From Eledone cirrhosa (lineage: Eukaryota): 64,000 bases of DNA. This document shows positions 1 to 64,000 of the stretch, one piece after another. The DNA is taken from NCBI GenBank assembly GCA_964016885.1, contig OZ024744.1, forward strand, positions 55,180,001 through 55,244,000. The letters are read 5' to 3'. Position numbers and translations under genes: made by a program. Within the stretch, counting starts at the first letter, position 1. Every line of letters begins with the position of its first letter. The notes beneath the pieces were generated by a model that was not told the origin of the DNA, did not search any database, and was given only the letters and a program-made list of their open reading frames with translations.

Positions 1-830
1 TTCAAAGTTCCTCTAGTTCTGACAGTGAGGTCGCTGACTACTAGGCTCTGTTGGGAGGTACATTCCTCACCCAGGAAAGCTTTTGTGTTTACAATCATCC
101 ATCTATCTCGTCCTCTGGTAAGGATAAAATCTATCTGACTAGAATGCTCCCCAGATCTATAGGTGATCAGGTGGTTGTCGGGTTTTTTTAAGTTTATATT
201 ACATATCGACGTCATTCATGTCACAGAATTCTAGAAGCCTGTAACCTTATTCATTTCTTGTGCCAAACCCGTAGCCTCCATGGACTCTGTAGAAGCCATT
301 ACTGTTTCCCAACGTGTCTGTTAAAGTCCCCTGCAATGAGTAGGATGTCATTGTCATTCGTTAGAGTGGTAGTGTGCATTAGGGACTCATAAAACTTATC
401 CTTGAGTTCGTCTGGCAACCCCGATTGGCGTGCGTATGCAGATATAATTGAAGTTATTGTTTTATTCAGGACTAGTCTGAGTTTACTGATTCTCACATTC
501 ACCCTGTTCACTGAGATTACCTTATCTACCCATTTGTCAACTAATAGTATACCTACACCGCCCAACCCATTGTCATTTCCCATCAAAAAAATTTGTAGCA
601 CTGTTTTTTGCCAATGAGGAGCCTAGCAGACTCTCCTCTCCATCTAGTCTCTTGTACACAACATACATCAATTTCCTTTTGCTCTAACATCTCTACAATT
701 TCTCCTGTTCTTCCTTTCATTGTGCTCACATTGATGGTTCCAATTCAGAATTTTAGGAGTTTAATGTCAATGGTGGTGGGGGCGGGGAGTGCTTTCTGTA
801 TCTGAATTAAGGATTCATATGGTCGCCTGA
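1..830 (-). mobile_element. RTE-clade LINE, APE endonuclease region (degenerate)
   Basis: ORF 299-601: GVGILLVDKW..IISAYARQSG..DKFYE..IAGDFNRHVG. Confidence 0.85.
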
Positions 831-3329
831 AACGTGTGGGTTCATATTTATTCAAAGTTGTTACATCATCTTCAGATCATCCATATATAATGATAGACAA
901 AGATTTCTTGAGAGGAGGATCGTTAAGAAAGATAACTAGTAGTAGGCTTTGCTGCTGTGGGTGATGGATGAAGGTATGTTGTGGTTTGATTGTCAGTGAG
1001 TCTATGGTGGTGTGTAGGGTGGGTGGGATTGAAAATGTGAGATAAGTAAGTATATGTACGTATTAGTCTCTAGGAGAATCGAGAATTGTAGGGATAAATA
1101 CATTGAGCTCTGAGAAAATCTAGAAGTCTCTCTGTCTATGGACAGCTAATATAGATGAACTATACATACATTATAGATGGAATAAAATATACTGACTTGC
1201 TTCATTGCTTGAAGAATGAATGTAGAGGGAGAGTCCGCATGGTGATCGAGGTGAATAGAAAATAGAAAAACAATATATGTGTGTGTGTGTATGGAAAAGG
1301 CAAACAGAAATAACAAAGCAAACAACACAGTACAATGAAGAAATATGTTATTAGTTTTACACTTGATATAGTAAGAAAAGATTCTTAATGGTTTGGACGC
1401 GTGGCTCATGGCTATGCTGGGGCATCACATTCAAAGTATTTAGTCAATGATACTGACTGTAGTGTTTATTTATTTTCAAACTCTGGTACTTATTTTATCA
1501 ATCCCTATTTGTCGAACCACATGACAGAATATAAAAAAAAACAGTAAACCTACACACATATACATAAACCACAAGCTTCTACTCAGTTTCTATCTACCAA
1601 ATTTCACTCACAATTCATTGTTATAGTAAATTCCAAGGTTAAAGAACAGACATGGACAACCTTTTTCACGCAGTGGGTCACATAGGATGTGGCTCATCAT
1701 AAGGCAGCCCGCACAACTAAAAAATTCAAGGACATTTTGAAATGAGGCGTGCCATTCAAAAAGCCAAACAGCTATAAAAGAAGACACTTGCCCAAGGTAG
1801 TCAGACTGAATCTAAAACTAAATGGTCATAAAGCCAACTCCATACAGCCATGCCTCTATATTTTGGATAAAATTTCATAAACATGTTACTGAAGAAAAAC
1901 ATAATCACTTAATCCTTTTAATATGTTACCACCTGAAAACTCCCATTGTTCTATACAACCATGTTCTAAACACCAACTTAATAATGAGAAAGTTAATTAT
2001 ATTTCTAAATCCCTCAAAATTCTTGATTATTTTCAAAATAATTTGGAAACCATAAGCAGTGTCTTTCACTAGAAATTTAAACATAAATTATAACTAGAAT
2101 AGGTACCATGGCTTTTCATATTCCACATTCTCCATGAATTAATTCTAATGCTAGCTTCCTTGGCACAAAGCCATATATTTTTGGAGAACTATAGTAATAA
2201 TAGTTTATAATTTAAGTATAATGCTAGCAATTTAAGGGTAGGGGCTTAAAAAGGTCTGTCACAAGCCAACAGGCTAATCAGGTTGGATCTTATCCAGGTT
2301 TCATTGGCGTTAAGCAACTGATGGTACAAGACTCTCCTCTGTATAGGACACCAGTTAATCACAATGTATATAGTGTATATATATATATATATAGTTAATA
2401 GTATGAATATTATAGCTTTAGTCTACTACAAGACTAGGGTTTATCCCAGTTTCATTGATATTAAGTAACAGAGTACAAGAGTCTCTCATGGACAGGATAC
2501 CAATCAATCACATGACTAACCACCAGCTTTCTCTGCAAGAAATTTGCTGTACTCAGGCCTGGAGAGGGATGGGCTCCACCAGGCTTAAAATTCCCAAGAA
2601 ACACCATATGTCAATACAGCACCCCTACAACTCTATCAGGAGTTACAAGACCATACATACAAAGATTCTACTAATCCACTGCTCTGAGCTATAGTAATAA
2701 TGGTTTATAGTTTAAGCACATTGCTAACTATATGGGGGTAGAGATAAATCTATTAAATTGACTGGCACATATTTTATCAAGCTCCAGAAAGATAAAAGAC
2801 AAAGTTGACCTTGGTGAAATAAATACCTATCTACGGTTTCAGTCAATCTACCATATACATATTAATAGTATAAAATTATCACAATTTTACATCCATTTTC
2901 AATGTTAGCTTTGGTTGTATGGATCATCACAATACTAGGCATGACAGCATGGAAAACTATGTCTTGCTTGCACATACATTCTATTTTTGACATGATTTCT
3001 ACTGCTGGACACCCTTCATAACATCAACCATTTTACTGGGTACATTTCATCATGGCACCAGCAATACCACTTTACAGAGTGTAGAGGGTGTAATTTATCT
3101 TAGCACCAGCACTTCCACTTTACAGAATGTACTGTATATTTGTATTTATATTTATAAATTGATGACAAAAATAAATTACTAAAGTAATTCAAATTCATTT
3201 TATGCAGCAAATTCTTACTAGTCACCTCTCCACCTACTTTTTATCTAGTAATTAAAGAGAGAGAGAGGAGGAGATGAAAGTACTGCCAACCCTCAGGAAT
3301 ACATATATTTATAGCAGGAGCTGATGAGT

Positions 3330-4930
3330 TTGTGGGGTCTTAAAGTCAACTTTGCCAAGTTGACTTTAAGACCACAAAGTCCTGATCCCTTCATTGAAAT
3401 GGCCTTACTCGGTGTGCAGGAAAGGAGTAAGTAGAAATTCCATCCTATATCCCAAATGCAATCTATAGGTACACAAGAGCCGTAGAGGGATCTCAAGAAG
3501 GTTAGCAAAGTACATAGGTTTTATAGGTGGTAGAAACACAGAAATAAGCAGCAAGTTCTCACAGGAAACAAGCTCTATCAAATTCTTAGAGGGTTCCATA
3601 GAAATAATTGATAGCTTCTGTTACCTGGGTGACAAATTAACAGTGGAGGTGGGTGTCCTGAAAGTACAGTAGCCAGAGTGAAGATGAGGTGGAAAAAGTT
3701 CAGGGAACTACTACTGCTGCTAGCTACAAAAGATTGTTTCCTGAAAATGAAAAGTAGATTGTATAATGCTTGTGTACAAACAGCAATGCTGCATGGGAGT
3801 GAGACCTGGGTACTGTATGCAGAGGACTTATGAAGATTGCATGCTTTGATGCATGAACAGCAATAAACTGAGCATAAAAGGGGTCAGATTCAATGTGTAA
3901 GAGAGGATATCGTGGTGATATGGACATGAGATGACAGCTATATAAAAAGGTGCAGGGTGTTGAGATGACAGCTATATAAAAAGGTGCAGGGTGTTCAAAG
4001 TTGATAAAAGCAATGGAAGAGGAAGACCTAGAAAAGTTTGTGATGAAATAATAAAAGCTGACTTTGCCCAATTAAACCTCTCAAAGGAGATGACACAAGA
4101 TTGAGATATCTAGCATTATGCTGTACTGCAGAAAACAAGTGTAGAGGACACTATTCTGCACCAATACCCCCCCCCACACACACACACACAAACCCCATAC
4201 CCACCAGCTAAATATCCCACTCACCTCATCCATATCCAATTTGCATACTCTATCCCCTCCCCACCTTCCACACTCCTGACGTACCTCTCCGTCCTGTCCA
4301 ACCCATGCATACATGTATGGAAAGCTGGACACATTCCATATCTGCTCTCCCACAATAAATAAGCACTTTGTCCACCCTGTATAGCGATATGGTACAACAA
4401 ATGCACCCAGTCCACCCTATAAGGTGGTCACTGGTACCATGAAAGAAGGCAGCACCCAATCAACTCTGTAAGGTGGTTGTGCTGGTGATACAAGAGGCTC
4501 CCAATCCACCCTGTATAACAGTTGTACTGGTGACATGAGAAAGAAAAGCACCGTCCACTTTATGTGACCATGCTGGTAACATGTCAGAAACCATCCAGAT
4601 CACTCTGTTAGATGGTTGTGCTAGTGACACGACAAAAAGCGCCCAGTCCACACTGTAAGGTGGTTGTGTTGGTGATGACAAAGGCCAGCCAGTCCAACCT
4701 ATTAAATGGTCGTTTTGGTGCCATGATAAAAAGTCCCCAATCCACACTGTAATGTGTTTGGCATTAGAAAGGGCATCCAGTCGTAGAAACCAAGCCAAAA
4801 TACAGATTCGTATGAGCAAGACATAGTCAGCTGACCTGATTTGCCTCATAATGTGATAACCCATCTAATCCATGTAAGCATGGATAATGGACATTAAACG
4901 ATAATAAAGACGATGATGATGATGATGATA
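3330..4930 (+). mobile_element. RTE LINE 3' portion: PHD-like insert, C-terminus, 48-bp repeat array, (GAT)n tail
   Basis: Homologous to 29145-30530. Tail reads ggcatccag..ccatg..gcatgga..gatgatgat. Confidence 0.85.
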
Positions 4931-5289
4931 AAGCTCCTGACTGAAAAGTTTATGTGAACCTTTGCTTATTATTAAATGGCAGCAAAAAAAAATTAATTTG
5001 TGGCTTCCAATTGTAGTACAGTCACTACTATGCCCTACAATCTGTCACTGGTTTATCGTACTATACATCTTCATTTAACAAGAGAGATTAATTAATAACT
5101 TGAAGATTATTCTAAAGCGGATTGAATATTTATGCTAGAACAGTGTATATTTGAAGCTTTAAGGTAGATATAACCATTGTATTTTCTTTTATTAGAAGAT
5201 TTAGATGTGAATAGAATAAACTTGTGAAGTGTAAACACTTTTAACTGTTCTTCTGTACACAGAAAATGGTAGTTATATCTACCATATAT

Positions 5290-7110
5290 TCAAAATGGAT
5301 GGGCAGAAATTCCATATAGTGCACTCAGTGTAATATATGGACACACAAGACATGTAGTGCGATTGCAGGTAGGTTAATCCTTGAGATAGACTTTGTATGT
5401 GGCAGATACACAGAAGTAAGCTCTTAGAGTATATGTGAAATAAATACCCTGTTGTTAGGGATATTCCTTAGAAGTGGTTGACAGCTTTTGTTACCTAGAC
5501 CTTCCCATGCTCATGGGCTCAAACATACATCTAGTAAGCACCTCTTAACCACTATACCTTCTGTACAGCACTCCCGTGCCCCAACAGCTACCCACCCACT
5601 ACTGATCACACCACCCTTACGCTGTAAAGTTATGTTAGTATGACCACAAAAAAGCATCTCTAAAGTGGTTGTGTAGGTGTCACGACAAAAAGCAGCCCAC
5701 CCACACTGTAAAGTATTTGTGTAGGTGTCATGACAAAAAGCAGCCAGCCCACACTGTAAAATGGTCATGTAGGTGTCACGACAAAAAATACCTAATACAC
5801 ACTGTAAAGTGGTTGTGTAGGTGTCATGACAAAAAGCACCCAGTACATACTATATATGTGGTTGGCATTAGGAAAGGCATCCAGCTGTAGAAATCAAGCC
5901 AGAAACAGTTCTATACGATCAAGATACGGTCACCTGACCCAACTTGCTTCTAAAGAGACAACCCATCAAACCCATACTAGCATGGAAAATGTTACATTAA
6001 ACGTTGATGATGATGATGATGATGTTACCTAATCAGCAGTGTGGAAAGATGCTTTGAAAGTGTGACAGTCAGTGTAAGAATAAGCTGGAAGAGATTTAGG
6101 GAGCTAATATCTCTGCTGACAACAAAGGGCTTCTCTTTCAGAGTGAAGTGTAAACTGTATGATGCCTGAGTGTAAACTGCAATACTACATGACAGTGAAA
6201 CATGGGCCTTGACTGCAGAAAACCTGTGAAAGCTGGAAAGAGCAAGTATGCTCCAATGGATTTGTAATGTTAGTGTACATGAACAACATAGTATAAGTCA
6301 GTGAGAGAAAAACTTGGCATAAGAGGAATTGGATGCAGTGTGCAATGGTATGGATATGAGATGAATATGGAAGATGGCAGTTGCATAAAGAAATGAAGGG
6401 ACATCTCACCACACTTGCCACACATCCATAACTTCATACTTATCTTCCTTCTCCTCTTGCCCTACAATCTCCACAGAGTAGAGAGGTCTCTTCAGTTGGG
6501 ACAATAAGCAACCATCTCTCTATTGCTGATGCCATGAAAATGTACCCAGCACAATCTGTAAAGTGGTTGGCAATAGGAAGGGCACACCACTGTAGAAACT
6601 ATGTCTAAAAAGGTTGAGAGGATGCTTCAGTTGTATCAAGGACATGACAACCTTCTTAGTGTAGGTGCTCTACCCAATAAATGCATCCAGTACACATAAA
6701 ATGGTTGTTGATAGGAAGGGCATCAAGCCTAGATGGCTTGTCAAACAAAGGGTTGAGAGGATACTTCAGTTGTGTCAAGGACATGACAACCTTCTTAGTG
6801 TAGATGATCTACATGATAAATGCATCCAGTACATGCTGTAAAGTGGTTAGTGATAAGAAAGGCATCCAGAAAGTTTACCAAACAGAAGGTTGAGAGGATC
6901 TTTCAATTGTATGAAAAATATGAGAACCTCTCTAGTATTGGTGTCACGATAGAACGCACCTGGTAGAACGTGGGATTGTATATAAGCAAAATGTGGACCT
7001 CCAGTCTGCCTGGGAGGTCAGTAGCCTTGCTTCAGTACTGACTCAGTCTGTGAAGATCCATCTAAGCCTTCCTAGCAGGAAAAGTGGATGTTAAATGATG
7101 ATGATGATGC
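5290..7110 (+). mobile_element. Cluster of RTE fragments and tails (5290-6025, 6030-6400, 6480-7110)
   Basis: Repeated 48-bp units, ggaagggcatcc blocks and (GAT)n ends. LYDA/ETWAL-type coding remnants. Confidence 0.8.
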
Positions 7111-7139
7111 TGATGGTAATTTATGTACATATACATATA

Positions 7140-7980
7140 TATTGGGCACACTGAAAAGTGGATCATGTGAAACTGTAGAGTTGCTTGAGAGACAATGAGT
7201 GGATGTTTGCTGTATTCATAAGGTGAGATGGAGATGTGCCTCTGCATCTCACAGGCAAGCCATGTAGATTCAAGCTGTTCTGGGTAGGTAATGATGATGG
7301 AGTAGGTGGAATAGGCATTCTACTAGCTGAGAAGTTGGTAGATAAAGTAATCGAGTAGAGTAAGTGATAGAATTATAAAATTTAGATTAGTCATAGGCAA
7401 TAGAATGATAACAATTATCTCTAGCTATGCACCACAAACAGACTAAGGAACAAAAGGACTGTTTTTATGGACAACCTCAGTTACTGATGACAGAGACATT
7501 ATCATCCTAGCAGATGACTTCATATGACATGTTAGACAACACAGGAATGGCTACACTAGTGTACACAGTGGCTCCAGAAATGAAGAGGGAATGAGGGTCC
7601 TGGAATTCTGTGATGCAAATGATCTAACCATTTGCAACATGAAATCAGCCAGCCTCCTGATAACCTACCAATCAAGTGGACACACAAGCCAGATTGATTT
7701 TGTACTTGTTAGAAAACAAGATAGATAAATTGATAGAAATGTTAAAACCTTCCCTAGAGAAGAATGCACTGTCAAACGTTAATTAGTTAATAGTGACAGC
7801 AGAATAAGCTCAGGACAGAAAGGGAAACACGGGAAAAAGTTGAGGAGGTGAATTTAAAGGTCCTCTCCATTAAGTATAGGTTCGAGAAAGCTTTGAAAGG
7901 CATATGATAAGAAAGATGAGTTAGACACATACGACATAGAGGACAATTGGAGGTTGCTGTGTGATAACCTACAACAGATT
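7140..7980 (+). mobile_element. RTE APE endonuclease fragment
   Basis: Homologous to the reverse complement of 1-830 (GVGGIGILLAEKLVDKV, YAPQ, ADDF, RNEEGMRVLEFCDAN). Confidence 0.8.
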
Positions 7981-8454
7981 ACTTCTCTATGTACCATTTT
8001 CACCAAGGGTCAGTGATTAGTGCAAAGATAGGTGGGGGTGGGATTAAAGACATAATATAGTTGACGAGAGGAGGAGAAATGAGTGTATCAGGAGTTCCTG
8101 ATGGTAGCATGAGACCAGCAAGCTCTGAGGAGCAGAGCTCATTGTAGTAGTGGTAGCAGAGATAGAGGGAATAGACAGAATATCTGTTGGCTACACTATG
8201 TTATCTGTGTTTGTTCAAGGCAAATGTGACCAAAGGGGATGGACAGAAGAAAGAATGAGAGGAGAACCAGAGCAGGAAGATGGGAGGACTGAGTGTATGC
8301 GTACGATAGAAGACACAGGGATAGACACAAAAGAATGTTAAGAGGGAATAATGGAAGGAAGACAGTGATAAGCATCATGTTCCACCTGAAAATTGAACTC
8401 ATGACCAGCAGATAGATTAGCATACTTAAACAAAGGTTATATTGACTATGCTGT

Positions 8455-9045
8455 TATAGGGCGATCAAAATTGATGGCAGCTATGGAGTAGGAAGACCCA
8501 GGAAGACATGAGACAAGGTGATAAAAGCTGACCTTGCGCAATTGCACCATTCAAAGACAATGACACAGGATCTTTGGCGTTATGCAGTAATACAGAAGAC
8601 CCACTTTCTCTTGCACACGGACTCAAACATACATCCAGTAGGCACCTCTTAACCACTATACCTCCTTTCATACATCCTCACGCCCCTAGACCACCCTCCC
8701 ACTTCTGTCCACACCACCCTTACACTGTAAAGTTATGTTGGTATCACAAAGACATCAAGCCCACACAGTAAAGTGGTCGTGCAGCTGTCACGACGAAAAG
8801 CACCCAGCACCTGTAAAATGGTTGTGTAGGTGTCATGACAAAAAGCACCCAGCACACACTGTAAAGTGGTTATGTAGGTGTCACAACAAAAAGCACTCAG
8901 CACACACTGTAAATGTGGTTGGCATTAGGAAGGGCATCCAGCCAGAAACAGTCATGAACAAGACAAGGTCTCCTGACACGACTTGTCTCTAATGGGACAA
9001 CCTGTCTAGCCCATGCTAGCGTGGAAAATGGACGTTAAATGATGT
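8455..9045 (+). mobile_element. RTE 3' end with 48-bp repeat array
   Basis: GRPRKT-type C-terminus followed by repeat units and the conserved tail. Confidence 0.85.
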
Positions 9046-9244
9046 GTGATGGAAATTACGAACTTTAAGCTTTTTTTTTAAGTTCTTATGTACAATGATT
9101 TTTCTTTCTTAATTAAAGACTCCTATATGGTGTTCATACCTATGCCCAGCCTACTGAGGAGGTTATCAGAACCAAATATATGTATTTATTATTTCAATTG
9201 TCTTATTTTCCAGTGCTGTTCCCTACCTATTATCTTGACTTTGT

Positions 9245-9432
9245 CAAGCGCGGTGAATTGACAGTATTGGTAGAGGGTTGGACGCTATTCTTTCCAGCAG
9301 AGTTACGTCCCTTTACGGTCTGAGTTCAAATCCCGTCGAGGCTAACTTTGCCTTTCATCCTTACGGGGTCGATAAAATAAAGTACCAGTAATGTACTGGG
9401 TAATTGCTGGCCTTGTGCCAAAAGTAGAAACA
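9245..9432 (+). mobile_element. tRNA-headed SINE with Meta-like central domain, full length, with a 16-bp TSD
   Basis: B-box-like gagttcaaatccc; core tttgcctttcatccttacggggtcgataaaataaagtacc; TSD attatcttgactttgt at 9229-9244 and 9433-9448. Related copies at ~11560-11685, 15170-15330, 18436-18564, 32700-32900, 52380-52520, 57135-57270, 60050-60240. Confidence 0.9.
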
Positions 9433-10074
9433 ATTATCTTGACTTTGTTCCACAAAGGTTGGTAATTCTCGTTTTTCTCCCAAATAATCTTTTTTTTAAA
9501 CTATCTAGAAATGCTTATTTGATTTTCTTGGGGGAAATGAAAGAAATGATGATACAGAAAATAAATAACTGCAATGATAATTTACCATGGATAATGGAAG
9601 TGGAAAAATACACAAAAAATGTTTAGGTTTGGAAGAGTTATACCATCATGAAAACTAAAATTCAAAAGCAGTTGAATAAAGCTGGAAAATGTGGAAATCT
9701 GCTGGACCAGATCTTGTACAGTTACTGGTTTGGAGAGTTTAGAATTCTCTATGAAACCATTGTAATAAAAAGGAGTTGGCCCATTGGCAGCAATAGATGG
9801 GGAGAGGGGTGCAGCAATAGATAGCACTGTCCCACCCCACCCCTGCTTTTCAATGGTGCACCCTCGGATTTAGAATAGAATTTATTTAAAAAAAGTCATG
9901 AAATCATCCTTTGTGAAATGTTCTGAAACTCCCACTCCTACCCACTGAGCACCAAAACCTGGTGACAGCTATGATGTAAAGGTGTCTGTATCAAAGGAGG
10001 ATGGAGAATTGTGGTTAACTAAAGGGAGAAGGTGAATGTAAACCTTGCCTTTAATAACAAGAATGTGTGTGAAA

Positions 10075-10470
10075 CATATACATGTACACCAGGTCTGAAC
10101 TCAAAGGAACCAAACTCCTACTGTCACTGCCTCTGTCTCTCCTGCTCTCCCCATCTCTCACTATTATGAGAAAATGGGGGCCCACGCACTGGCAACCCCG
10201 CAGCCCTGGCGGACAGAATAGAGAAGGCGTTTCCCCATAGGATGGTGAGGGAGATGTACTGGAAGAGCTATTCCAGCTGGCGAGGCTCACAGCTGCAGGT
10301 AGCCAACTCTGTGCCAATGGCAGTGAGTAGTAGGGAGGTGGCCCTAGGGGCCAAAGACACCAGAAGTCTCCACTGTTACAGGCTCAACCGCAAACCTATC
10401 AGAGAGCGACCAATATTTGGAAAGTTTATCCTCCTCAGCCTGAAGTGCAGCAGAGCCTGGGTTAGGAAGA
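10075..10470 (-). mobile_element. Second, 5'-truncated copy of the CRE-like element (3' end)
   Basis: Reverse complement aligns by eye with ~28270-28648, including the 3' UTR gagtttggttc..ttcagacctggtgtacatg. Confidence 0.85.
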
Positions 10471-13400
10471 ATGTGCTTCATATTGGAAGACATATACTGT
10501 TTATTGGAGAAATATCCTATGGTGTCTGCCTTTATTTGTGGCTCTAAGCATGTATATAATGTCCTTACTGGTTAATCCAGGTATAGGTAAAAGGATAAGA
10601 GTTGTTGCTGTCTACTACTTTGATCATTGGAGGACATGTAGAGAAGATAGACCTGTCTGCAAATAGGGCTGCTTCTCAGAACCAATTGAAAGTACTGGCA
10701 AATTGTGCAGTCACACAGAGCACCATGTCATCTGTTTCAGACCTTACAAATATATGAAAAATGTAGAAAATAATATATAAAATGAAAATTTTTTTTAAAT
10801 GTTCAAAATTCCTTGACATTTGTTATATCTGCAGGATACCATCATGTTGAATGGAGGATGTGTTGGGACCTTCTGCATCTGCTTGCAAGAAACATAATGA
10901 AAATTAAAAGCACATGAAAGTAGACCTACATATTTTAAAGATAAGCATCGATTGATGCTACTGACTTCTAGAACATGGGTGATACCCAAAGAAAAAGAAA
11001 TATATTCAATAATAAAAAATATATATTCTAAATTTTTACAAAAATGTCATGTTTCATAGGTATGTTTTAGTATAGATTTTAATATATATATTTAAAACTA
11101 GATGAGGCTTCATGCACTATGAGGACCTACAAGGTTGGGTAAGTCATTTTCAAACCCTAAGCACTCATAAGATTATGGTGTGTGTTACCCATTCTCATCC
11201 ATAAAACCTGCAAAACATTTTTTTAAGGAATGGCTAATTTGAATAAAATGGTGCTGCTCCTTCTGTGATTACCGAACAATGTGCTTATTTTGCTTAATGG
11301 TTAATCAAGACTTGGTCCTGGCCTGTAGCCAGCGTGACCCATAAGTAAATCTGGTACCGCTACCACCTCTGCCTTCTAACAAATAATGACATTACAAAAG
11401 ACAAGGTTTCAGTAAAAAGCAGTACATCCAGATTTCTAGTAATCCTCAGATCAGAAATATACTCAGAATCATAGCAAATTTTCGACTCTGCTAAAGGTAC
11501 CCAAAGACCAAGTGATGATGTTAAATCAGGTATTTCTGATCTTCATTATATTTTTGCCCTTGCCATTCTGAGTTCAAATCCCGCCGGGGTTAAACTTTGC
11601 CTTTCATCCTTACGGAGTCGATAAAATAAAGTACCAGTAATGCACTGGAATAATTGCTGGCCTTGTGCCAAAAGTAGAAACAATTATATTTTTTTATAAT
11701 AAATAACAAACAAACTCTTACTCAAATGCCTTACATTCTAAACGATATTAAAATAATGTCTTGTTCTAGTTCAGTAGTCCACAGGCAACAAGTGGGTCTT
11801 TGGAAGTGTTCTTTGTGGGCATCGGACCATTTCAAAATATTACGTGGAAGATATGATGAAACATACATGTAGGTTACGAGTAAAACTATTTAAAAAATAA
11901 ATAAAATGTGGGATATTGAGGTATTCTCCGAGGGTCGAGGACCTTTACAAATTAGATGTAAGATACGATATAGGCAACGCTAAAAAAAAATTAATTAAAA
12001 GTGGGTCATTACTAAAGTTGCTGATAAATGCCCTAGTTATTTCAACTGTCAACAATCCACACGTGTCCAAACTGATTATTAACCTCTACCCCCATATTCA
12101 CTCTTCTGATACCAAACCGCCTAGATTTGATATTTTAAAGTCTTTATATTTAATTCTATGTAAAAAGCTTTGTTACATTATTTCCAAACACCAGCTTAAT
12201 AATTAAAGAGTTCGTTATATTACTAAATCTTTTCAAATTTTAGAATATTTTGAAAAATAATTGAGAATAATAAGCACTATTTCATTATAAATATGGCAAC
12301 GAAAGTAGTGTTAAATCCACTTCTAAAACAGGAAAACATTCCGGCCATTCGATTGAAACAAGTTGAAATGTCTTCTCTAAATATCAGTGCAGAAATTAAA
12401 CAAATATTCTCTTTTTTCCTTCCCAATTTTCCCAACATTGTTGATATCGTTAATATAATTTATCTCCCAGTTTTTTTTTACATATATTTATTGCATCCTT
12501 TTGTATACTAGAATTAACATAATAGAAATAATTTGAAATTCGACAAAAATATTTGTATTAAAATTAATTGTTTTTACATTTAAGTTTATGTTTATAAAAG
12601 TTTATTACCTTTAAATTAGACAGAGAAATGTCAAAATGTACGCGAGAAGTCCTTATTACAAATGTCATTTTTTTAAACGATGACGTAAAGATGGAGATTA
12701 AATTTCACGGAATAAATTACATTTCTAACCTCACATGTTGTTTTGTTTGTATCTAACCTGTTGGCAATGTGATCTAATCTTCTTCCCGCGCTAATTTCAT
12801 CATTAACACTACGTTTTTATCCTTTTGTTTTCTTTTTGATTTGTTGTTATTTTTTTGCGATGTGAATAATTTAACGAAATATGTATTTTTATTCGTTTTG
12901 TTTTATAATAGATCGAAATATTTTTATATATAAATTAAAAATAACTATAATTAATAAAATTGAAATAAATTATAAAAAGAAGAAAAAGGGTCATGATTTC
13001 AAATCAACCTATATTTTCTTTTAATTTCAAAATACCTTTTGGATTTCTCTGGTTTAATTTCTTAGTGATATTAGATTAAATAAACTTAATTATTTTGACT
13101 TGGGGGCTGATTGAGACGAAAATTATTTAACTGTTTATCTAGGTCACGACAAATGGTTTCTTTCCAGTAACTATGGTATTCCGTAGAAGACGTTAGGTGG
13201 GCAATGTGAAGCGCAAAATAAATTTGAAATTATCTAAATTACAAACAAATGTTAGAATAATAACAACCAGAGACTCAATTTATTGTTTTCTTCAACAATG
13301 AATATTTCTTTTTATTATTAGAAACGATTGTTCAGTAACCAACAAAGCAATCATTATTATTAATCATTTTATTCTTGTAATTCCATCTTTTTTTTTTTAC

Positions 13401-14111
13401 TCAAATGTTACGTAAGTGTGTGCTACTTTTGCCTTCTACATATTTCATCAGCTTTGTTGCTATTCCTACAGTCTTGAAGACAATGTTGTCTATTGCACGA
13501 TATTCATGCTTACCAATGCCACGAAGGCCCCCGCCTCTTTCACATCATTCTTAAGTCCGCTCACAAACATTGCATTTTACAACAAATAAAAAAAGAAAGA
13601 AATCTTAGTAAAAGAAACAAAAAAAAATGCAATTAGTGGATGTTTTAAAGCGAATTAATACATTTATTTACTTGATTATTTAAAATATTTACTACTATAA
13701 CAAACTGTTAAACGTTGATGATGGCAACATTTTATGTTTATATCGGTTTTTATGATAGTGCATGCCGTGCCACATTAAGTAGCCACGGACAAACATGGGA
13801 TTATATTTCCCAGCTTATCATTATGAGTTAGTTTCGTCACTGTTAACTCCTCGGTCTTCTGGTCCCAGGATGTTAATCGGTGAGGTAGGATGTGTTTACT
13901 TCTTTAGTGGGTCAAAACAAGCCACACGCTTCGTATAAGCGCACACACGTGTACATATATATGTGTATATAATTTTACTGGTTTCTGTCAGTAGACTGCG
14001 GCCATACGAAAGCACCGCCTATACATACAATACACATATATGTATATGTGTATATATATAGAGAGAGATATTTAGCTTTTAAAAAATCAGATAGATATTG
14101 CTTCCTGGTCC

Positions 14112-14190
<79 letters not shown>

Positions 14191-14239
14191 ATGGACGGCA
14201 GATGGAGGTCCAGTAAATATTACGTTATGTGCAACCTCG

Positions 14240-14465
14240 AATTCTATCCTCTTCTAGAGGTATGATTTTTAGCTCCACTCCGCACGCAACCGATCACGAT
14301 GCTCCCGTCTGCTGGCCTTAAAATCTTCGAGCAGACTGAAAGATGTCGATTTCCATCCACGACGATCCACAGCCTGACCCTCCCACGATTTAATAATGTG
14401 CACACCACAACGCGTCATGTCCTTCAGCTTATCTTTCAGCCGGAACAGAGGAGCGACCAACACGC
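14240..14465 (-). mobile_element. RTE (BovB-like) C-terminal fragment
   Basis: ORF: RLKDKLKDM..SWEGQAVDRRGWK. Confidence 0.6.
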
Positions 14466-15330
14466 GTTTCGCATATATAAATATATAGAGATGTGTGTTG
14501 TTTTGTTCTATATATATAATCCTAAGCTAGACACACATTTGTTTTGATAATTCGACAAGTTTATACCTTATAATTTAATACAAATTTTAGAATCTGATTG
14601 CTTTCTTTAATTTAGATTTAAAAAGTATCAAATAATTATTTGTATTATGAAACGTTGAATCTCTCTCCGCCCTCAACACGCTTTAGCAACCGTCATTTAT
14701 TTTTCTAAATTTAAATCAATCGAAAATAACCATCATTAGAAGTATGAAATCAATAATAAGAATTGTAAAGGAAGACATTAAATAAGGAGTGGAATAGCTT
14801 TCACGGTTATTGAAATTATCCCGAAATTAATGTTTTACGGAGGTGCTTTCTCTCCTTTCTTATTTTGTATGTTCCTGGGTCGGTCGCTAAAAGTTAACAA
14901 ATGGAAGAAAATAAATCGTTTTCTCTTTTACCTCATAAATGAGAAGAAATTATAGTAAAATGAAATAGAATATATTTATATACAGAAAATGGTAAATGCG
15001 AATAAAATGTCTTGAAACAACCGTTGAAGTTTGTTGATATCGTTTCCAACCAGTGTTCCTTATAACACCGTGTTTAGTGCCATTGAGGAAAATACGAAGA
15101 ACAGGCAAAAAAAGTGAGAATATTCAACATAAATAATATACAGAAAAGTAGTATTATAGAAAAAGGGTCGGACACCATGCTTTGCGGCATAGAGTTACGG
15201 CCCTTTACGTTCTGAGTCCAAACCCGCAGAGGTTAGTTTTGCATTTCATCCTTACGGGGGTCGATAAAATAAAGTACCAGTAATGCACTGGAGTAATTGC
15301 TGGCCTTGTGCCAAAAGTAGAAACAATTAT

Positions 15331-15908
15331 TATAGAAAAACACCCCACTCGATTTCAGTGGGAAATCGTTATTTTCCTCTTTTTTTTTTATCTCCGAACA
15401 TACTGCAAATGGCTTTTTTTCCCCGAAGTGAGGGGGGGGGGGGCTTTTTGGTGTGTTATATTATTACTGCTATAGTAAACCGTGCTCCACGACATATGTC
15501 GGAAGGGTTAGATTTAAGGGCTAAGGTTGGGTTAAGAGGGTATGTGTTTTGGGGGTGGTCAAATTCGTCGATAACACGAAAAACACCCAGGAAAATAAAT
15601 TCCCGATCAAACGCAATAGCGTAACTCATATGGTCATTCACCCTCCCTTTTCTATAAAGCTAGTCGTTTCCGACTGGTTTGGAGGTCAGATTCGTTGATA
15701 ACACATGCATTTTTTTTTTTTTAATAGTAAATAAAACTTCGGGGTTGTAGGAAAAGGCCAAGGGTTAGTCACCCGCTTTCCCCTCCGTTTCCTGGGGAAA
15801 AGTCAATTGCGGCAGGTTCGAAGGTAAGATTAGTTGATATCGCACGGAAAAAAAAAAGAAAAAATAATCATTTCCCACAGAAATGAGATGGGTGTTTTTT
15901 TTTCTATA
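15331..15908. mobile_element. Non-autonomous TIR element (~45-bp imperfect TIRs) inserted at a SINE tail
   Basis: tatagaaaaacaccccactcgatttcagtgggaaatcgttatttt ... aaaataatcatttcccacagaaatgagatgggtgtttttttttctata. Confidence 0.75.
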
Positions 15909-18900
15909 AATTTACCAGAAAAAGAAAAGTCACGACCAATTTATGTTGGATTATTCAGAAACTGCCTAAATAATAAATATTATTGTAATTAAAATATATT
16001 GATGACATTTTCTCATTTGTAAGTTCAGTGAAACGGTGACCGTAATTAACGTTGCTTCACTTAGGTAATCTTAAATTTAACTACTGAAAATAAATACTCT
16101 ACATAATTATTAAGTACATTTACTATTGCGAACCAACTAGGGAGATTTTATGTGATCGATCACCTGCTAGAAAAAGCAGCAAAAAAATATCTCAAATTAA
16201 CATCATACTCTTAAAAATAAACAAAAAAGGTCATATTAGATAACGTAGTTATATATAAGATACACGAAAAAGAAAGATGTGATGACCATGGCTGGAGTGC
16301 CTTTCATTATTGAGATGACCTGGGACTAAAGAACTACACTAATGAGTAACATATTTCTTTATTTAACGAGGTACATAATAACAATAATTATTATTTTTAT
16401 TATAAGAAATAACAATAAAAAGAAATAATTATTATCATTATTTTGATTCCGTTTCATTTTCCGCTATAAAACAATTTGATACATAAACTTCGTCTGGACC
16501 AGTTTTTAAATTATTATTTAATTACGAAATATGATAGCAAGTATTATATGTTGATACATTTGCTGTATCTAGGCCTGTTTTTAAACTTATTTTGTAAATA
16601 TAAAACATGCCAGCATATATTTAAGCTCAATCACCACAGACGTTAGTTAAATCATCCATAATGGTCCGACAGTGGGAAAGACATTAGAAACTTCAAATCT
16701 GCCCATGTCCCCTCCTCTTGTACAACAGCTGACAGAACAACAATCATGGCTGCTTTCTTATACATGATAAATAATGCTTTTGATACAAAACCATCTAAAA
16801 TCGCCCACGATTCTATAACAAAAAAAAAGCTATTTATTTTAAAGTGTTTATGTATAACTAAAAACCTCCCATCATAATTTCACGTAAAAATCTTTGCAAA
16901 CACCAACTTAATAACTCAACGTCATTGCCAGTATTTCTAATTATAAATATGGTGACAAATGGATAGCCTGAAGTAGAAGACTTTATTTTGTTTGATTTTT
17001 AGTCTCTACCATAATTTTCAAAATTAAACCGCGCCATCTTTCGAGTCGTCCTTAATCCATATCCAAATAAAAACATTTTATACACAATGCACAGCATGGT
17101 CGACATTTCCACGCCCACCAATCTCGCCACCTCCACCATATTTACTTACACTACTCATTTTCAAAACAAATTTTCATCTCACGCTCCATTTCCTATATAA
17201 TGTATTATTTGTAAGCCTTCTACTCGAGTAAAATGATTTTCCTTCTAGCAAATTGAGCAACATGTTTCATTCGTGTGGTGTGCATCTGAAAATAAAAATA
17301 ATAAATAAAATAATGATCTCTTTCCGGAGTAAAGCATGTAACAAAAATGAAATCACGTGCTACATATTCCTCAATGTTTGCAATCATTCTGCTAGAAAGT
17401 AATCTGATAAACCTATGCGTTTTTGTTATATATAATGGCTGCCCCCTCGTTATCGAGTATGGCCATTGCACGATATACTAATATACTATTATTAATTAAT
17501 TCTATCGTGCGTGAAGATATTTTTTAAAGTGAGGAAAGACTGTGCACTGAGCCAATCCCACTCTTTGAGCGACAGTAGCTATTACCAGAAAAAAAGAAAA
17601 GATCAGCATCATTGGTAACTACTGAGCCGCAGGTTTTATATCGGAGTTATCCCAGTTTCCTGAGTTGCCTACTCTTAGAAGAATGCCCTGACAGAGGTTA
17701 GGGGTCCTTCACTCCCAGTGGTTTAACCGCGCGGTACATGTATATATACATATTTACACACTTTCGGATGGCCGTTGACTTCCACCCTTTGTCAGGTTTT
17801 GTTTTTTGTCCTGCAGAGTGTCCAAAATCACCCTCCTCACCAAGTAAACTTGGGGTTGCCGGTTTAGTCGCCGACGACCCGACCATGCGACAGGTTGTAC
17901 TGGGTTACATGTTACCAGTAGCACTCAAGAGTGACCCGACACACATATATATATATATAGAGAGAGAGAATGATTAAGTATCGAGAGAGAGAAGACAATG
18001 GAAAGATGGGCGATACATATAGTTAGTTGCCAATAGTTTATGCATGTGTGCTCAATACTTGTGCCTACAGGGTTAAATATTAGAGGGGTCAATATTTAGT
18101 GGGCGAGAAAAAATAAGCAGAGCGATTATTAAGGAAATGAATACAAAGAGTTTAAAACCGTTAGAACATGTTTATATATATATATATATATTGTTATATT
18201 TGGAGAGGGTCATAGTGTTATAATATTGCCAGAAATAATAATAAAACACACTCACTGTTTGTTTTGGATTGGTTTTCGCTTCTGTATATTTTATATCTCC
18301 ATCATAGTTAATTTAGCTGATTGACCAACGGTTAAAATATAGTCTATCATATCCCCAAATATAACAATATTTGTTTCAACACACGATTTCATATAAAAAC
18401 CTTTCAAAACAAATTCATCGCCGTATATATATATAATTGTTTCTACAATAGGCACAAGGCCAGCAATTATCTCAGTGTATTACTGGTACTTCATTTCATC
18501 GACCCCCGTTAGGATGAAAGGCAAAGTTAACCTTGACTCTGCCTTTCATCCTAACGGGGTCGATAAGACCTATTGGCAAGGATAGCATTTGCTACGGGCA
18601 TGCTAAGTTCTTTATATTGTCTATACTGCCTTTAACCTTTCTGTTATATTTTGTTTTTGTTTAGGGCCCCTTTGCAGTATATGGCACAGGCCCCATACTA
18701 ACTTAATCTGGCATACTCTGGAAAGATGAAAGGCAAAACTGATCTCAGTGAGATTTGAACGCGTAGGTTTAAGAGCTGGAACAAAAACTGTAAAGCATTC
18801 TTTCGATGTTCTAACGATTTAATCCCGTCAATATCTCTTCAAATACACTGTCAAAAATTACATATTCTTTATTATAATTGAATAATTTTGTTGTGTGCTC

Positions 18901-20069
18901 TCGTGTATATTGTATTAAAACTTTTTTTAACATTGAAAACAATGAAAATATCCTCCACGTTACTTTTGATTTAACGACCGCACCTTTCTCCCTATTAGAC
19001 CGCCAAACCGAGGTTTTACTGTATAATGATTTAAACACACGTTTTACATGTGGACATAGTGATAATTTTTTAATCATATTATCAACCTAATGTTCCAGCA
19101 ATCTGTGATGTGACCGTAACCATTTCTGCGCTTTTCCTGTCTCTTTCTTTAAAGGGAGGAAATTTTATTCACAGTTGTATAAAAATACAATGCTTACAGA
19201 ACGAAAGCACAAGCAAATATAATATAAAGGAAAGGGAGAGGGGGAAAAAAAAAGAGAAAAGAAAAAAAAAACAAGCGGGTAACACACACATCTGGGACCA
19301 CATACAACAAAAGGCAGGCATAAGGGGTGGATAACCGAGCTGCTACCAGAGTAAAAGATAACAGTATTGTGAGGAGCACTGAGAAAGCTCTCTAATCTTT
19401 TTTTGAGGCAAGCCAGCACGCACGCAGCGTTACCTTGGGTGATGGTGAGGCTGAGCCGCTGGAACAACCAAGCGCCCTCACGAGCTTCACCAGTTGCCTC
19501 ATTTAGTCAAGCTGCCTGTGAAGATAGGAATCTCGTAGTCAATAACCCAACTCCCTCAAACGTCTTGAACGCCACAGGCAGGAAAATGTAGTTGGCCGAC
19601 AGATCACAGCATTTTAGCATTTTGTTCTGTTTGCTTTCTACCAACGGATACTTTGCAATGTCAAAACAGTATACGTTTGTAGTACTCTGTAGATATTGCA
19701 TCATGCCTATGTGTGCATATATAGATGGAGGCACATGGCTTCGTGGTTAGAGCATTGGTGTAGGCGCCATGGAAAAAAAGCACCCAGCACTCACTGTAAA
19801 TGAGGTTGGTGTTAGGAAGAGCATCCAGCTGTAGAAATCAAGCCAAAATCAGTTCCCGTCCCACCCTTGCAAGCAGGGAAAAAGCAGACGTAAAATGAAA
19901 TGATGATGATGAAATGATACATATATTTATATGTGTGTAGAGAGAGAGTGATGTATGTACTATACTTATTAACGTCATCCCTTTTTTTCATGATGTTAGA
20001 CATGGGTTAGACAGGACATGATAGACCAGTCAATACCTAATGTTCCAGGCAATACATATATATATATAT

Positions 20070-21900
20070 GAAGACAGGCAAGACAGCTGGGCCTTCAGAG
20101 ATCAACATCATCATCATCGTTTAACGTCTAATGGTGTGACATACTATGGTCACTGGATAGTAAACCAAGTAATACAGAATGGGGTCATACCAAATGACTG
20201 ACATAGCAGCATCATTGTCAACTGTTACAAGGGCAAACGAGACGCCCTAGGTAGAGGAAACTATAGAGGTATTAAGTTAGTTGACCAGGTCATGAAGGTC
20301 ACAGAAAGAGTTATTACACAACTAATTAGAGACCGAATTGATCTAGATGAAATGCAGTTTGGGTTTGTGCCAGGTAAAAGTACCACAGATGATCTTTTCC
20401 TTGTACAGCAACTACAGGAGAAGTACCTAGCTAAAAGTAAACCCCTCTACTTGGCTTTTGTTGGCTTGGAGAAATCCTTTGACAAAGTCCCCTGCTCCAT
20501 TATCTGGTGGGCTCTTAGAAAACTAGGAGTAAATGAGTGGCTTGTGAGAGCTGTACAAGCCATGTATAGAGGAACAGCCAGCAAGGTTAGAATTAACAAT
20601 GAATATAGTGAAGAAATTAGCATAAAAGTAGGTGTTCACCAAGTCTCCGTCCTTAGCTCCCTCCTATTTGTTATTGTCCTACAGGCGATAACAGAAGGGT
20701 TTAAGACTGGCTGCCCATAGAAGTCTATATGCAGATGATCTAACTCTCATAGCTGAATCTATGGCTGAACTAGAGAAGAAATTCCAAACATAGAAGCTTG
20801 GCCTAAAATCAAAATGCCTTAAAGTTAACCTAAGTCTAAAGTTCTAGTAAATAGAAAGGATAATAGGGCACAGGTGCCCTCTGGAAATGGCCATGCTCAG
20901 TGTGTAAGAAGGAAGTAAGTAAAAATTCCATTCTATGCCCCAAATGCAAACTATGGGTACATAAAAGGTTTAGTGGGATCACAGGTAAGCTTTCTAAGAA
21001 TGTAGATTTTATATGTGGCTGATGCTCAGGTGCAGTAAATAGCAAGTGTCCACTGGTTACTATCTCCTTCAACAGATGATTCTATAGAAATAGTAGACAC
21101 TTTCTGTTACCTGAGTGATAAAATCAGCTGTGGAGGAGGGTGTTCTGAATGTACAGTATCCATAGTTAGAATGGGATGGAAAAAGTTCAGAGAGCTGTTG
21201 GCTACAAAGGGTTTTTCTCTAAAAACGAAAGGCAGATTGTATGATGCTTGTATACGAATGGGAATATTACATGGTAGTGAGACCTGGGTGTTGTGTGCAG
21301 AAGACTTGCGTAGATTAGAAAGAAATGAAGCTTGCAAGCTCCAATGGATGTGTAATAGTAATGTACGCGAACAGCAAAGTATAAACGAATTGAGAGAGAG
21401 ACTAAGCATAAGAGGTATCAAATGTTGTATGCTGGAGAGTAAATATGGTTGGTGTTAGGAAGGGCATCCAGCTGTAGAAAACCAGCCAGAAACAGTTCTG
21501 TACGAGTGAGACACGGTCTCCTGACTAATCTCACCTCAAGTGGGACAAAACTGTCTAACCCATGCTAGCATGGAAGATGGATGTTAAATGATGATGATGA
21601 TGATATATATAATATGGTTGACCAGGCCTTCAGGTCACAGAAAGAGTGATAGCACAGGTGATTAGGGACCAAATTAACCTAGATGAGATACAGTTTGGAT
21701 TTGTGCCAGGTAAAAGTGCCATTGATCCCCTAGTCATTGTGAGGCAGCTGGAGGAGAAGTACTTAGCTAAAAGTAAACCCTTCTACTTGGCATTTGAACC
21801 CTGGTGGGTTCTTAGAAAAGTATGAATAGACAAGAGGCTTTTGAGGGCAGTACAAACCATGTATAGAAGAACAATCAGTAAGGATAGAATTAACAATGAT
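20070..21900 (+). mobile_element. RTE RT + PHD-like insert + C-terminus, tail at ~21446-21603, then a second RT fragment
   Basis: ORF 20292-20720 (QFGFVPGKSTTD..LQEKYLAK..GVHQ), YADD at ~20727, ORF 21171-21458 (GRLYDAC..HGSETW). Confidence 0.9.
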
Positions 21901-21986
21901 TTAGTCAGCCTATGAACGTTCCAGACTACCCATTCCTGTAAATAGAACATAGAATTGTAAAGAAAAAAAAAAGAGAGAACACAATA

Positions 21987-22162
21987 CAGTGAAATTCCGT
22001 TATAACGAAATTCACGGGGCATTAAAAAAAATTCATTGTAACAAAAACTTCTTTATAACTAGAATGACCTAACACATCAAGTGTGTTGCTGGGGATTGAA
22101 AAAAATGTTGTTATACTGAAAAATTCATTATAATGGTATTCGTTTTAACAGAATTTTATCTG
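21987..22162. mobile_element. pogo/Tigger-like MITE
   Basis: TA + cagtgaaattccgttataacgaa ... ttcgttttaacagaattttatctg, with internal ttc.ttataac repeats. Confidence 0.7.
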
Positions 22163-22334
22163 TGTATATAAGATGAGAAAAAATTAGAAATGGCATGTTG
22201 ATGTACTAGTGTCATTGCCTGTATACACACACCTGTCTCTGACTATTTCTTAGCAAAGATTTGGGTTCCTAAACTCTCCAAACATTTCTTTTTAGAAATT
22301 GTAATTTTTCAATCCCCCTCCTGCATCTACATTT

Positions 22335-22940
22335 TGACTCCAACCACAATCCCCTAACTTTAATCCTAACCTCAACTCTAATTCTAACTCTAAAATGTTA
22401 CTTAATTGTCATACTAACCTTCACCCTAACTCAAGCTAATCTTTACCTTCAACTTAACATTAACCTTAAACCTAACCTTAACCCCAACCTAACCCTAACC
22501 CTAAACTTAACCCTAAACCTAAACTTAACCCTAAACCTAACATTAAACCTAAAGCTAACCCTAACCCTAACCTTAAACCTATCCCTAAACCTAACCCTAA
22601 CCCAAACCCTAACCTTAAACCTAAACCTATCCGTAAACCTAACCCCAACCCTAAACCTAACCCTAAACCTAAAACTAACCCTAACCCTAACCTTTATTCT
22701 CCCCTTCACCCTTAACTTCACCCTAACTTTTACTCTCAATTTCTACCTAACCCCAACTCCAACCCTCTCCCTAACCCTTACCCCAACTATTACTCTCACT
22801 GTAACTCTAAACCTAAGCTTAAGCCTCACCTTAACCCTAATTCCAACCCCAACTCTCACCCTAACCCAAACCCTAATCCCCACCCTAGCCCTAACCCTAA
22901 ACTTATCTGACTTTTCCCTAACTCTAAACTTAAACCTAAT
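22335..22940 (-). repeat. Degenerate interstitial telomere-like repeat, (TTAGGG/TTAGGT)n on the minus strand
   Basis: Hexamer-periodic ccctaa/acctaa array. Confidence 0.9.
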
Positions 22941-23059
22941 TGTAACATTAATTGAAATGAGGAATCTGATGAAATGTTTTGGAAAAAATAGTTATGGAGG
23001 AGTGGTGGTTTGGGATACTAAACTTGGTCCCTTTCTTCACGACTTTACTGTTTCAATTT

Positions 23060-23640
23060 GAAATACTGTATTCGTTCCAATGGCCTTAGATGCCATGTTA
23101 CACCCTGTCATCCCTGAGTCTTAGTCCTGACTAGCGCTGCTGAAGTTGGTACATTCTACAAATTTGGTAGTATTTGCCCTTAATTTTACTTTTCTGTACA
23201 TTTGGTACCATCTATCTATCTAGGGCGGGTAAAATTCCCAAGATCCATGGACGAGTTCTTTCCAGCGGTCTCTGTCCCTCATCATTGCTGCCATGTCCTG
23301 CATCTCCAAGAGACCAGTGTCTGTCCTTAGGGCATCAACATATGTCTATCTCGGTCTCCCTCTTCCAGTGTGTCCATGCAGGGGCTCCCACAGGAGCACT
23401 GAGTGCAGTGTCAACTCTGGATGTCGGTGACCATGTCCAGCTAACCTCAGTCTCCTCTGTGCTACTCTCGAGCTGACTTTACAGCTCTGAGTTCATCATC
23501 CTCAGTGTATACTGATTAATGTTCAGAACCATCCTCAGCATTCTCTTGTAGCACCCATCCACCATCTGAGTGAGTTTCTTGGAACCATGTCCAGATTTTT
23601 TGTGAATATAGAATGGCATCCACAACTGCAACTTTGTCTC
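23060..23640 (-). mobile_element. RTE-like LINE C-terminal remnant
   Basis: ORF: KKLTQMVDGCYKRMLRMVLNI. Confidence 0.6.
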
Positions 23641-24554
23641 AAAGTACAAAAAAAGTGTGGAAAAAGACATTTCTTTTTAATTAAAATATATAAAGTAAAT
23701 ATAAAAGATTTTTTTTTTAACATATTGATATAATTGGATTTGGTATGTTTTTGTATATTTTTGTACTTTTTAAACAAAGCTTTTGGGACGATAGGAAAAA
23801 AAGTTTCAGCAGCCCTGGTCCTGATGGATAACATATATACCTGGGACCATTTAAGGGAAAGTTGACTCATCTTTTTATTGTTGTTTAATCCCTTGCTATC
23901 TGTGTCAAGTTTAGAGAAGATGCACTGTATCCTTGTGTGTCATTAGGAACAATTAAAAGTGTTGATGCCAGGAAGGGAATGAGGTTGTAAAACATTGTTC
24001 TATAATAGTTATGAAGCCTACAATGGGGCTCCCAGATGAAACTTCTGGTTTAGCAGCGAAAATGGCTTTAAAATGATAGGTGTATTGTCAAATTCTGGGT
24101 CAGGCAAAAGCAAATTGGCTGAGTTGTAACATTGAATAGAATATTTAACTCACTGTATTCTGAGTTCAAATCCTACCATGGCCAACTTTGTCTGTCATCC
24201 TTTTGAAGTTGATAAAATAAAGTGCTTGTCTAACAGCTTCAAACAAAATGTGTCATGGTATCTGTTCAGGCACTTTGCATTCTGAGTCTAAATTACACCT
24301 AGGGATTCAAGTCCTATGAATAGCCAGGGCTAATTACCTGACCACAACTGATTGTGAAAGCTGTAATGGGAGGAGGAGGATTTTGGCTGTCTGTTATTGT
24401 AGTCAAGCAATGATCTCCCGACTAGGTAGATCTTGGAAGACAACCAAAGGCATTCAAGCCATGACTTCCTGGTTCACCTATTGAGCATTGTAAATCTAGA
24501 ACTATCTTACATAATATGCTCTTCCCTTTTCAATACCTAAGTCTAAAGTCTCTC

Positions 24555-24832
24555 TTAAGCCAGAAAGCTCGTTAGGTTGGTGCTTATTCCAGTTTCATGG
24601 CATGAAGTGACTGAGAGTATAATACTCCCCGCTGGACAGGACACCAGTCCATCACAGGGTTAAACCCTCAGCTATAGCTATAGCTGGTACTCATTTTCAG
24701 CTGAGTATACTGGAGCAATGTGAAATGAAGTGTTTTGCTCAAGAACACAACACGCAACCCAGCCCAGGAATCAAACCCACAACATTATGATCATAAGTCC
24801 AACACCCTTACCACTAGGCCACGTGCCTCCAC
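24555..24832 (-). mobile_element. tRNA-headed SINE with V-like domain; further copies at ~41385-41620, 2280-2575, 44050-44175
   Basis: Minus strand reads ggaggcacgtggcctagtgg..ggtttgattcc..cttgagcaa..gatggactggtgtcctgtccag. Confidence 0.75.
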
Positions 24833-25057
24833 AATATGGTATTTGAGAGATATTTCCATCAGTTTCAGCAACCACATGGAAACTACTTCATTGTCTTATT
24901 TCATTAACCCTTTTGATACCAAATCCCTGAAACGACCCTAGATTTATCATACAAAACTGCTCATTTTAAAATGTTTATCCTTATATTAAAACCTCTTAAT
25001 ATAATTTTATTGTAGAAATGTTTCTTAAGTAGTGTTCCCAATATCAGTTTACTAATG

Positions 25058-25160
25058 ACCCCCCCCCCCCCTCCTCCTCCTCCTCCTCCTTCTTCTTCTT
25101 CTTCTTCTTCTTCTTCTTCTTCTTCTTCTTCTTCTTCTTCTTCTTCTTCTTCTTCTTCGC
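25058..25160. repeat. poly-C/(CCT)n/(TTC)n microsatellite
   Basis: Read directly from the sequence. Confidence 0.95.
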
Positions 25161-25339
25161 TCACTTGAGAGGGTCATGGGGACAGAGTCCTCAAACACTC
25201 TTCCGTCCATACAGGAGAGTGGCATCACAGGCCATCTGGTTGATGAAAACTTAGACATGCAGTATAAGATGATTATTTAAAAAGACTTTTACTTCTGAGC
25301 TTTTCATAAGATAATGAGACCTGTCTGTATTCGTTTGGA

Positions 25340-25935
25340 AATGTTTCTGCTGAGGTATCTGAATTGAGAGCGAATGCCTAGTTGTTTTAAAGAGAAAGTG
25401 GTGAAGGGGTAATGTGGCAGAGCATGCTATAAATTGATGACCTCAGTTTTCTAGATGTTAACTGTCAAGCCTATTCTTTCATAATCTGTTATAGCTGCCA
25501 AGATGATGGCCCAAAAGGGTTTGGAGTTTGAACTACCAGAGTATAGCCATTGACATACTGTAATTTAATAATCTGTTTAAATCTGATTCATGTAGTGACC
25601 TGAAGCCTTCTGATGTTTAAAATGTTCTTATCAAACCAGAAGTTAATAGTGACTCCAGCATCCCCTTTCCATCCTTCTACATAACATATATTAAAGTACA
25701 GTATACAATATACAGCCTTACCTAATTTCATTTTTACACTAAAGGGTTCAGATGTCTGCCCTCCAACAGCAGCTCGAGTCATTATACATGACTGGTACTG
25801 ACATAGGAGATCTTCAAATTTGGGTGGGTAACCAAACTTTCTGAGAACATTTCATAGAAATTCCCTGTTTACAGTGTCAAAAGCATGTTTTCATGTTGCT
25901 TCTTGTATTTTTCTTGAAGCAACCTTACAACCCAA
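25340..25935 (-). mobile_element. RTE RT remnant (BovB-like)
   Basis: VRLLQEK, NVLRKFGYPPKF, SEPFSV, GVTINFWFDKNILNIRRLQ. Confidence 0.7.
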
Positions 25936-26003
25936 TTTACTATTGTAGCAAATAGATTTGTCTCCCTTCTTTTTATAAATGGTGATGATTTAACATGGAT
26001 GGG

Positions 26004-26245
26004 TGAGATACTCCTGATAGCAAGTCTCTGTGATGTAGTAATGAGGTACTCTTGAGGTATATACTCCTGGTTCCATGTCTTTGTGATGTAGTAATGAGGT
26101 TCTGTTGATATACACATTCTTGGTTCCAAGTCTCAGTTTAGGTCATTACTACATCACAGAAACTTACAACCAGGAATATATACCTCTTGAGACACATATT
26201 TCTGGTTGCAAGTCACTGTGATGTAGTAATGAGGTGTTGTTGTGT
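26004..26245. repeat. ~53-bp repeat with direct and inverted units
   Basis: tgtgatgtagtaatgagg occurs three times directly; tcattactacatcacaga occurs once inverted at ~26143-26160. Confidence 0.85.
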
Positions 26246-27129
26246 AAATGTAATCAACACTCTTCAAAATACCAGTTGGAATGTTGTCCAGCCCAGATTT
26301 CCTGCATGTTTTGATGACAGCTTGTCAAAGTGGTGGATGATGAGCATTTTACAAAATTCCTCCCTGTTTAATGAATGAACTGGTTTAGAAGCTGGCTGAA
26401 AAAAACACAAACAAACCTGTAATTTATTATACTGTAGGTTTATTATATTTAAAATATATTTCAATATGGACCACAAACGAAGGTTACAAAAATGAAAAGA
26501 AATTATTCAAGTGTTCAAAAAGTTAATGATTTTTTGTTAAAATTTCACCTTTTGTTAAAATTTCACCTTTTGTTAAAATTTCACCCTTGTAGCAAGCAAT
26601 GGCACTATCATATCATATGATTGGGTCATACTTTGTCACTCGCCAGCCCTTAGGCTTGGTGGTGTATGAATACCAAAATGTCGACTTCCGCCCTGCAATT
26701 GCTTTGCACCTTTCTTTTCACTTCTAAACAGTTGCAGCTTCATTTTCGTAGGGACAAGATGTTACTAATGGAGTTCCCTGCAGAAACTGGCGAGATGAAA
26801 CATTTACCAAGGAACATTGGCCCTCTCGGCAAAAGCCCAACAACATCCTACCTAGATATATGCCATACTGGTGCCTAACATTCTATTGTAATATTTTATG
26901 GAGAAAATAAACCTTTTTTTAATTTTATATTTCCTCGCTGTGCTTACCTATTTGATCCTTTCCTCACAAATAAAAACTAAACATGCAACCTTATAACCTC
27001 ATCTTCATTAAGGATCCTTCTCACAACCAAAAAAATCATATTCTAAAGATATTTCTGCTAAACCCTCATTATCAGAATATTACAGTACGTTTTTATTGAT
27101 ACTATTTGGGCCCCTTGTTCTTTGCTCTT

Positions 27130-28650
27130 GGTATAGACCAAATTGCTCGGAATATCATGGCCCTTCTCGACGTTTGGTACCTGTAAGATGTTGGGCAGGC
27201 CTGTGGGGACTGTCTGCCATGACCTGCAATCAGTAGTTCCTGCTCTAGCGAGAAACAGCCTTGAGGTCAGTTCGTCTCAGATGTGCAATCCATTCTCCCC
27301 CAGGAACAGGTAACTCCTTAAAGAAGATGTCCTATTCTTTGGTTGCCAACCCTCCCGCTGGTCATCCGCTCCACCATCAGGTTTAGACTCCAGCAACTCA
27401 AGACCCTCACAAGCTGACTAGGCATGATTGATGCCCACCCAGCCCTCTTCCAGTTGAGGAACTGCTTCACCATGCCAAAGATCCTCTACACTCTACATAG
27501 CGCTCCTTGCTACAGCCACTCATCTCTCCTTGCTGACCTTGACACTTGTATCTGAGTGGCAGCTGAGGAGATAAGCAACGTTAGCTTTGACGAAATTGGA
27601 TGGCAACAGGCCACCTTACCTGTTAAATATGGTGGCTTTGGTCCCCGGTCTCTGGTCCCACTGGCTTTGCTGGTGTTTCTTTCATCGGTAACCTCTTGCT
27701 GCATCCTAATCAACAAGGTTCTTTAAAACACAATGGAACTCACTGTGATTGAGGAACGTGAGGCCACCTGCGAGACTTAGAATTGGCTCGGACTCAGCCC
27801 AGTAGACGTCCCTTCTCCCTCTCCCCCCGTCGATGTCAAGTCCCCCCAGAGCATATGGGATGCCATCCGGTGCAAGCTGGCCTCAGACAGGATAGCGCGC
27901 CAGCTTGACCAGCACTGCTTCGCATGTTTTTGCTCAGCCTCATAACTCCACAGCGGTGCCTAGTTCAATGCCTTATCTTCCTATTCTACTGGCACACAGC
28001 TGGATAATGATAGCCTGTGCATTGAGGTTTATCTGAGGTTTGGCCTCCGGATCTGTGAACCATACAGCCATGCTGCTATCAATGAGGTCATAAAGCATGG
28101 CTTGGATGTTGCAGGCTTCCCCTCCCAGCTTGAGCCGGTGGGGCTGGACCGAGGGGACAGTAAAAGGCCAAACAACATGACCATCTTCCCTTCCACGATG
28201 GTAAACTCCTCATCTGGGATGCCACATGCAGCAACATATTCTCCAGTGGCATCCTGGTGCAGTCTGTGACTAACCCAGGCTCTGCTGCACTTCAGGCTAA
28301 GGAGGGTAAACTCTCTAAATATTGGTTGCGCTCCAACAGGTTTGCAGGCGAGCCCATAGCAGTGGAGACTTCTGGTGTCCTTGGCCCTAGGGCCACCCCC
28401 CTACTCACTACCATAGGCACTGAGCTGGCTAGCTGCAGGTGTGAGCCTTGCGAGCTGGAATGGCTCTTCCAGCTCATCTCCCTCACCATCCTTCGGGGAA
28501 ACGCCTTCTCTATTCTGTCCACTGGGGCCGTAGGGCGACCAGCAAGTGGGACCCAACTTGCTCATAATATTGAGAGAAGGGGAGGGCGAGAAACGGAGGC
28601 AGTGACAGTGGGAGTTTGGTTCTTCTGTGTTCAGACCTGGTGTACATGTG
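27130..28650 (+). mobile_element. CRE-like non-LTR retrotransposon remnant (post-RT region + restriction-like endonuclease)
   Basis: Translated fragments PALFQLRNCFTMPKILYTL, WQQATLPVKYGGFG, SGA*FNAL..LDNDSL, LEPVGLDRGDSKRPNNMTIFP, LIWDATC, PIAVETSGVLG, LFQLISLTILRGNAFSIL. Confidence 0.8.
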
Positions 28651-29144
28651 TGTGTAATTGTACACTATCAACCCTTTCTTTTCCTCTTTCTTTGTAAACT
28701 TAATCAGCAAGACATATATTTATATTTATTGAATTTTTGGTTGGTTGATCTGTGATCATACTCAAAAATGGGAGAGAGAGAGAGGGGGGGGGAAAGAGAC
28801 CTGTATAGATCACCGTAGAGAAACAACAAATAATTGTCATGTCTTCTTGACATTTTTAATAGAAGAAAATATTAAAATCAATAAGTTTATATTGATTAAG
28901 AAGTCTGCCTGTAAATATCGATATTTCTGCCTGATTGGACGTCTTCATAGTCTGTAGAAAATTTAAGGGGTGAAATATTCACAGGAATAGTTTGAGAGAA
29001 GAAATTTAAGATTTAAAAAAAAAAAGAAAAGAAAAGAAAAGAATTACTAATATTTATTACAAATATACAAAAGAGAAATTTTATCTTTTAAATTTTATTT
29101 TTAATTAATAATTATTTATATTTTCAAAATTAATATTCATTTAT

Positions 29145-30647
29145 TATTGCCCTTCAGGCTATAACAGAGGAGTTCAAGACCGGCTGCCCCTGGGAACTTC
29201 TATACGCAGATGATCTAAGCTCATAGCTGAATCGATGGCTGAACTAGAGAAGAAATTCCAAACATGAAAACATGGCCTAGAATCAAAAGGCCTTAAAGTT
29301 AACTTGTCTAAGACTAAAGTTCTAGTATGTAGGAAGGAAAATAGGGCACAGGTCCCCTCCAGGAAATGGCCATGCTCAGTGTGTAGGAAAGGAGTAGGCA
29401 GAAATTCCATTTTATGTCCTAAATGCAAAGTATGGGTGCATAAAAGATGTAGTGGGATCACAGGTAAGCTATCTAAGAACGTAGATTTTATATGTGGCTC
29501 AGGTGCAATAAGTAGCAAGTGCCCACAGGATACTAGTTCCTTCTATTGCCCAGATGGTTCTATAGAAATAGTGGACACCTTCCGTTACCTGGATGACAAA
29601 ATCAGCAGTGGTGGAGGGTGCTCAGAAAGTACAGTAGCCAGAGTTCAGAGAGCTTATACCACTATTGACCGCTAAATGTTTCTCTCTAAAAATGAAAGGC
29701 AGGCTGTATGATGCCTGCATACGAACAGCTATGTTACATGGCAGTGAGACCTGGGCATTGTGTGCAGAGGATCTGCGCAGATTGGAGAGGAACAAAGCAT
29801 GCATGCTCCGCTGGATGTGTAATAGTAATATACGTGAACAGCAAAGCATAAATGAACTAAGTGAGAAATTAGGTATAAGAGGGATCAGATGCTGTTTACT
29901 TGAGAGAAGACTATGTTGGTATGGTCACATGATGCGCATGAAAGAGGATAACTGTATAAAAAAGTGCAGGGCGATCAAAATTGACGGAAGTTACGGAGTA
30001 GGCAGACCCAGAAAAACCTGGGACGATTTGATAAATTCTGACCTTACACACTTACACCTCTCTAAGACAATGTCACTGGACCGAGATCTTTGGCGCTACA
30101 CAGTTATACAGAAGACCCGCCTTGCCTGAGTACAAAGCGAAACCTACAGTCAGTAGGCACCTCTAAATCAAATATACACCTCCATGCCACTACCCCAACT
30201 CCCCCACCCAACCCCATCAACACCACCCCTTTCTCTGTAAAGTTATGTTGGTACCACAACATCCAGTCCAAAACAAATGAGGTCGTGTAGGTGTCACAAC
30301 AAAAAAACACAGTCCACGCTGTAATGTGGCCGTGTAGGTAACACAGTAAAAAGTTCCCAGTCCACACTGTAAACGTGGTTGGTGTTAGGAAGGGCATCCA
30401 GCCGTAGAAAACCCACCAGACAGTCCTATAAGAGCAAGACAACCAATCTTGCCTCAAGTGGGAAAATTCCCGTCTAAACCCATGCTAGCGTGGAAGATGG
30501 ACGTTAGATGATGATGATGATGATGATGATCCAGCCATAGAAACGAAGCCAAAATTAGTTGTGTATGAGCGAAACATGGTCGTCCAACCTGATCTCTCAC
30601 AAATGGACAGCCCGTCCTACCCATGGTAGTAGGAAAATGGATGTTAA

Positions 30648-30677
<30 letters not shown>
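29145..30677 (+). mobile_element. Best-preserved RTE 3' half (YADD, PHD-like finger, C-terminus, 3' UTR repeats, tail) plus a second tandem tail
   Basis: ELLYADD at ~29194-29214; ORFs 29304-29675 and 29665-30129; tails ending in (GAT)n at ~30530 and ~30677. Confidence 0.92.
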
Positions 30678-30678
<1 letters not shown>

Positions 30679-32592
30679 CACAATACCATAAAGTTGGAGG
30701 GGAAAAGAGGCATTGTTAATCATACGAACCTCAGTATTTTACTGGTATATTTATTCTACTGACTTAGAAGTAACTTTGCCCACATTTTCTGTGGAGGGTT
30801 GTGAGGGCAGAGCTCTCAACATGCCTTTCAGTGGGACCTGTCAGAAACAACCATCTTCAATAAAAGACAAATTAGGCACTGGTTGGGGTTGAAATCTGAA
30901 TGCCAAAGGTCAGGGCTGGAAACAAGCACATTCTTAGGGCATAAAAGGAACAAGGGCATCATTTTATTCAAATAAATTGTATTTTCCACTCCCAAAAAGG
31001 ATTTTTTGGCAAACTTTATATGTGGAAAGTACCATAATCTTTTAAGGGCTTAGGGCCTGAAAAGGACTCAACCCAGCCCTGCCAACGGTTGTAATTATAT
31101 ACTACATAGCATTTTGTCCACTGATTTACTGTTTTCCCACAATCCACTACCTTTTGACTTTTTTTTTTTAAGTGTGGAGGGGCAGTACCCCTTTCACAGG
31201 CCTGCTTGTAGCAGTAATTTGATGCTTTTTTCAATGGAGTTGCTTTTACTATCAAATCGGCCACTAAGAAGCTGTACACTGTGGCCTCATAGATAAGTTT
31301 ACATTCTGAATGGCTTTTGAGTGGCAATATGTCTGAGATTTTAACATATCAGAGGGTCATCGGCTTCTCAACTCTCGGAGACAAAGGAAGGCATATTCAT
31401 AAATAGCTTGCTCTTAGAGTCAAACAAGTTTAGTTGCAGAGTTGAATTCTAAGAGTTAACATGTAGTACATTGCCTTACAGAAACTCTGTGGGTCTCCCC
31501 CCCCCCCCTCTCTATCTATCTATCTTGGTCTCTCTCTCTCGACCAAGCCAGCGAAATTCATCACATAAACAGAAGTTTGGTAAATACATTGTTAATATAC
31601 CTTTGCATACACATGCATACACATCCAAACATGCATACACATGCATACACATCCAAACATGCATACACATCCAAACAAAATAACATGACACAATTCATCT
31701 GTGTTTATTTGTTGTTAGTGTATTGTCTTATAACTTCAGAGAAAGTTATATTGAATAAATTAGTAACTTAGCGGCCTTGTGTTCTTGTGGTTTATATATT
31801 TCATTTCCTACATGATCAAGAAACCATCATATCATCATCATCATAACGAACACTGTTACTCACTTACTTGCACACCTGCAATCTCTGATCACACTGTATC
31901 AGGTACAGCAATCTTCTCTCGCCTACATTGTACACAAGACCAGCTACACCACTGAGCAATCCACAAGTGAGTACACACAACAGAATCAATACCACAATAC
32001 ATCCATTCGTCCCATCATTCTGCCTGATATATGCTAACATTAGACAGATTGATACCATAAATACTCAGCTTAAACTTTTGCAAGATCACTCCTTTTGGAA
32101 AGACATGAACAGAAAGAGGGTTCCAGAGGAATGATGTTATTGGCAGGAAGGACTGATCATAGTGGTTAATGCAGTGCCTAGTAGTGTAGGGTGGTAGGAT
32201 GGACACAGCAAAAGTGATGCAAAGAGGAGAGATGAGTAAGTGAAGAGTACTTGGGTGAAAGTGGTATGAACCAGCAAGCTCCGAGGATCAGAAACCATTG
32301 GTAGTAGTGGTAGAAGAGACAAATGGAGGAGACAGTATGTTTGGGGGCCAAAGAGTAGAGAGTCTTTGAGTGATTAATAAAATGAGAAAAAAATCAGAAT
32401 TCGATTTTAGGCTCTAACATATTGGATTACATAAATGTAAATATGGGTTATATTGAATATCAATATTCTAATATTGTTTTTAATTTTCAACAAGGTTAGC
32501 CGTAAAATTGCTCAGTATGCAAATGAGGCTAATCAGCCAATGTATACATTACAAAAAATGTTCAACAGTTCAATTGAGTAGCAGAGAGGCAT

Positions 32593-32635
32593 ACAGTCCT
32601 GATGCAGGGAAATAACCCAGAAACATGTTGGCTGT
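32593..32635 (+). ncRNA. Candidate minimal (Penelope-type) hammerhead ribozyme
   Basis: ACAGTC-CTGATGC-A-GGG(aaataa)CCC-A-GAAAC-ATGT-T-GGCTGT: stem I, a CUGAnGA-like box, stem II, GAAA and a palindromic stem III. A9 is replaced by C. Confidence 0.6.
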
Positions 32636-33310
32636 TCCTCAATGCTACTGTTGAACAAACGGATGATGATAGTCGTCAAAAACAAAATGTAACATAAGTA
32701 AGGCCATTTGCTTGCAAGGAAGTATCGGTAGAGGGTTGGATGCCATGCTTTGCAGCATTGAGTTACGCCCCTTTATGATCTGAGTTCAAATCCCGCTGAG
32801 GTTAACTTTGCCTTTCATCCTTATGGGGTCGATAAAATAAAATACCAGTTATGCACTGGGTAATTGCTGGCTTTGTGCCAAAAGTAGAAACAATTATTAT
32901 TATAAAAAAAAAAAAAATCATCTCAGCTGGTGTTATTTGGTTAGGCATGGCCTGGGTCAAAACCTGGCCGAAACCTATGAAAGTTATCAAAGCTATCAGA
33001 AATAAGTTTTTTGTTTTTTTTAAGTGGATAAGAGGATAAATCCATTCTTGGAGAGTACTCGAACTCAGATCATACAAGGAGGTAACTCTATGCTTCAAAG
33101 CATGGCATCTGATCCTCTACCGATACTGCCAATCCACCGCCTTCATATCTTATAATAATAATAATGAAAATATTGTGTACAGTGCTCAGGTGCACTACAA
33201 CTCATCAAAAAGTGTATGTATAGTACATAGGGTAATGTACAAACGTCCAGAAAATGAACAGTGCATGAGTCATGATATACACATGTGTGCATGTGTATGG
33301 AAGGGGTACA

Positions 33311-36248
33311 TCAGGTGTAGTTTTGGCGAATTTCAGGAAGCATGAGGGTTTTAAAGGATGCAGTGTCTCGGCAGCTAACAACTGATGCAAGCAGTTTGTT
33401 CCATGCTTCAGTAACTGTAAGCGTGAAAAAATGTTTCCGAAAGTCATGGGAGCTGTGCTGTTTTCTGATTTTGTAGGCATGTCCACGTATGTTAGACACA
33501 TGGAGATCAAAAAGGTGCTCAGGGTTGTTGTTGGCGAGATGGTTAATAATTTTGTGGGTGTTTACCAAGTCCATTGCCAGACGTTGGAGCTTCAATGAAT
33601 CCATGCCCAGGGAAGCAAGGCGTTCAGAGTATGGTAGGTGTCTGTTGGAGGGTATGCGCTTGGTTGCACATCTCTGAACAGTTTCCAGGAGGTCAATGTT
33701 CTGAGCAAGATAGGGGTTCCAAGTGTGGTCGTACGATAGCTGTATACAGCTTTAAATAGATGGCTGGAGAGCGACTAACAAAAGTCTTGCTGAATGATGC
33801 CAAGACACCCTCGGCCTTCTTGACAATCTTAGAGACATGCTTTGTCCAACGAAAATCGCTGCTGACAGTAATGCCCAGGTCACGTTCACAAGAGGACTTC
33901 TTGATATCAGTGTTGTGGAGGGAATATGTGGACGTTGGATTTTTCCTCCCAAAATGCATGGTAGTACACTTGTCCACAGCCAGCTTCAGTTGCCAGTCTG
34001 TGATCCATTACTGCATTGTGTCCAGGTCTGATTGTAGGAAAGAGTTGTAGATTTCAGGATCAATCCTTTTGATTTCAAAGTACAGCTTGATATCATCTGC
34101 ATATTTCAGTACCATGGTATTCTTTAAGTTGGCATCTATGTCATTAATGTATGCCACAAACAAAATGGGACCAAGAACAGATCCCTGTGGTACACCAGAT
34201 GACATCTCATATGGTGAAGAATGCTGTCCTAGAACCGTGACTACCTCTTTTCGGCTGAGAATGAAGGATTTCAACCAGTTAAAAAGATCATCCCTCACAC
34301 CCATTGCAGAGAGTTTCGCCATAAGTCTTTTGTGTGGCACAGAATTAAAAGCCTTAGCGAAGTCAAGGTAAACAACATCCACCCATGAGCCACTGTCAGT
34401 GATCCGGGTACTGTCGTCAAGGAACTCAATAAGCTGCTGGAGTTAGGGATAAACCAAATTGTGAGGCTGTGAGAACTCCAGAAGTTCCAAAGTGTTTCCC
34501 TGACACAGGATTCCATCAGTTTGGCCATACAGCTAGTAAGACTGACTGGACGATAGTTGACAGGTGACATGCAGTTGCCCTTTTTGAACAGGGGAATGAC
34601 ACTGGCAGTTTTCCACTGCTCCGGAGTAGCACCATTGTGGAGACAGTATTGAAAGAAAGAAAGCTGGTGCAAAAGGAAGTACCCGCCACGTTTGAGAAGC
34701 AGGTATGTAACACCATCAAAACCAGGGGAGGCATAGTTGCGCTTATTCTTAAGGTGACGTCACAACATTTCAGGTGTAAATTCCGTAGTTGTTATGGAAT
34801 TTGATGTTAGAGATGGTGGAGATGGTACATTCTGGTTTTCAACAGTAAAAATGCTTGCATAGCACTCAGCAATGAGTTTTGCGCATTCTTTGGGATCGTC
34901 AGTGATCTGGCTTGTGTGGGGATTGCGAAGAGGACCAACTGGAGAGTGAGGTCTCTGCTTTGAAATAACATATTTCCAGAACACCTTACTGTCAGGATTG
35001 GTTGCTATGCACTGTTCAAATTCAAGCACTGCCTTTTTTGTCACTTGCTTGAGATGGTTGGAAGATTTATTCCACTTTTTTCTGTTGGCATCTGATTTAT
35101 GCAGTTTATATTCCCGTTCAGCGTTCCAACGTTCTTTCCTGGCAAGTCGGACTGCTGAAGTTTCCCAAAATGCACTTTTGGGGTGGATTTTTTTCTGCTT
35201 ACATGGCACCGATGCTGCACATGTTATCCATATTGAGTCCAGGATGCTTTGGAGTATAGTGTTCACATCTCCAGAGTTATAGAACTCATGCCAGTTTGGG
35301 TGCTGTAGCTCAGTGCAGTACAAGTTCCAATCTGCTTTCTTCCAATCAAAGCAAGCAGATTAGAGATGGTTCTGGTTTTTGTTGCTCCCCGCAAGAGCCA
35401 GATTGGCAATGATCAGAGTCGCCTAGAGGTTCCTCAGTAGTACAACTGATAACCACTTCAGGAATAGTGGTGAAGATCAGGTCCAAAGTGTTGTCACCTC
35501 TTGTTGGAGAGGTGACTACTTGTGACCAGTTTGAGTCCAGCACTAGCTCAAGGAAATCGTTTGCACTTTGTGGCCAACGAAAGGTTTCCCAATCGATCTC
35601 AGGATGATTGAAATCACCTGCAATAAACACATAAGTGGCTGTTTTCCTGTAATGTGGCCGTGTAGGCAACACAGTAAAAACCTCCCAGCCCCACACTGTA
35701 AATGTGGTTGGTGTTAGGAAGGGCATCCAGCTGTAGAAAACCCGCCAGACAGTCCTATGCGAGCAAGACAATCACTCTTGCCTCAAGTGGGAAAACCCCC
35801 GTCCAAACCCATGATGCAAGCGTGGAACACGGACGTTAAACGTTGATGATGATGATGTGTGTCCTGATGGTAGTTTGGGGGGCGATAAACAACACCAAGC
35901 AGAAGTGTTGACATGGTCACAAAAAAAAACTTCTTGTGATTCATTCAAATCAATGCAAGGAATTACCGAAAAGTTTGAACGAACGTAGACCATCACACCA
36001 CCACCACAGCGATTAATGCGGTCCTTACGGAACAGGTTGTACCCAGTAATGCTGAAAACCCCATCACAGAGTAAGGAATGTGCCCATGTTTCCCTGACTG
36101 TGATGAAGTCAGGGTTGATGCTTCTGACGTAGGAGTTAAACAGATGTATCTTGTTGCATAAACTGCGAGCATTTATGGACAACAATTTGTACCCTGCTTG
36201 CAGTTTATGATGGTGTGTAGAGGATGGCAGGTTGTTCTGGTTTAGTTT
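33311..36248 (-). pseudogene. LINE ORF2 (endonuclease-reverse transcriptase), disrupted
   Basis: Consecutive ORF-track fragments 35772-36185, 35346-35771, 34760-35323, 34295-34672, 34008-34382, 33693-33977 and 33311-33604 reproduce APE-RT in order. Confidence 0.9.
35647..35858 (+). mobile_element. RTE-type 3' tail fragment nested inside the CR1 APE domain
   Basis: Closely matches 30319-30530, ends in (GAT)n, and interrupts the APE between the CxxPP and AGDFN motifs. Confidence 0.88.
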
Positions 36249-36940
36249 CCCAGAGTTGTTGTAGTTTTTTCATTGCCAGTTATTGTGGGTAGAGCACACT
36301 CAGACCAGCTGGTATCTCTCTTCCACGTTTCACCAGCCTTAACAAACCTCCAGATCTGCCCATCATCACGCAGACTAAAACTTTCATATAGTGCTGAGTT
36401 CCGATTCAAGGAAGCTGCAGCACGTAGCTTTGGACGTACATTGGGTGGTATGCCTGGGCATGTTCGGAAAGTAATCCGATTTTCATGCCCAGCTTTAACA
36501 GAGGCCAGATAATATGAAATTGCCTCAGCGGGGTCCAAAAAAGAAAGCCTGATGAGTCTGGGTTTTGGACCAGGTCGACCAAGGCGGAGAGCACTCTTTG
36601 TGGGAACACAGCCTAGATCTTTAGCTGAGCTGGCAGCAAATGCCTTGTCCTCTGGTTCCCCAATGGCAATTACTTCATGGGTAGCAGATTTTGCGGTCTT
36701 CTCAGTGTACCCAGATATGGCAAAAGGTACAGGGATATTCTTTAGCAAGGCATTCCGATAAGACCCCTCATTGTGGGGTCCTACCCAAATGCCTGCTTTT
36801 ATTCCTGTTACTTCCCTTCTTAAAGCAGAAATCATTTGTTGTAATTCTGCAAAATCTGTACTGATCGATTGATGTTGTTGTTGTTGCTGCTGTTGTTGTT
36901 GATGTTCCTCCATGGGAATAGTAGGGGAAGACACAGTCAT
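36242..36940 (-). CDS. LINE ORF1 protein, 232 aa (polyQ, coiled-coil-like segment, RLGR..KPRLI motif)
   Basis: Open ORF immediately upstream of the APE domain. RLGRPGPKPRLIRLSF is typical of CR1/L2-group ORF1 RRM-like regions. Confidence 0.75.
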   Translation of the reverse strand: MTVSSPTIPMEEHQQQQQQQQQHQSISTDFAELQQMISALRREVTGIKAGIWVGPHNEGSYRNALLKNIPVPFAISGYTEKTAKSATHEVIAIGEPEDKAFAASSAKDLGCVPTKSALRLGRPGPKPRLIRLSFLDPAEAISYYLASVKAGHENRITFRTCPGIPPNVRPKLRAAASLNRNSALYESFSLRDDGQIWRFVKAGETWKRDTSWSECALPTITGNEKTTTTLGN

Positions 36941-36979
36941 CAGTTGTTGGTGTCGAGATGTACTATGGTTTAAATTTCA

Positions 36980-37178
36980 TATAAATCGAAGGGAAAAAAT
37001 TTTCAGCGGGGGGGTTTGTGCCCCTGGGGAACCCTTTGTTTAAAATGAAATATACTTATCCAAGTACCCTGGGCAATGTAGTTTCAGAATATATATGGGG
37101 GTCTATCTCCAAAACCATAGGAGGAGTTCGTGAACAAACAAACAAACAGACAGGAACTACAACTTTATATAGATTTAT
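36980..37178 (+). mobile_element. Possible non-autonomous Helitron/Helentron-type element end with an (ACAA)n microsatellite
   Basis: ggaggagttcgtgaacaaacaaacaaacagaca..ctttatatagat resembles Lep1/HINE-type 3' architecture. Confidence 0.35.
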
Positions 37179-37304
37179 ATATTATAAAATAACAGGAGGC
37201 TGGACTGGTGTAATTCCTTAAAAGGTTTATTATACCATGATCATTTCAATGACCGGGTTCAGTATGAATCCGGTGACATCATCAGGTATTCGAAATATAT
37301 ATTT

Positions 37305-37690
37305 TTATCATTTCATTTTACGTCCGCTTTTCCCTGCTTGCAAGGGTGGAACGGGAACTGATTCTGGCTTGATTTCTACAGCTGGATGCCCTTCCTAACA
37401 CCAACCTCATTTACAGTGAGTGGTGGGTGCTTTTTTTCCATGGCGCCTACACGTACACTTTACAGTGTGGGCTGGGTGCTTTTTAGCCATGGCACCTCCA
37501 CGACCACTTTGCAGTGGAATGATAGGAACCCCAGTTCCTATCATCTCATTTCTACAGCTGAGTAAACTGGAGCAATGTGAAATAATGTATCTTGCTCAAG
37601 GAAACAACACATCACCCGGTCTGAGAATTGAACTCACAACCTTTCGATTGCAAGGCCAATGCTCTAACCACTAAGCCATGTGGTTCCATA
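37305..37690 (-). mobile_element. Composite SINE: tRNA-like head + CORE/V-like body + 48-bp hairpin units + RTE-type tail
   Basis: On the minus strand: A-box-like tggcttagtgg, B-box-like gagttcaattc, ccttgagcaag body, repeat units, ggaagggcatccagctgtagaaa, then the tail. Internally deleted copy at 19727-19912 (+). Confidence 0.85.
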
Positions 37691-37805
37691 TATATATATA
37701 TGAAAAATTTTGGACCCTAACGGTGAGCTCCTGCTGTTTCAACAGCTAGATCCAAATTGAATCACCGGTGTTCCGGCAGCAAGAATAGCTGACGTCTTAT
37801 ATAAT

Positions 37806-38020
37806 ATGTTGTCGATGGCTGGGTTATTGTTTTGAAGGACATGTTGTCGATGGCTGGGTTATTGTTTTGAAGGACATGTTGTCGATGGCTGGGTTATTGT
37901 TTTGAAGGACATGTTGTTGATGGCTGGGTTATTGTTTTGAAGGACATGTTGTCGATGGCTGGGTTATTGTTTTGAAGGACATGTTGTTGATGGCTGGGTT
38001 ATTGTTTTGAAGGACATGTT
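37806..38020. repeat. 35-bp minisatellite, 6 copies
   Basis: Unit atgttgt(c/t)gatggctgggttattgttttgaaggac starting at 37806, 37841, 37876, 37911, 37946 and 37981. Confidence 0.97.
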
Positions 38021-38039
38021 TGAATTTTAATTTATGATT

Positions 38040-38705
38040 TTTGCAGTGTGTTTGTCGTTATGCAATAATACAAAAGATCCACCATCCAATGTGCACGGGT
38101 TGAAACATACATCTCGTATGCACCACTTTCCCTTATCCACCCCTTCTATACACCTCCCATGCCTTTACATTCCACCCACACTAGCCCCCAGTTGACACTG
38201 TAACAGGTTTGTTTTGTTGTCACGACAAAAACATCCAGCTCACACTGTAAAATTATCGTTTCAGTGCCACAACAAAAAGTACCCAGTCAATATAGTAAAT
38301 GTGGTTGGGCATCCAGGTGTAGAAATGAAGTCAGAAACAGTTCTGTATGAACAAGAAATGGTCACCTGACCTTACTTGTCTCAAAAGGTAGCAGAAGCTG
38401 TCTACTGCTTCTATGGAATCCCCTAAGAATTTGATAGTGTTTGCTTACTGCTTCTGTGCAATGGCCACATGTAAAACCTACATTCTTAGCTAACTTACCT
38501 GAGATCCCACTACATCTCTGGTGTACCCATAGTTTGCATTTGAAACAGAGAATGTAATTTCTACCTATGCCTTTCCTGCACACTAAGCAAAGTAATTTTC
38601 CCGAGGGGATAAAGGCCCTGTTTTCCCTTGAACTTATAGGACCTTAATCTTCATTAGATTGACTTTAAGATCCTTTGAATTTAGGCCATGCTTCCAGTTT
38701 TGGAA
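38040..38705. mobile_element. RTE tail (+, ~38040-38380) joined to an RTE PHD fragment (-, ~38385-38705)
   Basis: ORF 38362-38583 (-): CRKGIGRNYILCFKCKLWVHQRC...CGHC. Confidence 0.8.
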
Positions 38706-39388
38706 TTACACACACACACATCAATATAATATATTATTTATCTATGTTCATCCTCGAAATATAAATAATGTCAGCTCTCATACCTGATTAAGCACGGGTA
38801 TCCTTTTTCACATCCACCGACATTTTACTACATATATATATATTTTTAAATTGATTCATACTTCAAAACAATACTTCATGTAACAGAACTGCCATATTAT
38901 TTCCGAATGCAACAAACTAGCTAAAAACACTGTTTTGTTCCTCCCAACATACTTGGTTGAATATGCCTTTAATGCAGTGATGGTTATAGGGCTCTTCACA
39001 AGGAATTTTGCAAGGTGGAACAAGACTACTTTCAGGGACCTGATGTGGGTTCTTCTAAAAATTAAAATGGCAGTTGAGAGTTTATTATAAATACTTTTAT
39101 TGAAGAGTGTCTTAGATATCTATGACAGGACCCCCATCTCTCTGGAGGTGATTGGAACCTTCTCATATCTATTTATAGTAAAAAAGATTAGCTAAGTTGT
39201 ATAAGAGCTGTTACTAAAAAGCAGTAGTAGTAGATGTGAATAAAATCAATGCTTCCACACTAAGTGCATGAGAAAATGTGACCCAACACAATGTGTGTCA
39301 AATGAGGAGCTGTATTGAACAACTAATTGTAAAAGTGTGGCCCAGGAGATAAAATGTAGGTAGAAAGACAAGTTAACAAGAGGTAACA

Positions 39389-39601
39389 TTAACCCTTTAG
39401 CATTTACATTACTCTATATATACTATTATATATTCATGGTAAAGACTTTACCCCACATAATATTGAATCTGAGATTTTGATATTATTCATTTTGAGAACA
39501 ATATCTTAACATCAGTATGAGTGGCCAGTTACAGTTGGTTTGAACAGAAAGAGGTGAGAGAATTCTGGACAGATATGGCTGTTTAAATGCTAAACGGTTA
39601 A
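39389..39601 (+). mobile_element. piggyBac-like MITE (TTAA TSD, CCCTTTAGCATTTA TIR), copy 1
   Basis: ttaaccctttagcattta ... taaatgctaaacggttaa. Confidence 0.85.
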
Positions 39602-39684
39602 GATGGACACCACAAGGAATGTAAAAGTCAAGGCAACTGAAGAACAGTTGAAGGTGTGTTGAGAGATTTTTCATCTTACCTGGG

Positions 39685-39861
39685 TTAACCCTTTAGCATT
39701 TAAACCGGCAATATCTGAACAGAATTCTCTCACCTCTTCCTGTTCAAACTGGTCGTAACTGGCTGCTCACACAGATGTTAAAGTATTGTTCTCAAAATCT
39801 CAGATTTAATATTATATGAGACAATAGTAAATATAGAGTAATGTAAATGCTAAAGGGTTAA
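39685..39861 (-). mobile_element. piggyBac-like MITE copy 2, inverted relative to copy 1
   Basis: Same TIRs with TTAA at both ends. Internal sequence is the reverse complement of copy 1. Confidence 0.85.
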
Positions 39862-40749
39862 GATACATAGAGTTTCTAATGACTGATATCAATAGTGTTG
39901 GATTGTCTAAGTCTTATTTCCTAAGCAGGAAGTGAGGAAGATTAATAAATAAGTGGCAGAATAGGAATCATCATATTTTTTTTTTCCATGATAGTATGGG
40001 TTGGACAATACTTTTTTGAGGTAATATTCTTCAGCCAGATGCCAACCATGCCTATTATTATTTTTATGTATGGTGTTGATTTTTGCAGAAAACAAAAACA
40101 AAAGACAGGGATGGGGAGGGTTGGGCCATCTTCCTTCTTCCTGGCAAAATATTTTTTACAATGAATTTTACCTCCTTCAGGGCCCAAGTAAGGGACCTCA
40201 AAACTTAACTAGCAGAGGGCCATATTTATTCTAAATCTGGCACTGCATATGTGTGTATATGAAATCAGTAAAAATATAAATGAAACAAAACAAAATAAAA
40301 GGCAAATACAATATAGAATTACATATATATTCCTGTTTATTGGCATAATAAATAATCAGAAACTTATGGGGAAAGTTAAAAACATTTTTTCTTCTTAAAA
40401 AACCAAAAACCATACAAACATACATACAAAAAAAAAAATGATGTAAATTTGTTGATGTTTGTTGAATAGGATTAAAATATAGAATTCCATTTTGTAAAAT
40501 ATCTATTTTAAAAATTAAGAATTTTTTTTATGCTGTTATGTCACATTCAAAGCCAATTTCATGAAACTATCTGCTGATGTTTACAAGTGTGTGTGTGTGT
40601 GAAATAAAAATACAAGAAAGTTACAAAGAGTGAGAAAAAGAGAGAAAGAGAAAAAAAAAGGCATTTAGAAATAAAATTACAAATGAAAATATTTTTTCCC
40701 AAATCAAGAAGTTCAAATTCAACTGAGCAACTGATTAACTGTGAAAAAG

Positions 40750-40929
40750 AGACATACATACATAAATATACACACACATACGTTATATACACACACATAC
40801 ATTATATATTTACACACGCATCATTATATATTTTACATATATACACACACAATATATGTGTATATATACATATTACACACACATATTTTACATATATATA
40901 CACACACAATATGTGTATATATACATATT

Positions 40930-40960
<31 letters not shown>

Positions 40961-40992
40961 CACACACACACACATACATTGTATATATATAC
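40750..40992. repeat. Compound (TA/CA)n low-complexity repeat
   Basis: Read directly. Similar (TA)n tracts at ~14112-14190, 41905-41960, 42580-42630, 45410-45500, 47265-47310. Confidence 0.9.
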
Positions 40993-41918
40993 TTTAAAAG
41001 AAAAGAAAAAAATGATATATGAATTGTGTACAAAAATGATTTTAATCAATATCTACTAAATTTTTTTTTGTTTAAACTTACAGAGTATAATTTATAAATG
41101 TATTATCGATTAATATTTATATATAAAAATACATATATATTAGTTATTTACTATAAGAATTATAAAGAATCTCTTAACAACACCAACACTCATACAGAAA
41201 AGTCACTTGATCACTCTTATATACTGTATTTTTAGCAATACAAATATCCTAATAATTTTAAATGGCACATGAGAGGATTTTATAATTTCTTTTTTATTGA
41301 TTAGTGAAAATATTTAAAACAAATGAAAATAATTATATTCATTCAAGGCTTAAATACCAACTACATTTACACATCTAAAATGTCTCGAGCCTGAAGGCTC
41401 ATCATGCCAGCACTTATCCGGTGTTTCTGTGGCATTAAATAACAGAGTACAAGACTTGCCCCTGGACAGGACACCAGCTATTGCTGGTACTCATGTTCAG
41501 CTGAGTATACTGGAACAATGTGAAATGAAACGTTTTGCTCAAGAACACAACACGTAATCCAGTCCAGGAATTATGATCGTACATCCAACACTCTTACCTC
41601 AAGTCCATGGACCTCTGCCACATTTACACATAACATATATATTTAAATGCACATACAAATATACACACACACACAAAATGGTTTATGACTAGCTTATTGT
41701 TAAGAAATGTGAGTAGAACAGTTAAGAAAACTATGGCATTAATGTAAAAGGCAGCATTTCAAACATTTAATGTAACTAGATGTACAGATATAAATTGTCT
41801 ATGTATTACTTTGGGAATAAAGTTTGATATCATTTTCTTTTTTTTTTTTACTCACATTTTTTAGCAGTAAACTAGTAAGTTATGGCCCATTTTGTGTATA
41901 TGTGTGCACACACACACA

Positions 41919-41962
<44 letters not shown>

Positions 41963-42580
41963 TGGTAACACAAATATAGCATTGGTTATAGTATGGGTGT
42001 ATATGAAAACATACAATATGTTTATGAACAAAAAAAAAAAAAAAAAAAAAAAAAATAGGAGCCTCACTATGAAAGAAAAAAAGCCTTCCTTATGAAAAAA
42101 AAGTTTTTTTTTTTTTGCTGTGAACATGTCACAGCCATCTCAGTACCAGTGAAAATGACAGACAGCTGTTTTAAGATTCATTAGTAGCATTCACTCACCC
42201 AGTACTGAGATAAAAATAGGCATAAGCCTATGTAGACTTTGCGTGTTAAACATTTGCTGGAGATGTTTATTTGCATATAGCAAGTAACATGTCTGTGAAC
42301 ATGTCACAGATATCTCATTTCTTTCTTAGCGAGACGTGTTTATTGTACATAAACAAGTTTTCAAATACAGCCCTACTATACATATACAAATATATAATTT
42401 GAAAACATTGAAATTTGAACACAAAATCCTAAATATTATTTTGTCCTTAAGACTATTTTACCCAATTTTCTAACACTATTTTCATAGTAGCGATTCTGTC
42501 TTTGGATTTCAATATTTTAAAATTTCAAATCATACGAACTTGATAAATCGTATAATTCATATACTACATATGTATGTACA

Positions 42581-42632
<52 letters not shown>

Positions 42633-44289
42633 TCATTTTATGTCCTCTTTTTCATGCCAGTATGGGTTGGATAGGTTGTTATAGAACATGTCAGTACTAA
42701 ACTCTAAAATTGTAGTTGTACACATATGCTGGAAGAACCAATAAATTCTGGTTTAGCATACACACAACAAAAAGCAGCCAGTCCACACAGTAAATGTGAT
42801 TGGTGTTAGAAAGGGCATTTGCAGAAACCAAACTAAAAACAGTTCTGTATGAGCAAAACTTGCTTACCTCTGACTTGTCCCACAACAGGATAACTCGTGA
42901 AACCCATGCTAGCATGGAAAATGGACATGTGATGGTGATACACACACACACAAATACATATATATACACATTGTATGTATGTATATATATATATATATAC
43001 ACACACATATACCACCATTTCTTCAAAATGGCTGGCTGAATGCACATGCTTTTCTAAAGAGTTATCTCACTATTTTTCTATTTCATCTTTTATTTATCAT
43101 TCTATCTTTTCCTACTATATCAAGTGTTAAACTAATATATTTCTTTATTGTATTGCGTTTGCTTTGTTTCTGTTTACTTTTTGCATACATATATACACAC
43201 ACAAACATACCAATGGTACTTATTTGGTCAAACTCAGAAGATTCAAACTGAGTCTGAAGGAATGAAACTAAATAACTAAATACTTCAAGATATTATATTA
43301 TGATACTTTACCATTACCATTCTTTAAATAACAACAACGATCTTATATTGGCACAATGCCACAAATTTGTAGGGTAGTAGTAATACTACTAAAATAATAC
43401 ATTTTAAACAAAAAATGCTAATTACTACCAATGAATATTTTATTATTTGACATTACAAAAGAAAAAATCCCCCAAAACCTCCAAATGGATCCATGGATAA
43501 ATAGTATCCAAACACATAAATTATTTAATAATAATAATCATCACTGGCCTGCTTTTATAGATAGATTTTCTATTATCTTTATACTCAGGGATAGAAATCC
43601 AAACTAAGTCAATTATAAAATCACCAAAGTAGAAGACAACAGTAAAAAAAGAAAAGAAAAAAAAAGAAAAAAAAGGGTGTTAACAAAAATGGAAAACTCA
43701 TTTAGAAAGTTATAGTATACAGAATACTCATGGCTGCACGTAAGTCAAGTGGACCAATTGCTTTGGATTAGTCAACCGAAAACACTAAAGTAATTTACTC
43801 CCAGTTAATTAAATACATACAACACATGACAATATATATGTAACATCCAATTGGGTCTCTGTACCTCTTAAGGTCAGCCCTGAGAATACTAATCAGATAT
43901 TAACTATATCTAACCAAGCTGCATAACCAAAGTAAACAAAAAAAGAAATGAACAAAAAGATTTGCTGCTAACACCTACTGGTTTAGCTGGTCTTCTATGA
44001 GGTTGTTATCTTATATGTTTCTTGAGTGTTTTAATGATAGAGGCTCTCAGTTCTATCATAAAAGTTACAGAAAATGAAATGTCTTGCTCAAGAATACAAT
44101 ACACTGTACGGTCCAAGGACCCACAACATAATGACCACAAGTCCCACACTAACCACTAGGCCACATAACTTCATACAACCAAATTAGGAATATATTGGAA
44201 GGCATGCAGTGATAATTAAAATATATATCACATGTATCAAGGCTTGTCATCACACAAAAATGTAAATATGATTGCAAAGTGTAACTGTG

Positions 44290-44670
44290 GTGTCTTCAGC
44301 TTTACATGTAGTTGTGGTATACCTAATACAATATCCAGCTGTGATATATTTAGTCTTATATCCAGCTGTGATATACCTTGTGTTATATCCAATGGTTGTT
44401 TATCTAGTACTCTATCCAGTGGTGACATATTTAACAAAATATCCATTTGTGGTTTATCTTGTCTTATATCCAGTTGTGATATATCTAGCCTCATATCCAG
44501 GTTGTGGTCTATCTAGCATTAAACTCAGTTATCATATGTCTAGCTATATGCCCAGTAGTGGTATATCTAGCATTATATATCTAGTGGTGGTATATCTAGC
44601 TATATACTCAGCTGTGGTTTGTCCTGTCCTATATTTACTTGTGATATATATATCCAGCATTTTATCCAGA
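44290..44670. repeat. Degenerate 27-bp minisatellite
   Basis: atatccag(c/t)tgtgatata... recurs at ~27-bp spacing, giving 9-aa periodic ORFs. Confidence 0.85.
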
Positions 44671-45550
44671 CTTTATATTCAACCAATGCTAAAGGCAGAA
44701 CAAAATTTTTAAAAATGTTTGTTAAACTGGTATTAATGATTTAAAAAAAAAAAAAAAAAAAAAAAATTAGGAATATTATTATTAATATCAGTAGTATTTT
44801 TAAGAAAAGAAAATTAATCAAGATAAAACAAACAAAAACACATTTTTTTTGGAAAATGATAAACTTTCATTAATTGATTTACATACATGCACATGGGTGT
44901 ACATACAAGATAAAAAAATCTATTCAGTATTTAAATATCATAATTTTATTTTCATAAGATGAAATTAGGAAATTTAAGATATTTGGCATATTAAAAAAAA
45001 AAACAAAAACCCCTAAATAAATAATAAACAACACTCCACAAGGCATCCTGAAGAACATAACTTCACATACTGACAGATTAAAAAAAAAAAAAAATACCCC
45101 CCTTTCCTGAAAAAAAGTTTGTCAGCAGTGTTTTCTGAAGGACATAAAGGGTGGTGGTGATAATAGTGGAGGGAAAAGGAGAACCAAAGAAGGATAGAGA
45201 AAGTGAGAAATAGGAGGAGAAGGAAGGAAGGAAATGTTAAAAAAAAACAACAACAAAAAATGAAAAAAAAAAAAAAAAAAAAAAAAATTAAATTAACCAT
45301 TTTAATCTAACCGAAAATTGTAAGAAGAATCACAACAACACACCACTATGCAAAAGCCATTTCAGACACTCTGGTCACTATCCATGCTCTAGGAAATATA
45401 TTCTACACGCACACACATATACATATGTGCACGCGCGTGTGTGTGTGTGCGTGTGTGTATGTATATATATATATATTATTTATATATATATATATATATT
45501 TGTAAAAACTTTCTGGGTTTGTGTTGAATTGTTCTTAAAGTATATCTCTC

Positions 45551-45759
45551 TCAGTCATCTTTCTTTTCCTTCTCTGATTTAATAATAGCACTATTTTCTG
45601 CTCCTTCTTCACCAGTATTGGTGGAATCCGCTTCGGCCTCAGTTAAAGCCACAGTACCATTAGGCTCGAGCATTTCTTGGCTGGTTCCAAATTCATTCAA
45701 ACGCTGAGGATCAACTCGATAAATGTAACGCTGGTAGAGGTAAATGAAAAATACTATAT
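45551..45759 (-). CDS. CLPTM1: CLPTM1 terminal coding exon: DIVFFIYLYQRYIYRVDPQRLNEFGTSQEM...EKEKKDD*
   Basis: TTTCAG acceptor (AG at 45760-45761), phase 1, TGA at 45551-45553. Contains the VFFIYLYQR.IYRVDP.R.NEFG motif. Confidence 0.97.
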
Positions 45760-46209
45760 CTGAAATTAGAGGTGGGAAAAAAAAATTATTTAAAATGTGA
45801 AGTGTTAAATTTAGCAATTTTATTGAGGAAATGTAGGGTTCTAATTGGATTGGGATCACCAGTTTTATAACTCCTGCCTTCTCTTTAATGTGTAACCACA
45901 GAGAGAAGGACAGTATTCATGACATTTTTCAGTGACTCCAAGGTAGGTATCCTGAAACTGAGTAATGGTTTAAGTCTATCACTAATGTAAGTCACGTCGG
46001 ATTTGAATTAAGAATAATAATGACGCATAACAAAAAAATAGAGGCAAGTACCTTTATCTAACACTATGAATTTTGCCATGCACTGACCTAGATTGGTTCC
46101 TTATTTTATCAACCCCCAAATGGAGTAAAGTAAAGCTTATCTTGATAGCTTTTGAATGAAGAATACAAAGAGCTGGAACAAATATGGTAAAGAATTTTGT
46201 CTTATGCTT

Positions 46210-46350
46210 GGAATCGCGCTCTTCTACTGTTACTACAGTGACCTTTGCTCCTCAGAACTGGCTGACCTTTTACCACCTCCATTCAGGTATTCTTGCCTCA
46301 CTTGTCTCTCCTCTCATCACTCATATTGTGTCCAGGTGCTACACTAAACT
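46210..46350 (+). mobile_element. Old LINE C-terminal fragment (LFYxYYxxxCSSELA family); related minus-strand copies at ~8020-8220 and ~32105-32345
   Basis: IALFYCYYSDLCSSELADLLPPP. Homologous reverse-complement text ccagcaagctc.gagga at the other two sites. Confidence 0.6.
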
Positions 46351-47261
46351 GTCTTGATTTTAAACCTATCAATTCAGATATTAGATACCTTTTCATTTAG
46401 ACAACTAACTATGGCCATCCAATTTGTATGGATGGTCAATTAGGAAGGCAGTGAATTGGTAGAGTCTTTAGAGTGTCAGATAGAATGTATTGTGGTATTT
46501 GTTTCAGATCCCCAAGTTCAAATCCTAGAAAGAATAACTTAGCCTTTCATTATTTCAGGGGTAAATAAAGTACTAGTGTCCCTTTCTCCAGAAACAGGTA
46601 GGATGAACAAGGATTTCTTATAAAAATCTAGTATAGTATAAGAAGAATCACCCATCTGTCTCAAGTCCAGAGGCTAACAAAGCTAGTTTCATTGGTGTTA
46701 GGCAATTGTCCATCACAAGTTAAAACTCCAGCTGTGGTATTACATGGAATGGTAATAAAGAAAAAAGACATGATTGGCTATGGTTTTTGAAATCATCACT
46801 GACTGACCATGGGTTTGCCGCTCCAAGGCACAAACTTGGGCAACATATTTTATGGGAAAAACCTGAGGTCGCACATATATTCCAGTCTCTCTTCCCCATG
46901 ACACTGATGTTGTCCAAGGGAACGGCAAAGGCTGATAATGTTCGGAAACTCATTTTCTATGGAGTTAATGTCAAATAGAGTGTCATGCTCAAGAACTCAA
47001 TGTGCTGCCTAGTTTGGTAATCAAGCTTATGATCTTACAATCATGAACCCATCACTTTAACCACAAAGCCACACACCTTCACAATAAAGGGGAGAGATTA
47101 TTATTACCCGAGGTAAGTGAAAGTTGTGTTTGACATATGGCTGCTTGTAGGAAGTTCTTATCTGTGCAAATATGTGACTGAGGTTTTTCTAGTTAGAACT
47201 AAGTAGTCACTACTTTTGGATAGCAGAAGGGAGGTAATATAAAATAGTATGTCAAACTTGG

Positions 47262-47300
<39 letters not shown>

Positions 47301-47479
47301 CACACACACATGTAGGGAAGACTTAGCAGAATTTTAAAAATAGATTCTTATATTCTTTTACTGGTTTCAGCCATTAAATTGTGGTCATGCTGGGGGACCA
47401 CTTTAAAGAATCAATCATTTCAACCACAGTACATATCAATCCATTTTGTTGAACCGAAGATATAAAGAAAATCTGGTAG

Positions 47480-50400
47480 ATATTGTGATACAGTTCAGAG
47501 TTCTGCTGGGTAAAAGTGACACTGATGCCCTCTTGTAAGGCAACTGAAGAAGTACCCAGCTAAAAGTAAGCCCCTCTACTTTGCATTTGTTGACCAGGAG
47601 AAAGTATTTAACAGAGCCCCTGTTTCATAATCTGGTGGGCTCTTAGGAAACAATTACACATCCAACATAGATTTTCCATGTGGTTGATGCACAGGAGCAA
47701 TAAGCAGCAAAAGCTCACAGGAAACATCATCATCACTGTTTAATGTCCATTTTCCATGTGTTAGATGAGTTGTCCCATTTTGAAACGAGTCACATTAGGT
47801 GACTGTCTCTTGCTCATACAAAATTGCTTCTGGCTTGGTTTCTATGGCTGGATGCCTTTCCTAATGTCAGCTATATTTATGGTGTGGACTGGGTGCTACA
47901 CATCACATGTCCATACCACAGCAATCTCCTCTCCTGCAAACTGCATCTGATCCCTCTTATGCCTAGTTTCTCTCAGTTCATGAATTACAAATCCATTGGA
48001 TCATGCAAGCTTCACTTCTTTCCAATCTTTGTAGGTCCTCTCCACACAACGCCCAGGCCTCACTACCATGCAACATTGCTCTGTTCATACAATCTACTCT
48101 TCATTTTGAGGAAAAAACCTTTGTAGCTAGCAGTGGTAGTAGCTCCCTGAACTTTTTCCATCACATTCTCACTATGTACTTTACTTTATGAACAACCAAC
48201 TCCACTTCCCCACTTGCATGCTAAACTCCTCATTATAATCATTATTAATTCTAATCTTGCTGACTGCTCCTCTGTGCATGGCTTGTACTGCCTTACAAGT
48301 CACTCAGTTTCACTACCACCAGTTTCTAATGAGCCCACAAGATAACAGAACAGGTGACTGTCAAGTGCTTTCTCCAGGTTAACAAAGGGCAAGTAGAGGG
48401 ACTTTCTTTTAGCTAGGTACTTCTGCAATTGCCTCACAAGGAAATGAGCGTCAATGATACTTTTACCTGGCACAAATTCGAGCTGCATCTCATCTAGGTT
48501 AATTTGATCCCTAATCAGTTGCATAATGATTCTTTCTGTAACTTTCATGACCTGGTCCATCGATTTGATACCCCAATAGTTCCCTCGTCTAGTGCATCTC
48601 CCTTGCCTTTATAGCAGTTGACAATGCTGCTACGCCAGTCATTAGGTATGACACCATTTTGTATAACTTGGTTTACAATACAGGTGTTTAAGGTGTGTCC
48701 TACCATTCCAGCAACTATTCCTGTTGGCCCTGCTGCTTTGTCTGTTTCATACCCTTAATTACCTTACTATGTTGCTGCTGCTGTCTTGTACAGCTAATTC
48801 CTCTGTTGCGTCTACTTAGAGCAGACTATCTTCCTCCCATGCTACCTTCTTTTCAGCATCAGTGAGGGCAAGTGCACCATTATCATCTCGGCCTCACTTC
48901 TCTCCAATAACATCACAATTTTCCCTGGTTAGAATGTCTCAGGAAAGAATCACTAGACAGATTTTACAGGCAAAACCAACAGGCAGGAGACGCAGGGATA
49001 CACTCTGAACAAGATGGTTGGATAAAATCCATGAGCTTGGCTGGTCTCGCTTGGGGATCCAGCTAGATCAGTTGGAGACAGTTGCTTCTGACATGACCCA
49101 CGGAAGGAGTGTTTGAGGACTGACCCCACAACCCTCTCAGGAATAAGCGGGCAAAGAAGAAGACACTGCCTTGCAATCCTAAACATCTCACATCACAAAA
49201 CATGCAGAAACTTATTTTCTGCTTCCCTCCTTTCAAAGTATACTTATCGTCTAGCCCCTCTCCTAGCTTCTTGGTAATGTTCTGTTCCCCCCATTCTGCC
49301 AGTCTTTCCCTGTCTGTCTCTTGGCATAGATTGTTTCATCCACCCTATTGATCCACCACCAAGTCTCTCATTTTCCCTGCCCCAGACCTTGTTTGTGGCC
49401 TTCAGCAGATTATCTTTCAAGAACTTCTACTGCTCCTTTATATTGTATATCACTATTTTTCTCCCTTCATGTCAAAATTGTCAAGCAAGATATTTCTAAA
49501 TTTGTTACTGACTGAGGGCTCTCATAACTTCCATATCCTTCTCCCCCAGGCTACTCTCTGTATAAGTTCATCTAGCTCTAATTATAAAATGTGTAATAAT
49601 AGTGTGCATGAATGGCGAAATGTCAATAAACTGAAAAAGAAACTGGGCATAATAGGGGTCAAATGTAATGTGCAGGAGAGGAGATTGTGGTGGTATGGAC
49701 ATGTGATGTCTATGAAGGATGAGGGCTGTGTCAAAAGGTGTGGGGCGCTTGAACTTGAAGGAAACTATGGAAAAGGAAAGTTGGAATAGAATGGGATGAA
49801 GTGATAGAAGCTGACCTTTCAAAGCAGATGATACAGGATTGAGAACTGTGGTGATATGCTGTACTGCAGAAGACCTACCTTCTCATGTGTACATGTATAA
49901 ATGAGTAGAGGACAGTAGTCTGCACCAATCTCGTTCCTCCCTTGCCTATACACTTTCCCACATCTTAATACCCATCCCAACTACTCTCCATCCAATACAC
50001 TCAAGAAAAATTGGGCACACTCCCCACCTATTCTTCTACAGTTCTGCCACTATAACAAAAAGCACTCAGTCCACCCTGTAAATGGTCATGCTGGTACATC
50101 ATCATTGTTTAACGTCCATCTTCGATGCTAGCATGGGTTGGACGATTTTGTTCTACTTGAGGCGAGATTGGTCGGGAGACCGTGTTTCGCTCGTACAGAA
50201 CTGTCCCTGGCAGGTTTTCTATGGCTGGATGCTCTTCCTAACACCAACCACATTTACAATGTGGACTGGGTGCTTTTTGTCATGTCACCTACATGACCAG
50301 TTTACAGTGGACGGAAATAGAATAGAGTAGGGTGTGTGGAGTGGGGTGTATATTGGGTTAAGAGGTGCCTACTGTCTGTAGGTTTAAGTTTGTATGCAAG

Positions 50401-51125
50401 GGAAGGTGGGTCTTCTGTATAACACCAAAGATCTTGATCCAGAGATCTTAGAGAGGTGTAAGTGAGCAAGGCCAGTTTTTATCACCTCGACCCAGGCTTT
50501 CTTTGGTCTACTCATCCCGTAGCTCCCATCAATTTTGATCGCTCTGCACTTTTTTATACAGCTGTCATCGTTCATACGCATCACTTGTCCATATCACCGC
50601 AATCTCCTCTCCTGCACATAACATTTGATGCATCTTATGCTTAGTCTCTCTTAATTTGTTTAGGCTTTGCCGTTCGCGTACATTACTATTACACATCCAT
50701 TGGAGCATGCAAGCTTCGTTTCTTTCTAATCTACACAAGTCTTCAGCACACAACGCACAGCTCTCACCACCATGTAATATTGCTGTTCGTATATAAACAT
50801 CATACAATCTGCCTTTCACAAAAAAAACCCTTGTGGCCAACAGCGGTATTAGTTCTCTTAACTTTTTTCCATCCTGTCAGCTGGTCATTTTGGAGACATG
50901 ACAAACATTACACCCAGTAAAGTGTACATTTTGGTGCCACTATAAAAAGCACCCAGTCTACACTGTAATGTAGTTGGTGTTAGGAAGGGCATCCAGTCAC
51001 AGAAACCAAACTAGAAAGTTCCGTATAAGCAAGACATGTGGTCATTTGACCTGACTTGTCTCAATGCGACAACCCGTCTAACACAAGCAAATGTGGAAAA
51101 TAGATGTTAACAGGGATGATATATA
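47480..51125. mobile_element. Nested RTE cluster in the last CLPTM1 intron (+ 47480-47725; - 47725-49570; + 49575-51120 with a - copy at ~50098-50874)
   Basis: ORFs 48300-48560 (-), 49469-49789 (+), 50565-50840 (-) and 50384-50584 (-) all resemble the RTE copies. Tails occur in both orientations. Confidence 0.85.
48935..49165 (+). mobile_element. 3' end of a different RTE-like LINE, ending in a GAAGAAGA tail
   Basis: Encodes PTGRR..G...RWLDKIHELGWSRLGI... and has a close copy at 53802-54012. Confidence 0.75.
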
Positions 51126-53801
51126 CACACGACAGGCTTCCATGCAGTTTCCGCTCACAAGGCATTGGTTAACCCAGTGCTATAATAGAAGTCACATGCT
51201 CGAAGTGCCACAAAGTGTAGGAGTGAACAAGAAATTACATAGTTGAGAAGTGAATCCCTTAACCACACAGCCAAGCCTGTGCCTAAAGGAAATCTCTGAA
51301 CGTGAAACATTTGGTGTAGCAGATAGATAGGAATGAAATACAATGATTAAAAACATTCAGAATGAGAGAAAAAGAAGAGAAAAGAAACCCAAAGGGCTTT
51401 CAAAAGTTTTTCATTTGTTTACATGGCAAATGGTCTCTGGCACCCCAAAACTAACTAGTTCCATGCCACTACCACTCAGGTATTCCTGACTCCTTTGTCT
51501 ATCCTCTGGTTGTTCATGCTGCCCCCTCCCCTCTTCATATCCACAATCCTGGCCCTGCCATAATCTAATTGCTACACCCAGACCTTCATTCTTAGAATGC
51601 CAGTTCTCTAGAATTCCATTCCTGCTTATGCATCTCCTCCAGGTTTTGAAATTATTATTTTTTATAATTTACTGTTTAATTAAGAAGGGAAGAGCAATAC
51701 CCATGACTCTTTTCAGGAGGAAAGACGGAGGAAGTTACCCCCAAGCTGGATATCTGGACCAAATTCTTGCAACAGAATGGATTCTTCTAAAAGCATCCAA
51801 GTGGTGGTGTACGGCTTTTATTGTTTGCATGATTCATGTGTGATGTGAACAGGGCCTGACTGACTGAAATTTTACAATGCGCAATAAATCTACCAATCAT
51901 CCCATTTTAAGAGGCACATTAATGGCATCCATCTTTTCTGTCACAGAGAGCCATGAGTACTGTTATCCCTTTTAGACTCTGCAAATAGCCCCACTTTCAT
52001 TGTATTGTTGCATCAACCAGTAAACTGGTAATGTTTCACTGAATCTTAAACCAAGTTTCAATTCTTATTCACAGCTACATGAACTAACATTGCAACTTAT
52101 ATTTATATGGGAAGGAGAGCTACTAAAACATTTCTGTTATTATCATCATTATTATTATAAATATTATCAAGACTATTTTCATAAAACATTTTCTGCTTAT
52201 CAGTTAGTCACGAGGGAAGGAAAGTTCTGGTTTAAAAACATGCACGAGAATAGATTTTGCAATTAGCCAATGGCACATAAGAGCCAGGGGGTTGGAATTT
52301 AAACTTGGAATGCAAAGAACTGGAACACATAGCATCAGGCGTTCTGTCCAGCACTAAGATCCTGCCAGTCAACAAGCCCACCCAGACTGGTACTTTATCA
52401 AACCTGAAAGGATGAAAGGCAAAATTAACCTCAGAAGGATTTGATACCAGAATGCAAGAAACCATAGCAAAAACTATCAAGGATTTTATAGCCGACGCTC
52501 AAATAACTCCGCCAATCCACTGTTTGCTATGTTTCTTGACCTAAGTGCACACTCAGTTGTGTCAATGGAAAAATATCTCTAGTGTTGGTGCCATGATAAA
52601 ATGCACCCAGTATACTCTGTAAAGTGGTTGTTGATATGAAGGGCATCTGGTCATAGAAAACCTGCTATAGAGAAGGTTGCAGAGTCTTCAGTCATGTTGA
52701 AGACATCATGACAGCACCCCTTAGTGATGGTGCCACGATGAAATACAAACAGTATATACTGCAGAGTGCAAGAATGTAATTTGTGAGAGAGACTCCTTGC
52801 CTGCCAACAATCCAGCTAAGAGGTCAGTAACAAGCACCAATGAATTACTGACTTGGCCCAGCCAACCCTTGCTGGCATGGAAACAGATGTTAAATGATGA
52901 TGATAATTCACTTGATTTGTCACATTTCTACAAATATTGTATGTTAGTGGGACATAGACCTCCTCCTCGGACTGTCTGGGATGTTAGTGACCTCGCTTCA
53001 GTACTGACTCAGTTTATGTAGACCTGCTGTCCAACCCTTGCTAGCATGGAAAGTTAACGTTAAATAATGATTGTTATTTAGATTTCATTCCTTTACAATT
53101 CTTGGGTTAAAGCTCAAATAAAGCCTTAAAAGCCCCTTTTGTGTCATAACTGACCACTGAGCATGGGTTTGCACCTGAAAAGTTCTATGTTCAAGCTTGG
53201 GCAAAGTGTTTTTGTGAAAGACCAGCAGTCACCTATGCATGCCAGTCTCCCTTCTTCACACCACTAATATTATCCAATAGTGAAGCATAGGATGATACAA
53301 CTATTTTTTAAAAATTGTGTGGACTGGAGCAACGTGAAATAGAGTGTCTTGCTCAATTTTCACAAAGTAACTCACAATCCTGGAATCAAACCCACTACCT
53401 TATAATTGTGAGCCAAGCATCCTAACCTCTAAGTTATGTACATACCTTCACAAAGCAATCTCTTAGAGTCAAGCCAGTATATTATTCAAAAGGGGCTTGT
53501 GAATATCCGGTGACACTCTTCCCATCAAAAAAATTTCATCTTAGTACATTTGAATTTCCACCCCTCCATGCCTTAATTGAAAGCAATCTTAATCTGCATC
53601 TCAAAATTTCACTGAAGGTCTGTTCACATCAGACAATCATACCAACCATCAAAACTATACACCACCCTTGTGATTCAGAAAAGTTTCATAGAGAACAAAA
53701 ACCTATAGTATTATTTTTTCCCAACAGTTAAAAACAAGCATGTGGTTAGAATGTCTTAAGAAAAAAAAAAATAAAAAAAAAAAAAAAAAAAAAAAAAAAC
53801 A

Positions 53802-54012
53802 CTGGGCAGATTTTACGGGCAAAACAAACAGGCAGGAGACTCAAGGGTAGACCCCGACCAAGATGGCTGGATAAAATCCATAAGCTTGGCTGGTCTCACT
53901 AAGGGACCCAGCCAGATCAGTTGGAGACGGTTGCTTCTGACGGGACTTGCTGGAAGGTGTATTTGAGGACTCTGCCCCCACGACCCTCTCAGGAATAAGT
54001 GGGCAAAGAAGT
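53802..54012 (+). mobile_element. Second copy of the RTE-like 3' end seen at 48935-49165
   Basis: Direct similarity. Encodes GRPRPRWLDKIHKLGWSH..LRTLPPRPSQE. Confidence 0.75.
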
Positions 54013-54933
54013 TAAAAATACAGCTTTCAATATTCCTTTAACATTAATTAGTAAGGTGTATCTCTGGTTTAAAATAGATACACCATATCATTGTGTATTC
54101 TAAGAGGCAACAAAAAGGGTTGGTGCCAAGAAGGACATCTGCTCATAAAAAATTGCACAATGAGTATGATGAAGCCTGTTGGGGGGCCCCACATGGCTCA
54201 CCTCGGTTTTAGCAGGGAAAATGGCCTTAAGAATGCTTACTGTTGCTGCATTAATGGATAAGGAGCCAATTCTGAGATATCTATATAGGATTCCAGCATA
54301 AATCCCTTGCTATATAGGTAAAAAATAAACAAATATTATAAACTACTTATACCCTAAGAATATAATTCCTCTAAAGAAAATAAATTCCTGTTACAATTTC
54401 CCTCATTTGAACCTCATTTAAATTTTAAATAACAATGAAGGTATAGTTGGGTGGTTAAGAAGTTTACTTCGCAAGCAAAATGATTTGAGTTCTATCCTAC
54501 TGAGTGGATAACTTGGCCAAGAGTCTTTTACCTCATACCTGCTGTGAATGAAATTTGGTAGAAAGAAACTTTGTGAAAGCCTGACCTGTACAAATGCACA
54601 CACACGATTTGAACATTTTTTTTAATGGGGGAAAAAATATACATTATATATATATACACACACACACACATGTATAACATTTATGTGTGAGTGGGTTTGT
54701 GTTTATCATCATCATGTCAACAACGCTTAAACAACTGCAGCTTAAAAGTTTGATAGGTGGAGACTAGTGAAAAAAGTATTATAATAAAAAAAAAAAACAA
54801 GGATTGGCATCAAGCTGTAAGACACTGCCTATCTAACCCATGAATAATCTTAATCTTGGTAGCCATTCATATTAATTTGTCATGGGTTTCATTATGAAAT
54901 TATTAATAATTAGGTGAGAAACCTACTACATAC

Positions 54934-55101
54934 CATCTCTAAAACAGCCCAACCGGTACAGTGTTGGCATTTTGATAACAAATGCAAATATGTCATCAAT
55001 AAATGTATTTAATGCTTTGTAAGTTAGCATTCGCCATGGAAGATGTGCAACTGACTTCATCTTGTAGTTGATGAACAATTGTGGTGTCATCATAATGAAA
55101 C
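54934..55101 (-). CDS. CLPTM1: CLPTM1 exon: GFIMMTPQLFINYKMKSVAHLPWRMLTYKALNTFIDDIFAFVIKMPTLYRLGCFRD
   Basis: AG/GT flanks. 168 nt, phase 1 to 1. LPWRMLTYKALNTFIDD fits CLPTM1 rather than CLPTM1L (recalled as WKAFTYKAFNTF). Confidence 0.98.
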
Positions 55102-56257
55102 CTGGAGAAAAAATATACATTACTAATGAGAGAGAGAGAAGCATTTGTGACAAAAATCAATAGATTAAAACATTAATTTAGCTGAAAAGCAAAAATAAAA
55201 CATCTTCGATTAACGTCTATCTTTCACGCAAGCATGGGTTAGATAGGTTTGTCCCATTTAGAAACAAGTTGGGTTGGGTGACTTAGATAGGAGTGTTTTG
55301 GGCTGGTTTTCTACGGCTGGATGCTCTTCCTAATGCCAACCATATTGACAGTGTGTGCTGGGTGCTTTTTGTTGTGTGGACTGGATGTTTTGTGGTACCA
55401 GCATAATACACACACACATCATAATGACATGTATATATATATTTGCGTGCATATACATTTACGACTATCTTTTTCACAACCATATTTCTAATGAAATGTG
55501 CTATTTCAATTATTTAACTCTTAATCATCATCATCATGTAATGATTTAGAGGAAAATATCTAAAAACAGGTTTGTCAATTCTAATGTTTACAATAACTTT
55601 ACTAGTGGACAGATCATTGAGAAAATTTACAGTGTTAGAGAAAAGACTACAATTTTTCATGTGAAGCTTAGTACTTTTTTCTTAATTACTTTTCAAGAAC
55701 ATTCTGATAATACAGTATTATGTCGCACAGGGCATTAAGAGTTAATGAAGAATTTTGAGGGATTTATTAAAATTATCAATTATTTCATTATAGTAATATA
55801 GAAGACCCACGAGCACAGGCCGAGACTAAAGCATATATATATATAGAATGCACCACCCCACCGCACCCACGAGGACAAGCTGATGTATACATCCAGTGAA
55901 GCCTCCAGTCCACACTGTAAATTGGTCGTGTAGGCGTGCGTCACAACAAAAAGCACCCAATACTCATTGTAAATGAGGTTGGTGCTAGGAAGGGCATCCA
56001 GCTGTAGAAACCAAACCGAAATCGGTTTTGTGTGAGCAAGGCATGGTCACCTAACCTGGCTTTACTTACAACAGGATAACTCGCCTAACGCATGCCAGCA
56101 TGGAAAAAAAAATGGAGGTTAGGGATAAGTAACTCAAAAAGTTCTTATATAAAATTATATTGAAGCTTTAGTTTGAATAGGACCCTTTTAAAATGAGTGG
56201 TTCCATTTAATAGAAATCGAGCTGATGTTGGTTATCAAATGAATTAAAAAAGAACGG

Positions 56258-56288
<31 letters not shown>

Positions 56289-57307
56289 GACAATTCACCA
56301 ATCCAAATCATTTACAATGGTTGTTTTTCAATTTAGTTTTATTAATCAGCTAGTTCATTAACTAATTAATAATTTAATTTATTTATTTGATAGAGTCCTT
56401 CAATGAGTACATTGTCATGAATAATGCCACAGGTTGTGATCTAGTTAACTAATTCTCTAACTGAAATGAAATACTATTAGTGCATGTGTTTTTGATTGAC
56501 AGCATGACTCTCTCAAAGTACAATGTTTCAACACACAATTTCATTTCAAATACCATGCTAAATAAATGCACATTAAGAGAATAATTTCTAATTTAATAAT
56601 AATAAAATATAAATAAAAATAGAAATCATTAAGGTAAAATCAGTTAAAGAAACACAACATTAAATAGCTATAGCAAAAAACATTTTGCTCAAGATTAAAA
56701 AAAATTAGGTTAGAGAGACCTAATTTTCATTTTGGAAATGTGTAAACAATTACAAGTTTCCCGATTGGCTACTGGAAGAATTATTAAGAATTATGATTGG
56801 TATTTCAAAATAATGCAGACCGATTCAAATAGTTAATTGGTGAATCTTTCTCTCTGGTGCAGAGGTATTTTATCAAATTTTAAAATTCTTTTAAAAAAAA
56901 GTAGTTAACATTAAAATAGTCAACATCGCAAATATTACATTTTAAAGAATTACAGAAAAAAAATCTGAAATCAGAAAAAAATGGTGAACCCAGCGAGTTG
57001 GATTGGCTCTTTTAGCATAGCTCCTTTATCCTCTCCAGTGTAATGCATTCACAATTCTGTCTGAGGTGCAATGAACCATCAATAACGATAACAGTTTCTA
57101 ATTTAAAGAAAAGGAAAAAATAAAATAAATTGATTGGTACTTTATTTTATTGATTCCAGAAGGATGAAAAACGAAGTTGACCCCAGTAGTGTTTGAACTC
57201 AGAACATACAGCAATATAACTATTAGAAAGCATTTGTCTGATGCTTTAACAATTCTACTAACCCCACCATCCTCAATAACGACAACAGCAATAATAAAAT
57301 TACTCAC

Positions 57308-57443
57308 CAAATGTTAGCAAAAATCCATACAACATACTTAATGAGAAGGAATACCATCCCTTGTGTTCATTATATACTAATGAGTAGATAGAGTATATTA
57401 CTAACAAAGGAAACAAGCACCATGATAAATACTTGAAAGCAAC
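57308..57443 (-). CDS. CLPTM1: CLPTM1 exon: VAFKYLSWCLFPLLVIYSIYSLVYNEHKGWYSFSLSMLYGFLLTF
   Basis: AG acceptor and GTGAGT donor. 136 nt, phase 0 to 1. Contains AFxYLSW..EHKGWYS..LYGFLLTFG. Confidence 0.97.
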
Positions 57444-57802
57444 CTGAAATTAGAGAAAAACAATGATTTGTTCAAGTAAATTAGATACATATCATCATTG
57501 TTATTTAACACCAGTTCTTCCTGTTATCAAGGGTTGGATACACATGCACACATATTATACACAAATATAAACATATTACATTTCTTTATGACAAAATATA
57601 TATTTGCTATATTGATCCAGGGTTTCTGTATAACTTGAGAGATCATGGATCTGTATCTAGAAAGTTCCTCACCAAGGCGCAGGCCTGGGAAAGGGTTTTT
57701 GTGAATGACCAGCAGTTGCTCATACATGCAAGTCTCCTCACTCCATGATACAGATGTTGTCCAAGGATAAAAAGCAAGAGCTGATAGAGATTGGCACCAG
57801 TG

Positions 57803-58475
57803 ACATCATCATCATCATCATCATTTTATGTCCGCTTTTCCCTGCTTGCAAGAGTGGGATGGGTCCTATTCAGCACAGTGAGCTTCAGTAATCTGAGGTC
57901 TGCTCTCACCACCTCCGCCCATGTTTTTCGTGGTCTACCTTTACCACGTCTTCCTTCAACTGGCATTTCCTGGCACTTCTTCACTCAGCGGTCATCCTCC
58001 ATACCACCTGTCTCCTCTCTCAACACATCCATGCTGGGTTGTTCACGCACATTGACATTGAACATTCAACGGAGCATGCTTGCCTCATTTCTCTCCAGCC
58101 GTCGCATATCCTCTGCAGTTGCTGCCCATGTCTCACTACCATGCAGCATTGCACTCCTCACACAGGCATCATATAACCGTCCTTTCGTACGCAGAGAGAA
58201 ACCCTTCTTCGTCAGCAGCTCCCTAAACTTCTTCCAACCCGTCCTTATTTTAGATACTATGGCCTCGGAAAACCCCCTCCCATGCTAATCTGATCTCCTA
58301 GGTACTGGAAGCTATCCACCACTTCTATAGCACCCGCCTGCATTTGAAAAATATGTCTATCAATGCAACTTCTACTGTCTAATTTCCCTGTACATCTACT
58401 GCATACGTACTTCTCCCTACCTGTTAGTTTACCTGCTATCCCACTACATCTCTTGTGTACCCAGGATCTGTATTG
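57803..58475 (-). mobile_element. RTE subfamily 3' fragment with PHD-like finger and a short 3' UTR lacking the 48-bp array
   Basis: ORF 58257-58526: WVHKRCSGIAGKL..YVCSRC..EVVDSFQYLG. Also GRLYDACV. Tail cttgcaagcagggaaaagcggac..(gat)n. Confidence 0.85.
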
Positions 58476-59001
58476 TGTACATTGCAGACAACTCAGAATG
58501 CAAAAGGCCACAAGAGATAAAAGCAAGGCTATATGTCAGACGCTCTAACAATTCCACCAATCACTGTTCCTGGGACTACTACTTTACTTACCAACCATGG
58601 AAGAATAAAAGGTTAAGTTGGCCTTGGTAAGATTTGAACTCAGAACACAGAGAGCTGGAACAAATACTGCAAGGTATTTTTCTCCAATGCACTAAAATAC
58701 CTTAAAATAAATAAAAACAGAAAACTTATTGTAATCTAATCAGCTTACACCTATACATATTTAGTTGACCCCTGTGAAGATGTATCTCAAAGATTTCTTG
58801 AGTGTCTTAATAATAGGGGCTCCAGTTCTATTATGAAAAGCAGCAAGAAATGAAGAGCCTTGCTCAAGAATGCAATGCAGTCCTATGCAGGTACTGAACC
58901 CACAACCATATGGTCTAACACCCTAACCACTAGGTAAAGCATTTTCATTCTGTCATCTAACCCTTAAAATAACAAGATATAAAAACAAAATGGACATTTA
59001 C

Positions 59002-59094
59002 CAAATCATATTGTTTAGTTGCTGATTTATATGTTGATTTTTCTTTAAATACAGGCCTGGGAATGAAGCCAAAAATTTTGTCCTCTCGGTCAAG
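59002..59094 (-). CDS. CLPTM1: CLPTM1 exon: LDREDKIFGFIPRPVFKEKSTYKSATKQYDL
   Basis: AG/GT flanks. 93 nt, phase 0 to 0, in frame with both neighbours. Confidence 0.94.
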
Positions 59095-59151
59095 CTGTAA
59101 AACAAAGAGAACATTTTAAATTAAATTAAATTTGTAATCTACACACAAAAG

Positions 59152-59388
59152 TCAACCCTTTTGTTACCATATTTCTAATGAAAAACACTGCATATAATTT
59201 TACTAATCATTTTGAAGACAATCAAGAAGTTGGCGCGATTTACTAACATAATTAACTTTCTCATTAATAAGTTGGTGTTTGGAACATAACTTACATAAAA
59301 TTATAATGGAAGGTTTTTAGATAAATATAAACACTTTAAAACAGTTTTGTATCATAGAACCAGGGCAGTTTGGTATCAAAAGGGTTAA
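59152..59388. mobile_element. piggyBac-like MITE (CCCTTTTG.TACCA TIR) in a CLPTM1 intron; degenerate relatives at ~16775-16965 and ~24904-25050
   Basis: tcaacccttttgttacca ... tggtatcaaaagggttaa. Confidence 0.8.
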
Positions 59389-59468
59389 TAATTAGAATTT
59401 GAAAAATTGAAAGTAGGGTGAAATAATAGAAAGGGCTTCTTTTCATGAAAAAGTGTTAGATTACTTAC

Positions 59469-59659
59469 TGAGATGTCAACAACTTTCTGAATTTTCCATA
59501 TTTCTATAGCTAGTCCAATAATGACACTTATTTTTACTATTGGGTTAGTTTCATTGTCTAACACATAGAGCACCACAACTACTGACTGGAACACGTTAAA
59601 GAATACTGATCGTACTGAAAGACCTTCTAAAGACTTTCTACTTTTCCAAAACTGAATAT
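59469..59659 (-). CDS. CLPTM1: CLPTM1 exon: DIQFWKSRKSLEGLSVRSVFFNVFQSVVVVLYVLDNETNPIVKISVIIGLAIEIWKIQKVVDIS
   Basis: AG acceptor and GTAAGT donor. 191 nt, phase 1 to 0. Contains the DIQFW..SLEGLSVRSVFF motif. Confidence 0.97.
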
Positions 59660-60551
59660 CTGAATAAGAAAATAAATTAAAAAAAATTATAAAACATTTT
59701 ATGGAGGCTAATAATTAAAATGAAATAATATTGCAATACATTTGAAGGGATATGGGAATCCAATTTAATTAATTAATCCCCACCACCATCATTACCAAGA
59801 AGACAATTCATTACAATCCTCAAACAGTGCAACAGTGACCAGGTTGCAAATAATGCAGTGAAACTTTTTACATGAAAAATACCCAGCAAATGTAAAGCGG
59901 AATTGACAGGTTTTATGTTTTTGAATGGCTAAAATAACTGACTCTTCCATGATGTAATTGCTTTAGTATGGTGTACCTATTTTTAAAACTGAGATTACAC
60001 ATGTATTAGAGAAATAGTCCAAAAAATAAATAGTGGAATTGCGTATTATATTTCTAACCTAGGCACAAGGTCTGCAATTTGTGGGGAAGGGAAAGTTGAT
60101 CCTATCGAACCCAGTACTTAATTGGTACTTTATTTAATCAACCCTGGAAGGATAAAAGTGTTGACCTTGTCTGGATCTGAACTCAGAATGCAACAAATGC
60201 TGTAAAACTTTATCCGATGCTCTAACGATTATACACCACCACTCTGAAGAGTTTTATTATAATTATAGATGTTAGCAAATAGTTATAAAAATGAATGTGT
60301 CCCTAAAATGCTGAGGATTTTATATCCTCTGCTTGCTGATATCAGTTAGTTAAGCTCTGTTTAAAGTGGCTTCCACTGTGTGATGTGTGTATATCATCAC
60401 ACACACACACGCACACTATTCCAAAGGAAAGACACCTTTATGTCAATGTTTACCAAAGCTAATCTACTACATGTACAACTATCCAAGTTTTATATGTCTT
60501 TTAAAAGAATATTTTAACTACAAACATTCAAATCTCTACACACATACTTAC

Positions 60552-60645
60552 CATTCTTAAATGCCAAGAATTCAAACACACTATGTACAATTGATACAAT
60601 AACAGTAATAGCCAGTAAGTATGGATTCGTCTCCAAGAATGCAAT
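60552..60645 (-). CDS. CLPTM1: CLPTM1 exon: IAFLETNPYLLAITVIVSIVHSVFEFLAFKN
   Basis: AG acceptor and GTAAGT donor. 94 nt, phase 0 to 1. Contains the ETNPYLL...HSVFEFLAFKND transmembrane motif. Confidence 0.96.
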
Positions 60646-61778
60646 CTGTAAAAAGAGAAAATAATAATTTCTTACATTGGCAAAGATCTATAAACTTATA
60701 GGAAAGGATATAATTGATGTATAGGGTCTCACTACATAACTGGTATTTTACAGGCTCAGTGGAATTTGAACTAAGAACATAGAAGGATGAAACCAAATAA
60801 TAATTTTCTACAAATTGATTGGCAAAACTTCAAACTAATACAGGTTATGCAATAAAAATTTATATTCCTGCTTTTCCAAAGGTCAAGACTATAGACTGGT
60901 CTAACACTAGCACCTGATTCTTAGGTACCTTTAGTAGAGTCCACTCAATTACAAGCATTTGGACCAGGTTTGAGGATACCTTCATCTTGCCAGTTTTGAA
61001 GGCCCTGAAATGTGAAAAGGGCCATGGGCACTGTTTTTCCCTCCTTGGCTAAGTATTAATCATTCTAACCACTGAAAGTACATTTCAAATTATGAGAATG
61101 TTATCCAATGTGAGGTTGACAGTCTATCCAAAAAAGAGATTTATATTTCATGTGCTTAATATAGCTAAAAAATTGGTATTATGGTGATATGTAGTACATT
61201 ATTTATAAGCAATACTAAGGTTTGAACTCTTGATCAGGTGGCCATTAATCAAACAATAACTCTACTTCCACCATACACCTAAGAATATCTTAATAAAAAT
61301 TTTAACCACTTTAATGCAACATTTCATAGATTTCTTCAGGATACTCTGTAGATTATAGTCTGTCAAAAACTCTGGACAATTGCAAGCATGGCATGTGGTT
61401 AAAGAGCTCACATGGTTGAGTTCAGTCCCACTATATGGCACCTTGGGCAAGTGCCATCTACAGTTTGATCAATGACTTGTGAGTAGAATTTGGTAGATGG
61501 AAACAATGTGGAAACCAGTGTGTGCGTGTGTATATTTATTATATGGTTTCAAACTACACCTATATGGAATAATTGTGTGTGTATCTTTTTTGTTTGTTTA
61601 TTTCCCACAACTTAGCAGTTTACCAAACAGAGATTGATACAGTAAGTACCAGACTTGGTAAAAATAAGCACTGGTGACAATATGGTCGACTAAAACCCTT
61701 CAAAGCGGAACCTGAGCAGGGCCACAGTCTAATGACTGGAACCAGTAAAAGAAGCAAAAAAGTCAATAAAATACAAAC

Positions 61779-61923
61779 CTTGACAGAATCCTGTTCTTCC
61801 TCCCCTTCCTCGACAAGATTTGATCCCAATACATTGTACCATTTATTACGCATATTTTGTGCTGCATATAACTGCCAGCGGAACAGTGAAATTGGTTTGT
61901 AAGTGAGAGTTAAATTCACAACC
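61779..61923 (-). CDS. CLPTM1: CLPTM1 exon: VVNLTLTYKPISLFRWQLYAAQNMRNKWYNVLGSNLVEEGEEEQDSVK
   Basis: AG/GT flanks. 145 nt, phase 2 to 0. Contains the conserved PxSLxRWQLYAAQ and EEQDSVK motifs. Confidence 0.95.
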
Positions 61924-62218
61924 CTAAAATAAAACAGGGACATCAAATATATAAAATTGGAACAAGATTGAAATTTTATACTGCCATAAAAAAATTATTA
62001 GTATGGTTTATATGAAGCATAGTGAAATATATGGTTTAGGGTTGTTCTGGGAAAGCTGGCACGATGCAAGCTAGAAATACAAGAGTGAAAACTAGAGTAA
62101 AGTAAGAAACATGCTATGTATTTTATGGACATCAGTAAGTCTTCAATTACAATATCAACACCTCGACATCAACATAATTTTTTTTTTTACAGTAGAAGAT
62201 CAATAAATTCATATTCAC

Positions 62219-62321
62219 TTTGTAGTGTGATTAATTGGCTCATAATCACTGTTGAGGTTCCAATAGTCATTGAAGAAGATTACTGGATAATATTTATTGG
62301 TTCCAAGTTGAAAAACAACAT
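62219..62321 (-). CDS. CLPTM1: CLPTM1 internal exon (most 5' exon visible): xVVFQLGTNKYYPVIFFNDYWNLNSDYEPINHTTK
   Basis: AG at 62322-62323 and GT at 62217-62218 on the minus strand. 103 nt, phase 1 to 2. Peptide matches the CLPTM1 YYPIIYFNDYWNL motif as I recall it. Confidence 0.93.
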
Positions 62322-63641
62322 CTGATTTAAAAAAAACAAAAAAACATTATATATATATATGAGAATGCTTTAAGAAAAAATAAGGTAAAACAGGTAAACC
62401 ATCAATTTCCACAACAACAAAAAAAAAAAAAACTCGGCACACACTGTAAATGTGGTTGGCGTTAGGAAGGGCATCCAACTGTAGAAACCTAGCCAGAAAC
62501 AGATCTCTATGAGCAAGACATGGTCACCTGACTCAACTTGTCTCTAATGGGATAACCTGTCTAACCCATGCTAGTGTGGAAAGTGGATGTTAAACGATGA
62601 TCATAATGGTTTTTAACAGGTGCAAGCATAGTAATTTGGGTGAAAGGAAAGTCGATTATACTAATCCCAGTACTTTGCTGTTATTTTATTTTATTGATCT
62701 CGAAATGACAAACGGCAAAGTTGACTTCAGAACAGAAACTCTTAACTAAATACAGCAAAGTATTTTGTCTGACACTCAACCGATTTTTACCTGTTAATCC
62801 ATTGCTCTAGATTATATTAGAACACTGAAGACAAATATTCTCTTTACTGTCTAGATTAAATGAGGTACAAGATCATCAGTTGTCAGTAAATTGATGTTTG
62901 CACATGTATTTCCAAAACAAAATATTAAATAGCAATTAAACAGAGTAGTACAGCTTATGTGAAGCATTGTGAGGTATATAGTTAAAATCATTTTAGAAAA
63001 GCCAGTAAAATGTAAATTAGAAAGATAGGAAGGAAAACAGGAGGGAGGTAAAAACAAAGCAAAATAATAATTTATGGTTTTAGTTTTTATTTTGAAAAAG
63101 GAGTTCTAACCCCCATCCCGCAAAACATAAGGTAAAAGTTTTATTTTACTTCACCTCCAATTTCAATTCTTTATTTCTAACTTACACTGTACTGGTTTTT
63201 CTAAAACAATTTCAACCACAAATTAAACATTAACCTATTTCATACCAAATTGCCTGATACAAAACATCTAATTATAAAGTATTTATTTAACGTATATTCT
63301 CTCATCATAATTGTTTGTATGAAACATTTTACTGTTATGTTCCAATTACCAGTTGAATAATGAAAATTAGTTATACTAAATCATGCCAGTCTCTTGATTA
63401 TTTTCAAATTTTATTTAAAGAAAAATTAAATATTGTATTTTGGGTAGGTCAGACTGCCAACCAAAACATATGCACCAGTTATCCTTTCATCACAGCCTGT
63501 GAACCATATAGATGACTTTTGCTAGGACCAGTGCCTGGGTATTTAGTACCCTAGGCTAGCTCTAGTGTGACCCACCCCCATGACCAGTTATGCAACCCTT
63601 TCCCCCTCATACAAAATGTTTTTAACAATGTTTTGTAAGAT

Positions 63642-64000
63642 CATCATCACTGTTTTTCGTCCATTCTTCCACGCTAACATGGGTCAGACGGGTTGTCCTG
63701 TTGTTGGCTGACCTTGTCTTGCTCATACGGGAACTGATTCTGGCTTGATTTCTACAGCTGGATGCCCTCCCTAACACCAACCTCATTTACAGTGAGTGCT
63801 GGGTGTTTTTTTGCCGTGGCACCTCCACGACCATTTTGCAGTGAGAGGGGGTGGGGGCATATTGTCTATATACTTCAGCTTCGGCTTGTACTCGTGGGAC
63901 CTCGGGTCTTCTGTATTACTGCGTGATGCCAGAGGTCATGGTCGTGTGTTATCGCCTTTGAGAGGAGCAATTGGGTAAGGTCGGCTTTTATCACCTCATC
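63642..64000 (-). mobile_element. RTE 3' end running off the window
   Basis: Reverse-complement tail plus one or two hairpin units plus C-terminal coding remnant. Confidence 0.8.

Follow-up and report, generated by a model that had tools for sequence, protein, structure and literature searches.

The 64,000 nucleotides of Eledone cirrhosa DNA analysed here (the window) carry, on the minus strand, a copy of an element in which matches to Pfam PF03372, PF14529 and PF00078, found both on the pieces in the window and on a further copy (L033), place an APE endonuclease ahead of a reverse transcriptase. The 1318 candidate copies of this element show the hallmarks of LINEs, being dispersed, variable at their 5′ ends and terminated by an (ATT)n 3′ tail, and the element is an APE-type non-LTR retrotransposon. 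The structure predicted for ORF1 of a family member (pLDDT 85.7) returned human L1 ORF1p for its top nine Foldseek matches (best E 7e-5), and in this predicted model the C-terminal half folds like L1 ORF1p 2yko, with the RRM and CTD that characterize ORF1 proteins of type IIC. The N-terminus of ORF1 displays a Cys/His-rich, PHD-like pattern, but a Pfam PHD match was not obtained for the ORF1 of the family; PF00628 was matched in 3 of 45 ORF1 homologues at E<=0.1, and PHD was also present among atlas neighbours. The family likely belongs to the CR1 lineage, a CR1-like label which we presume from motifs and tail.

The window copy is truncated at its 5′ end at about position 36964, lacks the PHD-like N-terminus of ORF1 and has its ORF2 in pieces (Table 1). 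It is itself non-functional owing to this truncation, an insertion of approximately 206 bp and the fragmentation of ORF2; the layout of its ORF1/ORF2 junction nevertheless belongs to the family.

Table 1. Features of the retrotransposon copy, numbered from the first base of the window
Feature	Position	Strand	Basis
ORF1, 3′ part: Gln/His-rich linker, coiled coil, RRM, CTD and low-confidence tail ending Leu-Gly-Asn-stop	36242..36964	-	
AUG in the +1 (out-of-frame) frame with 22-codon ORF; AUG (36273-36271) overlaps the TGA	36205..36273	-	
TGA closing the -1 (ORF2) frame upstream; limit of the possible shift region	36270..36272	-	
Slippery heptamer G_GGA_AAC, in ORF1 frame	36245..36251	-	sequence read; family junction counts
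ORF1 stop TAA, abutting the 3′ end of the heptamer	36242..36244	-	sequence read
ORF2 in -1 frame, encoding linker, APE endonuclease and reverse transcriptase; fragmented in the window copy	33311..36251	-	
In-frame CUG at codon 8 of ORF2, shared by subfamilies A, A′ and B; possible start site if reinitiation operates	36228..36230	-	
Predicted hairpin, +36 to +88 from heptamer; arms 36209-36195 and 36171-36157	36157..36209	-	
First in-frame AUG of ORF2 (codon 87), within endonuclease domain	35991..35993	-	
Insertion of ~206 bp in endonuclease region; missing from aligned sibling copies	35650..35855	.	
3′ UTR with (ATT)n at its end	33150..33310	-	

A sequence-only reading of this DNA had proposed that the junction bears the signature of a programmed -1 ribosomal frameshift, and the arrangement it described is indeed present: ORF1 ends CTG GGA AAC TAA, the -1 frame runs open from the heptamer into the APE domain (reading GKLNQNNLPSSTHHHKLQAGYKLLSINARSLCNK), a TGA closes that frame upstream, and no ATG precedes the endonuclease, within which the first in-frame Met is located. 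In a copy whose frame is intact, the match to Pfam Exo_endo_phos sets in at residue 25 past the heptamer. A heptamer of the form X_XXY_YYZ accordingly stands in the zero frame inside the ORF1/ORF2 overlap. Canonical in-frame heptamers occur elsewhere in two intact copies at a background of approximately 0.004 per codon, which by simple arithmetic gives a chance of about 2-6% of meeting one in an overlap of 5-16 codons. A single junction, taken alone, is only suggestive as evidence of frameshifting, and the weight of the case rests on conservation.

Conservation of the heptamer across the family, which that reading had left as a point to be checked, was established at 104 of 116 distinct sampled junctions, where GGGAAAC followed by TAA was found in three subfamilies; a search that left the site free gave 469 matches, and 94 of the first 100 in the list carried the same sequence. 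Subfamilies A′ and B, which are 83% identical, both retain it, with 14 and 3 open -1 codons, respectively, ahead of the heptamer. Heptamer and stop are also unchanged on a contig of another organism (X2; identity to B ~82% across 180 nt), while on another contig (X5) the heptamer was seen, but in a loose end. Young copies in which both ORF1 and a 942-944-codon ORF2 (counted from the heptamer) are intact possess the same junction as the window. A comparison of A′ with B shows nothing exceptional in nucleotide conservation around the site, 10-23% of the sequence windows compared being equally conserved. Among the more distant families sought in the same genome with P0003, P0006 and the L110 APE sequence as queries, the loci examined all represented this family.

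The sequence-only reading had named an in-frame ATG or a single fused ORF in the family as contrary to its proposal, and both comparisons came out in favour of that proposal. The upstream AUG is in the +1 frame in 105 exact matches and in frame in two, and it is absent in B, on which grounds it was rejected as the true start of ORF2; it is probably unused, as a stop directly follows it in A′ and B lacks it. Fused ORFs of 1381 codons were encountered in two copies, L067 and L096, which carry different indels in one A-run. An inherited fused ORF was thus rejected, and a search for longer homologues, though weak evidence, retrieved just the 405-aa ORF1. Of the 14 copies whose ORF2 spans at least 940 codons, about 13 have codon 87 or codon 68 as their first Met. 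Purifying selection acts on the part of the endonuclease preceding the first common Met (codons 22-86; omega 0.05 and 0.07 in two A′/B pairs), which argues that ribosomes already read ORF2 upstream of its first AUG.

The same trace extends to ORF1 homologues far removed from this family. Forty-five such proteins (median identity 34%) were compared in their tails as protein, these being otherwise unalignable, and the only distant element read as DNA was L110. Gly-Asn (GN) occurs in 35 of the 45 tails, as compared to a mean of 5.9 and a maximum of 16 in 20,000 shuffles, and the remaining ten all contain KN, EN or GK (shuffles: mean 2.5, maximum 8). Although Gly, Lys and Glu differ chemically, GGA, AAA and GAA all suit slippery heptamers, so that these replacements are compatible with heptamers. 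The reverse dipeptide NG was found outside GNG in none of the 45 tails, and the residue preceding GN is never one that lacks a G-ending codon (0/35, p about 0.002). The position of GN is variable, 3-33 residues past the last conserved Trp and 0-18 ahead of the stop, in a tail predicted at pLDDT 44-55; Gly, Glu or Asp is often the next residue (22/35). A trace of the heptamer is therefore borne by 45 of 45 distant tails, which, with DNA from L110, indicates that the site has been kept beyond coding need; among four further matches that reach the tail, P0065 has none of GN, KN, EN or GK. In L110, whose ORF1 and ORF2 are just 32% and 24% identical to those of the family, the junction reads ACG GGA AAC, again G_GGA_AAC, with ORF2 offset by -1, a -1 frame opening three codons before the heptamer, and no AUG in ORF2 for 122 codons, the first Met being codon 123. 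A metagenome scan for DNA of distant homologues yielded nothing with P0001 and one locus with A2, and none was found in viral and prokaryote collections.

The absence of an evident downstream pseudoknot, also remarked upon in the sequence-only reading, was borne out, as neither hairpin nor pseudoknot was detected at the canonical 5-9 nt by a simple stem search and nested folding, methods which could miss a weak or protein-dependent stimulator; the same search of L110 was likewise negative. The +3 to +65 region ranks 113-180 of 180, which places it with the least structured regions. For the predicted hairpin at +36 to +88, which lies too far downstream to be a classical stimulator, z is about -7 in A′ (a strong signal), between about -3.6 and -3.8 in A (moderate) and -1.7 in B (weak); L110 has no such hairpin. 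At one of its pairs, 32 A and 16 A′ copies have A/T, two A′ have G/T, 49 B have G/C and seven B have T/C (n=117, of which eight other copies were unreadable or odd). The exchange of A-U for G-C that separates A from B does not prove the hairpin, since it is a single event in a region picked after looking. Long-range pairing of the sequence following the heptamer with the 3′ end of the element was considered and found no support, the best tail duplex ranking 13-229 of ~477 windows in six copies and no such pairing being shared among them.

It may be that ribosomes terminate at the UAA and reinitiate without an AUG at the in-frame CUG 14 nt further on, assisted by the hairpin downstream of it, to give a separate ORF2 protein, the heptamer being incidental or a minor route. 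The CUG, retained in all three subfamilies, has a fair context and is followed by an unstructured spacer and, after 20 nt, by the hairpin, while L110 offers a GUG 9 nt past its ORF1 stop. ORF2 initiation in SART1 is described as relying on downstream RNA structure (PMC3708506), and AUG-independent initiation is thought likely for mammalian LINE ORF2 according to PMC5009743. Near-cognate codons are, however, frequent by chance, the hairpin is only weakly predicted in B and missing from L110, and reinitiation leaves unexplained both the bias in the residue preceding GN and the presence of heptamer-compatible dipeptides in every distant tail at variable distances from the stop; we regard it as unlikely. 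A reading in which Gly-Asn serves the protein, as a motif at the C-terminus of ORF1, with ORF2 reached by internal entry or by splicing to an upstream AUG, draws on the fact that distant tails are known as protein, with codons from L110 only, and on the acidic or Gly residue that commonly follows GN. This reading appears very improbable, as the supposed motif is exchanged for KN, EN or GK, shifts position within a low-confidence tail and is encoded as GGA AAC after a G wherever DNA was read; in the contigs examined no splice joint into the start of ORF2 was seen, which, in contigs, is weak evidence.

Correction at the RNA level has been given slighter credence still, namely that the polymerase slips on the A-run immediately upstream, so that a few transcripts gain or lose bases and thereby acquire a fused ORF or an in-frame AUG. 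Genomic copies are prone to indels in this run, which lies 10-20 nt upstream, as evidenced by the two independently fused copies and the two with an in-frame AUG, but the run is just six nucleotides long, interrupted in A′ and absent in L110, and the fused and in-frame-AUG copies are rare and did not spread. That the offset and missing AUG reflect decay of the window copy, or of a non-autonomous lineage, is suggested by the truncated and broken state of that copy. Decay is refuted, and retains practically no likelihood, in view of the 105 versus two ATG forms, the 104 of 116 junctions, the young intact copies with an identical junction and the sharing of this layout by three subfamilies and L110.

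A programmed -1 frameshift at G_GGA_AAC yielding an ORF1-ORF2 fusion probably accounts for the junction, and the interpretation originally put forward is supported by these sequence comparisons. In this mechanism a minority of ribosomes would slip one base back at the heptamer, within the stretch that the end of ORF1 shares with the AUG-less, -1-frame ORF2; tRNA-Gly and tRNA-Asn would re-pair from GGA AAC to GGG AAA, producing ...Leu-Gly-Asn/Lys-Leu-Asn-Gln..., while the majority would terminate at the UAA to release ORF1p. G_GGA_AAC is listed among the heptamers most prone to shifting on mammalian ribosomes (PMC5009743). The pause that drives the slip may, as a guess, be caused by termination at the adjacent UAA, perhaps aided by a ribosome queue at the +36 hairpin, neither of these being general among relatives. 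The rare fusion would carry the endonuclease and reverse transcriptase on a coiled-coil ORF1 subunit and could be taken into ORF1 trimers on the RNA of that same element, at a ratio set as in Gag-Pol. More broadly, we lean towards the view that a deep group of invertebrate CR1/L2-type LINEs sharing this ORF1 may make its endonuclease-reverse transcriptase only as a fusion, by a -1 shift at G_GGA_AAC or one of its variants that proceeds without a classical RNA stimulator. The signal would then move together with the ORF1 module, even where that module is paired with a very different ORF2, and the enzyme would become part of the ORF1 trimer, which would amount to a Gag-Pol strategy among non-LTR elements.

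How LINE ORF2 is translated is a long-open question. If correct, an ORF1-ORF2 fusion would alter the picture of the LINE particle, of cis preference and of the ORF1:ORF2 ratio, and would account for AUG-less ORF2s that annotation calls truncated. The conserved slippery site allows a precise and cheap test by one silent change, and the junction presents a -1 site without a classical stimulator that is open to study. The contrast drawn at the outset with studied LINEs holds in so far as the described cases, those of human L1 and silkworm SART1, are interpreted as reinitiation; these share with the present family a bicistronic RNA and rare ORF2 expression, whereas their ORFs are linked by a spacer or a UAAUG stop-start and an AUG is present, and the ORFs of this family overlap in -1 without one. 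It does not extend to Dictyostelium TRE5-A and TRE3-A, APE-type non-LTR elements whose ORF2 is said in a review figure legend to require a -1 frameshift (PMC5911963), as is proposed here from sequence; those elements differ in host kingdom, in being targeted to tRNA genes and in the zinc finger of their ORF2. Type IIC ORF1 proteins combine a PHD with an L1-ORF1p-like coiled coil, RRM and CTD and are assigned to CR1 subgroup 5 and L2 subgroup 6 (PMC4120745, the main text of which does not use the word 'frameshift'); the family resembles such LINEs in its PHD-like N-terminus, L1-ORF1p-like C-terminal half, APE-RT ORF2 and (ATT)n tail. With viral and retroviral gag-pol frameshifting, as outlined in PMC5009743, it has in common the heptamer class, the -1 overlap and a startless downstream polymerase frame, but it differs in that no 3′ stimulator was found at 5-9 nt and in that the signal resides in a non-LTR element without a capsid.

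The ORF1/ORF2 junction of the LINE in the window carries a real signature of putative -1 frameshifting, which is family-wide and deeply conserved in this LINE group. The sequence-only reading had placed a slippery heptamer immediately before the ORF1 stop, with a -1 frame closed by a TGA shortly upstream, open into the APE domain and devoid of an ATG before the first endonuclease motif; all of this was recovered on the minus strand, the first Met of the ORF2 frame being codon 87. The insert that interrupts this copy is similar to a dispersed short repeat also found in the flanks of loci L008 and L015, and is probably a SINE-like element. Two further fragments in the window presumably belong to another retroelement, with an RTE-like C-terminus and a Cys-rich piece. 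An Octopus vulgaris relative of ORF1 shows 76% identity over part of the protein, which suggests an octopus-like host.

Features of the LINE copy and other retroelement fragments (window positions)
Feature	Position	Strand	Remark
LINE copy	36964-33150	minus	5'-truncated, broken
TGA bounding -1 frame upstream	36272-36270	minus	open from there into APE domain
Slippery heptamer G_GGA_AAC	36251-36245	minus	within ORF1 end CTG GGA AAC TAA
ORF1 stop TAA	36244-36242	minus	
Insertion, ~206 bp	35855-35650		further breaks elsewhere in same copy
Other fragment	29638-30129	plus	
Other fragment	38362-38643	minus	

A DNA search for the family gave 1318 candidates, of which 40 were scored and 30, including the window copy, were fetched; GGGAAAC was present in 28 of these and GAGAAAC in two, with an extra A upstream in one copy and a 3-nt deletion downstream in another. 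The full-length element is ~4.9 kb, its ORF1 spans about 410-457 codons counted from the first Met, and three subfamilies were distinguished: A (that of the window), A' (younger, about 96% to A) and B (83%). Over all fetched loci GGGAAAC-TAA stood at 104 of 116 distinct junctions, and a pattern unconstrained at the site had 469 matches, with GGGAAAC in 94 of the 100 first listed (counted by eye). Contigs of two other organisms (X2, and X5 as a loose end) retain the slippery site amid other changes; loose ends from X1, X2, X3, X5 and X7 show, in organisms A and B, another subfamily that is more diverged and differs in its ORF2 linker, with no junction recovered from it. Other variation was seen in the ORF1 linker (window 36860-36910; loci L040, L041, L192), with expanding Gln/His repeats and duplicated PATVSSP(T/A)IPVEE units that differ in number from copy to copy; in L043, where a family A body is joined to a B-type 3' UTR; and in A' copies L191-L197, where a second, partial 3' UTR behind the first (ATT/GTT)n tract suggests a duplicated or recombined tail.

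The C-terminal 213 residues of ORF1, searched against 1.84 billion cluster representatives, gave 53 matches, of which eight, falling short of the terminal W-x-R/T-x(2-4)-W motif, were left out. The 45 analysed have a median pairwise identity of 34% in alignment, and in the tail after the motif 35 contain GN (shuffle mean 5.9, maximum 16 in 20,000 shuffles) and the other ten all contain EN (5), KN (4) or GK (1), dipeptides likewise compatible with slippery heptamers (shuffle mean 2.5, maximum 8); the homologues being related by descent, these counts express long conservation and not independent trials. NG other than in GNG occurred in none of the 45 tails. GN is preceded by S (19), Q (8), A (3), P (2), V, E or T (1 each) and in 0 of 35 tails by a residue lacking a G-ending codon (F, Y, C, H, N, D or I, together 16% of the tail; p about 0.002), whereas 7 of 35 are of this class at the position two residues before GN. 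Four more proteins that reach the tail came from a subsequent profile search: GN is present in three of them, and P0065 lacks GN, KN, EN and GK alike. That search also gave a partial hit from Capitella teleta. Residues G, E, D or A follow GN in 23 of the 35 tails (P0003-P0053), so that the base 3' of the heptamer would mostly be G, with Gly-Lys-Arg as the first residues of the -1 frame. This is the case at 936-945 of L110, the one distant element read as DNA, which from its motif looks L2-like. L110 (32% identity to subfamily B over 133 residues of ORF1, 24% over 521 of ORF2) reads ATG ACG GGA AAC GAC in ORF1, with G_GGA_AAC at 936-942 and a stop 17 codons later, and its -1 frame is open from 927 into the APE domain, with the first Met at codon 123.

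The N-terminal endonuclease codons of ORF2 are under purifying selection. Between A' and B, codons 22-86 differ by 22 synonymous and 6 non-synonymous changes (omega 0.05; 20 and 7, omega 0.07, in a second pair), against omega 0.13-0.19 for the remainder of ORF2, which indicates that the N-terminal endonuclease is translated and that ribosomes enter upstream of these codons. The linker, codons 1-21, is unconstrained as protein (omega 1.6), yet its frame stays open. In subfamily B the -1 frame is open for only 3 codons before the heptamer, so that a -1 shift would have to fall within about 16 nt.

Taken on these comparisons, the mechanism that best accounts for the junction is probably -1 frameshifting, in which a minority of ribosome passes would slip at G_GGA_AAC and yield an ORF1-ORF2 fusion. 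The offset is not decay, a reading whose probability is close to nil: among 20 longer copies fetched for reading ORF2, six were broken earlier and 14 had an ORF2 that stayed open over 940-944 codons counted from the heptamer; the first Met is codon 87 in seven of these 14 and codon 68 in the other seven. Nor does the family have the in-frame ATG or single fused ORF that would have undone the sequence-only reading. The +1 frame contains an AUG at 36273, which a shorter A-run would bring into the ORF2 frame; exact patterns matched the out-of-frame form in 105 copies and the in-frame form in 2. In A' a stop follows this AUG directly, and B lacks it. In two B copies, L067 (G000:C4:367255884 region) and L096 (G000:C3:19220800 region), differing indels in the A-run that precedes the heptamer have joined ORF1 and ORF2 into a single frame of 1381 codons; these fusions are thus independent accidents, natural mimics of the predicted protein. 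Slippage at the RNA level that corrects the offset is very unlikely. Scarcely more probable is that GN is a protein motif and ORF2 is expressed by another route: the last 20 residues of the modelled ORF1 half (an L1-ORF1p-like RRM-CTD), GN included, have predicted pLDDT of 44-55.

Non-AUG reinitiation at a CUG is also unlikely, if less so, as the source of the ORF2 product; initiation at this codon, at +14, might, speculatively, be helped by a hairpin at +36 to +88. By z the hairpin is strong in A' (-6.7 and -7.7), moderate in A (-3.6 and -3.8) and weak in B (-1.7), one A-U to G-C change separates A from B, and it is absent from L110. For -1 frameshifting, the hairpin is too distant for the usual entry-channel block; one may speculate that a ribosome roughly one footprint in front is held up by it. 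Little structure is predicted for the 60 nt 3' of the heptamer (z -0.8 to +1.7, rank 113-180 among 180 windows), and pairing of the junction with the element's 3' end was sought and not found. A stop lies directly behind GN in only 6 of 35 homologues, and an adjacent stop is therefore not a general stimulator. Frameshifting in these LINEs is directly testable.

The mainly open-access literature searched yielded no account of slippery-site conservation at the ORF1/ORF2 junctions of CR1/L2 elements, though frameshifting may have been put forward in earlier work on overlapping CR1-type ORFs. Nothing on this point was found in PMC13405545, PMC10294476, PMC11835228 and PMC5006619. ORF1 types are classified (PMC4120745), G_GGA_AAC ranks among the most shifty heptamers and HeT-A, TART and mammalian LINE ORF2 are treated (PMC5009743), SART1 is assigned reinitiation (PMC3708506), and +1 frameshifting or reinitiation is suggested for Paramecium elements (PMC5405496). 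While -1 frameshifting is a known mechanism, the only LINE setting of this kind for which these sources state it is that of the Dictyostelium elements TRE5-A and TRE3-A, which 'require a -1 frameshift' (PMC5911963).
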